IMG/VR virus record: IMGVR_UViG_637000264_000001 | DNA length: 15,993 nt | Strand: one strand, 5' to 3' | Source of the DNA: a virus | Taxonomy: Duplodnaviria > Heunggongvirae > Uroviricota > Caudoviricetes | Part shown: piece after piece, positions 1-15,993 of the stretch | Numbering within the stretch: the stretch's first letter is position 1 | How the letters are laid out: each line of letters starts with the position of its first letter | Translations under genes and position numbers: made by a program | The notes under the pieces: generated by a model | What the model was told of the DNA's origin: nothing | Databases searched by the model: none | Seen by the model: only the letters and a program-made list of their open reading frames with translations

Positions 1-45
1 GTGATAGTCTTAATACTAGTTTTTAGACTTGTCATTGGAGAACAG

Positions 46-411
46 ATTATTGATGTCTTAGGGCCGGAGAAACGCAGACGGCGTACCACACAGGAAAAGA
101 TCGCAATTGTTCAGCAGAGCTTTGAACCGGGGATGACGGTCTCCCTCGTTGCCCGGCAACATGGTGTAGCAGCCAGCCAGTTATTTCTCTGGCGTAAGCA
201 ATACCAGGAAGGAAGTCTTACTGCTGTGGCCGCCGGAGAACAGGTTGTTCCTGCCTCTGAACTTGCTGCCGCCATGAAGCAGATTAAAGAACTCCAGCGC
301 CTGCTCGGCAAGAAAACGATGGAAAATGAACTCCTCAAAGAAGCCGTTGAATATGGACGGGCAAAAAAGTGGATAGCGCACGCGCCCTTATTGCCCGGGG
401 ATGGGGAGTAA
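46..411 (+). CDS. insC: IS2 transposase OrfA (InsC); expected initiator position reads ATT instead of ATG
   Basis: Translation ...[40 protein letters not shown]... ending PLLPGDGE matches InsC; codon 46..48 is att where InsC (MIDVLGPEK...) needs ATG. The ORF-track start at position 1 is a window-edge artefact. Confidence 0.8.
363..369 (+). promoter_or_regulatory. A6G slippery heptamer (aaaaaag), candidate programmed -1 frameshift site joining insC to insD
   Basis: gcaaaaaagtgg at the insC/insD overlap; IS3-family elements make an OrfAB fusion by -1 slippage on A6G motifs (established knowledge). Confidence 0.7.
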
Positions 412-1274
412 GCTTAGTCAGCCGTTGTCTCCGGGTGTCGCGTGCGCAGTTGCACGTCATTCTCAGACGAACCGATGACTGGATGGATGGCCGCCGCAGT
501 CGTCACACTGATGATACGGATGTGCTTCTCCGTATACACCATGTTATCGGAGAGCTGCCCACGTATGGTTATCGTCGGGTATGGGCGCTGCTTCGCAGAC
601 AGGCAGAACTTGATGGTATGCCTGCGATCAATGCCAAACGTGTTTACCGGATCATGCGCCAGAATGCGCTGTTGCTTGAGCGAAAACCTGCTGTACCGCC
701 ATCGAAACGGGCACATACAGGCAGAGTAGCCGTGAAAGAAAGCAATCAGCGATGGTGCTCTGACGGGTTCGAGTTCTGCTGTGATAACGGAGAGAGACTG
801 CGTGTCACGTTCGCGCTGGACTGCTGTGATCGTGAGGCACTGCACTGGGCGGGGACTACCGGCGGCTTCAACAGTGAAACAGTACAGGACGTCATGCTGG
901 GAGCGGTGGAACGCCGCTTCGGCAACGATCTTCCGTCGTCTCCAGTGGAGTGGCTGACGGATAATGGTTCATGCTACCGGGCTAATGAAACACGCCAGTT
1001 CGCCCGGATGTTGGGACTTGAACCGAAGAACACGGCGGTGCGGAGTCCGGAGAGTAACGGAATAGCAGAGAGCTTCGTGAAAACGATAAAGCGTGACTAC
1101 ATCAGTATCATGCCCAAACCAGACGGGTTAACGGCAGCAAAGAACCTTGCAGAGGCGTTCGAGCATTATAACGAATGGCATCCGCATAGTGCGCTGGGTT
1201 ATCGCTCGCCACGGGAATATCTGCGGCAGCGGGCTTGTAATGGGTTAAGTGATAACAGATGTCTGGAAATATAG
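369..1274 (+). CDS. insD: IS2 transposase OrfB (InsD), DDE integrase-type catalytic domain
   Basis: 301-aa [33 protein letters not shown]...[24 protein letters not shown], overlapping insC in the -1 frame; matches recalled InsD over its whole length. Confidence 0.92.
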
Positions 1275-1333
1275 GGGCAAATCCAGTATAAGCCATTATC
1301 AAACCCACCCGTAGATAGGCTTTGTAATGGCTA

Positions 1334-1623
1334 CTTCTTCAGAAATGATTCGATGAATTCACGTCGAGGATGACGATAGTTCAGAATATCTTCTGGCATC
1401 CTCATAAAGCGGTTGTTGCCGTCTTTGGCAGTAACAAAACAGCTGTGAACTCCGCAGACATCCGTTTTGATCGTGTCGCTATACTCAAAAAGCAACTGAG
1501 CCATCTTCTCTTGCCATTCTGGAGGCATAGCCTCCATGAATACTCGCGGCATCACGCAGAACGACGCATGCGTAAGACCAAACCACAGTTGCAGGTCTTT
1601 ACGATATTCTTCATCCATCGTCT
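1334..1623 (-). pseudogene. Orphan 3' fragment (about 97 codons) of an unidentified gene, trapped between the IS2 right end and the IS911 end
   Basis: Minus-strand frame open from the IS911 boundary to stop at 1331..1333 (...EEYRKDLQLWFGLTHASFCVMPRVFMEAMPPEWQEKMAQLLFEYSDTIKTDVCGVHSCFVTAKDGNNRFMRMPEDILNYRHPRREFIESFLKK). The first 26 codons of track ORF 1331..1702 are IS911 sequence. Family not recognised. Confidence 0.5.
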
Positions 1624-1631
1624 TGAAGTGG

Positions 1632-2801
<1,170 letters not shown>

Positions 2802-2873
2802 TGGAGCACCTGTGTTGTTCTGAGGTGAGCATATCACCTCTGTTCAGGTGGCCAAATTCAGTGTGCCACTTCA

Positions 2874-3914
2874 CCTTTCTTTCCGAACCTTGTTGATCAC
2901 CTTCTGGTTAAGCATCACACGGCTGATGGCGTTGAAGATGGCATTTCAATCTGCTACTTCAAGCCATACTCGCAAGGCCGTGCTCGCTGGCAGGGTGACA
3001 CAATCCACGGCGTGTGGTTTGACGAAGAGCCACCATACAGCATTTATGGCGAAGGTCTTACCCGTACCAACAAATACGGGCAATTCTCAATTCTGACGTT
3101 TACCCCGCTGATGGGGATGTCTGACGTTGTTACCAAGTTCCTGAAGAACCCCAGCAAGTCGCAGAAAGTGGTCAACATGACCATCTATGACGCTGAGCAC
3201 TATACCGACGAGCAGAAAGAGCAAATCATCGCATCATATCCCGAGCATGAGAGAGAGGCGCGTGCTCGCGGTATTCCTACGATGGGTAGTGGTCGAATCT
3301 TCCAGATACCGGAAGAGACGATTAAGTGTCAGCCGTTCGAGTGTCCTGATCACTTCTACGTAATTGGCGGGATGGATTTCGGATGGGATCACCCACAGGC
3401 GCAAGTTCAGCTTTGGTGGGATAAGGAGGCAGACACAATCTACGTTTCACGCGTGTGGAAGGCGAAAGAAAAAACAGCCGTTCAGGCGTGGGGAGCCGTT
3501 AAATCATGGGCGCATAAAGTGCCAACCGCATGGCCTCATGATGGAAACCAGCACGAGAAGGGCGGCGGTGAGCAGCTCAAAGGGCAGTATGCAGACGCTG
3601 GATTTATGATGTTGCAGGAGCATGCGACATGGCCTGATGGCGGTAACGCTGTTGAGCCAGGCATCACTGAATTGCGCGACATGATGCTCGATGGTCGCTT
3701 CAAAGTATTCAATACCTGTGAGCCATTCTTTGAGGAGTTCCGCCTCTATCACCGTGATGAAAACGGGAAAATCGTCAAGCTTAACGACGACGTGCTATCC
3801 GCCGTTCGCTATGCATACATGATGCGCCGCTTCGCAAAAATGATGCGCGACATCAAAAAACCAAAAGAGAAAAAGATACCAGCCCCAATCAGGCCCATCG
3901 CACGGAGAACTTAA
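2874..3914 (+). pseudogene. Terminase large subunit, 5'-truncated by IS911 (about 347 C-terminal codons remain: Walker B onward plus nuclease domain)
   Basis: Frame open from the IS911 boundary: ...GDTIHGVWFDEEPPYSIYGEG... (Walker-B-like hhhDEE), later HFYVIGGMDFGWDHP and KLNDDVLSAVRYAYMMRR typical of terminase nuclease domains; stop 3912..3914 abuts the portal ATG. No Walker A segment in the window. Confidence 0.8.
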
Positions 3915-6080
3915 ATGGCCGACGAAAACAGACTCAATTCCATTCTGTGTAAGTTTGACGCAGACTGGATGGCGAGCGATGAAGCCAGAACCGAGGCGAC
4001 AAATGACCTGTATTTTAGCCGAGTGTCGCAATGGGATGACTGGCTATCAAACTACACTACCCTGCAATATCGCGGACAATTCGATGTTGTTCGCCCGGAG
4101 GTCAGGAAACTGGTCGCAGAGATGCGCCGGAACCCTGTCGACGTTCTCTTCCGACCCAAAGACGGCGCTAATCCTGATGCAGCCGATGTATTGATGGGGA
4201 TGTATCGTACTGATATGCGCCATAACACGGCAAAGATTGCCGTTAACGTTGGCGTTCGTGAGCAGATAGAGTCAGGCGTTGGTGCATGGCGTCTGGTCAC
4301 GCAGTACGAAGACAACGATCCAACAAGCAACAATCAGGTAATCCGACGCCTGCCAATCCATGAAGCCTGCTCACACGTCATATGGGACGCCAACAGCAAG
4401 CAGATGGATAAGAGCGACGCTAAGCACTGCACGGTGATTAACGCCTTGTCGCGCAATGGCTGGAAAGAGTTCGCAGAGGATTACGGTATTGACCCGGATA
4501 CCCTGCCATCTTTCCAGAATCCTAACGATACATGGCTATTCCCGTGGGTGTCGAATGATGTCGTCTACGTCGCTGAGTATTACGAGGTAGAAGAGGAGAA
4601 GGAGAAGGTCTTCATCTACCGCGACCCGCTGACAGGTGAGCCGGTCAGCTATTACCAGCAGGATATCAAAGACGTCATCGACGACCTGGCTAATCGTGGA
4701 TTCATTAAGGTAGCAGAGCGCAAGGTGAAGCGTCGGCGTGTGTATAAGTCGATCATCACCTGTACGCAGATACTGAAAGACCGCGAGAAGATAGCCGGAG
4801 AGCATATTCCAATCGTTCCAGTGTATGGCGAATGGTCATTCGCTGGTGACAAGGAGTGCTACGAGGGTGTGGTAAGGCTGACGAAAGACGGTCAACGCCT
4901 TCGTAACATGATTATGTCGTTCAACGCCGATATTGTTGCTCGGTCACCGAAGAAGAAACCGACCTTCTTCCCTGAGCAAATCGAAGGCTACGAATACATG
5001 TACGGCGGAAATGATGACTATCCGTACTATCTGCAGAACAGGACTGATGAAAACGGTAACGACCTGCCGATTGGTCCAATCTCCTACATGGAAAACCCTG
5101 AAGTGCCGCAAGCCAACGCTTACATGCTTGAGGCTGCCACCAACGCAGTGAAAGAAGTGGCTAGTCTTGGCGTGGATGCGCAGGCGGCAAATGGTCAGGT
5201 CGCTTTTGATACCGTCAATCAACTGAACATGCGGGCAGACCTTGAGACATACGTGTTTCAGGATAACCTGGCTACCGCAATGCGACGTGATGGCGAGATT
5301 TATGCCTCAATGGTCAACGATATTTATGACGTTCCTCGTCATGTAACGCTGACACTTGAAGATGGAAGCGAGAAAGACGTTCAACTCTATGCGCAAGTTG
5401 TCGATTACCAGTCCGGCAATGTGGTCACACTCAACGACATTCGCGGTCGATATGAGTGCTATACAGACGTTGGGCCATCCTTCCAGAGTATGAAGGAACA
5501 GAACCGCGCAGAGATTCAGGAGTTGCTCACCAAGGTTCCGCAAGGTACTCCAGAGTTCCAGATGCTGATGCTGCAATACTTCACGCTGCTTGACGGTAAA
5601 GGCGTCGAGATGATGCGAGAGTACGCGAACAAGCAACTGGTGATGATGGGGCTGAAGAAACCAGAAACACCTGAAGAGATGGAGATGGTGCAGCAGGCAC
5701 AACAACAGCCGCAGCAGCCATCAGCAGAGCAAATTCAGGCGCAGGGTATCCTTCTGCAAGGTCAGGCTGAATTGCTCAAGGCAGAGAACCAACAGGCGCA
5801 GATTCAGGTTGAAGCTGCCAAGGTTGAAGCCCAAAACCAACTCAACGCCGCGAAGATTGCAGAAATATTCAACAATATGGACCTCGACAAGCAGGCAGAA
5901 CTGCGTGAGTACCTCAGGCTCGTAGGTCAATTCCAGCAACAGCGCAGCAAAGATGCTCGTGCTAACGCTGAGCTGCTTCTTAAAGATGCAGACCAGACTC
6001 ATTCACAACGCATGGATTTCGCGAATCTTATGCGTCAAGTTCAAATCCCCTCCGGCGGAGTAGCCGAGACACCTCAATAA
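3915..6080 (+). CDS. Portal protein (P22 gp1-like, 721 aa)
   Basis: Full-length ORF; near-collinear similarity to P22 portal as I recall it ([11 protein letters not shown]...[15 protein letters not shown]...[15 protein letters not shown]...[23 protein letters not shown]...), with the Gln-rich helical C-terminus. Confidence 0.95.
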
Positions 6081-6093
6081 GAGAGAGTTAATC

Positions 6094-7005
6094 ATGGACC
6101 AAACCACCGACATTCAGGCTTCTGAAGAATTAACCCTGCCCGGCAATCATGCAGCGGCATCTGCTGATGGCTTAGTTGTCGATAATGCCAACGACAGCGC
6201 AGGTCAGGAAGAAGGCTTTGAGATTGTCCGGAAAGACGATGAGAAACCAAAACAAGACCCGGCAACTAATGCTGAATTTGCCCGTCGCCGCATCGAACGC
6301 AAACGCCAGCGTGAGCTTGAGCAGCAGATGGAAGCGGTTAAGCGTGGAGAGTTGCCGGAGCACCTGCGGGTGAACCCTGAGTTACCAAAACAACCAGACC
6401 CTAACGATTATCTTTCCGAAGATGCACTGGCTAAGTACGACTATGACCAGAGCCGCGCACTGGCTGCCTTCCAGCAGGCAAACAGTGAATGGCAGATCAA
6501 GGCTATGGACGCACGAAGCCAGGCTGTCGCCGAGCAGGGTCGCAAAACTCAGGAGTTCACCCAGCAATCAGCGCAATACGTCGAGGCGGCCCGTAAGCAC
6601 TACGAGGCAGCGGAAAAGCTCAATATCCCTGACTATCAGGAGAAAGAGGATGCATTCATGCAACTGGTGCCGCCAGCAGTCGGTGCCGACATCATGCGCC
6701 TCTTCCCGGAGAAATCCGCCGCTCTCATGTATCACCTTGGTGCTAATCCTGAGAAAACACGCCAGTTGCTGGCGATGGACGGGCAATCCGCGCTGATTGA
6801 ACTCACTCGACTGTCAGAACGTTTAACTCTCAAGCCTCGAGCCAAGCCTGTTTCAGAAGCCCCGTTACCTGATGAACCCATTCAGGGACATGCTGTTGCT
6901 GCAAATATCTCTGCGATTGAAAAGCAGATGGAGGCGGCAGCAAACAAAGGGGATGTAGAGACGTACCGCAAGCTCAAGGCGCAACTGAATAAAGGAATTC
7001 GATAA
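6094..7005 (+). CDS. Scaffolding protein (P22 gp8-like, 303 aa)
   Basis: Position between portal and coat; same length as P22 scaffold; sequence ...[49 protein letters not shown]...[18 protein letters not shown]; RBS gagag upstream. Confidence 0.9.
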
Positions 7006-8300
7006 TGGCATTAAATGAAGGTCAACTGGTCACGTATGCTCTGGATGAAATCATCGGAACCGTCCAGAACCTGACGCCAATGGCGTCAAAAGTGACAAAA
7101 TACCCCCCTCCGGCAGAATCCATGCAGCGTTCAAGCAACACCGTGTGGATGCCTGTTGAGCAGGAAGCGCCAACCCAGACTGGCTGGGATTTAACTGGCA
7201 ACGCAACCGGGATTCTGGAACTCTCCGTGAAGTGCAACATGGGCGATCCGGATAACGATTTCTTCGAGCTTCGTGCAGATGACCTGCGTGATGAGCGTTC
7301 TTACCGTCGCCGCATCCAGGCATCCGCCAAAAAACTGGCGAATAACATTGAGTCAGCGATTGCCAAACAGGCAACTGAAATGGGCTCGCTTGTTGTTCAC
7401 GATACCCGCGCAATTGGTCCATCGACTGGCCTGCCTGGCTGGGATTTTGTGTCTGATGCAGAGCGACTGATGTTCTCCCGTGAGCTAAACCGCGACATGG
7501 GCATCAGTTACTTCCTGAACCCTGACGATTACCGCAAAGCAGGCCGCAACCTGGTAGATGGTGACATCTTCGGGCGCGTTCCTGAAGAAGCATATCGAAA
7601 CGGTACTATTCAGCGTCAGATTGCTGGCTTTGATGAAATTCTTCGCTCACCGAAACTTCCGGCAGTTACCAAGTCAACCGCGACTGGTGTAACTGTTTCT
7701 GGTGCGCAGAAGTTTAAGCCGCAGGCATACACCCTTGATACCGATGGTAACAAAGAGAACGTCGACAACCGTGTTGCAACGGTGACCGTATCCTCCACCA
7801 CCGGATTTAAGCGCGGCGACAAAATCAGCTTCATTGGTGTGAAGTTCCTGTCTCAGATGGCGAAGAATGTGCTGACTGATGACGCGACTTTCTCAATCAC
7901 CCGTGTGATCGATGGTACTCACATCGAAATCACGCCGAAGCCGATTGCGCTGGATGACGCGTCACTGACAAAAGAAGAGAAGGCTTACGCTAACGTAAAC
8001 ACCTCTCTTGCTGATACCACTCCGGTAAACGTTCTGAACGTGGCAACAACCACCGCTAACGTGTTCTGGGCTGATGACTCAATCCGCCTGCTGTCTCAGC
8101 CGATCCCGGTAACCCATGAACTGTTTGCTGGCATGAAAACGTCTTCCTTCAGCATTCCAGGTATTGGTGTTAACGGCATCTTCGCAACGCAGGGTGATAT
8201 CAACACTCTGTCTGGTAAGTGCCGTATTGCTGTGTGGTATTCAGCATGTGCTGTACGACCAGAGGCAATTGGTGTTGGTCTGCCTAACCAGACCGCGTGA
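7005..8300 (+). CDS. Major capsid (coat) protein (P22 gp5-like, 431 aa)
   Basis: [10 protein letters not shown]...[23 protein letters not shown]...[29 protein letters not shown]... closely matches P22 coat; start overlaps scaffold stop (taatg). Confidence 0.95.
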
Positions 8301-8306
8301 TAACCA

Positions 8307-8331
8307 GAGGGAGCTTCGGCTCCCGTTTTTA
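8307..8331 (+). terminator. Rho-independent terminator-like hairpin directly after the coat gene
   Basis: gggagc-ttcg-gctccc (6-bp GC-rich stem 8309..8314 / 8319..8324, TTCG tetraloop) followed by gttttta. Confidence 0.7.
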
Positions 8332-8344
8332 TCTGGAGACAAGC

Positions 8345-8575
8345 ATGACACACATGATCTTTCGTCATGGCGACATGAAGAAGTGGAAAGGCGTTGGCTA
8401 CGACTTTGAAATCGTGAAAGCCGAAGAGCTTCAGGAATATCTGGATGCTGGCTGGTTTTCACATCCTGATGACCTTTTGAAGGATGTTGCAGAGCCAGAG
8501 CCAGAAGAAAAACAGCGTAAAAAGCCTGGTCGAAAACCTAAGGCGGCAGCAGATGAACCTGACAACGAAGGGTGA
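8345..8575 (+). CDS. Small hypothetical protein (76 aa) between coat and gp4-like genes
   Basis: ATG at 8345 with ggaga 7 nt upstream; [76 protein letters not shown]; 3' end overlaps the next gene start by 23 nt. No family recognised. Confidence 0.6.
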
Positions 8576-9053
8576 TTTAGTTCTTGCGGCATTACGTAAG
8601 CTCGGTGTTGCATCAAATGCCACGTTAACCGATGTCGAACCGCAGTCTATGGAAGACGGCGTCAACGACCTTGAAATGATGATGGCTGAATGGCTTGGCG
8701 GTGATGCGTCACCTGGTATCAACGTTGGCTACATTTTTGCTGATGCAGATGTTGCTCCGGATCCGGGCGATGAGCACGGTTTATCAAATAACGCTATCAA
8801 TGCCGTCATTTTCAACCTTGCCTGCCGAATTGCTCCAGATTATGCGCTGGAAGCGTCTGCAAAACTTATAACCACTGCCAGATACGGGAAAGAGCGACTC
8901 GTCAAACTGTCTGCAATGGACAGGGCAAAAGCAGCTAAATGTAAGTCCGGTTATCCAAACCGTATGCCTGTTGGTAGTGGTAACCAGTTGGCGAAGTGGA
9001 ATGGTTGGAATTACTTCCACCGAAAGGAACCTTGCGATAACGGGAGCGAATAA
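8553..9053 (+). CDS. Head-completion / tail-accessory protein (P22 gp4-like, 166 aa)
   Basis: [47 protein letters not shown]...[14 protein letters not shown]... resembles P22 gp4 and has the same length; the track ORF from 8484 is an upstream in-frame extension. Confidence 0.85.
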
Positions 9054-10471
9054 TGCCTATTCAGCAACTTCCGCTTATGAAAGGTGTCGGCAAAGACTTC
9101 CGAAACGCCGACTATATCGACTATCTGCCAGTGAATATGCTGGCTACACCCAAAGAAATCCTGAACAGCAGCGGATATCTTCGCTCATTCCCGGGCATTG
9201 CCAAACGTTCTGACGTGAACGGTGTATCTCGCGGCGTCGAGTACAACATGGCGCAGAATGCTGTTTATCGCGTGTGTGGCGGCAAGCTGTACAAAGGAGA
9301 AAGTGAAGTCGGTGATGTTGCCGGAAGTGGTCGTGTATCAATGGCGCATGGTCGGACATCACAGGCGGTAGGCGTTAATGGTCAACTGGTCGAGTATCGC
9401 TATGATGGCACGGTCAAAACCGTCTCAAACTGGCCTACAGACAGTGGATTCACTCAGTATGAGTTAGGTTCAGTTCGCGACATTACGCGCTTACGTGGGC
9501 GTTATGCGTGGTCAAAAGACGGAACTGATTCATGGTTTATCACTGACCTTGAAGACGAATCTCATCCTGACCGTTACAGCGCACAATATCGTGCCGAGTC
9601 TCAGCCTGACGGCATCATCGGTATCGGGACATGGCGAGACTTCATCGTCTGCTTTGGTTCATCGACTATTGAATATTTCTCCCTGACTGGCGCAACCACC
9701 GTTGGTGCCGCTTTGTATGTTGCACAACCATCGCTGATGGTGCAGAAAGGCATTGCCGGAACTTACTGCAAAACGCCATTCGCTGATTCGTATGCGTTTA
9801 TCAGCAATCCGGCAACGGGTGCGCCGTCTGTGTATATCATCGACTCCGGTCAGGTGTCACCAATTGCCAGCGCGAGCATTGAGAAAATCCTCCGCTCCTA
9901 CACTGCTGATGAACTGGCTGATGGTGTGATGGAATCGCTGCGATTTGATGCTCATGAGTTGCTGATTATCCACCTTCCGCGTCACGTCCTCGTGTACGAC
10001 GCATCTTCAATCGCCAATGGCCCACAATGGTGTGTGCTGAAAACAGGTCTGTATGACGATGTGTACCGCGCTATCGACTTCGTTTACGAAGGCAATCAGA
10101 TAACGTGCGGCGATAAGCTGGAATCTGTTACCGGGAAACTGCAATTCGATATCAGCAGCCAGTACGACAAGCAACAGGAACACCTGCTGTTTACTCCACT
10201 CTTCAAAGCGGATAACGCCAGAGTGTTCGACCTTGAGGTTGAATCGTCAACTGGCGTTGCGCAGTACGCCGACCGCCTTTTTCTCTCTGCAACCACTGAC
10301 TGCATCAATTACGGGCGTGAGCAGATGATTGAGCAGAATGAACCGTTCGTTTACGACAAGCGTGTTTTGTGGAAGCGAGTAGGGCGCATCAGGAAAAATG
10401 TCGGCTTCAAATTGCGCGTTATCACGAAGTCACCTGTCACTCTGTCTGGCGCTCAGATAAGGATTGAGTAA
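9053..10471 (+). CDS. Tail-accessory protein (P22 gp10-like, 472 aa)
   Basis: [49 protein letters not shown]... strong collinear match to P22 gp10, same length; taatg overlap with upstream gene. Confidence 0.9.
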
Positions 10472-11319
10472 TGGCTGATTCGAATCTCAATGTGCCGGTA
10501 ATCATCCAAGCTACGCGGCTCGATACATCAGTCCTTCCACGCAATATCTTCTCGCAGTCGTATCTGCTTTACGTTATCGCACAGGGCACTGATGTTGGTA
10601 ACGTGGCTAACAAAGCCAACGAGGCCGGACAGGGCGCTTATGATGCACAGGTCAGGAACGATGAGCAGGATGTGATTCTCGCTGACCATGAGCAGCGAAT
10701 TTCTGCTGCGGAAGCAACGCTTGTTAATCATGAGGAGCGAATCAGACAGGCAGAATCAACTCTTCAGGACCATGAAACACGAATAGCTCAGAATGAAAGC
10801 GATATTTCGTCGCTTGACACAAGAGTTCAGTCGCTGGAGTCGCAGGTTTCAGACCATGAAACGCGCATCGATGCTCTGGAGTATGCAACCACACGCAAGA
10901 AGTCAGAGGTTGTTTACTCTGGTGTATCTGTAACCATCCCGACAGCGCCGACCAACCTTGTTAGCCTGCTGAAAACGCTCACACCGTCATCCGGCTCGTT
11001 GGCACCATTCTTCGACACCGTTAACAACAAGATGGTTGTGTTCAACGAGAACAAAACCCTGCTCTTCAAGTTGTCGATTGTCGGCACGTGGCCCAGCGGA
11101 ACCGCCAACAGGTCAATGCAGCTAACCTTTTCCGGCTCTGTTCCTGACACACTGGTCAGCAGTCGTAATGCGGCGACAACAACCGACAACATCCTGTTAG
11201 CTACGTTCTTCAGCGTGGATAAAGACGGCTTTCTTGCCACAAATGGCAGTACGTTAACCATTCAGTCGAATGGTGCGGCGTTTACTGCCACAACCATCAA
11301 GATAATCGCGGAGCAGTGA
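10471..11319 (+). CDS. Tail needle protein (P22 gp26 family) with C-terminal knob domain (Sf6/HK620 type, 282 aa)
   Basis: N-terminus [43 protein letters not shown] matches gp26; central heptad-repeat coiled coil; C-terminal ~140 aa non-helical Ser/Thr-rich extension. Confidence 0.85.
10684..10880 (+). repeat. Tandem ~42-nt (14-codon) periodic repeats encoding DHExRI-type coiled-coil units within the tail needle gene
   Basis: gaccatgagcagcgaat (10684), aatcatgaggagcgaat (10726), gaccatgaaacacgaat (10768), gaccatgaaacgcgcat (10851); protein [67 protein letters not shown]. Confidence 0.7.
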
Positions 11320-11774
11320 TGATTACATTCAAACCAACGCGAAACATCGACCTGATAGAAGCAGTCGGAAATCACCCTGACATTATCGCCGGGAGCAACA
11401 ACGGTGATGGATACGACTACAAACCTGAATGCCGTTACTTTGAGGTGAACGTGCACGGTCAGTTTGGCGGCATTGTTTACTATCAGGAGATTCAGCCGCT
11501 GACATTAGATTGCCACGCCATGTACCTGCCAGAGATTCGCGGCTTCAGCAAGGAAATTGGGCTGGCGTTCTGGCGATACATTCTGACTAACACCACCGTT
11601 CAGTGCGTAACATCGTTCGCTGCACGCAAATTCCGACACGGTCAGATGTACTGCGCAATGATTGGCCTTAAGCGTGTAGGAACCATCAAGAAATACTTCA
11701 AAGGCGTGGATGACGTGACTTTTTACAGCGCCACACGCGAAGAACTAATCGACTTCCTGAATCACGGGAGATAG
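11319..11774 (+). CDS. P22 gp14-like virion assembly protein (151 aa)
   Basis: [23 protein letters not shown]...YDYKPECRYFEVNVHGQFGGIVYY...; ATG at 11319 overlaps the tail needle stop (gtgatga); the track start at 11316 is GTG one codon upstream. Confidence 0.8.
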   Translation: MITFKPTRNIDLIEAVGNHPDIIAGSNNGDGYDYKPECRYFEVNVHGQFGGIVYYQEIQPLTLDCHAMYLPEIRGFSKEIGLAFWRYILTNTTVQCVTSFAARKFRHGQMYCAMIGLKRVGTIKKYFKGVDDVTFYSATREELIDFLNHGR

Positions 11775-11776
11775 CC

Positions 11777-12469
11777 ATGTTATATGCATTTAAGCTGGGC
11801 AGAAAACTGCGCGGCGAGGAACCTTATTGCCCTGAAAAAGGCGGGAAAGGTGGCAGTTCTGATAAAAGCGCAAAGTATGCAGCAGAAGCCCAGAAGTATG
11901 CTGCAGACCTGCAAAATCAGCAGTGGCAGACGATCATGAAAAACCTTGCTCCGTTCACGCCTCTTGCGGAGCAGTATGTTAACCAGCTTCAGAACCTTTC
12001 CAGTTTAGAAGGTCAGGGGCAGGCACTTAATCAGTATTACAACTCTAAGCAGTATAAAGACCTTGCAGGGCAGGCGCGTTACCAGAGTCTTGCTGCTGCG
12101 GAGGCGACGGGTGGACTTGGTTCGACAGCCACAAGCAATCAACTGGCTACGATCGCGCCGACACTCGGTCAGTCTTGGTTATCAAATCAGATGAGCAATT
12201 ACAACAATCTGGCAAACGTTGGGCTTGGTGCGCTGCAAGGTCAGGCAAACGCCGGGCAGACGTACGCCAACAACATGAGCAGCATTGCACAGCAAAGCGC
12301 AGCTCTTGCCGCTGCTAATGCCAATAAACCATCAAGTCTTCAGACTGCAATTAGCGGTGGCACGTCTGGTGCGATTGCCGGTGCAGGTCTTGCCAGCCTT
12401 TTGGGAACATCAACGCCTTGGGGCGCTGGTATTGGTGCTGGTATCGGATTGCTTGGCTCGTTGTTTTAA
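11777..12469 (+). CDS. Ejection (injection) protein, P22 gp7-like (230 aa)
   Basis: Position after gp14-like; Gln/Asn/Ala-rich with Gly/Ala-rich hydrophobic C-terminus (GAIAGAGLASLLGTSTPWGAGIGAGIGLLGSLF). Confidence 0.75.
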   Translation: MLYAFKLGRKLRGEEPYCPEKGGKGGSSDKSAKYAAEAQKYAADLQNQQWQTIMKNLAPFTPLAEQYVNQLQNLSSLEGQGQALNQYYNSKQYKDLAGQARYQSLAAAEATGGLGSTATSNQLATIAPTLGQSWLSNQMSNYNNLANVGLGALQGQANAGQTYANNMSSIAQQSAALAAANANKPSSLQTAISGGTSGAIAGAGLASLLGTSTPWGAGIGAGIGLLGSLF

Positions 12470-12478
12470 GGGGGAATC

Positions 12479-13810
12479 ATGGCTACTTGGCAAGGAACAA
12501 ACGGCGGATTGTTGGCTGGTATCGGCGGCGTCAACTCAAACGCTCCGAGCGTAAATGACATCGGCAATACGCTTCAGCTTATCAGGCAGAACAATGATAT
12601 TGAGCGTTCAGGCGCTAACAATGTTGGGCTGACTGCTTTGCAAGGTCTTTCAGGTATTGCGGGTGTTTTTCAGCAGGAAAAGCAGGCTCAGCGGCAGAAA
12701 GAATTTCAGCAGGCGTACGCTAATGCTTATGCGTCTGGTGATCGCGGTGCTTTGCGTCAGTTGGCTACTCAATATCCAGACCAGATTGAATCCGTTCGTA
12801 AAGGCATGGGATTCATTGATGAAGAGCAGCGTAATTCTATCGGCACCTTAGCGGCTGGCGCACGCCTTGCGTCATCGTCTCCAGAAGCAATGCAATCATG
12901 GCTGCAAAACAACGCCGGTGAGTTAGCTCGTGTTGGCGTTAATCCTCATGACGTCGCTCAGATGTACCAACAGAACCCGCGGCAGTTCGGCGAATTTGTC
13001 GATCACCTGGGGATGAACAGTCTCGGGCCCGAAAAATACTTTGACCTACAGGATAAAATGCAGGGTCGCCAGGTTACCATGCGCGGTCAGGATCTGGATT
13101 CGCAAACCGCCGCTCGGAATCAGGCAATCACAATGCGCGGACAAGATATCCAGGCGAATTTAGGTCAGCAGCGCATTAATCTGGACGCAGAAACAAACCG
13201 CATTAACAACGAAAATAAGCGCCTTGACCGGATGCTATCAGCAGAAACTAACGACCTGAAGCGCCAGGAAATACAGAGCCGCATAGCAGCCAACAACCAG
13301 CAGTTGCAGCAGAAGCAGCAAGCGCTAAATGATGGCTACAAAGACGGCATCAACACCCTCACAACCAGCATGTTCACTCTGAACGATATCGTTAGTTCTC
13401 CTTCACTTAAGAGCATTACAGGCTTACGTGGAGTAATCCCCAACGTTCCAGGCTCACAGGCTGCAGACACTCAGGCACGACTTGATACCTTTAAATCACA
13501 AGCATACCTGACAGCGGTTCAGGCCATGCGAGGCATGGGCGCACTTTCTGATGCCGAGGGCAAAAAGCTCGACCAGGCTGTTGGTTCGCTGCAGAACTCG
13601 CAGAGCGAGGAGTCCTTTCGTCGCAACGCTGGCGTCATCCTGAACACGCTCAACCAGAAGCGTAATGAGGCGGTTGGTAAGTACGTTCAGCAAAACGGTA
13701 TCAAGCGAGTGGAAGCGCCTCAGGCTTCTATAGATTACCTGAAGCAGCACCCCGAGCTGTCAATCGACTTCATTAATCGCTACGGATATCTTCCATCTTT
13801 GGGGCAGTAA
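12479..13810 (+). CDS. Ejection protein, P22 gp20-like (443 aa)
   Basis: Synteny; Gln-rich predicted coiled-coil protein with internal repeat VTMRGQDLD / ITMRGQDIQ; RBS aaggggg upstream. Confidence 0.75.
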   Translation: MATWQGTNGGLLAGIGGVNSNAPSVNDIGNTLQLIRQNNDIERSGANNVGLTALQGLSGIAGVFQQEKQAQRQKEFQQAYANAYASGDRGALRQLATQYPDQIESVRKGMGFIDEEQRNSIGTLAAGARLASSSPEAMQSWLQNNAGELARVGVNPHDVAQMYQQNPRQFGEFVDHLGMNSLGPEKYFDLQDKMQGRQVTMRGQDLDSQTAARNQAITMRGQDIQANLGQQRINLDAETNRINNENKRLDRMLSAETNDLKRQEIQSRIAANNQQLQQKQQALNDGYKDGINTLTTSMFTLNDIVSSPSLKSITGLRGVIPNVPGSQAADTQARLDTFKSQAYLTAVQAMRGMGALSDAEGKKLDQAVGSLQNSQSEESFRRNAGVILNTLNQKRNEAVGKYVQQNGIKRVEAPQASIDYLKQHPELSIDFINRYGYLPSLGQ

Positions 13811-15541
13811 ATGGCTAATTACCGTGATTTGTTAGAGCAGGCTGGCGCACGTTACGGTGTGCCAGAAGGGTTGATGACTGCACTGGGTGCCAAGGAGTCT
13901 TCTTACAACCCTGCCGCAGTAAGCTCCGCCGGGGCTGTAGGATTGACTCAGGTCATGCCTGGGACATGGCGTGATATGGGTTATACCGATGAGCAAATGC
14001 AAAACCCCGAATATCAGGCTGACGCTGGCGCGCGCTATCTGGCAAAGATGTACCAGCAGTTTGGTAACTGGCGTGACTCTCTTCAGGCTTATCACGACGG
14101 TCCCGGCAACGTTATGAAGGCAAAGCGTGGTGAATATACGCCAGGACCTGAAGGCCGCGGTTACGTTGATGATCGCTTTGCTCAATGGGCTGGTGACCCG
14201 GTGACAGACTCAACAGTCGAACAGCGCGCCACCTCTGCAAAGGTACATCCTCAGCAAGACCCTAACAACCCGTTTGCACAACTGGAAGTACAGTCATCCG
14301 AACAAGTATCGGCATCAGGTGTGCAGTCAGACCCAAATAATCCATTTGCTCAGATTGAGCAGCAGGCAGCCAGTCAGCAGCCACCTCAACCCGTAAGTTC
14401 TGTCGCACCGAAACCTGTTCAGCAACAAACAGTTAATCAGGCCAATAATGCACCAACACGGGAAGAACCATCATTGATGCAACAAGCTGGCGATTGGCTC
14501 ACTGGTGGTCAAAGTGCAGGGCAAATTGCAGAACAGGCTGGTCGTGGTCTGGTAAACATACCATTTGACGTATTGCAGGGTGGCGCAAGTCTGATTAATG
14601 CAATCAGTCAGGGGCTTGGGGGGCCAAAAGTATTGGATGATGTTTATCGTCCAGTAGACAGACCGACAGACCCCTACGCGCAAGCTGGAGAGTCAATAGG
14701 CGGTTATCTTGTTCCTGGAGCAGGTGTAGCTGGAAACATGGTCATTGGTTCTCTCGCTGACGCGGCGAATCAACGGGGTGATTTTGCCGAAAATGCCGCT
14801 ATTAATGCCGGACTTAGCATTGCTACGCATGGCCTGATAAATGGCGTTACCCGTGGTGTTCGTGGTGCATCAAATATAATTAGTGGCAATAAAACATCTG
14901 CACAGAGAGCGACCACTGCGCCAACAGAAACATCACCATTCTCCGGTGATGCCGCTGCAGCAACAAATCCTGCGGTTCATGCCGCAGAGGCAAGAGTAGC
15001 ACAAGGTGTACCAATGACGCCTGCGACGAAGAACCCAGAGGAAGTCGTTCGCACAGTAGCAGCACAAAAAAGGCCAAATCTCGCTTCATCGCTTGATGAA
15101 CTAGATATCAATCCTCAGGCTGAAGTTCTGGAGTCTGCTGAAAGGCTTAATGTTGATTCATTACTCCCTTCACACTTTTCCGGGAACGAGCAATACAAGG
15201 CAGTTGAGCAAGCAATCAAGTCCCGTGCGGGTTCTGCTCTACAGGTGCAGGAAAATGAAGCAATCAGGCAGCTAGCACAGGGCGCGGGTGAGATAATTGA
15301 TCGCGTTTCCGGTGCAAAAGATGCTCTTGGTATGAGCGACAAGTTTATTGATACGGTCAATGGAAGAATGTCTGCGCTGATGAAACGAAGCGACCAGCTT
15401 TATCGCAATGTTGAAAAGGCGATGCCTGCAGGTGCAAAAATTGATGCGCCATCAACAAGGTCAATGCTCAAACAGGTGGCAGAAGATCTTGGCGGGATGA
15501 AAAACCTTGACCCTATTGAAAAGAGAGTTGAGGTAGCCTGA
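13811..15541 (+). CDS. Ejection protein (P22 gp16 position) with N-terminal lytic transglycosylase (SLT) domain; the last three codons and stop come from the adjacent IS600 end
   Basis: N-terminus has the SLT signature [28 protein letters not shown] ... AYHDGPGNV; the frame enters the IS600 terminus at 15529 and stops at 15539..15541 (...KRVEVA*), so the native 3' end is probably missing. Confidence 0.8.
14258..14359 (+). repeat. Direct repeat encoding DPNNPFAQ(L/I)E twice, 72 nt apart, in the linker after the SLT domain
   Basis: gaccctaacaacccgtttgcacaactggaa (14258) and gacccaaataatccatttgctcagattgag (14330). Confidence 0.75.
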
Positions 15542-15612
15542 GTTTAACGGACACTCCTTCCTGAAATAGAATGGCATCAGAAGGAGCTAATAATGAGCAG
15601 AAAAACCCAACG
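15529..15612 (+). mobile_element. IS600 left-end fragment (terminal repeat plus first 7 codons of orfA), interrupted by the IS629-type element
   Basis: tgaggtagcctgagtttaacggacactccttcctgaaatagaatggcatcagaaggagctaataATGAGCAGAAAAACCCAACG matches my recollection of the IS600 left end and orfA start (MSRKTQR); continuity then breaks into the IS629 terminus. Confidence 0.6.
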
Positions 15613-15993
15613 TGAACCGCCCCGGGAATCCTGGAGACTAAACTTCCTGAGAAAGAGGTAAACAGGATGACTAAAAATACTCGTTTTTCCCCCGAAGTCC
15701 GTCAACGGGCAGTCCGTATGGTTCTGGAAAGTCAGGGCGAATATGACTCACAATGGGCGACAATTTGTTCCATTGCCCCAAAGATTGGCTGTACGCCGGA
15801 GACTCTGCGTGTCTGGGGTCGCCAGCATGAGCGGGATACCGGGGGCGGTGATGGAGGGCTCACCACCGCTGAACGTCAGCGTCTGAAAGAGCTGGAGCGT
15901 GAAAATCGTGAACTGCGCCGCAGTAACGATATCCTTCGCCAGGCTTCCGCTTATTTTGCGAAGGCGGAGTTCGACCGCCTCTGGAAAAAATGA
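15613..15993 (+). mobile_element. IS629 / IS1203-type element (IS3 family), left end and orfA; continues beyond the window
   Basis: Left terminus tgaaccgccccgggaatcctggagactaaacttcctgagaaagaggtaaacagg followed by orfA; matches the recalled IS629/IS1203 left end. Confidence 0.85.
15667..15993 (+). CDS. IS629/IS1203 OrfA (108 aa)
   Basis: [108 protein letters not shown]; ends in ggaaaaaatga, the expected orfA/orfB overlap. Confidence 0.88.

Follow-up and report, generated by a model that had tools for sequence, protein, structure and literature searches.

An inherited ATT allele of the IS2 initiator codon at multiple sites in Shigella

What becomes of an IS2 element in which the one initiator codon shared by its repressor and its transposase reads ATT rather than ATG, and is such a change an error, a defect private to one copy or an allele that is handed on? 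The question arises at the left edge of a 15,993-nucleotide stretch of DNA (IMG/VR record IMGVR_UViG_637000264_000001; hereafter the window, meaning this whole stretch). There, a first-pass annotation made from the letters alone had reported a G-to-T change in the insC start codon and had proposed that, unless ATT initiates, this diverged copy makes little InsC or InsCD and depends on other IS2 copies in trans.

We compared the window with the complete 1331-bp IS2 of E. coli K-12 MG1655 (locus L001). Window positions 1–1285 (plus strand) correspond to IS2 47–1331, such that window position p equals IS2 position p+46, and the two align without gaps at 1278 of 1285 bases (99.45%). The window edge cuts off the element's first 46 bp and with them most of the 42-bp left inverted repeat (IRL). 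The full 1331-bp IS2 is present at a locus identical to that of the window (L003); the element is whole in its source genome, and the missing 46 bp are an effect of the window edge only. Seven bases differ from K-12: an A>T in the 5′ leader at window 30 (IS2 76, plus strand), the G>T that turns ATG into ATT at window 48 (IS2 94, plus strand), synonymous changes at window 228 (C>G), 560 (A>C) and 728 (G>A), and a TC>GG at window 853–854 that produces V270G in OrfAB. The alignment thus bore out both left-end differences claimed from the letters, including the exact position of the initiator change.

At window 37–57 the sequence is GGAGAACAGATTATTGATGTC, and its counterpart in K-12 MG1655 is GGAGAACAGATGATTGATGTC, with ATG at IS2 92–94; the reference initiator is therefore ATG, as the first-pass annotation had stated, and not ATT. 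The codon at window 46–48 (plus strand) is the initiator common to OrfA (InsC) and OrfAB (InsCD), and it follows, at a distance of 5 nt, a GGAG Shine-Dalgarno sequence (window 37–40, plus strand) that is the same as in K-12. The orfA (insC) frame runs from the ATT to window 411 (46–411, plus strand), and its product would be that of K-12 insC if translation began at the ATT; PF01527 (HTH_Tnp_1) is recorded for the 136-aa form of OrfA. Reading the window sequence, we found no in-frame ATG, GTG or TTG between the ATT and codon 30, which is the first in-frame ATG (window 133–135, plus strand), in agreement with the claim that some 30 codons lack one (29 by our count).

The remaining parts of the element are intact. 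The A6G slippery site AAAAAAG of the programmed –1 frameshift lies at window 363–369 (plus strand; IS2 position 409), where orfB (insD; window 369–1274, plus strand), encoding the DDE catalytic domain, overlaps the end of orfA at 411 in the –1 frame. V270G is the only residue in which OrfB differs from K-12, so D240, D306 and E342 are unaltered, and PF13276, PF00665 and PF13683 are recorded for a protein identical to the OrfB of the window. V270G itself is close to L266 and H267 of OrfAB, which lie three to four residues away and whose substitution impaired the IS2 transposase (PMC3219604); it is also found in some ATG copies from Shigella, while other copies have only the synonymous 900G. The terminal inverted repeats of IS2 are imperfect; the 41-bp right one (IRR, the donor end; window 1245–1285, plus strand; IS2 1291–1331) is identical to K-12. 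The IRL falls outside the window and is present, with three substitutions, at the 100%-identical locus L003.

The target flanks at the window locus, GTGTA at the left end and GTATA at the right, match at four of five positions or can alternatively be read as GTA plus TA; in an attempt to reconstruct the empty site, these flanks were missing from the closest phage, APC_JM3.2. The left-end junction is irregular both here (L003 1091–1099) and at another locus (L002 3651–3657), where an extra TA separates an ATCCC target duplication from the IRL. These irregularities may reflect the known imprecise joining of IS2 at the IRL.

Beyond IS2, the window holds a P22-like prophage in decay, into which IS911 and IS3 have inserted. 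Its Lederbergvirus-type structural block (3012–15541) encodes portal, scaffold, coat, tail needle and ejection proteins and matches the Escherichia phages APC_JM3.2 and IME10 at about 97% identity. Beside IS911, the open reading frame (ORF) for the large terminase is truncated to 903 nt, compared with 1500 nt in APC_JM3.2. IS911 itself occupies 1625–2875 (minus strand; its end, TGAAGTGGTCAACAAAAACTGGCC, begins at window 1625) and breaks a phage ORF at 1331–1702 (minus strand). Its orfB is broken up into overlapping ORFs at 2122–2472 and 1632–2207, implying an extra frameshift, and this copy is probably a pseudogene. The last ejection-protein ORF (13811–15541; 576 aa) is far shorter than its 2736-nt homologue in APC_JM3.2, and an IS3-type OrfA starts at 15667 and runs off the window end (15993); the ejection-protein gene has probably been cut by this further insertion. 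A prophage interrupted in this way fits the IS-driven genome decay typical of Shigella.

How widely the ATT codon occurs was assessed with a 55-mer built such that only ATT-bearing copies can seed a megablast match. None of the 19,524 IS2 places in 5,426 complete E. coli genomes had ATT; as a positive control, an equally designed search recovered a rare GTG initiator in three E. coli genomes. The same 55-mer located ATT on about 31 S. flexneri virulence plasmids in a plasmid collection. An exact-pattern scan of one genome per species yielded three ATT copies in S. flexneri SFBU1023 and two in strain ECMA0423, and IMG/VR contributed four ATT stretches versus 102 with ATG. Searching for the exact 136-aa annotated protein added two sites in CP000034.1, which we take to be S. 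dysenteriae Sd197, and four in CP026810.1; an ATT 25-mer had no match in a metagenome scan. The window is 100% identical to SFBU1023 over 6855 bases and to ECMA0423 over 5414, and its own IS2 locus is present in four assemblies.

After de-duplication by flanking sequence, these hits amount to 14 distinct ATT loci—a minimum count—all from Shigella: S. flexneri chromosomes, pINV plasmids and S. dysenteriae Sd197. Six of the 14 have perfect 5-bp target duplications; the allele has thus been passed on by transposition, gene conversion or both. What had been taken for a defect peculiar to one copy is an inherited allele, neither private nor an error. ATG and ATT copies occur together in one genome and even on one contig, and ATT copies are the minority among Shigella IS2 copies. 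For scale, IS2 copies number 29 on the S. flexneri 301 chromosome and 25 for Sd197 (PMC7373316, S1 Table). Sequences with the allele have been available ever since the S. flexneri 301 genome was released, and our literature search found no description of it. Hawkey et al. (2020, PMC7373316) did describe an IS2 subpopulation that Shigella genomes share and that is distinct from the one on E. coli chromosomes, an allele cluster whose start codon goes unmentioned there. The window copy resembles this Shigella/pINV subpopulation in its markers, and the ATT copies form a minority sub-lineage inside the cluster.

The haplotypes allow the changes to be ordered. T76 is found at nine of twelve unique ATT loci and at none of 47 unique ATG loci, and the combination of T76 with ATG was absent from the E. 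coli genomes and the plasmid collection searched. Because ATT occurs with A76 in pCP301, L023 and L030, ATT is older than A76T. The window copy carries the Shigella markers 274G, 606C and 900G, to which L003 adds 32G, 42T and 43T. The same backbone is also found with ATG (in L010 and at several IMG/VR loci), which derives the ATT form from such copies by a single step. The suggestion that the window copy is diverged therefore stands in that it belongs to the Shigella-type subpopulation; A76T, on which that suggestion had drawn, may be no independent sign of divergence, being confined to ATT copies and lying, like the start codon, within the predicted leader hairpin.

Further variants—697C, 774A, 899G, 368A, 559T and 1089T—each occur on ATG and on ATT backgrounds, and copies at the same locus vary between strains at IS2 63, 76, 368, 559, 774, 899 and 1089. 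These mosaic haplotypes, together with the strain differences within loci, show that IS2 copies in Shigella undergo gene conversion. At the same time, identical full-length ATT haplotypes stand at no fewer than three sites, each with a target duplication of its own, and close derivatives occur elsewhere; transposition of ATT copies is the simplest explanation for these.

Several individual copies showed peculiarities of their own. Two loci in CP000034.1 (L030 and L031) share an IS1-like end at IS2 1191 at different chromosomal sites and differ from each other at IS2 76, 774, 847 and 899; either an IS2::IS1 composite has moved or the two have undergone conversion. In one assembly of the window locus (L011, GCA_000213455.2), orfA has a 1-bp deletion in a T run (IS2 230), along with E93K and the lack of 774A; the deletion may be true decay, or else an artefact at a homopolymer in an older draft assembly. 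Shigella-type copies, ATG and ATT alike, read TATTTAA where K-12 has TAAATAA (IS2 40–46; L003 1139–1145), the docking site of the OrfA repressor (PMC3299598). Judging from these letters, the operator of the Shigella-type subpopulation may also be altered; the S. dysenteriae ATT copies L030 and L031 retain TAAATAA.

We also asked whether selection is relaxed on ATT copies. A small initial sample gave nonsynonymous-to-synonymous counts of 1:6 on ATG branches versus 11:3 on ATT branches (Fisher p = 0.016), and the idea was withdrawn once about 80 more IMG/VR ATG loci had been added: in the enlarged sample, 697C, 774A, 368A, 559T and 1089T, which had once seemed ATT-specific, were found on ATG copies as well. 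Singleton changes, counted as damaging versus synonymous, did not differ between ATT (7:2) and ATG copies (16:11; Fisher p = 0.44), so ATT copies bear no sequence signature of lost function.

We then considered how the codon would be read. The native IS2 promoter, PIRL, was reportedly mapped by Lewis and colleagues in 2004. Its extended –10 element, TGaTAGTCT, lies at window 2–10 (plus strand) and is the same as in K-12, the TGAT of the extended –10 being at IS2 48–51 (PMC3299598); transcription would start a few bases downstream of it. A consensus promoter scan of the IS2 left end found nothing, which is expected because PIRL is an extended –10 promoter without a –35 box, and by eye neither leader substitution creates a convincing new –35/–10 pair. 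The TTG that A76T makes was considered as a new start and rejected, as it lies in another frame and lacks a Shine-Dalgarno sequence.

RNA folding of the K-12 leader predicts a hairpin of 12 bp whose loop holds the Shine-Dalgarno sequence. The AUG lies in its stem, where G94 pairs with C79 and A76 with U97, so that both leader substitutions fall into one stem. Over the corresponding region of the window copy (25–58, plus strand), the hairpin is predicted to be weakened, from a minimum free energy of –8.7 kcal/mol in K-12 to –3.9 kcal/mol, through G94U, and the predicted chance of an unpaired start codon goes up from 0.06 to about 0.8. In the same model, A76U on top of U94 brings no added opening (–3.9 kcal/mol for both). 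The K-12 hairpin is not significant relative to shuffled sequences (z = –1.47, matched by 17 of 200 shuffles), and covariation testing was impossible as relatives down to 94.5% identity are near-invariant at IS2 63–106. If the folding model holds, opening of the hairpin may partly offset the weaker AUU codon.

AUU initiation in E. coli proceeds at 1–2% of AUG (0.02–3% by reporter), and infC and pcnB are natural AUU-started genes (bioRxiv 10.1101/063800). According to Polard et al. (1991), as cited in PMC4066793, OrfB of IS911, another IS3-family element, also starts at AUU. Deleting the first 12 residues of OrfA abolished DNA binding, the three-helix binding domain spanning residues 13–58 (PMC3219604). 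A product started at Met30 would consequently be without the first DNA-binding helix, and between the ATT and that codon there is no other in-frame start. Output of both proteins from this copy should therefore fall steeply, though not necessarily to zero. The first-pass proposal of lower InsC and InsCD output with reliance on other IS2 copies is thus the most likely outcome on present analysis.

We accordingly favour, at odds slightly better than even (roughly 0.55), the reading that the ATT form is a severe start-codon hypomorph, effectively non-autonomous, with its cis-acting parts intact, which spreads by transposition and conversion. A heritable G>T would turn the sole initiator of the repressor OrfA and the transposase OrfAB from AUG to AUU; ribosomes would still load at the same site and start at some 1–3% of the AUG rate. 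With PIRL, the Shine-Dalgarno sequence, the slippery site, the DDE domain and the right end intact in the window, and the left end intact at the identical locus, an ATT copy should stay a good substrate for transposase supplied by the more numerous co-resident ATG copies. The allele would have reached its at least 14 Shigella sites through transposition of ATT copies and gene conversion between copies. That such a copy supplies itself with too little transposase is deduced from AUU efficiencies in reporter systems.

Some observations sit uneasily with the hypomorph reading. Spread to 14 sites could mean that AUU yields enough transposase for autonomy, and by the singleton counts ATT copies carry no excess of damaging changes over ATG copies. 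The leader hairpin, moreover, is a prediction that does not stand out from shuffled sequences. IS3-family transposases, as in IS911, prefer to act in cis, which would make repeated mobilisation of ATT copies in trans less easy than assumed.

The leading alternative—one we regard as possible but distinctly less probable—holds that ATT copies are attenuated yet autonomous: AUU suffices, and is perhaps selected, to provide a low supply of their own OrfA and OrfAB, possibly in an IF3-sensitive manner. G94U would weaken the codon and open the hairpin, and the later, ATT-only A76U would open it further. Consistent with this, the two leader substitutions affect the two arms of one predicted stem, T76 is found only alongside T94, and the three ATT sequences with A76 place ATT first; in addition, the allele occupies 14 sites, six of them with target duplications, the reading frames of the window copy are intact, and infC and pcnB are established AUU-started genes. 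Yet A76U adds no opening in the folding model once U94 is there, the K-12 hairpin does no better than 17 of 200 shuffles, and the leader is too conserved for covariation to speak. ATT copies, besides, are still a minority, and linkage of positions 76 and 94, which lie 18 bp apart, is expected from descent alone.

Somewhat less plausible again is that ATT copies are null and immobile, and that the allele has spread solely by conversion, the 5′ segment of one ATT copy being copied into resident IS2 copies. The mosaic distribution of the six variants over both backgrounds would fit, as would the same-locus differences between strains and the existence of wrecked ATT copies, namely those with W146* (L029, L032), IS1 insertions (L030, L031) or truncations (L009, L023, L026). 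However, the identical full-length ATT haplotypes at three or more sites are more simply explained by transposition, and conversion from the commoner ATG copies should erase ATT rather than spread it. Moreover, in reporters an AUU that follows a good Shine-Dalgarno sequence always retains some activity (bioRxiv 10.1101/063800).

A more elaborate version of autonomy, which we consider improbable, casts AUU as a tuned start: a self-sufficient IS with very low output of repressor and transposase, governed by IF3-dependent fidelity and upregulated under translational stress. On this view G94U would reduce initiation and at once free the start codon from its hairpin, with the ATT-only A76U as a later refinement. 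If true, this would tie IS2 activity in Shigella to host physiology.

The first-pass annotation had not considered an in-frame GTG at window 1–3 (plus strand), the annotated OrfA start in PGAP and in the original pCP301 and Sf301 annotations; the coding sequence also begins at this GTG in L007 and L008. Were translation to start there, OrfA would have 136 aa and OrfAB would be longer, and the ATT would be a harmless internal isoleucine codon. The frame from GTG to ATT is indeed open, with a TAA stop before the GTG, and the codon would be present on transcripts from the minicircle-junction promoter or on those reading through from outside. Nonetheless, the GTG shares bases with the TG of the PIRL extended –10 element and thus, by promoter geometry, should lie upstream of the native transcript start. 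In L003 it is directly preceded by the TAA, and the upstream sequence, CACTTATTTAA and then GTG, offers no purine-rich Shine-Dalgarno sequence. The 15-residue N-terminal extension that it would add is translated leader and strongly hydrophobic, and in experimental constructs the IS2 start is ATG (PMC3219604). Annotation from the upstream GTG is found on 816 contigs for ATG copies versus 57 for the ATT form; as ATG copies are annotated in the same way, this reflects a longest-ORF convention, not a reaction to ATT and not evidence of usage. S. flexneri transcription-start and proteogenomic papers yielded nothing on the start of IS2 OrfA. All told, we deem the upstream GTG an unlikely functional start, and internal-isoleucine status for the ATT quite improbable. 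Finally, a sequencing or assembly error at window 48 is refuted by the presence of T48 in many independent assemblies, obtained with different technologies from 2002 to 2025, of both chromosomes and plasmids.

Returning to the hypomorph reading, the ATT form can be placed among known systems. The window copy resembles K-12 IS2 (IS3 family, IS2 group) in its promoter, Shine-Dalgarno sequence, A6G site, helix-turn-helix OrfA, DDE OrfB and right end. It differs in the ATT initiator, the A76T leader and V270G in OrfAB and, outside the window, in a left end with 32G and 42T/43T that alters the TAAATAA docking site of OrfA. Where the IS2 reference has ATG 5 nt after GGAG, the window has ATT, a trait that is no criterion for IS naming. 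As in infC, pcnB and IS911 orfB, the AUU follows a Shine-Dalgarno sequence (GGAG-N5-ATT) with no better in-frame start nearby. In those three genes, AUU keeps expression low, and in infC it confers IF3 sensitivity; there, however, the codon is conserved and initiation has been proven experimentally, whereas the AUU of IS2 is a derived minority allele and a putative start. It also strikes the main OrfA/OrfAB start and not a secondary product.

With non-autonomous IS derivatives that full-length relatives mobilise in trans, ATT copies have in common that their ends are intact, that their own transposase supply is presumably weakened and that autonomous relatives share the genome; they depart from them in that their reading frames are complete, the initiator alone is weakened, and mobilisation in trans is putative. 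An independent weakening of the same codon is seen in the GTG-initiator IS2 (A92G) of the mouse/rodent E. coli strains M1 (L021 196–198), M3 and CEC15, whose backbone is similar to that of the ATT copies (32G, 42T, 43T). GTG, though, is a canonical and moderately efficient start, and this form exists as single copies in three genomes and not as a multi-site lineage. PGAP annotates these GTG-initiator copies from the upstream GTG as well.

As a variant, the ATT allele is a modest novelty: the element and the principle of near-cognate starts are well known, and the gain is incremental. For annotation, placing the OrfA start at a GTG inside the promoter hides the allele and yields a spurious hydrophobic N-terminus, and the ATT/T76 pair offers a simple marker for tracing the sub-lineage in Shigella genomes. 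IS2 is among five insertion sequences that drove the decay of Shigella genomes as they expanded, and a sub-lineage with a crippled initiator at many sites would serve as a natural test of the extent to which IS3-family elements can be mobilised in trans, and of how far gene conversion reshuffles their copies.

What the first reader, a model, noticed from the sequence alone, without database searches (positions are those of the whole stretch)
1286..1623. Orphan gene remnant between IS2 and IS911 with non-cognate flanks: footprint of IS-mediated rearrangement
The 338 bp between the IS2 right end and the IS911 end carries only the last ~97 codons of a minus-strand gene I cannot place. Across IS911 the flank is a plus-strand terminase fragment, so the two sides of IS911 do not belong to one interrupted gene. 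This implies deletion or inversion between IS copies rather than simple insertion. The 5' terminase half, small terminase and lysis genes expected upstream are absent from the window.
Basis: partly seen in the sequence, partly recalled or inferred. Interest (0 to 1): 0.45.

Follow-up and report, generated by a model that had tools for sequence, protein, structure and literature searches.

The report
IS911 deletion scar in Shigella prophage
The 338 bases hold a complete small phage gene, not a fragment, left beside a truncated terminase gene when a Shigella flexneri prophage remnant lost one of two IS911 copies and its lysis genes; this is ordinary IS-driven genome decay.

Summary
The coordinates are right. 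IS2 ends at 1285, IS911 is 1624-2873, and a P22-like large-terminase 3' fragment starts at 2874. IS911 has no target-site duplication (TCT left, CCT right).

The "remnant" is wrong. 1331-1618 (minus strand) is a complete 95-codon gene of a conserved, uncharacterised phage family. Homologs of 94-105 aa in many Enterobacterales start at the same Met. In intact phages it lies just downstream of Rz.

The window is 100% identical to S. flexneri CP182555. Sister genomes show the history:
- Strain 2457T-type genomes carry two inverted IS911 copies. One is a simple insertion (TSD TCT) between the gene's Shine-Dalgarno sequence and its ATG. The other abuts the terminase fragment. A 3-kb lysis cassette lies between them.
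- The window equals that structure minus the first copy and the cassette (4.2 kb).
- Other strains lost the other copy instead, leaving IS911 in the opposite orientation between identical flanks.
- SNP markers confirm which copy survived in each case.

So the IS-mediated deletion is supported. It cannot be plain homologous recombination, because the two copies are inverted. The deletion ends fall exactly at the IS911 tips; the mechanism is unresolved. This is a known kind of event, of low interest.

The parts
1..1285 (+). IS2, lacking its first 46 bp because the window starts inside it. The right terminal repeat ends at 1285.
   Evidence: The full 1331-bp element is seen in L003 (6041-7371). 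Right end ...TAGGGGCAAATCCA|GTATAAGCC. Named IS2 in RefSeq annotation of near-identical DNA. Its left flank in the genome is the T6SS gene tagK. The 5-bp flanks GTGTA/GTATA do not match.
1286..1330 (-). 45-bp 3' untranslated flank of orf95, cut by IS2.
   Evidence: Continuous with phage DNA in E. coli prophages, 100% identity over 1286-1623 in 11 genomes.
1331..1618 (-). Complete 95-codon gene (orf95) of a conserved phage protein family of unknown function. In intact phages it lies just downstream of Rz/Rz1.
   Evidence: RefSeq CDS WP_000343116.1 at identical coordinates. Homolog lengths and shared N-terminus. PHROG 3527, function unknown. No Pfam, NCBIfam, PADLOC or PDB match.
1619..1623 (-). 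The last 5 bp of native upstream DNA (AGACG on the gene strand). Positions 1621-1623 (TCT) are the target triplet of the lost IS911 copy.
   Evidence: In 2457T-type genomes TCT is duplicated on both sides of IS911 copy a. The uninterrupted sequence is CATCGTCTTTACC in L005, L001 and L011.
1624..2873 (-). IS911, 1250 bp, with IRR at 1624 and IRL at 2873. orfA is intact (2499-2801), the slippery A AAA AAG is at 2544-2550, and orfB is split by an extra G at 2154. This is the surviving 'b' copy.
   Evidence: Tips and orientation. SNP markers T200/G729 match copy b of the two-copy genomes. Frameshift analysis.
2874..3914 (+). 3' two-thirds (346 codons plus stop) of a P22-like large terminase gene, truncated by IS911.
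   Evidence: Pfam Terminase_6N (partial) and Terminase_6C. 97.8% identical to IME10 gene 2. The intact sequence at the site is ...AAGAAGTCT|CCTTTCTTTCC.

Best explanation
The window is a decayed P22-like prophage remnant of Shigella flexneri, lying next to a T6SS cluster. In its recent ancestor two IS911 copies lay in inverted orientation. Copy a was a simple insertion with a TCT duplication, placed between the Shine-Dalgarno sequence and the ATG of orf95. Copy b was older and abutted the truncated large-terminase gene. A 3-kb minus-strand lysis cassette (Rz, endolysin, DUF1327, holin) lay between them. That two-copy state is preserved in 2457T-type genomes.

A single 4.2-kb deletion removed copy a and the cassette. 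It joined the inner (IRR) tip of copy b exactly to the outer flank of copy a. This left intact orf95, TCT, IS911 (b), CCT and the terminase 3' fragment, which is the window.

The deletion endpoints are the 8-bp identical IS911 tip sequences (TGAAGTGG), which are in direct orientation. The joining was therefore either transposase-initiated (a nick at the IRR tip resolved at the other copy's IRL tip) or microhomology-mediated. It was not RecA recombination between the full copies.

orf95 now lacks its ribosome-binding site and upstream transcription, and is most likely silent.

Shown: the structures, junctions and SNP markers. Inferred: the direction of change and the enzymology.
For: - The window is 100% identical to CP182555 (L003).
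- Junction sequences in 20 S. flexneri loci: type B (L006 = 2457T, L010, L023) reads L..CGTCT|IRL-a-IRR|TCTTTACC...cassette...|IRR-b-IRL|CCTTTC. The window reads L..CGTCT|IRR-IS911-IRL|CCTTTC.
- The cassette content and its colinearity with type C and with E. coli prophages.
- SNP markers: the window and L018 copies carry T200/G729 like copy b. All opposite-orientation single-copy genomes (L004, L008, L012, L015, L019, L020) carry G200/A729 like copy a.
- Flanks of types A, A' and B are identical over 3 kb, so these are recent derivatives within one clade.
- The window's junction is at exactly the nucleotide where copy a is inserted. Another IS911 at this locus (L011) sits 17-20 bp away, so the site is not an obligatory hotspot.
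- The target sites have no IR-like similarity above chance.
- The literature records IR-targeted reactions for IS911 and IR-anchored deletions for copy-out-paste-in IS elements (PMC9333248).
Against: - No direct ancestor-descendant pair was sampled, so the direction of change (B to A) rests on parsimony.
- Only two SNPs distinguish copies a and b, and IS copies can be homogenised by gene conversion.
- The enzymology is not distinguishable from the sequence: transposase-initiated and microhomology routes predict the same junction.
- The older event that placed the lysis module in inverted orientation next to the terminase fragment is not reconstructed. The terminase 5' part was not found.
Confidence: 0.8

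Rival explanations
1. In-place flip. The window's IS911 is the same copy as in the common single-copy genomes (type A'), inverted between its own terminal inverted repeats. On this view there was only one deletion event.
For: Types A and A' have identical flanks and differ only in IS911 orientation. The outer 8 bp of IRL and IRR are identical, so a flip would be seamless.
Against: The two orientations carry different SNP markers. These match, respectively, copies b and a of the two-copy genomes, each in the orientation that copy has there. A further private SNP (C1146) is shared by the two type A genomes.
Confidence: 0.07
2. Adjacent deletion from a one-copy ancestor. Copy b alone deleted the cassette by intramolecular transposition of its IRR end into the TCT site. 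Copy a of 2457T-type genomes would then be an unrelated insertion at the same site.
For: IS-adjacent deletions are classical. Other tip-anchored deletions occur at this locus: L018 at the IRL side, and the type B versus type C cassette ends.
Against: It needs two independent events at exactly the same phosphodiester in a cassette of about 3 kb. The site shows no IR-like or other recognisable hotspot signal. A third IS911 at the locus used a different site.
Confidence: 0.08
3. RecA-dependent recombination between two directly repeated IS911 copies.
For: This is the commonest route to IS-flanked deletions. It gives a single IS with the left flank of one copy and the right flank of the other, as observed.
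Against: The only two-copy state observed has the copies inverted. Recombination between them would invert the cassette, not delete it. No genome with direct copies at these two sites was found. Type C, which has a plus-oriented copy at the terminase, keeps a 9-bp IRL remnant that the window and type A' lack.
Confidence: 0.05

Closest known systems
IS-mediated genome decay and prophage erosion in Shigella (IS1, IS2, IS600, IS911, IS629 expansions)
   Same: Multiple IS elements (IS2, IS911 and an IS3-family element at 15.6 kb) delimit a prophage remnant. Flanks are non-cognate, and there are deletions and pseudogenes.
   Different: Nothing in kind. This is one specific locus, whose stepwise variants happen to be preserved in different strains.
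IS911 (IS3 family, copy-out-paste-in), including its IR-targeted and partial transposition products
   Same: 1250 bp, TG...CA tips, 27-bp imperfect IRs, orfA/orfB with an A AAA AAG slippery site, and a 3-bp TSD at the simple insertion in relatives. The deletion endpoints coincide with IR tips.
   Different: The window's copy has a frameshifted orfB and no TSD. The tip-to-flank joining between inverted copies is not, to my knowledge, a described IS911 product. The described IR targeting makes abutted IRL-IRR junctions (PMC9333248, for IS30, citing the IS911 work).
P22-like phages (Lederbergvirus) IME10, Dewey, HF4s
   Same: From the terminase 3' part to gp16 the window is colinear with IME10 and 96-98% identical over the aligned stretches. 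HF4s carries the orf95 homolog directly after Rz/Rz1.
   Different: The window lacks everything upstream of terminase codon ~172. orf95 is on the opposite strand. The lysis cassette of the Shigella relatives resembles lambda-like E. coli prophages (95.5%) rather than IME10 (75-79%).
IS30 site-specific deletion and dimer-dissolution network
   Same: Rearrangements start at the edge of an IR, and pairs of IS copies collapse to one copy.
   Different: That pathway joins IRL to IRR tip-to-tip with a 2-bp spacer and acts on directly repeated copies. Here the parental copies are inverted and no IR-IR junction remains.

Membership tests
IS911 (IS3 family) | About 1250 bp with imperfect terminal IRs starting TGAAGTGG (5'-TG...CA-3' tips) | tested here: met
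   1624-2873 is 1250 bp, with IRR TGAAGTGGTCAACAAAAACTGGCCACC and IRL TGAAGTGGCACACTGAATTTGGCCACC. Near-identical DNA is annotated IS911 in RefSeq.
IS911 (IS3 family) | orfA and overlapping orfB with an A AAA AAG -1 frameshift site, giving an intact OrfAB transposase | tested here: not met
   orfA (100 aa) and the slippery site are present. orfB is split by an extra G at window 2154, and removing it restores one continuous frame. This is a defective copy of IS911, not a different element.
IS911 (IS3 family) | 3-bp target-site duplication at a simple insertion | tested here: not met
   The window flanks are TCT and CCT. The feature is met for copy a in 2457T-type genomes, TCT/TCT.
IS2 | 1331 bp, characteristic ends, 5-bp TSD | tested here: inconclusive
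   The right end and 1285 bp are in the window. The full 1331 bp is in L003. The flanks GTGTA/GTATA differ at 1 of 5 positions, and the left flank is T6SS tagK, so the flanks are probably non-cognate.
P22-like large terminase (gp2; Terminase_6N/6C) | Complete ATPase N-domain plus nuclease C-domain | tested here: not met
   Terminase_6N matches only profile positions 73-214. The first ~171 codons of the IME10 annotation are missing. It is a pseudogene fragment.
orf95 family (PHROG 3527) | Full-length protein of about 95-105 aa with a conserved RKDLxxWFGL...PRV...NYRHP core | tested here: met
   End-to-end alignment with 17 homologs. 20 invariant columns and a shared start codon position.

The most novel reading that the evidence does not exclude
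Inverted IS911 pairs at this locus have collapsed to a single copy at least twice, and probably three or four times:
- the window type, which keeps copy b;
- the common opposite-orientation type, which keeps copy a;
- L011;
- the serotype-5 type, which has a 9-bp IRL remnant.

Each time an IRR tip is joined exactly, or within 9 bp, at the flank junction of the other copy's IRL. This could record an undescribed transposase-initiated reaction of IS911 in natural populations, in which an IRR 3'-OH replaces the IRL of a neighbouring inverted copy. The alternative is chance microhomology deletion.
Probability: 0.25. Interest if true: 0.45.

Novelty: already known. Interest (0 to 1): 0.2.

Why it matters
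It matters little beyond annotation. The work shows that an apparent gene fragment is an intact but orphaned small phage gene. It also gives a fully documented, stepwise example of how IS911 erodes a Shigella prophage.

The one point of wider interest is the set of strain variants whose deletions all end exactly at IS911 tips. The set includes both orientations of a single IS911 between identical flanks. It is natural material for testing how inverted pairs of copy-out-paste-in IS elements are resolved.

Tried and rejected
- orf95 function: there was no hit in Pfam, NCBIfam, PADLOC or PDB. The AlphaFold2 model had mean pLDDT 56, so no fold search was run.
- PHROG 3527: it aligns orf95 to profile positions 139-230 of 233, which suggested a longer parent gene. 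I rejected this because homologs across genera and in a Klebsiella phage are 94-105 aa with a common start. The 172-aa ORF call in some strains is low-complexity read-through across a stem-loop-plus-T-run and the Shine-Dalgarno sequence.
- IR-like target hotspot: the best matches were 14 of 27 against a null mean of 13.7, so this was rejected.
- Hybrid outward promoter: TTGACC in IRR plus AAGAAT gave one consensus match, no more than the shuffles gave. It would start transcription inside the ORF.
- Search for the terminase 5' part or the reciprocal junction: the junction pattern is absent from the species-representative genomes. The 5' pattern was found once, in an unrelated MAG. The N-terminal fragment proteins found came from non-Shigella prophages.
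- Papers: Loot et al. 2002 and Rousseau et al. 2008 could not be read.
- The E. coli genome collection holds no record with the window's junctions.

Full report
**What is at the coordinates**

The window begins 46 bp inside an IS2 whose right end is at 1285 (...TAGGGGCAAATCCA|GTATAAGCC). An IS911 of exactly 1250 bp occupies 1624-2873. Its IRR tip (TGAAGTGGTCAAC) is at 1624 and its IRL tip (...GTGTGCCACTTCA) is at 2873. RefSeq annotation of DNA that is at least 98.7% identical names the two elements IS2 and IS911.

From 2874 the plus strand encodes the 3' two-thirds of a P22-like large terminase. Pfam Terminase_6N matches positions 73-214 of 215, and Terminase_6C is complete. Portal, scaffold, coat and the rest of a P22-type virion module follow. 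The closest intact phages are IME10, Dewey and relatives, at 97.8% nt identity. In IME10 the sequence across the break is ...AAGAAGTCT|CCTTTCTTTCC, 513 nt into the annotated gene.

**The 'remnant' is a whole gene**

The minus-strand ORF has its ATG at 1618 and its stop at 1331-1333, giving 95 codons. The identical 338 bp occurs in 11 complete E. coli genomes, where RefSeq annotates exactly this CDS (WP_000343116.1, hypothetical protein).

A search of the large protein collection returned 43 relatives, nearly all 94-105 aa. They come from Salmonella, Enterobacter, Yersinia, Erwinia, Dryocola and Klebsiella. They align end to end, with the initiator Met in the same column and 20 invariant positions. 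A Klebsiella phage homolog is 98 aa.

PHROG 3527 (function unknown) matches at E = 1e-55, but on profile positions 139-230 of 233. Given the uniform homolog lengths, I take the long profile to be an alignment artefact rather than evidence of a longer parent gene.

In intact phages the gene lies immediately downstream of Rz/Rz1 and upstream of the terminase genes, on the same strand. This holds for P22-like HF4s and for a lambda-like E. coli prophage. Its function remains unknown. There was no Pfam, NCBIfam, PADLOC or PDB match, and the AlphaFold2 model was unusable at pLDDT 56.

What IS911 did remove is the gene's upstream region. In uninterrupted relatives the sequence reads ...stem-loop, T-run...AAAGGTAAAGACGATG. 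The window keeps only AGACG before the ATG.

**Where the window comes from and what relatives show**

An exact look-up of the portal protein and of orf95 returned about 20 Shigella flexneri chromosomal loci. The window is 100% identical to CP182555. The loci fall into structural types, which I defined by reading every IS911 tip and its flank.

- **Type B** (2457T, L006; also L010 and L023): IS2, orf95, ...CGTCT|IRL-IS911a-IRR|TCTTTACC..., a 2955-bp minus-strand cassette (Rz, endolysin, DUF1327, holin and a truncated gene), |IRR-IS911b-IRL|CCTTTC, terminase 3'. Copy a is a simple insertion with a 3-bp TCT duplication. The uninterrupted sequence is CATCGTCTTTACC. Copies a and b are inverted relative to each other.
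- **Type A** (the window, L003): ...CGTCT|IRR-IS911-IRL|CCTTTC. This equals type B minus copy a and the cassette (4204 bp).
- **Type A'** (L004, L008, L012, L015, L019, L020, L021; L016 with a group II intron): the same two flanks, but IS911 is in the opposite orientation. This equals type B minus the cassette and copy b.
- **Type C** (serotype 5 strain 8401, L005; also L007 and L009): no copy a and a longer cassette (5.2 kb). A plus-oriented IS911 is followed by a 9-bp remnant of an IRL tip (GCCACTTCA) and then CCTTTC. This shows that a minus-oriented IS911 at the terminase break is ancestral to all types.
- **L011**: a plus-oriented IS911 whose IRL lies 17-20 bp further into the cassette and whose IRR abuts CCTTTC exactly.
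- **L018**: type A orientation, with a further deletion of about 7.6 kb from the IRL tip to the gp10/gp26 boundary.

**Which copy survived**

Copies a and b of type B differ at two positions of the IS (G200/A729 versus T200/G729). Every type A' copy has the a alleles. The window and L018 have the b alleles, plus a shared private C1146. Over 3 kb of flanking phage DNA, types A, A' and B are identical (apart from single-base gaps in two assemblies), whereas type C differs by 2.6%.

The simplest reading is that types A and A' are two independent recent derivatives of a B-like chromosome, each having lost one IS911 together with the cassette. This argues against an in-place flip of one copy. It also argues against the type A orientation being an assembly error: two independent assemblies show it, with consistent markers.

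**Mechanism**

Because copies a and b are inverted, RecA recombination between them would invert the cassette, not delete it. The deletion that made the window runs from the outer (IRL) tip of copy a to the inner (IRR) tip of copy b. These two tips are direct repeats of TGAAGTGG (9 bp including the preceding T), and no base is lost or gained at the junction. The mirror-image statement holds for type A' (CCACTTCA).

Two routes give this junction:
- a transposase-made 3'-OH at the IRR tip, resolved at the other copy's IRL tip;
- slippage or end-joining on the 8-bp microhomology.

Sequence alone cannot separate them. That several independent events at this locus all end at IS911 tips favours the involvement of the IS ends, but this is inference. 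IR-targeted reactions of IS911 and IR-anchored deletions of copy-out-paste-in IS elements are on record (PMC9333248). The primary IS911 papers were not available. Neither target site resembles an IS911 IR more than chance.

**Older history and loose ends**

In all types the lysis module lies on the opposite strand to the terminase fragment, so that inversion or juxtaposition predates the events above. The cassette is closer to lambda-like E. coli prophages (95.5%) than to IME10 (75-79%). Its far end matches an island in two E. coli genomes.

The terminase 5' part and the small terminase were not found within 10 kb in any type. They were also not found in the species-representative genomes or among fragment proteins, so they were probably deleted.

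IS2 also has non-cognate flanks: T6SS tagK on the left and phage DNA on the right.

**Verdict**

The interpretation (an IS-mediated rearrangement scar) is right in substance and can now be stated precisely. The phenomenon is ordinary for Shigella, and every element is already annotated in public genomes. Interest is low. One modest curiosity remains: the recurrent tip-exact collapse of inverted IS911 pairs.

Noticed in passing
window 1624-2873, compared with L004, L008, L012, L015, L019, L020: Among S. flexneri genomes the single IS911 between orf95 and the terminase fragment occurs in both orientations between identical flanks. SNP markers show that the two forms are different parental copies (a or b).
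   Followed up: yes
window 2154 (IS911 column 720): An extra G in the run CGCCGGTG splits orfB, so this IS911 cannot make OrfAB. The same +G, together with G at column 655, is found in the IS911 of the divergent serotype-5 strain (L005). This suggests gene conversion among genomic copies.
   Followed up: partly
L005 8951-8959, L007 and L009 likewise: A 9-bp remnant of an IS911 IRL tip (GCCACTTCA) sits between a plus-oriented IS911 and the terminase fragment. It is a footprint of an earlier minus-oriented copy that was replaced.
   Followed up: partly
L018 (CP007037); corresponds to window 2874 to about 10452: A derivative of the window's arrangement has a further deletion of about 7.6 kb. It starts exactly at the IRL tip and removes the genes from terminase to gp10.
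   Followed up: partly
L011 6209-8473 and L016: A group II intron (RVT_1/GIIM ORF, about 2.27 kb) is inserted in IS911 at IS column 757 in some strains.
   Followed up: no
L011 5440-5452: An IS911 with a-type markers sits 17-20 bp away from the TCT site, with the odd junction TTGCAATGA|TGAAGTGG. Two bases (GA) do not match the uninterrupted cassette. The origin of this junction is unexplained.
   Followed up: partly
window 1-1285 and L003 6027-6045: The left flank of IS2 is the T6SS gene tagK and its right flank is phage DNA. The 5-bp flanks GTGTA/GTATA differ at one base. IS2 therefore probably also marks a deletion joint.
   Followed up: partly
window 15667-15993: An IS3-family element begins just after gp16 and truncates the prophage on the right. 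Its orfA resembles IS629/IS1203 by my recollection; RefSeq says only 'IS3 family'.
   Followed up: partly
window about 10670-11316: The C-terminal part of the tail-needle gene (Pfam Phage_tail_NK) has no nucleotide match in IME10, although the flanking genes are 96-98% identical. This is a mosaic replacement of the needle tip domain.
   Followed up: no
window 10480-13500 compared with L005, L007, L009: The serotype-5-type strains differ by 2.6% in the virion genes. The 2457T-like strains are identical to the window apart from single-base gaps in two assemblies. This is unusually deep divergence for one locus within S. flexneri.
   Followed up: no

Follow-up and report, generated by a model that had tools for sequence, protein, structure and literature searches.

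The window, as we call the whole stretch of 15,993 nucleotides analysed here, is 100% identical to the Shigella flexneri chromosome CP182555.1 and contains, at positions 2874–15528, a 12.66-kb part of a late operon of P22-like (Lederbergvirus) type (Table 1). Homology to phage spans exactly 2871/2874 to 15528, and the 95–97% nucleotide identity to Lederbergvirus genomes is confined to 2871–15528. Within these boundaries, the genes are collinear with the Lederbergvirus late operon from TerL to gp16, each matching its P22 family. The block is neighboured by IS elements and chromosomal genes; specifically, T6SS genes lie upstream and psiF-phoA-ddlA downstream.

Table 1. Coordinates of the features in the window
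Feature	Position	Strand	Match or remark
IS2, 5' end cut by window edge	1..1285	+	Pfam HTH_Tnp_1, rve
3' remnant of phage late-region gene, function unassigned	1286..1623	-	phrog_3527, E = 1e-55
IS911, 1250 bp	1624..2873	-	Pfam; IS911 annotation in matching records
Large terminase (TerL) 3' remnant, residues 154-499	2874..3914	+	Terminase_6N, Terminase_6C
Portal (gp1-like), 721 aa, intact ORF	3915..6080	+	PF16510, E = 3e-161
Scaffolding protein (gp8-like), 303 aa, derived L46R and D171E	6094..7005	+	PF09306, E = 6e-177
Coat (gp5-like), 431 aa, derived E18G, T34P and T277I	7005..8300	+	PF11651, E = 1e-163
Hairpin and T-run, intrinsic-terminator-like, just past coat	8309..8324	+	
Small ORF, 76 aa, in P22 orf69 position	8345..8575	+	phrog_1175
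gp4-like tail accessory / head-completion protein, 166 aa	8553..9053	+	PF11650
gp10-like packaged-DNA stabilisation protein, 472 aa	9053..10471	+	PF11134, E = 1e-298
Tail needle (gp26-like), Sf6-type knob, 282 aa	10471..11319	+	PF16532, E = 2e-116
gp14-like head morphogenesis protein, 151 aa	11319..11774	+	PF11039, phrog_651
gp7-like ejection protein, 230 aa	11777..12469	+	PF25688, E = 3e-134
gp20-like ejection protein, 443 aa	12479..13810	+	PF16928
gp16-like ejection protein, SLT lytic transglycosylase domain, truncated	13811..15528	+	PF01464
First ~88 bp of IS600, itself interrupted	15529..15616	+	85/88 nt match
5' part of IS3-family element, inserted into IS600	15617..15993	+	HTH_Tnp_1
Recombination patch, 2a-type vs 8401-type	8837..13498	.	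~155 substitutions (3.3%)

Nine genes are full length and free of stops, with Pfam matches that follow the P22 gene order at E values from 1e-53 to 1e-299 and with lengths equal to those of intact relatives, such as the E. coli F1005 prophage and phage APC_JM3.2. The portal is 99% identical to portals of intact phages, and identical copies of the gp4-like protein occur in many intact E. coli prophages. The positions and lengths of the ORFs are as the first-pass annotation gave them, with starts and stops that adjoin or share one base, and its central observation, intact structural genes beside a destroyed terminase, is confirmed by the ORF coordinates, the Pfam matches and the comparison with intact relatives. 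Its description of the nine proteins as uninterrupted holds for the open ORFs but not for the residues, since the window lineage carries derived missense changes. P22 has an annotated 'RNA stem-loop' after its coat gene, at the same place as the terminator-like hairpin. The 76-aa ORF holds a strain-variable (CAGAGC)n repeat, with a 6-bp length polymorphism at 8490. Some lesions are confined to single strains: gp7 carries a +1 frameshift in 2002017, the needle gene of CP037996 has lost 51 bp, and both truncated genes have frameshifts; some of these frameshifts may be sequencing errors.

At the left end, IS2, whose right end was placed at ~1285 by reading of the terminal inverted repeat, has ORFs at 1–411 and 369–1274 that match HTH_Tnp_1 and rve, and matching E. 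coli records label this element IS3-like, IS2 family. The adjacent late-gene remnant contains a 95-aa ORF (1331–1618), which aligns to positions 139–230 of the 233-position phrog_3527 profile. In 8401-type strains, the same ORF is 172 aa long and adjoins an Rz/lysozyme/holin cassette in inverted orientation, with 94% identity to APC_JM3.2; in the window strain this lysis cassette is deleted. The IRL of IS911 adjoins the terminase remnant, and its transposase is directed away from the phage genes. IS911 has no target-site duplication (flanking triplets TCT vs CCT), its orfB is frameshifted by one G at position 720 that the L010 copy, with its open orfB, does not have, and its orientation varies among strains. 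Alignment to the 499-aa TerL of APC_JM3.2 shows that residues 1–153, the start codon and Walker A (60–67) are gone, the remnant covering only positions 101–214 of the Terminase_6N profile, plus Terminase_6C. The terminase had been described as lacking its N-terminal ATPase half; the loss of Walker A and of the start bears this out, but it amounts to 31% of the protein, and the Walker B region and nuclease domain stay.

At the right end, the last ejection gene is IS-truncated, as had been stated. Compared with the intact 911-aa gp16-like genes of F1005 and APC_JM3.2, the gene is interrupted at ~residue 573 of 911, where it meets the 5' end of IS600, with 338 C-terminal residues gone, and its ORF reads on to a stop at 15541 within IS600. 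The 85 of 88 IS600 nucleotides that match are 100% identical to S. flexneri plasmid elements annotated as IS600. The element inserted into IS600 is labelled 'IS3 family transposase' in the matching records; by its terminal sequence, it resembles IS629/IS1203. Judged by gene-call coordinates and an assumed IS length, it appears to adjoin psiF directly.

Automated annotation of gp16 deserves a remark of its own. The PGAP annotation presents F1005 gp16 as truncated like that of Shigella, which we ruled out because the F1005 gene has 911 intact codons; the PGAP call for EC581 gp16 has the same form. PGAP tags intact 911-aa E. coli genes as 'missing C-terminus' and places their annotated end where the Shigella junction lies. 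Separately, the IS-truncated Shigella protein of 576 aa forms a PHROG family of 576 positions, and has in this way passed into a reference resource.

The terL and gp16 junctions also occur in nine further complete genomes, including AE014073, CP000266 and CP001383 (strains 2457T, 8401 and 2002017, respectively). The same junctions and chromosomal neighbours are found in at least 10 complete S. flexneri genomes, which fall into two haplotype groups (2a-type and 8401-type), and in every complete genome sampled the block is whole, with no internal IS insertion or large deletion. Because both junctions recur across 2457T, 8401, 2002017 and others, the truncations are older than the split of the S. 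flexneri lineages; dating of the IS insertions against related strains, which the first-pass annotation had proposed, thus places them before the separation of the 2a-type and 8401-type groups. The block is inherited vertically at a fixed site and is devoid of essential functions, as is a defective (cryptic) prophage remnant. Unlike in Lederbergvirus, the packaging and adsorption set is incomplete: the window carries no small terminase, no TerL residues 1–153 and hence no P-loop or full TerL ATPase, no gp16 C-terminus, no tailspike, and no early, lysis, immunity or other regulatory genes. The claim that the prophage is not autonomously packaging-competent is therefore upheld.

Outside the 4.66-kb patch, the two haplotypes differ by 9 substitutions in the other 7.15 kb and are ~0.1% apart. 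The dN/dS between the window and L011 over all genes is ~0.07, a value dominated by the patch. Because the differences in the patch are mostly synonymous, it is best read as an import from a functional phage, and as such is a small natural example of gene conversion from phage to remnant. A search of the phage collection for the donor returned, as best phages, phiKp_30, Dewey and Sf6, which are 95–96% identical to both haplotypes. Specifically, ~4 kb from gp10 to gp20 (~9048–13015) shares 95.6% identity with Sf6, a phage of S. flexneri.

Distinct from the phage-phase divergence of the same genes (22 nonsynonymous to 131 synonymous changes), the differences between the 2a-type and 8401-type outside the patch comprise 7 nonsynonymous and 2 synonymous substitutions (Fisher p = 8e-5), where neutrality predicts 74% nonsynonymous. 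In line with this, private alleles number 6N:2S in the window lineage vs 66N:266S in nine intact relatives (p = 0.0015), whereas the alleles common to both S. flexneri haplotypes, at 6N:21S, are phage-like; the dN/dS between the window and intact relatives is ~0.05. The six derived missense changes of the window lineage, namely those in coat and scaffold (Table 1) and gp16 A90S, lie at sites that do not vary among 18 intact E. coli phages and prophages, most of these sites being conserved in P22 too. In particular, coat E18 is a scaffold-contact (binding) residue in P22 (PMC9965877). In the portal, the haplotypes differ by no nonsynonymous substitution. In this small sample of 9–13 within-Shigella events, the surviving phage genes show relaxed selection, and purifying selection after the loss of autonomy, the mark by which domestication was judged, was not found. 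Within S. flexneri, dN/dS is about 1, with a wide error that makes weak constraint on some genes possible. The changes are unequal between the lineages (8 on one, 1 on the other, p = 0.04), which may reflect recombination in regions taken as outside the patch. The comparison of dN/dS with intact relatives that the first-pass annotation had suggested thus reveals neutral-like changes within Shigella, unlike those of the phage phase.

Open ORFs are the expected outcome under neutrality, because nonsense or frameshift mutations would not yet be expected at a divergence of ~0.1%. The expectation for 9,855 coding nt is approximately 11 substitutions, with a probability of 0.64 that no stop arises and no start is lost. 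Additionally, at Shigella IS densities (PMC7373316), the probability that 12.66 kb receives no IS insertion is 0.38–0.53.

Signals of expression are sparse in the block. It contains 5 promoter-like sites, counted as consensus matches only, vs 11.4 ± 3.8 in shuffles, and the late promoter region, inverted or deleted across strains, is absent from the window. Judged from the sequence, the block is probably not expressed; read-through into it is possible in strains where IS911 points toward it. A PADLOC scan that covered ten proteins, TerL through gp7 in gene order, assigned none of them to a defence family, the coiled coil of the needle shaft weakly matching SMC-like proteins (E = 4e-5 to 1e-3). 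Pfam found nothing in ten antisense or overlapping ORFs within the block, and hence no hidden moron genes, and Rfam at gathering thresholds found no RNA family in the whole window. The integrase, regulatory/replication module and own terminase of a capsid-forming PICI or satellite were not found in the window or its flanks.

These observations bear on why the structural block is still whole. It might be selected for a benefit to the host, for instance if a defective coat, scaffold or portal poisoned assembly when P22-like or Sf6-like phages superinfect, or if particles or proteins served the cell or a satellite. Its completeness in all sampled complete S. flexneri genomes, the occurrence of its proteins in thousands of assemblies, the nine open ORFs and the unchanged portal would fit such a role, as would the finding, reported by Bobay et al. 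(PNAS, 2014), that many defective prophages inherited vertically are under purifying selection. However, neutrality also predicts open ORFs, the 7N:2S pattern is neutral-like, and derived changes strike invariant residues, the scaffold-contact E18 of the coat among them. A promoter is not evident, a terminator-like hairpin lies past the coat gene, the late promoter and antiterminator are absent and the ten proteins scanned match no defence family, so that we consider selected retention highly improbable. Another reading holds that the prophage is only rearranged, with the 5' half of the terminase gene, the small terminase and the tailspike elsewhere and the element functional overall. IS-mediated inversions are clear, as seen in the lysis cassette of 8401-type strains and in the differing orientation of IS911, but a split terL has no means of encoding a functional ATPase, the gp16-like gene runs into IS600, behind which the IS3-family element apparently adjoins psiF, and the 10-kb flanks are chromosomal, without terS or tailspike. 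A scan for the TerL N-terminus with two peptide patterns, covering two Shigella-type genomes from a species-representative collection, yielded only the remnant among the best 80 loci, a weak negative given that a 153-aa fragment could rank below these. Mere rearrangement is therefore scarcely credible.

The patch raises a further alternative, in which infecting P22-like phages repeatedly overwrite the remnant and reset its decay, the remnant being a reservoir of phage genes. Positions 8837–13498 differ by 3.3%, mostly synonymously, between haplotypes otherwise ~0.1% apart, the ~4 kb resembling Sf6 offers a substrate for exchange, and recombination between phage and defective prophage has been shown experimentally (PMC3945230). 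On the other hand, a single patch event is visible, with either haplotype as the possible recipient and no donor closer than ~96%; the head-gene half (2874–8800) has missense decay that, in the window lineage, shows no trace of repair; and the neutral expectation by itself accounts for the open ORFs. Repeated rejuvenation is thus unlikely. There is only a small chance that the remnant acts as a recombination partner of Sf6-like or P22-like phages, periodically overwritten and perhaps donating alleles or disturbing assembly through its mutant coat, scaffold or portal subunits; if it did, the fact that it persists across S. flexneri would influence how phage infections turn out.

We conclude that the block is very probably a vertically inherited, IS-bounded Lederbergvirus prophage remnant in the S. 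flexneri chromosome, non-functional and drifting neutrally. In the order of events that we infer, insertion of IS911 followed by an IS-mediated inversion or deletion would have removed the small terminase and TerL residues 1–153, and IS911 activity would have cut the block off from its late promoter and lysis cassette. The gp16-like gene would have lost its last third to IS600 and, after it, to the IS629-like element with an adjacent deletion, and these events would also have taken away the tailspike, immunity region and integrase. The ~0.1% divergence accumulated since inactivation would correspond to roughly 10^3 years, with missense decay already showing, and in one lineage 4.66 kb would have been replaced via homologous recombination with another P22-like phage. 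The first-pass annotation had left open whether the decay was very recent or the block was kept for another reason; recent decay is favoured, on a scale of ~10^3 years yet before the lineages split, and retention is disfavoured.

Among known systems, the remnant is closest to the late module of Lederbergvirus, in particular phages APC_JM3.2, Dewey and IME10 and the E. coli F1005 prophage, and in its tail and ejection part also Sf6. It shares their gene order (terL, portal, scaffold, coat, orf69-like, gp4, gp10, gp26, gp14, gp7, gp20, gp16) and protein lengths, with 95–97% nucleotide identity to the E. coli relatives and ~78% to P22, and differs in coat and scaffold missense changes that are absent from every intact relative. 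Like GTAs, tailocins, capsid-forming PICIs and selected defective prophages, it is a vertically inherited chromosomal cluster of structural genes without a replication or lysogeny module. Unlike these domesticated elements, it displays no evident purifying selection since inactivation, has no terminase, tail or tailspike and no evident regulator or promoter, and is piling up changes at conserved residues of its structural proteins. The genome reduction of Shigella is driven by expansion of IS1, IS2, IS4, IS600 and IS911 (Hawkey et al. 2020, PMC7373316). In its bounding by IS911, IS600, IS2 and an IS3-family element, its shared junctions and its inversion and deletion variants, the remnant resembles the IS-degraded cryptic prophages of Shigella, from which nothing essential sets it apart, the uninterrupted 12.66 kb being near the mean IS spacing there. 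The remnant is an ordinary one and already catalogued.

The locus serves as a worked control, in that 12.7 kb of intact structural ORFs beside a dead terminase mimics domestication; the appearance is fully explained by the little time elapsed since IS-mediated inactivation. A literature search for a named description of the remnant or for expression data brought up, besides papers on the biology of Sf6 and P22, only generic PHAST/PHASTER listings. Prophage finders can call such a block 'intact': a 14.5-kb P22-like region of S. flexneri 2a received a PHAST score of 100 (PMC9264714), and this region is probably the present remnant.

Within the block, which is the piece of a P22-like late operon spanning 2874-15528 of the window, ORF listing and Pfam scans bear out the first-pass annotation's description of full-length, closely packed structural genes, with neighbouring ORFs abutting start to stop or overlapping by 1 base. 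Homology to P22-like phages (Lederbergvirus) spans exactly 2871/2874 to 15528 in megablast searches of phage and E. coli collections. The block is 95-97% identical to the Escherichia phages APC_JM3.2, Dewey and IME10 and to E. coli prophages, and ~78% identical to P22. Specifically, none of the nine complete genes differs in length from its counterpart in the intact E. coli prophage F1005, and complete-gene lengths equal those of APC_JM3.2, barring mosaic differences such as the needle. HNH homing-endonuclease genes, found between scaffold and coat in Dewey (L020 5058-5579) and within and around terL and gp10 in another intact relative (L110 1453-1953, 7642-8226), are absent from the Shigella remnant. 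The hexanucleotide repeat of orf76 varies by one unit, in frame, among strains, and APC_JM3.2 has an annotated repeat_region within the corresponding ORF.

Features of the block (all block genes on the + strand) and of its borders, in window positions
Feature	Position	Length	Strand	Detail
IS911	1624-2873	1250 bp	-	complete; IRL abuts terL
Terminase large-subunit remnant			+	Terminase_6N profile positions 101-214 only, plus nuclease domain
Portal		721 aa	+	
Scaffold		303 aa	+	
Coat		431 aa	+	
orf76		76 aa	+	occupies P22 orf69 position
Repeat in orf76	8478-8501			(CAGAGC)n
gp4		166 aa	+	
Patch	8837-13498	4.66 kb		end of gp4 through gp20
Sf6-like stretch	about 9048-13015	~4 kb		95.6% identical to Sf6
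gp10		472 aa	+	
Tail needle		282 aa	+	Sf6-type knob
Homologue of CP037996 deletion	11235-11285	51 bp		needle knob region
gp14		151 aa	+	
gp7		230 aa	+	
gp20		443 aa	+	
gp16-like ejection protein	13811-15541		+	SLT lytic transglycosylase domain
IS600 fragment	15529-15616	~88 bp		first part of IS600

At the left end, the TerL remnant begins at residue 154 of a 499-aa protein, so that both the start codon and Walker A (AGNQLGKS, residues 60-67) are lost; what is left still covers the Walker B region and nuclease domain. The reported N-terminal loss is thus real and removes Walker A, but it amounts to 31% of the protein rather than to a half. The transposase of the adjoining IS911 points away from the phage genes, and its orfB carries a frameshift when compared with another copy. 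The triplets flanking this IS911 (TCT on one side, CCT on the other) do not form a target-site duplication, and the junction therefore arose by IS-mediated rearrangement rather than by a simple insertion. On the far side of IS911 from terL come a 95-aa piece of a late-region ORF with no assigned function (phrog_3527) and IS2. Strains differ in how many IS911 copies stand at this junction and in which direction they point, as seen in the upstream regions of the window and of three homologous loci (L010, L011 and L012): the window has one copy on the - strand, L010 and L018 have one on the + strand, and 2457T has two inverted copies that bracket a lysis cassette. At the right end, the last ejection gene is IS-truncated as described, the gp16-like ORF running into IS600 at about residue 573, compared with 911 codons for the intact gene in F1005 and APC_JM3.2. 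The IS600 fragment is itself broken by an IS3-family element, which we take to be IS629/IS1203-like. Judging from gene-call coordinates (L007 11700-13120) and an assumed length of ~1.3 kb, this element appears to abut psiF directly, in which case an adjacent deletion would have taken the rest of IS600 together with the prophage's right arm.

By exact-protein look-up, the block proteins belong to Shigella flexneri chromosomes; CP182555.1 matches the whole window at 100% identity, and a record titled S. flexneri strain SFBU1023 matches 6.9 kb of it, also at 100%. The terL and gp16 junction sequences recur in AE014073, CP000266, CP001383 (presumably strains 2457T, 8401 and 2002017, respectively) and others, and each of these genomes has T6SS genes upstream and psiF-phoA-iraP-ddlA downstream. 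The left flank differs among strains. In genomes of the 8401 type, a holin-lysozyme-Rz cassette sits inverted between IS2 and IS911, with 94% identity to APC_JM3.2 in the Rz region; in 2457T it is the cassette enclosed by the two inverted IS911 copies, and the window strain has lost it entirely. Since this cassette is inverted or lost, the late promoter and antiterminator are disconnected from the block or absent. Neither a small terminase nor a tailspike is present within 10 kb on either side of the block, and these flanks also lack immunity genes and an integrase. Additionally, CP178302.1, titled Escherichia coli ECMA0423 (4.44 Mb), matches window 1-6911 at 100% identity, through the IS2, IS911 and terL junctions, at a similar chromosomal site (~234 kb as against ~233 kb in SFBU1023); it probably represents a Shigella flexneri genome deposited as E. 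coli.

The sampled S. flexneri genomes hold two remnant haplotypes. Among 2a-type copies, the window being one of them, there are no base substitutions over 12.66 kb, barring four singletons in CP058589.1, and the remaining differences are small indels. Between the window and the 8401-type copies there are 166 substitutions, ~155 of which fall within one tract, the patch (L011 14917-19579), where divergence is 3.3% and mostly synonymous. Outside the patch, the haplotypes are ~0.1% apart and have both IS junctions in common. The patch is a recombination (gene-conversion) import from another functional P22-like phage, which is not among the matches, and it shows that DNA passes between the remnant and P22-like phages infecting its host. 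Exchange between phages and defective prophages is already known (PMC3945230), and its occurrence here is a minor curiosity.

The window and its intact relatives give a dN/dS of ~0.05, which reflects phage-phase history and therefore does not answer whether the block is maintained. The informative comparison is between remnant copies within S. flexneri. Over all genes, 2a-type versus 8401-type dN/dS is 0.07, a value dominated by the patch. The 7.15 kb outside the patch contain nine differing sites, seven of them nonsynonymous, which fits a neutral expectation of 74% nonsynonymous and differs sharply from the phage-phase divergence of the same genes (22N:131S; Fisher p = 8e-5). Polarisation against P22 and 18 intact E. 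coli phages and prophages makes eight of the nine changes derived on the window's lineage, two being synonymous and six missense (scaffold L46R and D171E; coat E18G, T34P and T277I; gp16 A90S), and all six missense changes lie at residues invariant among all intact relatives. Residue numbering at the coat N-terminus is the same as in P22, in the procapsids of which E18 is among the N-arm acidic residues touching scaffold R293/K296 (PMC9965877; bioRxiv 10.1101/2022.12.13.520362). As controls, the private alleles of nine intact relatives sum to 66N:266S, and the alleles common to both S. flexneri haplotypes are phage-like at 6N:21S, which suggests that little relaxed-selection time passed before the lineages split. 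Both allele controls lend support to relaxed selection as a reading of these counts.

Open ORFs are unsurprising under neutral decay. Eight substitutions in 7.15 kb scale to ~11 for the complete ORFs, which total 9,855 nt and in which ~4% of random substitutions produce a new stop or a lost start; the probability of no stop or start loss is 0.64, and probably 0.2-0.4 when indels are allowed for. At S. flexneri rates of 6.5-9.5e-7 per site per year (PMC4522646), the observed divergence corresponds to roughly 700-1,700 years. A Shigella chromosome carries 229-348 IS copies (PMC7373316), and the probability that 12.66 kb is IS-free is therefore 0.38-0.53. Lesions do occur in individual strains, namely a +1 frameshift in gp7 of CP001383, frameshifts in both already truncated genes, and in CP037996 (L017) an in-frame needle deletion bracketed by the 8-bp direct repeat TGCCACAA, which leaves a 265-aa needle. 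Some single-strain lesions may be sequencing errors.

The persistence of these genes beside a destroyed terminase had been put down either to very recent decay or to retention of the block for another reason. Recent decay is supported, ORF survival and the substitution pattern both fitting neutrality. It is young in mutational terms, yet the truncations were already in place when the sampled S. flexneri lineages diverged; likewise, the genes are intact in that their ORFs are open, but missense decay is already present. Retention for a function is not supported, the changes within S. flexneri being neutral-like, but with so few substitutions it is improbable rather than refuted. A consensus scan gives 5 promoter-like sites in the block versus 11.4 +/- 3.8 in shuffled sequence. 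After coat, at the site of an annotated stem-loop in P22, comes a hairpin with a T-run, which without the phage antiterminator should block read-through into gp4-gp16. Searches for Rfam families, defence-system families and domains in antisense ORFs found none.

As Shigella cryptic prophages go, the element is routine; it has been in reference genomes for two decades and, to go by its size, GC content and best hit, is probably listed by prophage finders as P22-like or 'Salmonella 118970_sal3'-like. Its IS-truncated 576-aa gp16-like protein has entered reference resources. Specifically, phrog_21143 ('lytic tail fiber protein', 576 positions) matches the truncated protein end to end, including three IS600-encoded residues, and PGAP labels the E. 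coli F1005 and EC581 genes 'incomplete; missing C-terminus' (L019 16942-18660; L022 11541-13307). In F1005, the PGAP end coincides with the position of the Shigella IS600 junction, though the gene is intact.

Follow-up and report, generated by a model that had tools for sequence, protein, structure and literature searches.

Bacteriophage P22 serves as a textbook model of how viruses assemble, and one gene of its morphogenetic cluster is still without an assigned role. That gene, orf69, lies between the coat gene and gene 4 and is preceded by an annotated stem-loop, which the P22 record describes as similar in location to the stem-loops of HK97 and lambda (NC_002371). No role has been assigned to the coat stem-loop of P22, Sf6, HK620, or L (PMC8022706). 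The orf69-type gene has been reported as nonessential in P22 and likewise has no assigned role (PMC2629481), and orf186 of phage L is labelled as being of unknown function (PMC8022706). The same slot holds a 186-amino-acid gene in phages L and epsilon34 and a 61-amino-acid gene in Sf6 (gene 6) and HK620 (hkbT). The statement that P22 orf69 is nonessential reportedly originates with Eppler et al. in 1991. Both the hairpin and the small gene are already annotated and discussed in the records and papers on P22, HK620, Sf6, epsilon34, and L. In lambda, the FI gene is flanked by the capsid gene E and the adaptor gene FII, and its product, gpFI, is a small protein that stays outside the virion and consists of a folded domain and a flexible region. 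gpFI acts as a packaging chaperone that bridges the capsid and the terminase-DNA complex (PMC13595911).

Here, we describe the junction between the coat and gp4-like genes in a 15,993-nucleotide viral sequence (IMGVR_UViG_637000264_000001), the whole of which we call the window. The junction sits in a P22-like prophage riddled with IS elements, and all of the features given below are on the + strand. A preliminary description, made from the sequence of the window, had suggested that canonical P22 lacks a gene at this position while some Sf6-type phages have a small one. The suggestion about Sf6 was right, as gene 6 and hkbT attest, but the one about P22 was mistaken, because orf69 and its annotated stem-loop are found there.

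The stem-loop and the gene order between coat and gp4

The P22-type coat (major capsid) gene spans positions 7005 to 8300 (PF11651, P22_CoatProtein, E = 1e-163) and stops at a TGA (8298 to 8300) that is followed directly by an in-frame TAA (8301 to 8303). Eight bases separate the coat TGA from an intra-operon stem-loop with a U run (8309 to 8332), which is supported by folding, a terminator scan, and comparison with relatives. Its stems, GGGAGC (8309 to 8314) and GCTCCC (8319 to 8324), enclose a TTCG loop (8315 to 8318) and are followed by GTTTTTAT at 8325 to 8332. The element has the composition of an intrinsic terminator, a GC-rich stem-loop and then a U run, with a 6-bp stem containing five G-C pairs, a UUCG loop, and GUUUUUAU. 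Its predicted fold (-12.2 kcal/mol, z = -3.0) was equaled in stability by 1 of 200 shuffled sequences, and it was the top + strand site in a terminator scan that showed no overall enrichment in the window (17 sites versus 16.1 expected).

Downstream of the hairpin, a GGAGA Shine-Dalgarno sequence (8335 to 8339) lies 5 nt upstream of the ATG at 8345, which opens a small open reading frame (ORF) of 76 codons plus a TGA (8345 to 8575, with the stop at 8573 to 8575). The predicted product has a mass of 8.8 kDa and a pI of 5.1. The gp4-like head-tail adaptor gene (8553 to 9053; 166 amino acids; PF11650, E = 1e-58; phrog_637) begins before the small ORF ends, so that the two share 23 nt, which gp4 reads in the +1 frame. 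The preliminary description had reported a GC-rich hairpin with a TTCG loop and a T run after the coat stop, a 76-codon ORF with its own ggaga ribosome-binding site, and a 23-nt overlap with the gp4-like start, and each of these is present in the sequence (GGAGA at 8335 to 8339, ATG at 8345, ORF end at 8575, and gp4 ATG at 8553). The peptide that it quoted (MIFRHGDM...) is also encoded there; however, that peptide starts at the second in-frame Met, at 8354, whereas the count of 76 codons runs from the ATG at 8345.

The hairpin was present 3' of the coat gene in 46 of 47 related sequences. In these relatives, it takes the form of a GGGGC or GGGAGC stem, a tetraloop that is UUCG in most of them, and a U run, usually 14 to 23 nt upstream of the small ORF. 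Variation within the stem is compensated, in that an inserted A faces an inserted U and the outer pair, mostly A-U, is U-A in two relatives (L041 and L032). It is near-certain that the hairpin before the small ORF is the conserved intra-operon stem-loop 3' of the coat gene. It is the equivalent of the element recorded as "t coat" in Sf6, as "tGP5" in HK620, as a stem_loop in P22, and as a predicted terminator after the procapsid module of phage L. The window and these four phages share a GC-rich stem of 5 to 8 bp, a tetraloop that is mostly UUCG, and a U run about 10 to 30 nt from the coat stop, but the 6-bp GGGAGC stem of the window differs from the GGGGC stem of the P22, Sf6, HK620, and L elements. 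At the first position of the U run, the window and its two identical chromosomal copies (Escherichia coli ECMA0423 and Shigella flexneri SFBU1023) have G in place of U, and as a result the window hairpin has one A-U pair fewer than that of phage Bas106. An outer helix, CCAGA/UCUGG, partly masks the Shine-Dalgarno sequence of the small ORF in the window; judged by eye, it is apparently not kept in P22 or in one closer relative (L014). A search of Rfam found no family within the window.

The preliminary description had recognized no family for the small ORF and had proposed a profile search. Such a search placed the product as a full-length member of PHROG 1175 (E = 1.4e-37, residues 1 to 74 on profile positions 1 to 72 of 72), and the first 48 residues also match PHROG 3769. 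Among 25 diverse family members, 24 match PHROG 1175. The product is homologous to that of P22 orf69 (NC_002371, 6135 to 6344; 33% identity, pairwise E = 3e-11), and it aligns with that of phage L orf186 at both ends, over the N-terminal 60 residues and at a C-terminal KKPG-KPKA motif (28% identity). The gene order of coat (PF11651), hairpin, small ORF, and gp4 (PF11650) is that of P22, L, epsilon34, and the metagenomic members of the family, and the 3' end of the ORF overlaps the gp4 start and holds the gp4 ribosome-binding site, as in the family. We consider it near-certain that 8345 to 8575 is a real protein-coding gene and the local member of the P22 orf69/epsilon34 gene 6/L-ST64T orf186 family (PHROG 1175).

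The window protein is 100% identical to a hypothetical protein annotated in Escherichia phage Bas106. The region is present in 217 of 5,426 complete E. coli genomes, and for all of the E. coli matches listed, the NCBI annotation gives a hypothetical protein with a "P22 phage major capsid protein family protein" on one side and a "packaged DNA stabilization gp4 family protein" on the other. Because the copy is identical to this hypothetical protein of Bas106 and E. coli prophages, the window adds nothing new on the role of the gene. The preliminary description had called the function unknown, and this agrees with the searches, in which the product matched no Pfam or NCBIfam family above threshold and no NCBIfam family at all. 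The Pfam family DUF7302 (PF23976) was matched below threshold (16 bits versus a cutoff of 24.9), and any match to it occurred in only 3 of 25 family members. A literature search on orf69, hkbT, DUF7302, NUMOD2, and WDGH yielded nothing relevant.

Conservation, spread, and exchange of the small gene

The window contains 131 ORFs of at least 40 amino acids; the size of the small ORF is by itself unremarkable by chance, and its conservation is what sets it apart. At E <= 0.001, 289 protein clusters match the ORF, and among the 120 listed, lengths range from 74 to 98 amino acids and differ by whole codons in every case. Close relatives differ by insertions of 18, 24, or 36 bases, and because all of these are copies of the hexamer GAGCCA (Glu-Pro), the reading frame is kept. 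The window has two copies (8492 to 8503), a short allele of this variable-number repeat, while Dewey has six and APC_JM3.2 and IME10 have eight. Loss of the frame among relatives had been named in the preliminary description as a reason to abandon the ORF; the frame is kept in all of the relatives examined. GGAG or GAGG also occurs at the equivalent distance before the small ORF in nearly all of the relatives listed.

The first 47 codons (8345 to 8485) form a conserved N-terminal domain, as defined by gap-free alignment, dN/dS, and an AlphaFold2 (AF2) model. Over these codons, 35 orthologues from more than a dozen genera align with zero gaps, and residues G36, W37, and P41 are invariant across genera. 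Comparison of the domain with the nearest subtype (L014 to L017 and L022) gave a dN of 0.11 to 0.16, a dS of 0.7 to 1.05, and a dN/dS of approximately 0.15, and the median dN/dS over 119 unsaturated pairs was 0.37. The first 47 residues are thus under purifying selection. A second large-database search with the family profile returned almost solely known close E. coli variants.

The preliminary description had also proposed a survey of the junction across P22-like genomes. We gathered 36 loci from enterobacterial prophages by means of the gp4 profile, with one genome per bacterial species and blind to the small ORF. A hidden Markov model (HMM) of the N-terminal 48 residues matched the ORF immediately 5' of gp4 in 31 of these loci, which include Escherichia, Citrobacter, Proteus, Xenorhabdus, Pantoea, Yersinia, and other genera, and the remaining 5 of the 36 are of the Sf6 gene 6 type. 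Three metagenomic relatives, down to 35 to 40% identity, carry the small ORF between P22-type coat and P22_Tail-4 genes. After the hairpin and before gp4, the HMM also matched proteins of Shewanella phage ZP9 (E = 2e-14), Escherichia phage Sortsne (E = 2e-9), Vibrio phage 1.003.O (E = 1e-7), and Aeromonas phage 4_4512 (E = 2.5e-7). The small gene was found in every gp4 locus examined when the Sf6 type is counted. The 31 loci, together with the metagenomic, Shewanella, Vibrio, Aeromonas, and Sortsne occurrences, indicate that the small ORF belongs to the core of the P22-like head module and is no sporadic insert. Some prophages hold extra small genes between the hairpin and the small ORF, which is never itself replaced; in a Xenorhabdus prophage, the slot holds a protein with a Tad2-like Thoeris anti-defense domain (PF11195, E = 1e-21).

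The small gene has diverged out of step with its neighbors. Between P22 and L/epsilon34, the coat C termini are 100% identical and the gp4 proteins are 97% identical, yet the N-terminal domains are just 34 to 36% identical. In the converse case, N-terminal domains that are 85 to 94% identical lie beside gp4 proteins that are 62 to 87% identical. The small gene is a mosaic unit that is swapped independently of both neighbors. Because the N-terminal domains diverge beside near-identical neighbors, tight allele-specific contacts with coat or gp4 are argued against.

Anatomy of the product and its possible roles

Using an alignment of 25 sequences, we built an AF2 model in which the mean pLDDT values of the four 10-residue blocks covering residues 1 to 40 are 90, 85, 92, and 90. 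The model contains a long beta-hairpin (residues 2 to 14 and 17 to 25), a helix (residues 26 to 34) that ends at Gly-Trp, and a short helix (residues 41 to 48) of lower confidence, and the rest of the protein is disordered. An H-P motif is conserved after G36-W37, and P41 is invariant. No solved relative of the N-terminal domain model was found, and no RNA-binding or helix-turn-helix fold was detected for the product.

The tail consists of a spacer, a Lys/Arg patch, and an acidic end, in that order. The spacer is variable, being absent in one relative (L018), a (Glu-Pro)n stretch of up to ten or more elsewhere, and a WDGH domain in the orf186 type. The basic patch (residues 56 to 66; 8510 to 8542), which resembles an AT-hook, reads KKPGRKPK in the window and KKPGPKPK, KGRKPK (P22), or RGRKPK in relatives. 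Three distant members (P0134, P0143, and P0144) have RRGRPPK, an AT-hook core. The window protein lacks the AT-hook core Arg-Gly-Arg-Pro, having K-P-G-R-K-P-K instead, and gave no match to Pfam AT_hook (PF02178), which among the distant members matched just P0134 and did so below threshold (14 bits versus a cutoff of 17.4). In distant members, the C-terminal part is entirely different. SAP/HeH-type DNA-binding motifs were considered in such distant C termini (P0149; Vibrio, Shewanella, and Aeromonas) and dropped, as Pfam gave no support; for the Shewanella and Aeromonas proteins, Pfam returned weak subthreshold EF-hand matches only. The last seven codons of the small ORF are shared with gp4 in the other frame. 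Since the codons of the patch and acidic end hold the gp4 Shine-Dalgarno sequence and gp4 codons, conservation of the tail is partly imposed by gp4.

An exhaustive search of 1.8 billion representatives returned the family itself and three homing endonucleases. Two of the endonucleases (P0139 and P0152) have GIY-YIG domains, and the third has only a subthreshold HNH match (E = 0.003). In each GIY-YIG enzyme, the N-terminal domain profile matched four to five repeats in the C-terminal noncatalytic part, with summed E values of 2e-15 and 2e-13 at a library size of 1.8 billion; the third enzyme was not significant against the profile (E = 0.24). The repeats carry the motif x-V-x-x-E-E-L-x-x-Y-L-x-x-G-W, a strand and a helix ending in Gly-Trp, which corresponds to profile positions 19 to 44 of the N-terminal domain. 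Each match spans just 17 to 27 residues, and the repeats belong to no Pfam family. The likeness is no more than a hint of a shared module associated with nucleic acid.

Our preferred reading, which is tentative and which we hold at somewhat below an even chance, is that the product is a dispensable nonvirion helper at DNA packaging or head completion. In the proposed mechanism, antiterminated RNA polymerase would largely read through the hairpin in the late transcript. The hairpin would mark the boundary between the abundant procapsid genes and the low-copy head completion genes and might act through partial termination or protection of the 3' end of the coat message. A fresh ribosome start at GGAGA/ATG 8345 would then yield the 8.8-kDa nonvirion protein. 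In this protein, the folded 47-residue N-terminal domain would be the conserved working part, the acidic (Glu-Pro)n stretch would be a flexible spacer whose length is unimportant, and the short Lys/Arg patch would contact nucleic acid or an acidic partner. By position, such a protein would correspond to lambda gpFI, and the analogy draws on the published bridging role of gpFI (PMC13595911).

The known P22 virion components are 1, 5, 4, 10, 26, 14, 7, 20, 16, and 9, and nine extra proteins have been reported in virion preparations of phage L (PMC8022706). Because the small gene is absent from the listed P22 components, the product is likely to be nonvirion, and contact with nucleic acid is favored by the AT-hook cores of the distant members and by the homing endonuclease repeat matches. 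However, the whole protein and its N-terminal domain are acidic (pI 5.1), which is unusual for a DNA binder and weighs against that role. The helper reading is further disfavored by the lack of a match to AT_hook, the shortness of the endonuclease repeat matches, the wholly different C termini of distant members, and the divergence of the P22 and L N-terminal domains beside near-identical coat C termini and gp4 proteins.

The strongest competitor, although we consider it rather unlikely, is that the gene encodes a moron-like accessory factor that targets the host or a host defense rather than assembly, riding the late operon at a permissive slot after the coat terminator. Dispensability of the P22 gene in the laboratory (PMC2629481), its exchange independently of coat and gp4, the small size and acidity of the protein, its variable C-terminal half with a WDGH domain inserted in the orf186 type, and the presence in the slot of extra genes such as the one for the Tad2-like protein of Xenorhabdus are all consistent with such a factor. 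Accessory and anti-defense genes are normally patchy in occurrence, however, whereas the small ORF is in every gp4 locus examined (Sf6 type counted), always directly before gp4 and always ending where gp4 begins. Where extra genes occur, they are inserted on its upstream side and leave it in place.

It is less probable still, and in our view improbable, that the product is a late-expression regulator whose basic patch binds late mRNA or DNA close to the gene itself and thereby adjusts expression of the head completion genes. The patch does lie beside a folded domain, the ORF overlaps the gp4 ribosome-binding site, and the gene is placed exactly where expression must drop, a virion having hundreds of copies of coat but a handful of gp4. 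Against this, the searches gave no RNA-binding or helix-turn-helix fold, no conserved RNA structure at the gp4 start, and no Rfam family, and the patch is replaced by unrelated sequence in the distant members.

The remaining alternatives concern the gp4 start. The gp4-like protein is 59% identical to P22 gp4 over 165 residues, with the alignment beginning at residue 1. Its Shine-Dalgarno sequence, AAGGCGG (8540 to 8546), is embedded in codons Lys66-Ala67 of the small ORF and precedes the gp4 ATG by 6 nt; it occurs at the same distance in 10 of 11 loci compared, including P22, L, Sf6, and a Proteus phage; the variants noted are a one-base difference in L020 and AAGGGGT in L014. In all loci, the small ORF stops between 3 nt before the gp4 ATG and 65 nt past its first base. 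The upstream stop near the gp4 start and the gp4 Shine-Dalgarno sequence inside the small ORF give the geometry of a translationally coupled pair, and on that geometry coupling of the small ORF and gp4 is possible. In the window, ribosomes translating the small ORF would cross the gp4 ribosome-binding site, stop 20 nt beyond the gp4 ATG, and could pass on to gp4. No masking RNA structure was found when 96 nt around the gp4 start was folded for five phages (z of -0.5 to +1.25 versus shuffled sequences), and because the start region is no more structured than the shuffles, a need of gp4 for coupling is not obvious. A frameshift fusion to gp4 at T-AAA-AAG (8518 to 8524) was rejected, as a -1 shift leads to a frame other than that of gp4 and the site departs from a slippery heptamer at its first base.

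The same geometry, in which the small ORF always stops close to the gp4 start (at a distance of a few to 65 nt) and contains the gp4 Shine-Dalgarno sequence, would also suit a mere leader, whose translation brings ribosomes back onto the message beyond the hairpin and passes them to gp4 while the peptide has no function. We regard this as very improbable given the purifying selection on 47 codons that lie outside the gp4 overlap, the invariant G36, W37, and P41, the confident fold prediction, and the unsequestered gp4 initiation region. That there is no separate gene at all, only a spacer that is not translated or a longer N terminus of gp4 read from the ATG at 8484, has almost no chance of being correct: the gp4 frame is open from that ATG and the IME10 and Dewey records annotate a longer gp4 and omit the small ORF, but homology to P22 gp4 begins at residue 1 of the 166-amino-acid form, a stop one codon before the gp4 ATG closes the upstream frame in three relatives (L014 to L016), AAGGCGG is conserved 6 nt before ATG 8553, and conservation is in the small ORF frame and not in that of gp4. 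For annotation, the small ORF should be called and the gp4 start should be set at MNLTTKGD. The records of IME10, Dewey, and APSE-2 misannotate the junction, and in APSE-2 an Sf6-type gene is unannotated.

Comparison with known systems

The closest described genes are P22 orf69, epsilon34 gene 6, and L-ST64T orf186 (PHROG 1175 and 3769), which share with the window gene the slot, the N-terminal domain, and the overlap with gp4. The family also shares a basic motif before the acidic end (KGRKPKA or KKPGPKPKA). The window protein differs from that of P22 orf69 in having only about one-third identity to it and in its two-copy (Glu-Pro) spacer, which P22 lacks, and unlike the window protein, those of orf186 and gene 6 carry a WDGH domain of approximately 100 residues (PF25311) between the N-terminal domain and the tail. 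Sf6 gene 6 and HK620 hkbT (PHROG 3251) occupy the same slot after an annotated coat terminator and encode proteins of about 60 amino acids with a KRGRK patch and a stop that overlaps gp4. The N-terminal domain HMM gave no match to this type, and profile-profile comparison (hhalign) was weak (probability of 43%, E = 2.5e-4). If the Sf6 type is homologous to the window gene, it is more remote from it than the orf69 type.

Outside the phage head module, the tail resembles AT-hooks (PF02178) in its Lys/Arg-rich patch with a Gly-Arg-(Lys)-Pro center in a disordered region, and the GIY-YIG homing endonucleases with matching repeats differ from the window protein, which has no nuclease domain. The comparative picture that emerges, with a gene in every gp4 locus examined (Sf6 type counted), a conserved N-terminal domain with invariant G36, W37, and P41, a swappable C-terminal module, independent exchange, and a motif in common with homing endonuclease repeats, could guide experiments on P22 orf69.

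Against lambda gpFI (PDB 2LSM), the product showed no similarity in sequence or fold, and gpFI, unlike the nonessential P22 orf69, is required in vivo. The small ORF occupies the FI slot, from the major capsid gene to the head-tail adaptor gene, and the resemblance to gpFI is positional and architectural only. We also consider a broader proposal, in which the orf69/gene 6 family is a universal overlooked packaging or head completion helper of P22-like phages, whose beta-hairpin-helix GW domain, akin to the noncatalytic repeats of GIY-YIG homing endonucleases, would join with interchangeable C-terminal modules to hold DNA or a morphogenetic partner in place at the portal vertex. We think that this is unlikely, but if it were true, orf69/gene 6 would do for the best-studied podovirus assembly system what gpFI does for lambda.

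Exchange of the small ORF between related phages

We compared the small ORF of PHROG 1175 and its neighbors between P22 and phages L and epsilon34 (junction loci L005, L006, and L009). The coat C termini were 100% identical and the gp4 proteins were 97% identical; the conserved N-domains of the small-ORF proteins shared an identity of only 34 to 36%. The small ORF is thus an independently exchanged module, flanked by the conserved coat hairpin and the AAGGCGG-ATG start of gp4. These two conserved elements may serve as recombination boundaries around it.

Other genes also occur here. Some prophages carry an additional gene of 65 to 90 amino acids, placed after the coat hairpin and before the small ORF. 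The product of the Xenorhabdus bovienii gene (L028, ~113-360) contains a Tad2-like Thoeris anti-defence domain (PF11195, E = 1e-21), and two other types (L015 and L045; L027 and L034) had no match in a Pfam search. Therefore, the slot directly after the coat terminator accepts accessory genes.

Repeat and tail of the small-ORF protein

Downstream of the N-domain, the window has two copies of (GAGCCA)n, a variable-number repeat encoding (Glu-Pro)n (8492-8503). Relatives have up to ~10 copies (L002 to L004 and protein clusters P0001 to P0120), with point variants that give Ser, Thr, Gln, or Asp. Because the unit is 6 nt, the repeat never breaks the small-ORF frame. In the distant members from Shewanella ZP9 (L057, 921-1211) and Aeromonas 4_4512 (L059, 526-819), another segment stands in place of the basic tail, and its start appears to resemble an EF-hand calcium-binding loop (DKDSDGKLTKEE and DADGDGKLSHEE). 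Pfam EF-hand models gave only subthreshold matches to these two members, with a best E value of 0.0065.

State of the window prophage

The window prophage is degraded by insertion sequences (regions 1-3914 and 15667-15993). IS3-family transposase ORFs (1-1274) and an IS911-like copy (~1617-2873) precede a large terminase of which only the C-terminal 300 codons are left (3012-3914), and a further IS3-family transposase starts at 15667, directly after the gp16-like gene. This last transposase occupies the place where the tailspike gene would be expected. Both E. coli ECMA0423 and Shigella flexneri SFBU1023 carry the gp4 gene and preceding small ORF of the window in identical form.

The gp4 junction and its annotation in other genomes

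In three prophages, from Citrobacter, Kluyvera, and another enterobacterium (L014, L015, and L016), the small ORF and gp4 share one frame, and the small-ORF stop lies one codon ahead of the gp4 ATG without overlap (…PKPKG-stop-Gln-Met-Asn-Leu…, around 2490-2503). Several public records contain annotation errors at the coat-gp4 junction. Both IME10 (L004, 1735-2340) and Dewey (L002, 1735-2328) have gp4 annotated with an N-terminal extension and the small ORF omitted, and in Dewey a 45-amino-acid ORF is also called across the coat end and hairpin (1523-1660). In APSE-2 (L055), an ORF of the Sf6 gene 6 type, the other small-gene type in this slot, is left without annotation (~1013-1200; MERKSVFAWSDNAAGYVQAVIV...).

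Follow-up and report, generated by a model that had tools for sequence, protein, structure and literature searches.

An Sf6-type tail needle gene in a prophage remnant

The stretch of DNA that we analysed (15,993 nt; the window) carries virion genes in the order gp4, gp10, needle, gp14, gp7, gp20, gp16. The needle gene, an orthologue of Sf6 gene 9 and P22 gene 26, lies at 10471..11319 on the + strand, begins with ATG and encodes 282 aa followed by TGA. Directly upstream is the homologue of the P22 gp10/Sf6 gp8 tail hub (9053..10471, + strand; 'head closure Hc3', phrog_578, E 3e-228; PF11134 in the annotation of the related locus L001), which in these phages forms the hexameric channel that the needle plugs (PMC9728967, PMC3741392). 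Directly downstream is a P22 gp14 homologue (11319..11774, + strand; DUF2824, 'head morphogenesis', phrog_651), followed by genes for ejection proteins that resemble gp7 (11777-12469), gp20 (12479-13810) and gp16 (13811-15541, truncated). The needle ORF overlaps both neighbours, at its ATG with the upstream stop codon (TAATG) and at its stop with the downstream start codon (TGATG), and the position between gp10 and gp14 homologues is the one that the gp26 family occupies in its virion-assembly operon.

By sequence search, the needle gene is 98.3% identical in nucleotides and 98.6% identical in amino acids to Sf6 gene 9. In the alignment the two proteins, both 282 aa, share the tip and shaft, including all DHExRI units, and differ at 4/142 residues of the knob (S176T, L198F, A234S and A270S); these four substitutions are conservative. 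At least 1000 contigs carry an identical protein, named "tail needle knob protein [Shigella]" in the catalogue, and the needle protein matches both phrog_1030 ('tail needle knob', E 5e-135) and phrog_1219 ('tail needle protein', E 3e-51). We are highly confident that ORF 10471-11319 encodes the tail needle of an Sf6-type P22-like podophage, essentially Sf6 gp9, and this confidence extends to the full account given below of its shaft, of slippage and of its relic status. The gene is an ordinary, near-exact copy of a well-studied Sf6 protein and as such already known.

Three antisense ORFs in or beside the needle gene (10914-11261, 10528-10731 and 11262-11456) have no Pfam match and were rejected as spurious. 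A search of the entire window with Rfam at gathering thresholds gave no match. We met no evidence that contradicts the identification as a needle.

The neighbouring genes are also those of Sf6; in contrast to that viable phage, the needle gene here sits in an IS-truncated remnant with a virion-gene backbone like that of APC_JM3.2 and Dewey. Backbone homology begins at 2871, within the terminase gene, and the prophage remnant runs from there to ~15528 (~12.7 kb). Its left side is cut by IS911 and IS2 and its right side by an IS3-family element that starts by 15542, and the large terminase is truncated, as is the gp16 homologue. Because the remnant is bounded by IS elements and lacks an intact terminase and gp16, the needle gene is most likely a silent relic, intact in itself, and probably no virions are built here. 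Within this backbone, the shaft and knob (aa 75-282; 10692..11316, + strand) form a mosaic cassette that is missing from the phages that best match the backbone: homology to APC_JM3.2 (96-97%) ends at 10691 and restarts at 11317, and Dewey, IME10 and HK620 match just the first ~209-224 nt of the needle gene. The main value of the analysis is correct annotation, namely that an intact Sf6-type needle gene is present in an IS-eroded prophage remnant.

Domain architecture of the needle

The N-terminal tip domain (aa 1-70; 10471..10680, + strand) is conserved across the family. In alignments, 66/70 of these residues are identical to HK620 gp26 and 55/70 are identical to a P22 gp26, and in a PDB search aa 1-144 match P22 gp26 structures (2POH and others, E ~1e-43 to ~4e-43). 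The earlier note had called this N-terminus gp26-like, which agrees with these matches. By analogy with gp26-type tips, it would plug the tail-hub channel (PMC9728967, PMC3741392).

The tip is followed by a predicted coiled-coil shaft of 11 heptads (aa 63-140; 10657..10890, + strand), the number reported for the Sf6 needle (PMC3741392). We anchored the register on the NxxQD motif (N = a, Q = d) that was described for P22 gp26 (PMC13580157); the register, and with it the placing of His at d, is inferred from the sequence pattern and the P22 motif, not from an Sf6 shaft structure. In this register the a positions read N L I L I L I I V V I and the d positions read Q H A H A H N L L H L, D or E fills every position e, and at position g Arg alternates with another residue. 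As in gp26-family shafts, uninterrupted heptads with hydrophobic a positions span aa 63-140. AlphaFold predicts one helix over aa 42-140, with pLDDT 85-97 across aa 61-130, which fits the coiled coil proposed in the earlier note.

Within the shaft we found five 14-residue (42-nt) units at 10684..10893 (+ strand), which start at D72, N86, D100, S114 and D128. The four motifs that had been named before are present: DHEQRI (aa 72-77, nt 10684-10701), NHEERI (aa 86-91, nt 10726-10743) and two copies of DHETRI (aa 100-105, nt 10768-10785, and aa 128-133, nt 10852-10869), all on the + strand. Their start-to-start spacing is 42, 42 and 84 nt, and a fifth, degenerate unit, SLDTRV (aa 114-119, + strand), sits inside the 84-nt gap. 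By autocorrelation, the periodicity greatly exceeds chance: over aa 61-141 there are 26 identities at lag 14, compared to 5.2 +/- 2.2 in shuffled sequences (n=2000; z = 9.7), with z = 7.4 at lag 28 and just z = 2.8 at lag 7. At the DNA level, pairs of 42-nt units are identical at 14-26/42 nt (33-62%), the longest exact in-register run shared by units is 11 nt, and Tandem Repeats Finder reported zero arrays in 10300-11500 down to score 30. Since unit identity is too low and no array is reported, the units are not countable as a DNA tandem repeat; the 14-residue repeat is a periodicity of the protein.

The 14-residue period may be understood as a two-heptad super-repeat in which DHExRI fills positions c-d-e-f-g-a. 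This placing would put His at the core position d of every second heptad and Ala or Asn at the intervening d positions; Arg would fall at g in alternate heptads, and e would always be acidic.

[quoted passage not shown] PF16532 (Phage_tail_NK) matches aa 108-282 over profile positions 1-175 of 175, with 386.2 bits against a cut-off of 27 (E 2e-116), and in a PDB search aa 130-282 are ~98% identical to the crystal structures 3RWN and 4K6B (E ~1e-88). 3RWN is the Sf6 knob (Bhardwaj et al. 2011, as cited in PMC9728967). A structure prediction points the same way: after the helix, AlphaFold predicts mostly beta strand, and the best PDB fold matches of the model are again 3RWN and 4K6B (E 3e-18, TM 0.75 normalised to target), followed by weak matches to the TNF/C1q family. 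Confidence in the knob of this monomer model, built from a shallow alignment, is moderate (pLDDT 47-87, mean 73), and the assignment of the fold rests more firmly on the 98%-identical crystal structure. The C-terminal 142 residues are 35% Ser/Thr/Asn compared to 21% in the shaft. The earlier note was thus right to propose a Ser/Thr/Asn-rich, non-helical C-terminus that forms an Sf6-type knob rather than a P22 tip; its naming of HK620 as a second knobbed needle was mistaken, as that protein has 233 aa, no PF16532 match and a P22-type tip. The residues that contact L-glutamate (E146, K200, S248, D250, L255 and K277 in Sf6 numbering; PMC3741392) are all six present here and are invariant in a 13-sequence alignment.

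Needle homologues differ by whole shaft units

Among the best 120 of ~2500 homologues we found needles of 268, 282, 296, 303, 310, 317, 331, 338 and 345 aa. The number of units is not invariant, as homologues are 14, 28 or 56 residues apart. The common length classes are 282, 303 and 317 aa (the HS1 type is 317), and clusters of 3620 and 1430 members fall in the 282 and 317 classes. Lengths of 285, 288, 298 and 324 aa do not count as shaft changes; they reflect alternative upstream starts, and the shafts of these needles are as long as in the 282 and 317 classes.

All three indel junctions that could be resolved in DNA sit in DHExRI codons, at microhomologies of 6-11 nt: CATGAG at a 42-nt duplication, AGCGAAT at a 42-nt deletion and GACCATGAAAC at an 84-nt duplication and triplication. 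The 42-nt duplication is in assembly GCA_014273385.1, and the 84-nt duplication and triplication are in GCA_044416865.1 and GCA_025636725.1. The duplicated 42-nt unit, CATGAGCAGCGAATTTCTGCTGCGGAAGCAACGCTTGTTAAT (10687..10728, + strand), is present as an exact tandem duplicate in another S. flexneri isolate, which has a 296-aa variant. The needle gene of locus L001 is identical to ours at 849/849 nt save for the 42-nt insertion, and the two loci agree at 99.96% over 11.1 kb, i.e. it is the same prophage remnant; this indel event is recent and occurred within the same Shigella locus.

A scan of IMG/VR gave 496 relatives, and the best 80 of the 496 are all 282 aa. This uniformity indicates that length changes are uncommon and that 282 aa is a stable length, while these 80 loci say little about the spectrum of variants. 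Events in which shaft units are gained or lost are rare. The DHExRI codons are the most similar stretches between units, and replication slippage or unequal recombination may occasionally take place there; we infer slippage from the junction microhomology in a handful of variants. Gain or loss of whole 14- or 28-residue blocks would keep the heptad phase and make the shaft ~2 or 4 nm longer or shorter. Slippage or recombination at tandem DNA units had been put forward in the earlier note: the location of the junctions in DHExRI codons supports the process, but the units are too diverged to be a tandem DNA repeat and the events are rare.

Variation in heptad number among needle shafts has been published before, with 11 heptads in Sf6 and 16 in HS1 (PMC3741392). 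What we add is modest: shafts change by 14- and 28-residue blocks, and the three resolved junctions lie in DHExRI codons. Such block indels provide a concrete mutational route to the known heptad diversity of P22-like needles and open no new question.

Role in an intact phage and alternative readings

Our picture of the needle in an intact phage draws on the literature for trimer formation, plugging of the hub, the structure of the knob and the kinetics of ejection (PMC3741392, PMC9728967), and the identity, domain architecture, periodicity and natural indel variants with their junctions come from our own observations. By analogy with the 98.6%-identical Sf6 protein, for which a trimeric hub plug that retains DNA is described (PMC9728967, PMC3741392), the needle would form a trimer whose N-terminal ~70 residues plug the hexameric hub and retain the packaged DNA. 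Residues 63-140 would form a parallel three-stranded coiled coil of 11 heptads that reaches past the tailspikes, and residues ~141-282 would place the jelly-roll knob at the distal tip. Upon infection the needle would be released and the channel would open. The tip domain alters the speed of DNA delivery, not the choice of host (PMC3741392).

Could the 14-residue array be a selected, contingency-like length tuner, in which frequent gain and loss of units fits the needle to the length of the tailspike or the thickness of the O-antigen or capsule? Natural homologues do vary in whole shaft units, there are three common length classes, and the 303-aa and 317-aa classes are separated by one 14-residue unit. 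However, a slippage-prone contingency locus consists of head-to-tail DNA copies of high identity, and the unit alignment and Tandem Repeats Finder (minimum score 30) revealed no such copies, which argues against a locus built for hypermutation. Copy-number variants of recent origin occur singly or in small clusters, which, like the single length of the best 80 IMG/VR loci, does not fit frequent change, and one of the duplications, a clean one, occurred in a defective prophage, whose needle is beyond selection. Large insertions and deletions engineered into the shaft were reportedly tolerated in the work of Bhardwaj et al. 2009 (J Mol Biol), which also counts against a tuner. We consider this reading unlikely and favour rare, occasional slippage at the most similar codons. 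A related speculation, to which we give a low probability as a whole, is that the DHExRI unit might be an evolved length ruler, with microhomology in the motif codons limiting slippage to gains and losses of 14 or 28 residues that keep the phase and P22-like phages retuning the reach of the needle against tailspikes or O-antigen, and that the core His at every second d might also make the shaft sense pH or ions during ejection.

A second alternative concerns the knob, which might bind a receptor and thereby determine host range, in the manner of the similar knobs of adenovirus or PRD1. It is located at the distal tip of the virion; PMC3741392 describes the TNF-like fold as common to receptor-binding knobs, and within the P22-like group Sf6-type knobs are restricted to phages of Escherichia and Shigella (PMC3741392). 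Against this, Salmonella is efficiently infected by a chimeric P22 that bears the HS1 knob, virions mutated in the L-Glu site function with no apparent change, P22 can do without its tip domain in the laboratory, and tip changes chiefly slow potassium release (PMC3741392). In addition, Sf6 host recognition is ascribed to the tailspike plus OmpA and OmpC (PMC9728967). A receptor role is largely refuted by these data and we regard it as quite improbable.

It is very improbable that the copy-number variants are artefacts of sequencing or assembly and that the repeat number is really fixed. Most variants do stem from short-read draft assemblies and are represented by few members, and the odd lengths of 309 and 316 aa, which are out of heptad phase, could be errors. 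Yet the repeated blocks of 42-84 nt are below typical read length, and the parental units are too diverged to mislead an assembler. Three separate S. flexneri assemblies carry the 296-aa protein, with P0005 as a second 296-aa sequence, 11 member sequences of E. coli and Shigella origin make up the 268-aa form, and the 309-aa form lies on a 5.03-Mb contig. Moreover, the long-known needles of Sf6 (282 aa) and HS1 (317 aa) are themselves 5 heptads apart (PMC3741392). We treat the natural variation in unit number as real.

The reading that the needle is of the P22/HK620 type, with a triple beta-helix and an inverted coiled-coil tip, is refuted and retains next to no probability: 144-149 residues at the N-terminus can be aligned with the structures of the P22 and HK620 needles, but alignments to 2POH or 5BU5 all stop by ~aa 149, the PDB search and alignments gave no homology to P22 gp26 residues ~141-233 and C-termini unrelated to those of HK620 and Dewey, and PF16532 is absent from the HK620 and Dewey needles, which terminate in ...ALRLHGLID, while the needle here carries a full knob.

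Comparison with other needles

The needle of E. coli prophage HS1 (PDB 4K6B; PMC3741392) resembles the needle here in its N-terminal tip, near-identical knob and DHExRI-type 14-residue units. It differs in its longer shaft, which is just ~67% identical to that of Sf6 (PMC3741392). P22 gp26 (2POH, 3C9I) and HK620 gp26 (5BU5) share the plug with its NDEQD (NxxQD) motif, the first DHExRI heptads and the plug-then-release role; in contrast to the needle here, they end in an unrelated P22-type tip, a class to which epsilon34 also belongs, and lack a PF16532 knob; the HK620 tip has been placed in subtype A of this class (Leavitt et al. 2013, PMC3741392). The number of motifs also differs, with one in HK620 (DHDARI), two in canonical gp26 (DHEARI and DHESRI) and four plus one degenerate motif here. 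Finally, there are knob-only homologues in T4-like, Vi01-like and other phages (such as RB43, Vi01 and Aeromonas phages), whose C-terminal domain is 40-50% identical to aa ~140-268 but which have neither a gp26-type plug nor a DHExRI shaft; the same class of outside knob matches was reported at ~37-63% identity (PMC3741392).

The needle gene and its domains

The tail needle gene of the window (10471-11319, plus strand) is a 282-aa ORF with an ATG start and a TGA stop; its ATG overlaps the upstream stop (TAATG) and its TGA overlaps the downstream start (TGATG). Over its whole length, the gene is 98.3% identical to Sf6 gene 9 at the nucleotide level. The protein differs from Sf6 gp9 at just four residues (98.6% identity; S176T, L198F, A234S and A270S, all within the knob). 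At least 1000 contigs in public collections, one of them a 4.73-Mb chromosome, carry the exact protein, under the name 'MULTISPECIES: tail needle knob protein [Shigella]'. Its PHROGs profile match is 'tail needle knob' (E 5e-135), and a match annotated 'tail needle knob protein' turned up in 914 of 5426 complete E. coli genomes. The needle gene itself is already known. Previous work described two needle-tip types, an Sf6-type knob restricted to Escherichia and Shigella phages (divergence at most 4.9%), its presence in small prophage remnants of over 100 E. coli genomes, and knob-only homologues in T4-like phages (PMC3741392). Our own searches reproduce these published points in E. coli genomes and in knob-only phage matches, which we found at 40-50% identity in RB43-, Vi01- and Aeromonas-type phages.

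The earlier note had proposed a gp26-like N-terminus followed by a coiled coil and a knob, and each of these domains was borne out. Residues 1-144 match P22 gp26 structures (2POH, 3C9I, 4ZKP and others; E ~4e-43) and the HK620 gp26 structure 5BU5 (E 3.5e-42). Against Pfam family PF16532 (Sf6-type phage tail needle knob), aa 108-282 score 386 bits (cut-off 27 bits), and aa 130-282 are ~98% identical to the crystal structures 3RWN (Sf6 knob) and 4K6B (HS1 knob); we found no alignment of the C-terminus to a P22-type tip. In the AlphaFold model, which is of the monomer and has a mean pLDDT of 73, a single long helix (aa 42-140) is followed by a beta-rich domain, and among PDB entries the model matches 3RWN and 4K6B best; weak TNF/C1q-family matches rank below these. 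The six L-glutamate contact residues of the knob are all conserved.

The pairing of this knob with HK620 in the earlier note was wrong: HK620 has no knob, and the correct pairing is Sf6 and HS1. HK620 gp26 (233 aa) has no match to PF16532, its similarity to the window needle is confined to aa 1-148 and, in contrast to the window needle, its C-terminus is P22-type, ending ...ALRLHGLID. Leavitt et al. 2013 (PMC3741392) explicitly classed the HK620 tip as P22-type, subtype A. Phage Dewey (PQ850600.1, L006 1501-2202) carries the label 'tail needle knob', yet it encodes a 233-aa HK620-type needle without PF16532, and this annotation looks like a naming artefact.

What is known of function comes from literature on the nearly identical Sf6 protein (98.6%). 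The N-terminal helical hairpins of Sf6 together make up a quasi-sixfold plug of the hexameric hub (PMC9728967), and the shaft reaches beyond the tailspikes. The knob, TNF-like in fold, binds three L-glutamates, and a P22 chimera with the HS1 knob infected Salmonella efficiently (PMC3741392); thus, host specificity is not determined by the knob. According to the same paper, needle-tip changes slow potassium release (PMC3741392), which suggests that the needle tip affects DNA-delivery kinetics.

A 14-residue repeat in the shaft

All four DHExRI-type motifs that had been listed from sequence are present in the shaft: DHEQRI (aa 72-77), NHEERI (aa 86-91) and two copies of DHETRI (aa 100-105 and 128-133). 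A repeat search of the DNA returned a 23-nt family with four copies spaced 42, 42 and 84 nt apart. The 84-nt gap holds a further, degenerate unit with SLDTRV at aa 114-119, which brings the array to five 14-residue units (aa 72-141; nt 10684-10893). We observed 26 lag-14 identities in the shaft compared to 5.2 ± 2.2 in shuffled sequences (z = 9.7); lag 28 gave z = 7.4 and lag 7 just z = 2.8. The 14-residue periodicity is not due to chance.

We anchored the heptad register on the NxxQD motif (N63-D64-E65-Q66-D67), which in P22 gp26 coordinates calcium with N at a and Q at d (PMC13580157). The shaft then has 11 heptads, in agreement with the number stated for the Sf6 needle (PMC3741392). Position a reads N, L, I, L, I, L, I, I, V, V, I and position d reads Q, H, A, H, A, H, N, L, L, H, L; position e is Asp or Glu throughout, and at position g Arg alternates with another residue. 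In this register, the 14-residue period would be a two-heptad super-repeat with DHExRI at c-d-e-f-g-a, and H73, H87, H101 and H129 would be core histidines at alternate d positions.

Repeat number varies in phase with the heptads

The best 120 homologues have lengths of 268, 282, 296, 303, 310, 317, 331, 338 and 345 aa; two further lengths, 309 and 316 aa, occur once each and are out of phase, and some homologues are longer through artefactual N-terminal extensions. When we counted shaft length from DAQV to YATTRKK, two series appeared, 66, 80, 94, 108 and 136 residues and 101, 115, 129 and 143 residues, both with steps of 14 or 28. Repeat count therefore varies across homologues, in steps of 14, 28 or 56 residues.

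To read the junctions, we aligned the DNA of four variants to the window. A 296-aa variant from another S. flexneri isolate (contig L001) repeats the 42 nt of window 10687-10728 exactly and in tandem (microhomology CATGAG), and a 268-aa variant has a 42-nt deletion that fuses units 1 and 2 (AGCGAAT). In a 310-aa variant, the 84 nt of units 3-4 are duplicated, and in a 338-aa variant the same 84-nt block is triplicated, both with the microhomology GACCATGAAAC. At the DNA level we resolved three distinct types of junction, and all of them lie within DHExRI codons, which are the most similar stretches between units. These junctions may fairly be put down to slippage or unequal recombination between units, and they fit the earlier proposal that tandem units serve as substrates for such events. 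In their DNA, the units themselves have diverged (14-26 of 42 nt in common, longest in-register exact run 11 nt), synonymous codons vary from unit to unit, and Tandem Repeats Finder reported no array in the needle gene DNA.

The 296-aa variant tells the most. Insertion aside, the L001 needle gene is identical to the window gene at 849 of 849 nt, and the locus is 99.96% identical over 11.1 kb, indicating that this other isolate carries the very prophage remnant of the window, with a recent duplication. The 296-aa protein is on record in three assemblies. Copy-number events are rare: the length variants occur singly or in small clusters, among the 282- and 317-aa classes are clusters as large as 3620 and 1430 members, and the best 80 of 496 IMG/VR loci are all 282 aa. 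Variation from 11 to 16 heptads among needles has been published (PMC3741392), and in the needle literature examined we found no statement of recent in-phase 14-, 28- or 56-residue indels with junctions in DHExRI codons; this fine-scale picture is a small refinement of the published variation.

The 309-aa homologue (P0003, on a 5.03-Mb E. coli contig) has a duplication of 27 residues, not 28, which sets the heptad phase off by one residue and should break the continuity of the trimeric coiled coil. This duplication may be real or an error.

The shaft and knob as an exchangeable cassette

The best matches to the rest of the remnant are phages APC_JM3.2, Dewey and IME10 (96-97%), all with 233-aa HK620-type needles. 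Homology to these phages is lost at nt 10691 (codon 74, first DHE motif) and regained at 11317 (stop codon), so shaft and knob (aa 75-282) behave as a cassette that can be exchanged, with its joint where the conserved tip ends. An engineered P22::Sf6 hybrid was fused at codon 69, nearly the same place as this natural break (PMC3741392).

In P22 strain ATCC 19585-B1 (AB426868.1, L008 601-1239), the gene 26 needle is 212 aa long, and its divergent shaft has EHEKRI just once; canonical P22 gp26 (2POH) has 233 aa and both DHEARI and DHESRI. Here too, needle shafts have been replaced between close relatives. On the contig with the 268-aa needle (Logan ERR11477502_295, L002 963-1508), a 181-aa HNH/NUMOD4 homing-endonuclease-like gene separates the gp10 homologue from the needle gene, and a NUMOD4 protein also adjoins the needle start in an E. 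coli genome match. Such an endonuclease could promote exchange of the needle cassette.

The surrounding prophage remnant

The gene order is P22-like (portal, scaffold, coat, gp4, gp10, needle, gp14, gp7, gp20, gp16), and the window is a decayed prophage. On the left are two IS3-family elements, IS2 (about 1-1300, plus strand; ORFs 1-411 and 369-1274) and IS911 (about 1330-2870, minus strand), the latter with a transposase split into ORFs 2499-2837, 2122-2472 and 1632-2207. Adjoining IS911, homology to P22-like phages begins sharply at 2871 within the large-terminase gene, which lacks roughly its first 150 codons compared to APC_JM3.2 (remaining ORF 3012-3914). At the right edge, phage homology stops at 15528 and another IS3-family element extends from at least 15542 (transposase ORF from 15667). 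The ejection protein related to gp16 thus appears truncated: its ORF (13811-15541) encodes 576 aa, including an SLT lytic-transglycosylase domain, and is longer in APC_JM3.2. No tailspike gene lies within the window. The L001 contig spans about window 2877 to 15609 and ends near the IS copies, as expected of a draft assembly breaking there, which lends independent support to the remnant. Although the needle gene is intact, virions are probably not made here, and the 42-nt duplication in L001 therefore reflects mutation, not selection.

For the gp4 homologue (head-tail adaptor, 8484-9053), the longest ORF has 189 aa. The true start is probably an internal ATG near 8553, since the PHROG profile aligned from residue 24 and the call in L001 is 166 aa, with a separate 76-aa ORF just upstream in L001.

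Follow-up and report, generated by a model that had tools for sequence, protein, structure and literature searches.

What does the open reading frame at 13811..15541 encode, and could its product cut peptidoglycan when a phage enters the cell? The window, by which we mean the whole 15,993-nucleotide stretch that we analyzed, is an IMG/VR record from the Caudoviricetes (IMGVR_UViG_637000264_000001). The ORF is on the + strand, encodes 576 amino acids, and begins with an ATG immediately after the stop codon of a gp20 homologue. It is the third gene of a gp7-gp20-gp16 cluster, directly 3' of homologues of gp7 (PF25688) and gp20 (PF16928), so it is in the position of gene 16 of P22, as originally predicted. 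We propose, with a probability of roughly 85%, that the ORF is what remains of a P22-like gene 16 after truncation by an insertion sequence (IS), that its N-terminus is a mobile SLT domain plus tether that would cut peptidoglycan at entry in intact relatives, and that the copy in this window is a pseudogene. The features are:

11777..12466: gp7 homologue (Pfam PF25688)
12479..13807: gp20 homologue (Pfam PF16928)
13169..13807, + strand: C-terminal half of the gp20 homologue (amino acids 231-443), co-inherited with the SLT/linker module
13811..15528, + strand: phage-derived part of a gene-16-type ejection protein (codons 1-572 and 2 further bases; intact relatives have 911 codons)
13811..14191, + strand: SLT (GH23, family-1, Slt70-type) lytic transglycosylase domain, amino acids 1-127 (from Pfam, AF2, and Foldseek)
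13895..13897, + strand: codon 29 (GAG), Glu of the ES motif, predicted catalytic general acid (from alignments)
13940..13951, + strand: GLTQ, amino acids 44-47, SLT motif II (aligns to GLMQ of Slt70)
14087..14107, + strand: AYHDGPG, amino acids 93-99, SLT motif III of the AYNxGxG type (aligns to AYNAGPG of Slt70)
14192..14470, + strand: Q/P-rich, predicted-disordered tether from the SLT head to the gp16 body, amino acids 128-220 (from pLDDT and composition)
14258..14287, + strand: box 1, DPNNPFAQ(L/I)E, amino acids 150-159 (conserved in diverged relatives)
14330..14359, + strand: box 2, DPNNPFAQ(L/I)E, amino acids 174-183 (on the same basis as box 1)
14471..14935, + strand: conserved gp16 N-terminal domain (PF26808, Phage_P22_gp16), amino acids 221-375 (from identity to P22 gp16 and the precomputed PF26808 match)
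15529..15610, + strand: IS600 left-end fragment, 82 bp (100% identity to annotated IS600)
15611..15993, + strand: left end of a second IS3-family element (orfA at 15667..15993; 99.4% identity)

Truncation of the gene in a prophage remnant

Gene 13 of phage Sf101 (AII27837.1) is the same gene: the SLT head, the twin boxes, the gp16 body, and the upstream gp7 and gp20 are all the same. It is 98.5% identical to the window at the nucleotide level over bases 1-1718 of the ORF, and the proteins differ at 7 positions before codon 574. But in Sf101, which is a viable phage, the gene runs for the full 911 codons, while in the window it breaks off at codon 573, at a junction with IS600. The match ends at 15528, and the break is just after GAGAGT: the window reads GAGAGTTGAGGTAGCC where Sf101 reads GAGAGTCTTTCGGG. 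The fragment that follows matches, at 82 of 82 bases, elements labelled "IS3-like element IS600 family transposase" by PGAP, and its TG... end abuts the target. The original prediction implicitly took the ORF to be a complete ejection protein, which does not hold: about 573 of the 911 codons are left, and the last three of the ORF (codons 574-576), along with the TGA stop (15539..15541), are supplied by IS600. The C-terminal 338 codons (574-911 of the Sf101-type protein) were lost to it. The lost region corresponds to positions 366-651 of the phrog_770 profile ("DNA transfer protein"), and this C-terminal region is complete in all functional members of the gp16 family. We also note that one PHROG profile has a length of exactly 576 positions, and that PGAP labels an intact 911-codon gene from E. 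coli as "missing C-terminus" at the exact Shigella junction.

The second element is inserted into the IS600 fragment. The elements that it matches are annotated as "IS3 family transposase," one of them with a programmed frameshift, and we take it to be of the IS629/IS1203 type. In S. flexneri 2002017, this element ends ...GGCGGTTCA and psiF is directly after it. Complete genomes of S. flexneri encode the exact 576-amino-acid product, with an IS element and psiF-phoA-iraP-ddlA next in order.

It is very improbable that the ORF belongs to an active prophage and encodes an intact, working ejection protein. In favor of this, no stop codon interrupts the 576 codons of the frame, and the upstream virion genes, from portal to gp20, have their full length, but the intact homologues have 911 amino acids and the homology ends at the IS600 terminus. 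Also, the upstream terminase gene is cut down to its C-terminal 300 amino acids, adjoining IS911 and IS2, and we found no tailspike or integration genes at the remnant, where the host genes psiF-phoA follow the IS element. The prophage is thus an IS-bounded remnant that is fixed in the chromosome of Shigella flexneri, and its copy of gene 16 is a pseudogene. Because the gene was truncated by IS600 within such a remnant, this copy cannot act in infection. Could Shigella have exapted the truncated gene as a lytic transglycosylase of its own? About 1,950 collection blocks contain the exact 576-amino-acid sequence, many complete S. flexneri genomes among them. However, clonal descent in a young lineage explains this conservation. 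Inspection of the translation identified neither a hydrophobic signal-like stretch nor a lipobox at the N-terminus, and with no export signal, a product made by the host would stay in the cytoplasm. Strain 2002017 has no called gp7 gene at the corresponding position, which may reflect decay of the remnant. We view exaptation as very unlikely.

The SLT domain and its likely role in intact relatives

The original prediction described an SLT-family signature at the N-terminus, with a candidate catalytic glutamate at codon 29. Both were confirmed. Amino acids 7-110 match positions 2-110 (of 117) of Pfam's SLT profile (PF01464) with a score of 86.9 bits, as compared to a cutoff of 21.3 bits (E = 9.3e-25). 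Glu29 aligns without gaps to Glu478 of Slt70 (residue 4 of our protein aligns to residue 453 of the Slt70 chain) and to Glu37 of the gp16 protein of T7, which we take, from the established literature, to be the catalytic residues of those enzymes. In an alignment of 64 sequences, E29 and S30 are invariant, as are G44 and Q47 in motif II and Y94 and G97 in motif III, while L45, A93, and P98 are nearly invariant. The structure prediction for the N-terminal domain agrees: AF2 gives a lysozyme-like, all-helical fold with pLDDT of 86-98 over amino acids 1-110. Foldseek's top 30 matches in PDB are all lytic transglycosylases (probability of 1.00), with Slt70, LtgA, a Pseudomonas Slt, and MltE at the top, and the domain also matches T7 gp16.

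Slt70 from E. coli (PDB 1qsa, 1qte) and MltE are the best matches by both sequence and fold, and the ES, GLxQ, and AYNxG motifs are common to them and the window protein. However, the superhelical U and L domains of Slt70 are absent (about 160 of its 618 residues are aligned), inspection found no signal peptide or lipobox, and delivery would be by the virion and not by Sec. The closest functional analogue is T7 gp16 (internal virion protein D; PDB 7eyb, 7k5c). It is likewise the last and largest ejection protein, has an N-terminal SLT domain that is followed by an extended non-globular segment, and is delivered from the capsid to the periplasm (PMC8954989). But the homology to T7 gp16 is in the SLT domain only, at 28% identity, and the bodies are unrelated (PF26808 versus that of T7 gp16). 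T7 gp16 has 1,318 amino acids, versus 911 in the intact P22-like relatives, and P22-like phages form no core stack. BLASTP to T7 gp16 aligns just the SLT region, the PDB matches to it cover only amino acids 3-112, and phrog_342 (the T7 gp16 type) matches only amino acids 3-119, at profile positions 14-136 of 1,235. With homology confined to the head, membership in the T7 gp16 family is ruled out.

By analogy to T7 gp16, whose transglycosylase helps entry through highly cross-linked peptidoglycan (PMC8954989), the SLT domain of the intact relatives most likely cuts peptidoglycan during entry. The intact 911-amino-acid protein would be packaged in the capsid and ejected into the periplasm ahead of the DNA; P22 gp16 does reach the periplasm, probably ahead of gp20, and its N-terminal region has been modelled against the C-terminal plinth of gp20 (bioRxiv 10.64898/2026.09.03.749273). 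There, local cleavage of MurNAc-GlcNAc bonds, with Glu29 as the general acid, would open a space for the gp20 tube and for a gp16 channel in the inner membrane, as with T7 gp16. P22 itself needs no such domain to infect, and gp4 is the lysin reported for its virion (PMC5380687), so the head might be dispensable or needed only under some conditions.

We considered two other roles for the SLT domain. It could be catalytically inert, and just a structural or packaging module: P22-like phages without it are fully infectious, and three unrelated N-terminal leaders can stand in for it, so this position tolerates non-enzymatic sequences. But the ES dyad, GLxQ, and AYxxG are invariant or nearly so across modules of types A, B, and C and across free-standing SLT proteins, which indicates selection for catalysis, so we consider an inert domain to be unlikely. 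It is still less likely that the domain acts in lysis at the end of the infection cycle, like an endolysin, instead of in entry. SLT domains do occur in phage endolysins, and the PHROG matches include families with that label, but this domain is covalently part of a gene-16 ejection protein that is encoded in a virion-assembly operon, its N-terminus has no hydrophobic signal-like stretch by inspection, and its closest functional analogue, T7 gp16, is inside the virion. Cutting of peptidoglycan at entry remains our preferred role for the domain.

The gp16 body, the tether, and gp20

The sequence comparisons support the original prediction that the protein is a modular fusion, which we would describe as an SLT module joined to a gp16 body. 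Within amino acids 221-375, the match to P22 gp16 (about amino acids 225-375) is at 73.5% identity and begins at about codon 53 of P22's gene; PF26808 was also precomputed for the exact 576-amino-acid protein. The gp16 proteins of P22 and HK620 and Sf6p13 have the same genome position and the same mosaic organization, and the conserved N-terminal domain is shared by P22 and HK620 at 73-75% identity. We compared the N-termini as well: P22, HK620, and Sf6 have short, non-enzymatic leaders (MKVTANGKTF... or MAKAWKDV...) where the window protein has 218 amino acids of SLT domain and tether, and Pfam finds no SLT domain in P22 gp16. The same SLT-plus-linker module is found on three gp16 bodies, namely the Sf101 type, the HK620 type (in Dewey), and the Sf6 type (in P0114), and SLT-less versions of the same gp16 body are 94-98% identical. 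The right-hand boundary of the mosaic lies between nucleotides 618 and 652 of the ORF (about 14428..14462). Intact relatives are encoded by Sf101, Dewey/Huey, IME10, APC_JM3.2, and many prophages of E. coli, Serratia, Klebsiella, and Cronobacter.

Just 29 cluster representatives (at 50% identity) match the gp16 domain among 1.84 billion proteins, and at least four of the 29 have an SLT head, from at least three types of module. More distant SLT heads, at 57-60% identity, are found in "transglycosylase / DNA transfer" proteins of Skarpretter, Lumpael, sortregn, and ST231. In Skarpretter, the gene comes immediately after a gp20-like gene with a distantly related C-terminal half, and the other three carry both matches. 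The bodies of the Skarpretter-type proteins differ from that of the window protein, and in Skarpretter a twin motif, NVFDQF, flanks the SLT domain, whereas both boxes of the window protein follow it. A sequence search of PDB turned up no structure of the gp16 body. In a monomer AF2 model of the 572-amino-acid phage-derived product, confidence is low beyond amino acid 130, and most of the conserved gp16 domain has a pLDDT under 50.

The tether is predicted to be disordered, with pLDDT of 35-55 in most of its 10-residue blocks (versus 86-98 for amino acids 1-110). The downstream part of the protein had been described as rich in Ala, Gln, and Gly, and this is borne out: amino acids 126-220 are 17% Q, 13% P, and 11% A, and amino acids 221-375 are rich in G and A. 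The original prediction also described a 24-codon unit, containing DPNNPFAQ(L/I)E, that occurs twice. The motif does occur twice, exactly 24 codons apart, but only the 10-residue core is repeated (9 of 10 residues are identical), and the other 14 residues of the supposed unit match at 4 of 14 positions. An exact 8-residue repeat arose in 1 of 20,000 composition-preserving shuffles. At the DNA level, the two cores share 21 of 30 bases, and of the nine differences, eight are synonymous changes at third positions and one gives Leu/Ile. Since the cores differ this much in their DNA and the changes are mostly synonymous, the sequences point to an old motif that is conserved at the protein level, not a recent duplication of DNA. 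DPxNPFAQ(I/L)E boxes are at the same position in relatives that are just 60-69% identical over the first 230 residues, and AF2 predicts a short helix right after each box (H154-168 and H178-186). A large protein search with amino acids 1-220 found generic SLT proteins at up to 53% identity, plus three near-identical fragments, and no new architectures with the boxes.

The SLT module travels with one type of gp20 C-terminus. Amino acids 231-443 of gp20 are 97-100% identical in all nine of the phage records whose type-A SLT module is at least 95% identical. In Shimwellia, the C-terminal half of gp20 is 76% identical, versus just 48% for the N-terminal half. In P0002, which has no SLT domain, we found no similarity to the C-terminal half of gp20, although its gp16 body is 97% identical to Sf101's. 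Both this association and the conservation of the twin boxes across diverged relatives appear to be undescribed.

What might the boxes do? We suggest, tentatively, that they could be short linear motifs by which the SLT head docks on gp20, at its C-terminal plinth, in which case the C-terminal half of gp20, the SLT domain, and the boxes would be one co-adapted cassette that is exchanged as a unit; on balance we doubt it. Such docking would have a parallel in T7 gp16, where a "molecular tape" comes after the SLT domain. No docking of the boxes was seen in our AF2 model of the 572-amino-acid product, which is of low confidence there (pLDDT of 55-64 at the boxes). Binding to a periplasmic host protein is less likely than binding to the gp20 plinth. 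We take the boxes to resemble the NNPW part of the TolB-binding epitope of colicin E9. Other gp16-type proteins have related aromatic motifs: the HK620/Sf6-type and type-B leaders begin with MAxPWxxΦ, and Skarpretter has the NVFDQF pair.

Prior annotation and significance

GenBank, RefSeq, PHROGs, and precomputed Pfam tables already record the fusion of SLT to gp16. The product of Sf101 gene 13 is named "transglycosylase" in its GenBank entry and "lytic tail fiber protein" in RefSeq. It appears that the IS-truncated fragment from Shigella has become an annotation reference, from which misleading names, "lytic tail fiber protein" among them, are propagated. Casjens & Thuman-Commike 2011 is said to discuss the types of gp16. 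Within the open-access literature, we found no paper on an SLT domain in P22-like gp16, and the genome paper for Sf101 does not mention the domain.

Overall, the significance of the SLT-gp16 finding is modest. A sizeable subgroup of gp16-domain proteins have an SLT head, and its culturable members include Sf101 and the BASEL-type isolates Dewey and Huey. The linkage of the SLT domain and boxes to one type of gp20 C-terminus offers a testable handle on the contact between gp16 and the gp20 tube, which recent in-situ structures of P22 left unresolved. If the boxes do dock on gp20, then the cassette would span a gene boundary and be exchanged horizontally, and MAxPWxxΦ, NVFDQF, and the DPxNPFAQ boxes would be variants of one general docking signal of gp16.

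An SLT domain in the position of gene 16

The ejection protein that we studied begins, as the original prediction held, with a lytic transglycosylase (SLT) domain: PF01464 from Pfam matches amino acids 7-110 (E = 9.3e-25; 86.9 bits versus a cutoff of 21.3). AF2 predicts a fold like that of lytic transglycosylases, with pLDDT of 86-98 over amino acids 1-110, and the best fold matches in PDB are all lytic transglycosylases (Slt70, Neisseria LtgA, Pseudomonas Slt, MltE, MltC, and T7 gp16). The candidate catalytic glutamate is codon 29 (GAG, 13895..13897). Among PDB sequences, the top match by phmmer is Slt70, and this alignment is gap-free from residue 4 of the query (453 of the chain) past the ES motif, which pairs E29 with residue 478 of Slt70. 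By BLASTP, E29 lies opposite E37 of T7 gp16. E478 of Slt70 and E37 of T7 gp16 are the established catalytic residues. E29, S30, G44, Q47, Y94, and G97 are unchanged in all 64 sequences of an alignment of this protein with other gp16-type SLT fusions and free-standing SLT proteins.

The gene lies in a P22-like (Lederbergvirus) virion-assembly cluster on the + strand of the window (portal, scaffold, coat, gp4, gp10, needle, gp14, gp7, and gp20). Its placement in the gene-16 position was also correct, as it starts right behind the gp20 homologue, which follows gp7.

Features of the window
Left end: IS2, partial orfA 1..411 and orfB 369..1274
1331..1702, - strand: open reading frame
2499..2837 (orfA) and 1632..2472 (split orfB), - strand: IS911-like element
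3012..3914: large terminase remnant (C-terminal 300 amino acids only), adjoining the IS911-like element and IS2
3915..6080, + strand: portal gene
11777..12466, + strand: gp7 homologue (PF25688)
12479..13807, + strand: gp20 homologue (PF16928)
13811..15541, + strand: ejection protein, 576 amino acids, ATG directly after the gp20 stop
14258..14287: box 1, DPNNPFAQ(L/I)E core
14330..14359: box 2, DPNNPFAQ(L/I)E core

The tail needle gene (10471..11316) has an Sf6-type knob (PF16532, E = 2e-116) and not the P22-type needle tip. Phage Sf101 has a shorter gene (639 bases) at this position, which is a further mosaic difference inside the cluster.

Truncation by IS elements and its apparent effect on annotation

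Megablast found two intact relatives: gene 13 of Sf101 (911 amino acids, annotated as "transglycosylase") and phage APC_JM3.2 (over nearly the whole ORF length). Both match bases 1-1718 of the ORF at 98.0-98.5% identity, and the match ends there. At the junction, ...GAAAAGAGAGT is followed by TGAGGTAGCCTGAG... in the window versus CTTTCGGGCAG... in Sf101. From 15529 on, 82 bases agree completely (100% identity) with the termini of elements called IS600 by PGAP, so an IS element encodes the final three residues (EVA) as well as the stop codon. A second IS3-family element, presumably IS629-type, starts at 15611 (TGAACCGCCCC..., with orfA at 15667..). Given the IS elements at the left end as well, the prophage remnant is IS-bounded on both sides.

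The identical 576-amino-acid protein is present in about 1,950 blocks of the collection, including complete genomes such as CP001383.1 (which we take to be S. flexneri 2002017), and NCBI assigns related partial proteins to Shigella flexneri. In genomes with the identical protein, psiF-phoA-iraP-ddlA come directly after the IS element. This IS-bounded remnant is a fixed feature of the S. flexneri lineage; the ORF is a pseudogene. In S. flexneri 2002017 (CP001383.1; locus L013, 7964..8669), no gp7 gene is called where other strains have one, perhaps because the remnant has decayed further in some lineages.

That an ejection protein can carry a transglycosylase domain is a textbook principle for T7. 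The SLT-gp16 fusion is itself already known from its labels: "transglycosylase" (Sf101, 2014), "lytic transglycosylase domain-containing protein" (PGAP), phrog_21143, and precomputed PF01464 and PF26808. A 2022 review states that transglycosylase activity is absent from P22-like phages, and in the open-access literature we found no paper describing an SLT domain in a P22-like gp16. Small details that are possibly new are the conservation of the twin boxes and the linked half of gp20 (see below).

In E. coli F1005 (NZ_OY754353.1; locus L002, 3812..6547), an intact 911-codon ORF is called a pseudogene by PGAP ('missing C-terminus'), and the PGAP feature covers exactly 573 codons, ending where the Shigella copy meets IS600. 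The profile of phrog_21143 ('lytic tail fiber protein') has exactly 576 positions. It seems that the truncated Shigella fragment has become a reference and distorts the annotation of intact genes.

Exchangeable leaders, twin boxes, and a linked half of gp20

Amino acids 225-375 are 73.5% identical to P22 gp16 (from about codon 53 on the P22 side) and about 75% identical to gp16 of HK620, CUS-3, and epsilon34; the precomputed Pfam for this region is PF26808 (Phage_P22_gp16). Clustering at 50% identity leaves just 29 representatives of the conserved domain in 1.84 billion proteins, and an SLT domain is present in at least 4 of these. Aligning the N-termini shows three exchangeable leaders ahead of the conserved domain, and the P22-type and HK620/Sf6-type leaders are short and without SLT.

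Leaders of gp16-type proteins
P22-type: about 50 amino acids, MKVTANGKTF...
HK620/Sf6-type: about 60-70 amino acids, MAKAWKDV...
SLT plus tether: 218 amino acids

The SLT module, whose right-hand boundary lies somewhere from ORF base 618 to base 652, within the Q-rich stretch, is over 95% identical on three different bodies: Sf101-type, HK620-type (phage Dewey, 875 amino acids), and Sf6-type (P0114, 797 amino acids, from a cluster of 1,295 sequences). Conversely, the relatives P0002 and P0009 have bodies 94-98% identical to that of Sf101, with short leaders and no SLT. Because the leaders are interchangeable, the module sits on different bodies, and SLT-less twins exist, these sequence comparisons leave the proposed modular fusion well supported. 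There are other SLT arrangements: type B has two GPWxKYQ motifs ahead of the domain, and type C has a P22-like leader, then the domain. In Kosakonia phage Kc166B (locus L021, 3408..6558), the SLT head with a long Q/P/A-rich tail (310 amino acids) is annotated apart from the following 734-amino-acid protein, which suggests a split form of the fusion, or else a frameshift or sequencing error.

The original prediction had a 24-codon unit occurring twice just downstream of the domain. DPNNPFAQ(L/I)E does occur twice, with a spacing of exactly 24 codons (of 20,000 shuffles, one gave an exact 8-mer repeat), but only this 10-residue core is repeated, with 9/10 residues identical versus 4/14 in the remainder. 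The two copies share 21 of 30 bases and, by reading both sequences, nearly all differences are silent, so the repeat is old, and it is the protein sequence that has been maintained. Both boxes (DPxNPFAQ(I/L)E) are kept, with unchanged spacing, in relatives from Klebsiella, Shimwellia, and others that are only 60-69% identical over the first 230 residues, and the tether around them is variable. In the AF2 model, each box is followed by a short helix, and the rest of the tether has low confidence.

We also compared the N-termini of P0003, P0028, P0048-P0053, P0254, Skarpretter (L020), and Kc166B (L021). Many gp16-type proteins open with a short aromatic motif, MA-x-(P/A/F)-(W/F)-x-x-Φ (MAKAWKDV, MAGPWEKY, MATPWKEV, MANFFDQF), and a second copy is frequent in those with SLT: GPWxKYQ twice in type B, NVFDQF on both sides of the domain in Skarpretter, and NMFAQY plus NLFAEY in Kc166B. 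The NPFAQ(I/L) boxes of the window may be one more form of this signal.

The C-terminal half of gp20 (amino acids 231-443) is 97-100% identical in the Sf101, Dewey, and P0114 contexts, and in the P0002 context (same gp16 body, no SLT) we detected no similarity to it. In Shimwellia, this half is 76% identical and the N-terminal half only 48%. Within the phage collection, this half occurs at ≥95% identity in 9 records, and exactly those 9 full-genome records have the type-A SLT module (SLT head with boxed tether). The more distant phages Skarpretter, Lumpael, sortregn, and ST231 have both a related gp20 C-terminal half and an SLT head that is 57-60% identical, the two genes being neighbours in Skarpretter. 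A mosaic unit of about 1.3 kb over the gene 20/16 boundary (13169..14465), with the gp20 half and the SLT/box module always together, is seen in the window, in loci L015, L017, and L019, and in phage matches H203-H211. A recent preprint modelled the N-terminal region of P22 gp16 against the C-terminal plinth of gp20 (bioRxiv 10.64898/2026.09.03.749273), and co-inheritance could reflect co-adaptation, for instance if the boxes dock on the plinth. Plain physical linkage of neighbouring DNA could explain it equally well.

Proposed role in intact relatives

For the intact relatives, and not the copy in the window, we propose a mechanism by analogy to T7 gp16 and from data for P22. SLT-gp16 would be packaged and later ejected into the periplasm; exit of gp16 before gp20 is favoured (bioRxiv 10.64898/2026.09.03.749273). 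The SLT head, tethered or untethered, would cut glycan strands, E29 serving as general acid, and the disordered tether, some 90 residues long, should be able to span from the inner-membrane face to the peptidoglycan. The gp16 body would afterwards join the gp20 plinth, and the inner membrane would be crossed. Unlike these relatives, P22 has no SLT domain, and gp4 is the reported lysin of its virion (PMC5380687), so the SLT head is probably accessory. By analogy with T7, whose transglycosylase domain helps under demanding wall conditions (PMC8954989), it would probably be useful under such conditions.

Follow-up and report, generated by a model that had tools for sequence, protein, structure and literature searches.

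Background

The proA-yaiC prophage region of Shigella flexneri has been drawn with IS600 and IS629 (PMC3306764), and an inversion around SHI-O that distinguishes strain 8401 from strain 301 (inversion 1) has been reported to be IS629-mediated (Nie et al. 2006, PMC1550401). The locus described here shares with inversion 1 the species, the insertion sequence, the class of mechanism and the neighbourhood (approximately 250 to 330 kb, in the serotype-conversion region by yaiC/adrA). It may or may not be the same event: inversion 1 is a difference between 8401 and 301, the junction analysed here is common to 8401, 2457T and 2002017, and it may therefore be older.

The subject of this report is IMG/VR virus record IMGVR_UViG_637000264_000001, a stretch of 15,993 nucleotides hereafter called the window. 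A first-pass annotation had read its right edge as an IS629-type element nested inside a copy of IS600 that itself truncates a phage ejection protein gene. We argue that this edge is, with good confidence, one breakpoint of an inversion between two copies of IS629 in a P22-like prophage of S. flexneri, the outcome of four IS events. An IS-mediated inversion of this kind has already been described for S. flexneri, and the present one is a textbook case that involves no new mechanism.

Results and discussion

A defective P22-like prophage enclosed by insertion sequences

The features of the window, with the evidence for each in brackets, are as follows.

1 to 1290, plus strand: IS2, cut by the window start (99.5% identity to the annotated IS2 at L014:1633-2922)
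1624 to 2873, minus strand: IS911, 1250 bp, the left boundary of the remnant, adjoining the truncated terL
2874 to 15528, plus strand: defective P22-like prophage remnant, Lederbergvirus, Sf101/APC_JM3.2-like (phage matches, Pfam)
13811 to 15541, plus strand: truncated gp16-type ejection/lytic transglycosylase gene (open reading frame list, translation ending KRVEVA)
15529 to 15612, plus strand: IS600 left end, nt 1-84 (terminus TGAGGTAGCC..., alignment with intact IS600 and Sf101)
15593 to 15661, plus strand: putative chimeric 22-codon open reading frame, the IS600 orfA start reading into the IS629 left end (from sequence)
15613 to 15993, plus strand: IS629 nt 1-381, the element extending past the window (left terminus TGAACCGCCCCGGG...)
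15667 to 15993, plus strand: intact IS629 orfA, 108 aa (open reading frame list; its stop codon is the window end)
15948 to 15993, plus strand: ALIL frameshift pseudoknot, first 46 of 117 nt (Rfam RF01497)

The remnant carries genes for the large terminase subunit (terL), portal, scaffold, coat, head-completion and needle proteins, together with ejection genes of the gp7, gp20 and gp16 types, and over window positions 2871-15528 it is 96.8% identical to phage APC_JM3.2, with further Lederbergvirus genomes also matching. From terL to gp16 its gene order is that of the Sf101/Sf6-type Lederbergvirus genomes; compared with prophages of that type, however, it lacks everything to the left of approximately nt 456 of terL and everything to the right of nt 1718 of gp16, and it is incapable of forming phage. 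The loss at the left is seen against phage Dewey, with terL at 467-1966 and the first matching base at 923. There the remnant abuts IS911, whose terminus reads ...GTGCCACTTCA followed directly by CCTTTC, and which is found at 99.5 to 99.8% identity over 1250 nt in three other records (L017-L019) and is 98.8% identical to the annotated IS911 of L014. All internal genes are as long as their counterparts in phages, with the exception of the tail-needle and gp4-like genes, and the suggestion that the region is an insertion hotspot under relaxed selection is unsupported. The lengths of the tail-needle and gp4-like genes vary among the phages compared.

At the right end, the gp16-type gene matches its Sf101 homologue (2736 nt, 911 aa) at 98.5% identity over 1718 nt, and this homology ends at window position 15528, so that the window copy breaks at nt 1718. 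The frame comprises 572 phage codons, a Val codon that spans the junction (15527-15529) and then EVA and a stop contributed by IS600, exactly the IS-derived tail that had been anticipated. The product retains the Pfam SLT and Phage_P22_gp16 domains but only the first 572 of the 911 Sf101 residues. The exact 576-aa product is present in 1949 collection blocks and on at least 1000 contigs, named for S. flexneri. The truncated gene and the remnant as a whole are most likely inert cargo.

IS600 and IS629 at the window edge

Reference elements were taken from annotated Escherichia coli records: a 1264-bp IS600 (L003:3745-5008), annotated as 'IS3-like element IS600 family transposase' and flanked at both ends by the 3-bp duplication GTG, and a 1310-bp IS629 (L001:3116-4425). 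By BLASTN, window positions 15529-15613 are identical to IS600 nt 1-85 (85/85 nt, E 1e-39) and positions 15613-15993 match IS629 nt 1-381 at 98.95% identity; a phage record (H37) annotated 'IS629' matches window positions 15612-15993 at 99.2%. The T at 15613 is compatible with both elements, and the junction therefore joins IS600 nt 84 to IS629 nt 1. Both boundaries placed by the first-pass annotation, the IS600 left end at 15529 and the IS629/IS1203 terminus at approximately 15613, thus proved exact to the base: 15529-15612 aligns to the IS600 terminus at 100% identity, and orfA is interrupted at 15612. Intact IS600 reads on as ...CAACGTTACTCTAAAG where the window has ...CAACGTGAACCGCCCC, and IS600 orfA, which starts at 15593, therefore stops short at the junction with six full codons and 2 nt remaining.

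The stub shares with IS600, an IS3-family element of Shigella and E. coli, the TGAGGTAGCC terminus and the orfA start; unlike a complete IS600, it is all that the window contains, the remaining 1180 nt lying at another chromosomal locus. The second element shares with IS629/IS1203, also of the IS3 family, the intact 108-aa orfA, whose product carries the Pfam domain HTH_Tnp_1 (PF01527; identical gene in L010), the ALIL pseudoknot, and 3-bp target duplications (ACG and ATC). The pseudoknot, the signal for programmed -1 frameshifting between orfA and orfB, scores 116 bits (RF01497) at L006:12138-12254, in the same IS629 copy, and was placed on the window by an offset of 3810 (L006:11803 being window position 15613). 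The complete copy in closed genomes measures 1306 bp against 1310 bp in the reference, because 4 bp, reference nt 580-583, are deleted, and its two flanks derive from two different insertion sites. This deletion is present in every copy read at either of the two loci described below; it frameshifts orfB, which lies outside the window and is called as a shortened 222-aa open reading frame. Judged from the frameshift, the element is probably non-autonomous.

Two chromosomal loci share the broken IS600

Closed genomes of S. flexneri (L005, L008-L010 and L012, strain 2002017 among them) continue the window as IS600(1-84)...CAACG/IS629/ATCAGGTATC, where a slash marks an element boundary, and IS629 is followed by psiF, phoA, iraP and ddlA (locus 1). 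Homology to E. coli resumes at the first base past IS629, and the boundary is IS629/ATC-psiF. The native E. coli psiF-adrA spacer reads ...GTTAGCACT-ATC-AGGTATC... and has a single ATC, and the two ends of the locus-1 IS629 carry unmatched triplets, ACG on one side and ATC on the other. Two further genomes (L006, L007) have an identical IS600 stub and psiF neighbour, with an intron or small indels within IS629. The same junctions recur base for base in closed chromosomes of 4.4 to 4.7 Mb, including those of 2457T, 8401 and 2002017, and the structure is present in thousands of S. flexneri assemblies. A further rearrangement of the flank in L012 was considered and rejected; it is the same psiF region, in which many scattered differences probably stem from assembly error.

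The rest of the IS600 lies beside adrA (locus 2), a locus reached through cluster membership of 114-aa chimeric forms of OrfA' (a 120-aa form led only to contigs below 1 kb). In L028-L030 (L030 being LM651928.1) and the viral contigs L020 and L021 the order is adrA...GTTAGCACTATC/IS629/ACGTTACTCTAAAG, in which the ACGTTACTCTAAAG side is IS600 from nt 85, so that IS600 nt 85-1264 directly follows the right end of IS629. In short, locus 2 is adrA-ATC/IS629/ACG-IS600(85-1264), and the ACG ahead of IS600 nt 85 repeats IS600 nt 82-84, that is, a 3-bp target duplication. The adrA-side junction was predicted from the inversion model set out below and was afterwards found as predicted.

To the right of IS600 in L029 and L030 lie the 3' end of a tailspike gene and oac (88% identity to Sf101, L002:8231-9718), followed by int. 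This right flank differs by strain, an SfV-type int fragment taking its place in L020, L021 and L028, and the ancestral flank was therefore deduced from colinearity with Sf101. The IS600 remainder that the first-pass annotation had expected does exist, albeit at this second locus and next to a truncated tailspike gene. Its view that the tailspike is cut off from the late operon is likewise correct, at a distance far greater than had been implied.

A proposed inversion between two copies of IS629

The reconstruction draws on what was observed directly, namely the identities of the elements, four junction sequences, the swapped target duplications and the colinearity of two restored products. 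Joining the left side of the window to the right side of L030 restores the gene order and orientations of Sf101, and joining the left side of L030 to the right side of L010 restores the E. coli order adrA-psiF-phoA. The target-site duplications that had been called for are present as 3-bp ACG at the IS600 site and ATC at the psiF-adrA site, with each pair split over the two loci.

We propose that IS600 entered the prophage, where its left end now adjoins gp16 at nt 1718, and its right end the tailspike gene at approximately nt 1037. One IS629 would then have inserted directly after nt 84 of IS600, duplicating ACG, and another into the psiF-adrA spacer, duplicating ATC, the relative order of these two insertions being presumptive. 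Before the inversion, the prophage site would have read ...CCCAACG/IS629/ACGTTACTC... and the spacer site ...GCACTATC/IS629/ATCAGGTATC.... Recombination between the oppositely oriented IS629 copies, presumably homologous, would finally have inverted a segment of perhaps 80 kb, leaving the IS629 of the window to link the IS600 stub to psiF and its partner to link adrA to the IS600 remainder, the 3' end of the tailspike gene, oac and int.

Each recombinant junction is found on a contig of 4,733,503 bp, and their co-occurrence is deduced from this equal length and from protein annotation; retention of both on one chromosome requires an inversion and not a deletion. Locus 1 lies on the plus strand at approximately 251 kb in CP001383.1 and locus 2 on the minus strand at approximately 331 kb in LM651928.1, so that the span of about 80 kb and the orientations of the IS629 copies rest on coordinates pooled from different genomes. 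In all genomes read, four positions (nt 206, 317, 330 and 349) distinguish the two copies of IS629, which is consistent with two separate copies; the common 4-bp deletion in orfB could mean that one was copied from the other. Further rearrangements are implied by the arrangement of S. flexneri genes around thrW/proA.

The nest envisaged at the outset, with IS629 inside a complete IS600 and the rest of IS600, gp16 and the tailspike directly downstream, accounts precisely for the left-hand junctions and for the ACG duplication at the matching right-hand junction, and the transposition of IS629 into IS600 was real. The body of IS600, however, does not stand behind the IS629 of the window: every closed genome read with this same truncated gene passes directly from IS629 to the psiF side, 8 to 10 kb of downstream sequence contains no more IS600, and the remainder is at the adrA locus. 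Two stacked insertions are accordingly not the present structure, which is an inversion breakpoint together with a 2.45-kb deletion; the nest is refuted for the genomes read, could hold only in an unseen pre-inversion strain and is very unlikely. An adjacent deletion mediated by IS629, in which the IS600 body, the right arm of the prophage and the chromosome up to psiF were simply lost, would fit the unmatched ACG and ATC at locus 1, and two E. coli records do show an IS600 stub and IS629 followed by unrelated DNA. This explanation is harder still to sustain and must be considered extremely improbable, because the DNA in question survives at the reciprocal junction, which has kept the ACG and the rest of IS600 along with the 3' end of the tailspike gene, oac, int and the second ATC. 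A short-read misjoining of phage, IS600 and IS629 repeats was also weighed, given that both window ends lie inside IS elements and that, for approximately 1500 of the 1949 blocks with the truncated gene, the longest carrying contig is 10 to 20 kb, as is typical of repeat breaks; with identical junctions in multiple closed chromosomes and an 84-bp stub shorter than one sequencing read, it has a negligible chance of being right.

The closest competitor to recombination between two independently inserted copies is a one-step event, in which the IS600-nested IS629 transposed intramolecularly into the psiF-adrA spacer, yielding a copy and an inversion at once and splitting the ATC pair. It predicts all four junctions exactly, a pattern that fits the two-insertion model equally, and it would explain the orfB deletion common to both copies. 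Fresh replicas, however, would not be expected to show four clustered differences (nt 206-349) unless gene conversion followed. IS3-family elements, moreover, move by a copy-out/paste-in route through a circular intermediate, and are not known to form Shapiro-type cointegrates or inversions, both of which count against the one-step event. We regard it as unlikely and retain recombination between two separate insertions.

The outer ends of IS600

Between the two halves of the prophage, IS600 replaces approximately 2.45 kb, from the 3' third of gp16 to nt 1036-1037 or so of the tailspike gene. Whereas the reference copy is flanked by GTG on either side, the outer ends of this IS600 carry no target duplication, the left being AGT (gp16, in the window) and the right ACT (tailspike, in L030) or AAG (in L020); these unmatched flanks therefore imply a later deletion or recombination. 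Recombination between two copies of IS600, or an IS600-associated deletion, would be a likely source of the loss. An 8-mer, AAGAGAGT, stands on the left-hand side of IS600 in the window and on the right-hand side in L020 and L021. It was considered as an 8-bp duplication and rejected, being native both to gp16 (in Sf101) and to SfV-type int; no IS3-family mechanism is known to make 8-bp duplications. Its recurrence may be chance.

Implications for annotation

These results unite the P22-like remnant at approximately 250 kb and the tailspike'-oac-int segment by adrA as two halves of one Sf6/Sf101-like prophage. The exact junction sequences can help to mark lineages or to verify short-read assemblies broken at repeats, and their relevance is mostly limited to annotation. 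Two more speculative readings, both of which we consider quite improbable, are that the 12.6-kb head/ejection block has been selected for a domesticated function and, separately, that IS629 prefers the first 200 nt or so of IS600. The former would accommodate the full length of the comparable internal genes and the identical truncated gp16, with its transglycosylase domain, on at least 1000 contigs, but S. flexneri is young and clonal, which explains these equally well; for the latter, three independent positions in IS600 with one shared orientation could be cited, a pattern explained equally well by the design of the search.

IS600 and IS629 associations elsewhere

The exact IS600/IS629 junction was found in none of 5426 complete E. 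coli genomes or the PLSDB plasmids, all matches consisting of two separated pieces. The IS629-psiF junction was likewise absent from the 5426 E. coli genomes (0/5426), which held no pre-inversion or parallel copy. Scans of metagenomes recovered neither the right IS629/IS600 junction nor the predicted adrA/IS629 junction, and a scan of viral contigs yielded no adrA/IS629 junction because viral contigs end within IS629. Other arrangements of the two elements do occur: IS629 interrupts IS600 at two further sites (L001 and L004), and IS600 interrupts IS629 in L003.

The IS600/IS629 junction

Two reference elements taken from annotated Escherichia coli records served to test the final 465 bases of the window: a 1264-bp IS600 (L003:3745-5008), whose CDS is labelled 'IS3-like element IS600 family transposase', and a 1310-bp IS629 (L001:3116-4425). 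By BLASTN, IS600 nt 1-85 match window 15529-15613 (100%, E 1e-39) and IS629 nt 1-381 match 15613-15993 (98.95%). The T at 15613 fits either element, which places the junction at IS600 nt 84/IS629 nt 1, as claimed by the first-pass annotation. Window 15612-15993 also matches the annotated IS629 of an Stx phage record (99.2%). After the shared IS600 sequence, intact IS600 copies read ...CAACGTTACTCTAAAG and the window reads ...CAACGTGAACCGCC. The IS600 orfA start codon opens a predicted chimeric ORF of 22 codons (15593-15661) that would run into the IS629 left end.

Features of the window

1-1290, IS2
1624-2873, minus strand, IS911
12.65 kb, P22-like late-gene block, from a terL missing about 456 nt at its start to the truncated gp16 gene
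Right end of the window, after truncated gp16, IS600 stub followed by IS629

Homology to Sf101, a reference P22-like phage (98.5%), stops at 15528, nt 1718 of the 2736-nt (911-aa) ejection-protein gene gp16, and the last 10 residues of the ORF at 13811-15541 include an IS-derived tail. The element identities, the coordinates and this tail were all described correctly from the sequence; what proved incomplete was their interpretation as a simple nest of IS629 within IS600. In the assembly collection, the exact 576-aa truncated protein occurs in 1949 blocks (at least 1000 contigs, under the species name Shigella flexneri); closed chromosomes that carry it include those of 2457T (AE014073.1), 8401 (CP000266.1) and 2002017 (CP001383.1). 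CP182555.1 is 100% identical to window 1-3000.

A reciprocal junction at a second locus

In closed genomes, the IS629 starting at 15613 is 1306 bp long and carries a 4-bp deletion that frameshifts orfB; two of the S. flexneri records (L006 and L007) have an intron or small indels within it. Its right end directly adjoins ATCAGGTATC..., the DNA just downstream of psiF, followed by phoA, iraP and ddlA, and homology to E. coli, shared by all 5426 E. coli genomes, begins at the first base past IS629. The 8-10 kb retrieved beyond this point contained no further IS600, gp16 3' part or tailspike, so the idea of a simple nest fails.

Two IMG/VR prophage contigs matched a pattern in which 0-8 free bases separate the right end of IS629 from IS600 nt 86 onwards, with a spacer of exactly ACG (...GGGGCGGTTCA-ACG-TTACTCTAAAG...). 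These bases are IS600 nt 82-84, so IS629 reached its site in IS600 by ordinary transposition, duplicating 3 bp. This junction creates a chimeric ORF, comprising an IS629 tail and IS600 OrfA from codon 7, already annotated as 'IS600 ORF1' (AAN41977.1) in S. flexneri 2a strain 301. Its 114-aa form locates the second locus in three S. flexneri genomes, including the 4.5-Mb chromosome LM651928.1 (L030), in the order proC, adrA (yaiC), ...GTTAGCACTATC/IS629/ACG/IS600 nt 85-1264. The native E. coli psiF-adrA spacer contains a single ATC (GTTAGCACT-ATC-AGGTATC), and the adrA-side junction was predicted from the model before being observed. Each locus carries one copy of ACG and one of ATC, so that both duplications are split:

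Locus 1, IS600(1-84, ending ACG)/IS629/ATC-psiF
Locus 2, adrA-ATC/IS629/ACG-IS600(85-1264)

A probable inversion by flank exchange

Two IS629 copies, one inserted in IS600 and the other in the psiF-adrA spacer, have most likely exchanged flanks. Since both recombinant junctions are retained, and marker proteins of both lie on a contig of the same length (4,733,503 bp), the event was most likely an inversion, not a deletion. The IS629 copies lie on opposite strands in two different genomes (plus at ~251 kb in CP001383.1, minus at ~331 kb in LM651928.1), from whose coordinates we infer a span of ~80 kb. Reversing the exchange yields adrA-psiF-phoA, colinear with E. coli, and gp20, gp16', IS600::IS629, 'tailspike, oac, int, colinear with Sf101. 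The latter match follows from the DNA right of IS600 in two locus-2 records (L029, L030), where the last ~700 nt of the tailspike gene and oac, 88% identical to Sf101 (L002:8231-9718), precede int.

The same four junctions would result if IS629 had transposed intramolecularly in a single inversion-type step, and this would fit the 4-bp deletion (reference nt 580-583) common to the copies at both loci (L005, L010, L012; L028, L029, L030). Such a step is nevertheless less likely than flank exchange, because IS3-family elements move through a circular copy-out/paste-in intermediate and every genome read shows differences between the two IS629 copies at nt 206, 317, 330 and 349. Locus 2 and the closed genomes exclude both an adjacent deletion and an assembly artefact. 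Judging from the frameshift in orfB, neither IS629 copy would be able to make its own transposase. In one strain (CP058589.1), orfB of the IS629 that begins at 15613 is interrupted at approximately reference nt 786/787 by a 2.26-kb group II intron (L006:12594-14852; 5' end GTGTG; Rfam RF00029, 64.9 bits, L006:14775-14861).

The feature is real and fully explained by standard IS biology; it is already annotated in reference genomes, and the elements, annotation and mechanism class are established. IS600 and IS629 ORFs were drawn in the S. flexneri proA-yaiC prophage region (Sun et al. 2011, PMC3306764). Nie et al. 2006 (PMC1550401) report that S. flexneri inversions are IS-mediated and that IS629 mediates 'inversion 1', located at about 300 kb around SHI-O, the serotype-conversion island. 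The present inversion may be 'inversion 1' or, its junction being common to 8401, 2457T and 2002017, an older event.

Distribution and IS600 surroundings

The suggestion of an insertion hotspot was not borne out: in the collections searched, only the S. flexneri lineage carries the exact junction. IS629 lies within IS600 at two other E. coli positions: after nt 115 (115/116) in MB06102 (L001:3001-3116) and after ~nt 186 in O145 plasmids (pRM8988-C1, L004:3476-3665), in both cases without the IS600 remainder at the IS629 right end. The search could detect only same-strand, nearby pieces, so these nests are no evidence of targeting. The reverse nest also occurs: the IS600 reference copy lies complete inside an IS629 orfA, bordered by a 3-bp GTG duplication.

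Compared with Sf101, IS600 stands in place of 2453 bp, which begin at gp16 nt 1719 and end at tailspike nt ~1036. The bases bordering IS600 on the outside, AGT and ACT, form no duplication, which points to a second IS600-associated event, possibly recombination between two copies of IS600 or a deletion next to it. What follows the IS600 remainder on the right varies with the strain: L029 and L030 have tailspike'-oac-int, and L020, L021 (viral contigs) and L028 (S. flexneri) carry an SfV-type int fragment, an att site, gtrA, gtrB, a type-specific gtr gene and a complete P22-like SfX-type prophage. This variation implies that IS600 has recombined further in the region of serotype conversion. The 8-mer AAGAGAGT, native gp16 sequence directly left of IS600 (window 15521-15528), recurs directly right of IS600 in SfX-type strains (L020:12127-12134, L021:8713-8720, minus strand), there as native SfV-type int sequence (CCGGAAGAGAGTAAATC). 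An IS3-family target duplication would be shorter than this 8-mer, whose presence on both sides may be chance.

The prophage remnant

Relaxed selection had also been proposed, yet the remnant genes are intact. Lengths equal those of phage homologues for portal (721 aa), scaffold (303), coat (431), gp10-like (472), gp14-like (151), gp7-like (230) and gp20-like (443) proteins. The tail-needle and gp4-like genes do not match their homologues in length, but both vary among the compared phages too. With most internal genes of homologue length, no decay is visible within the late-gene block. The left edge is likewise an IS stack, made up of IS2, a 333-bp stretch (1291-1623) and then IS911, which abuts the 5'-truncated terL. 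IS911 is reversed in strains L017 and L018, and the DNA further left is strain-dependent (type VI secretion genes in L016 and L017, lambdoid lysis genes in L018 and L019), indicating further IS911-mediated rearrangement.
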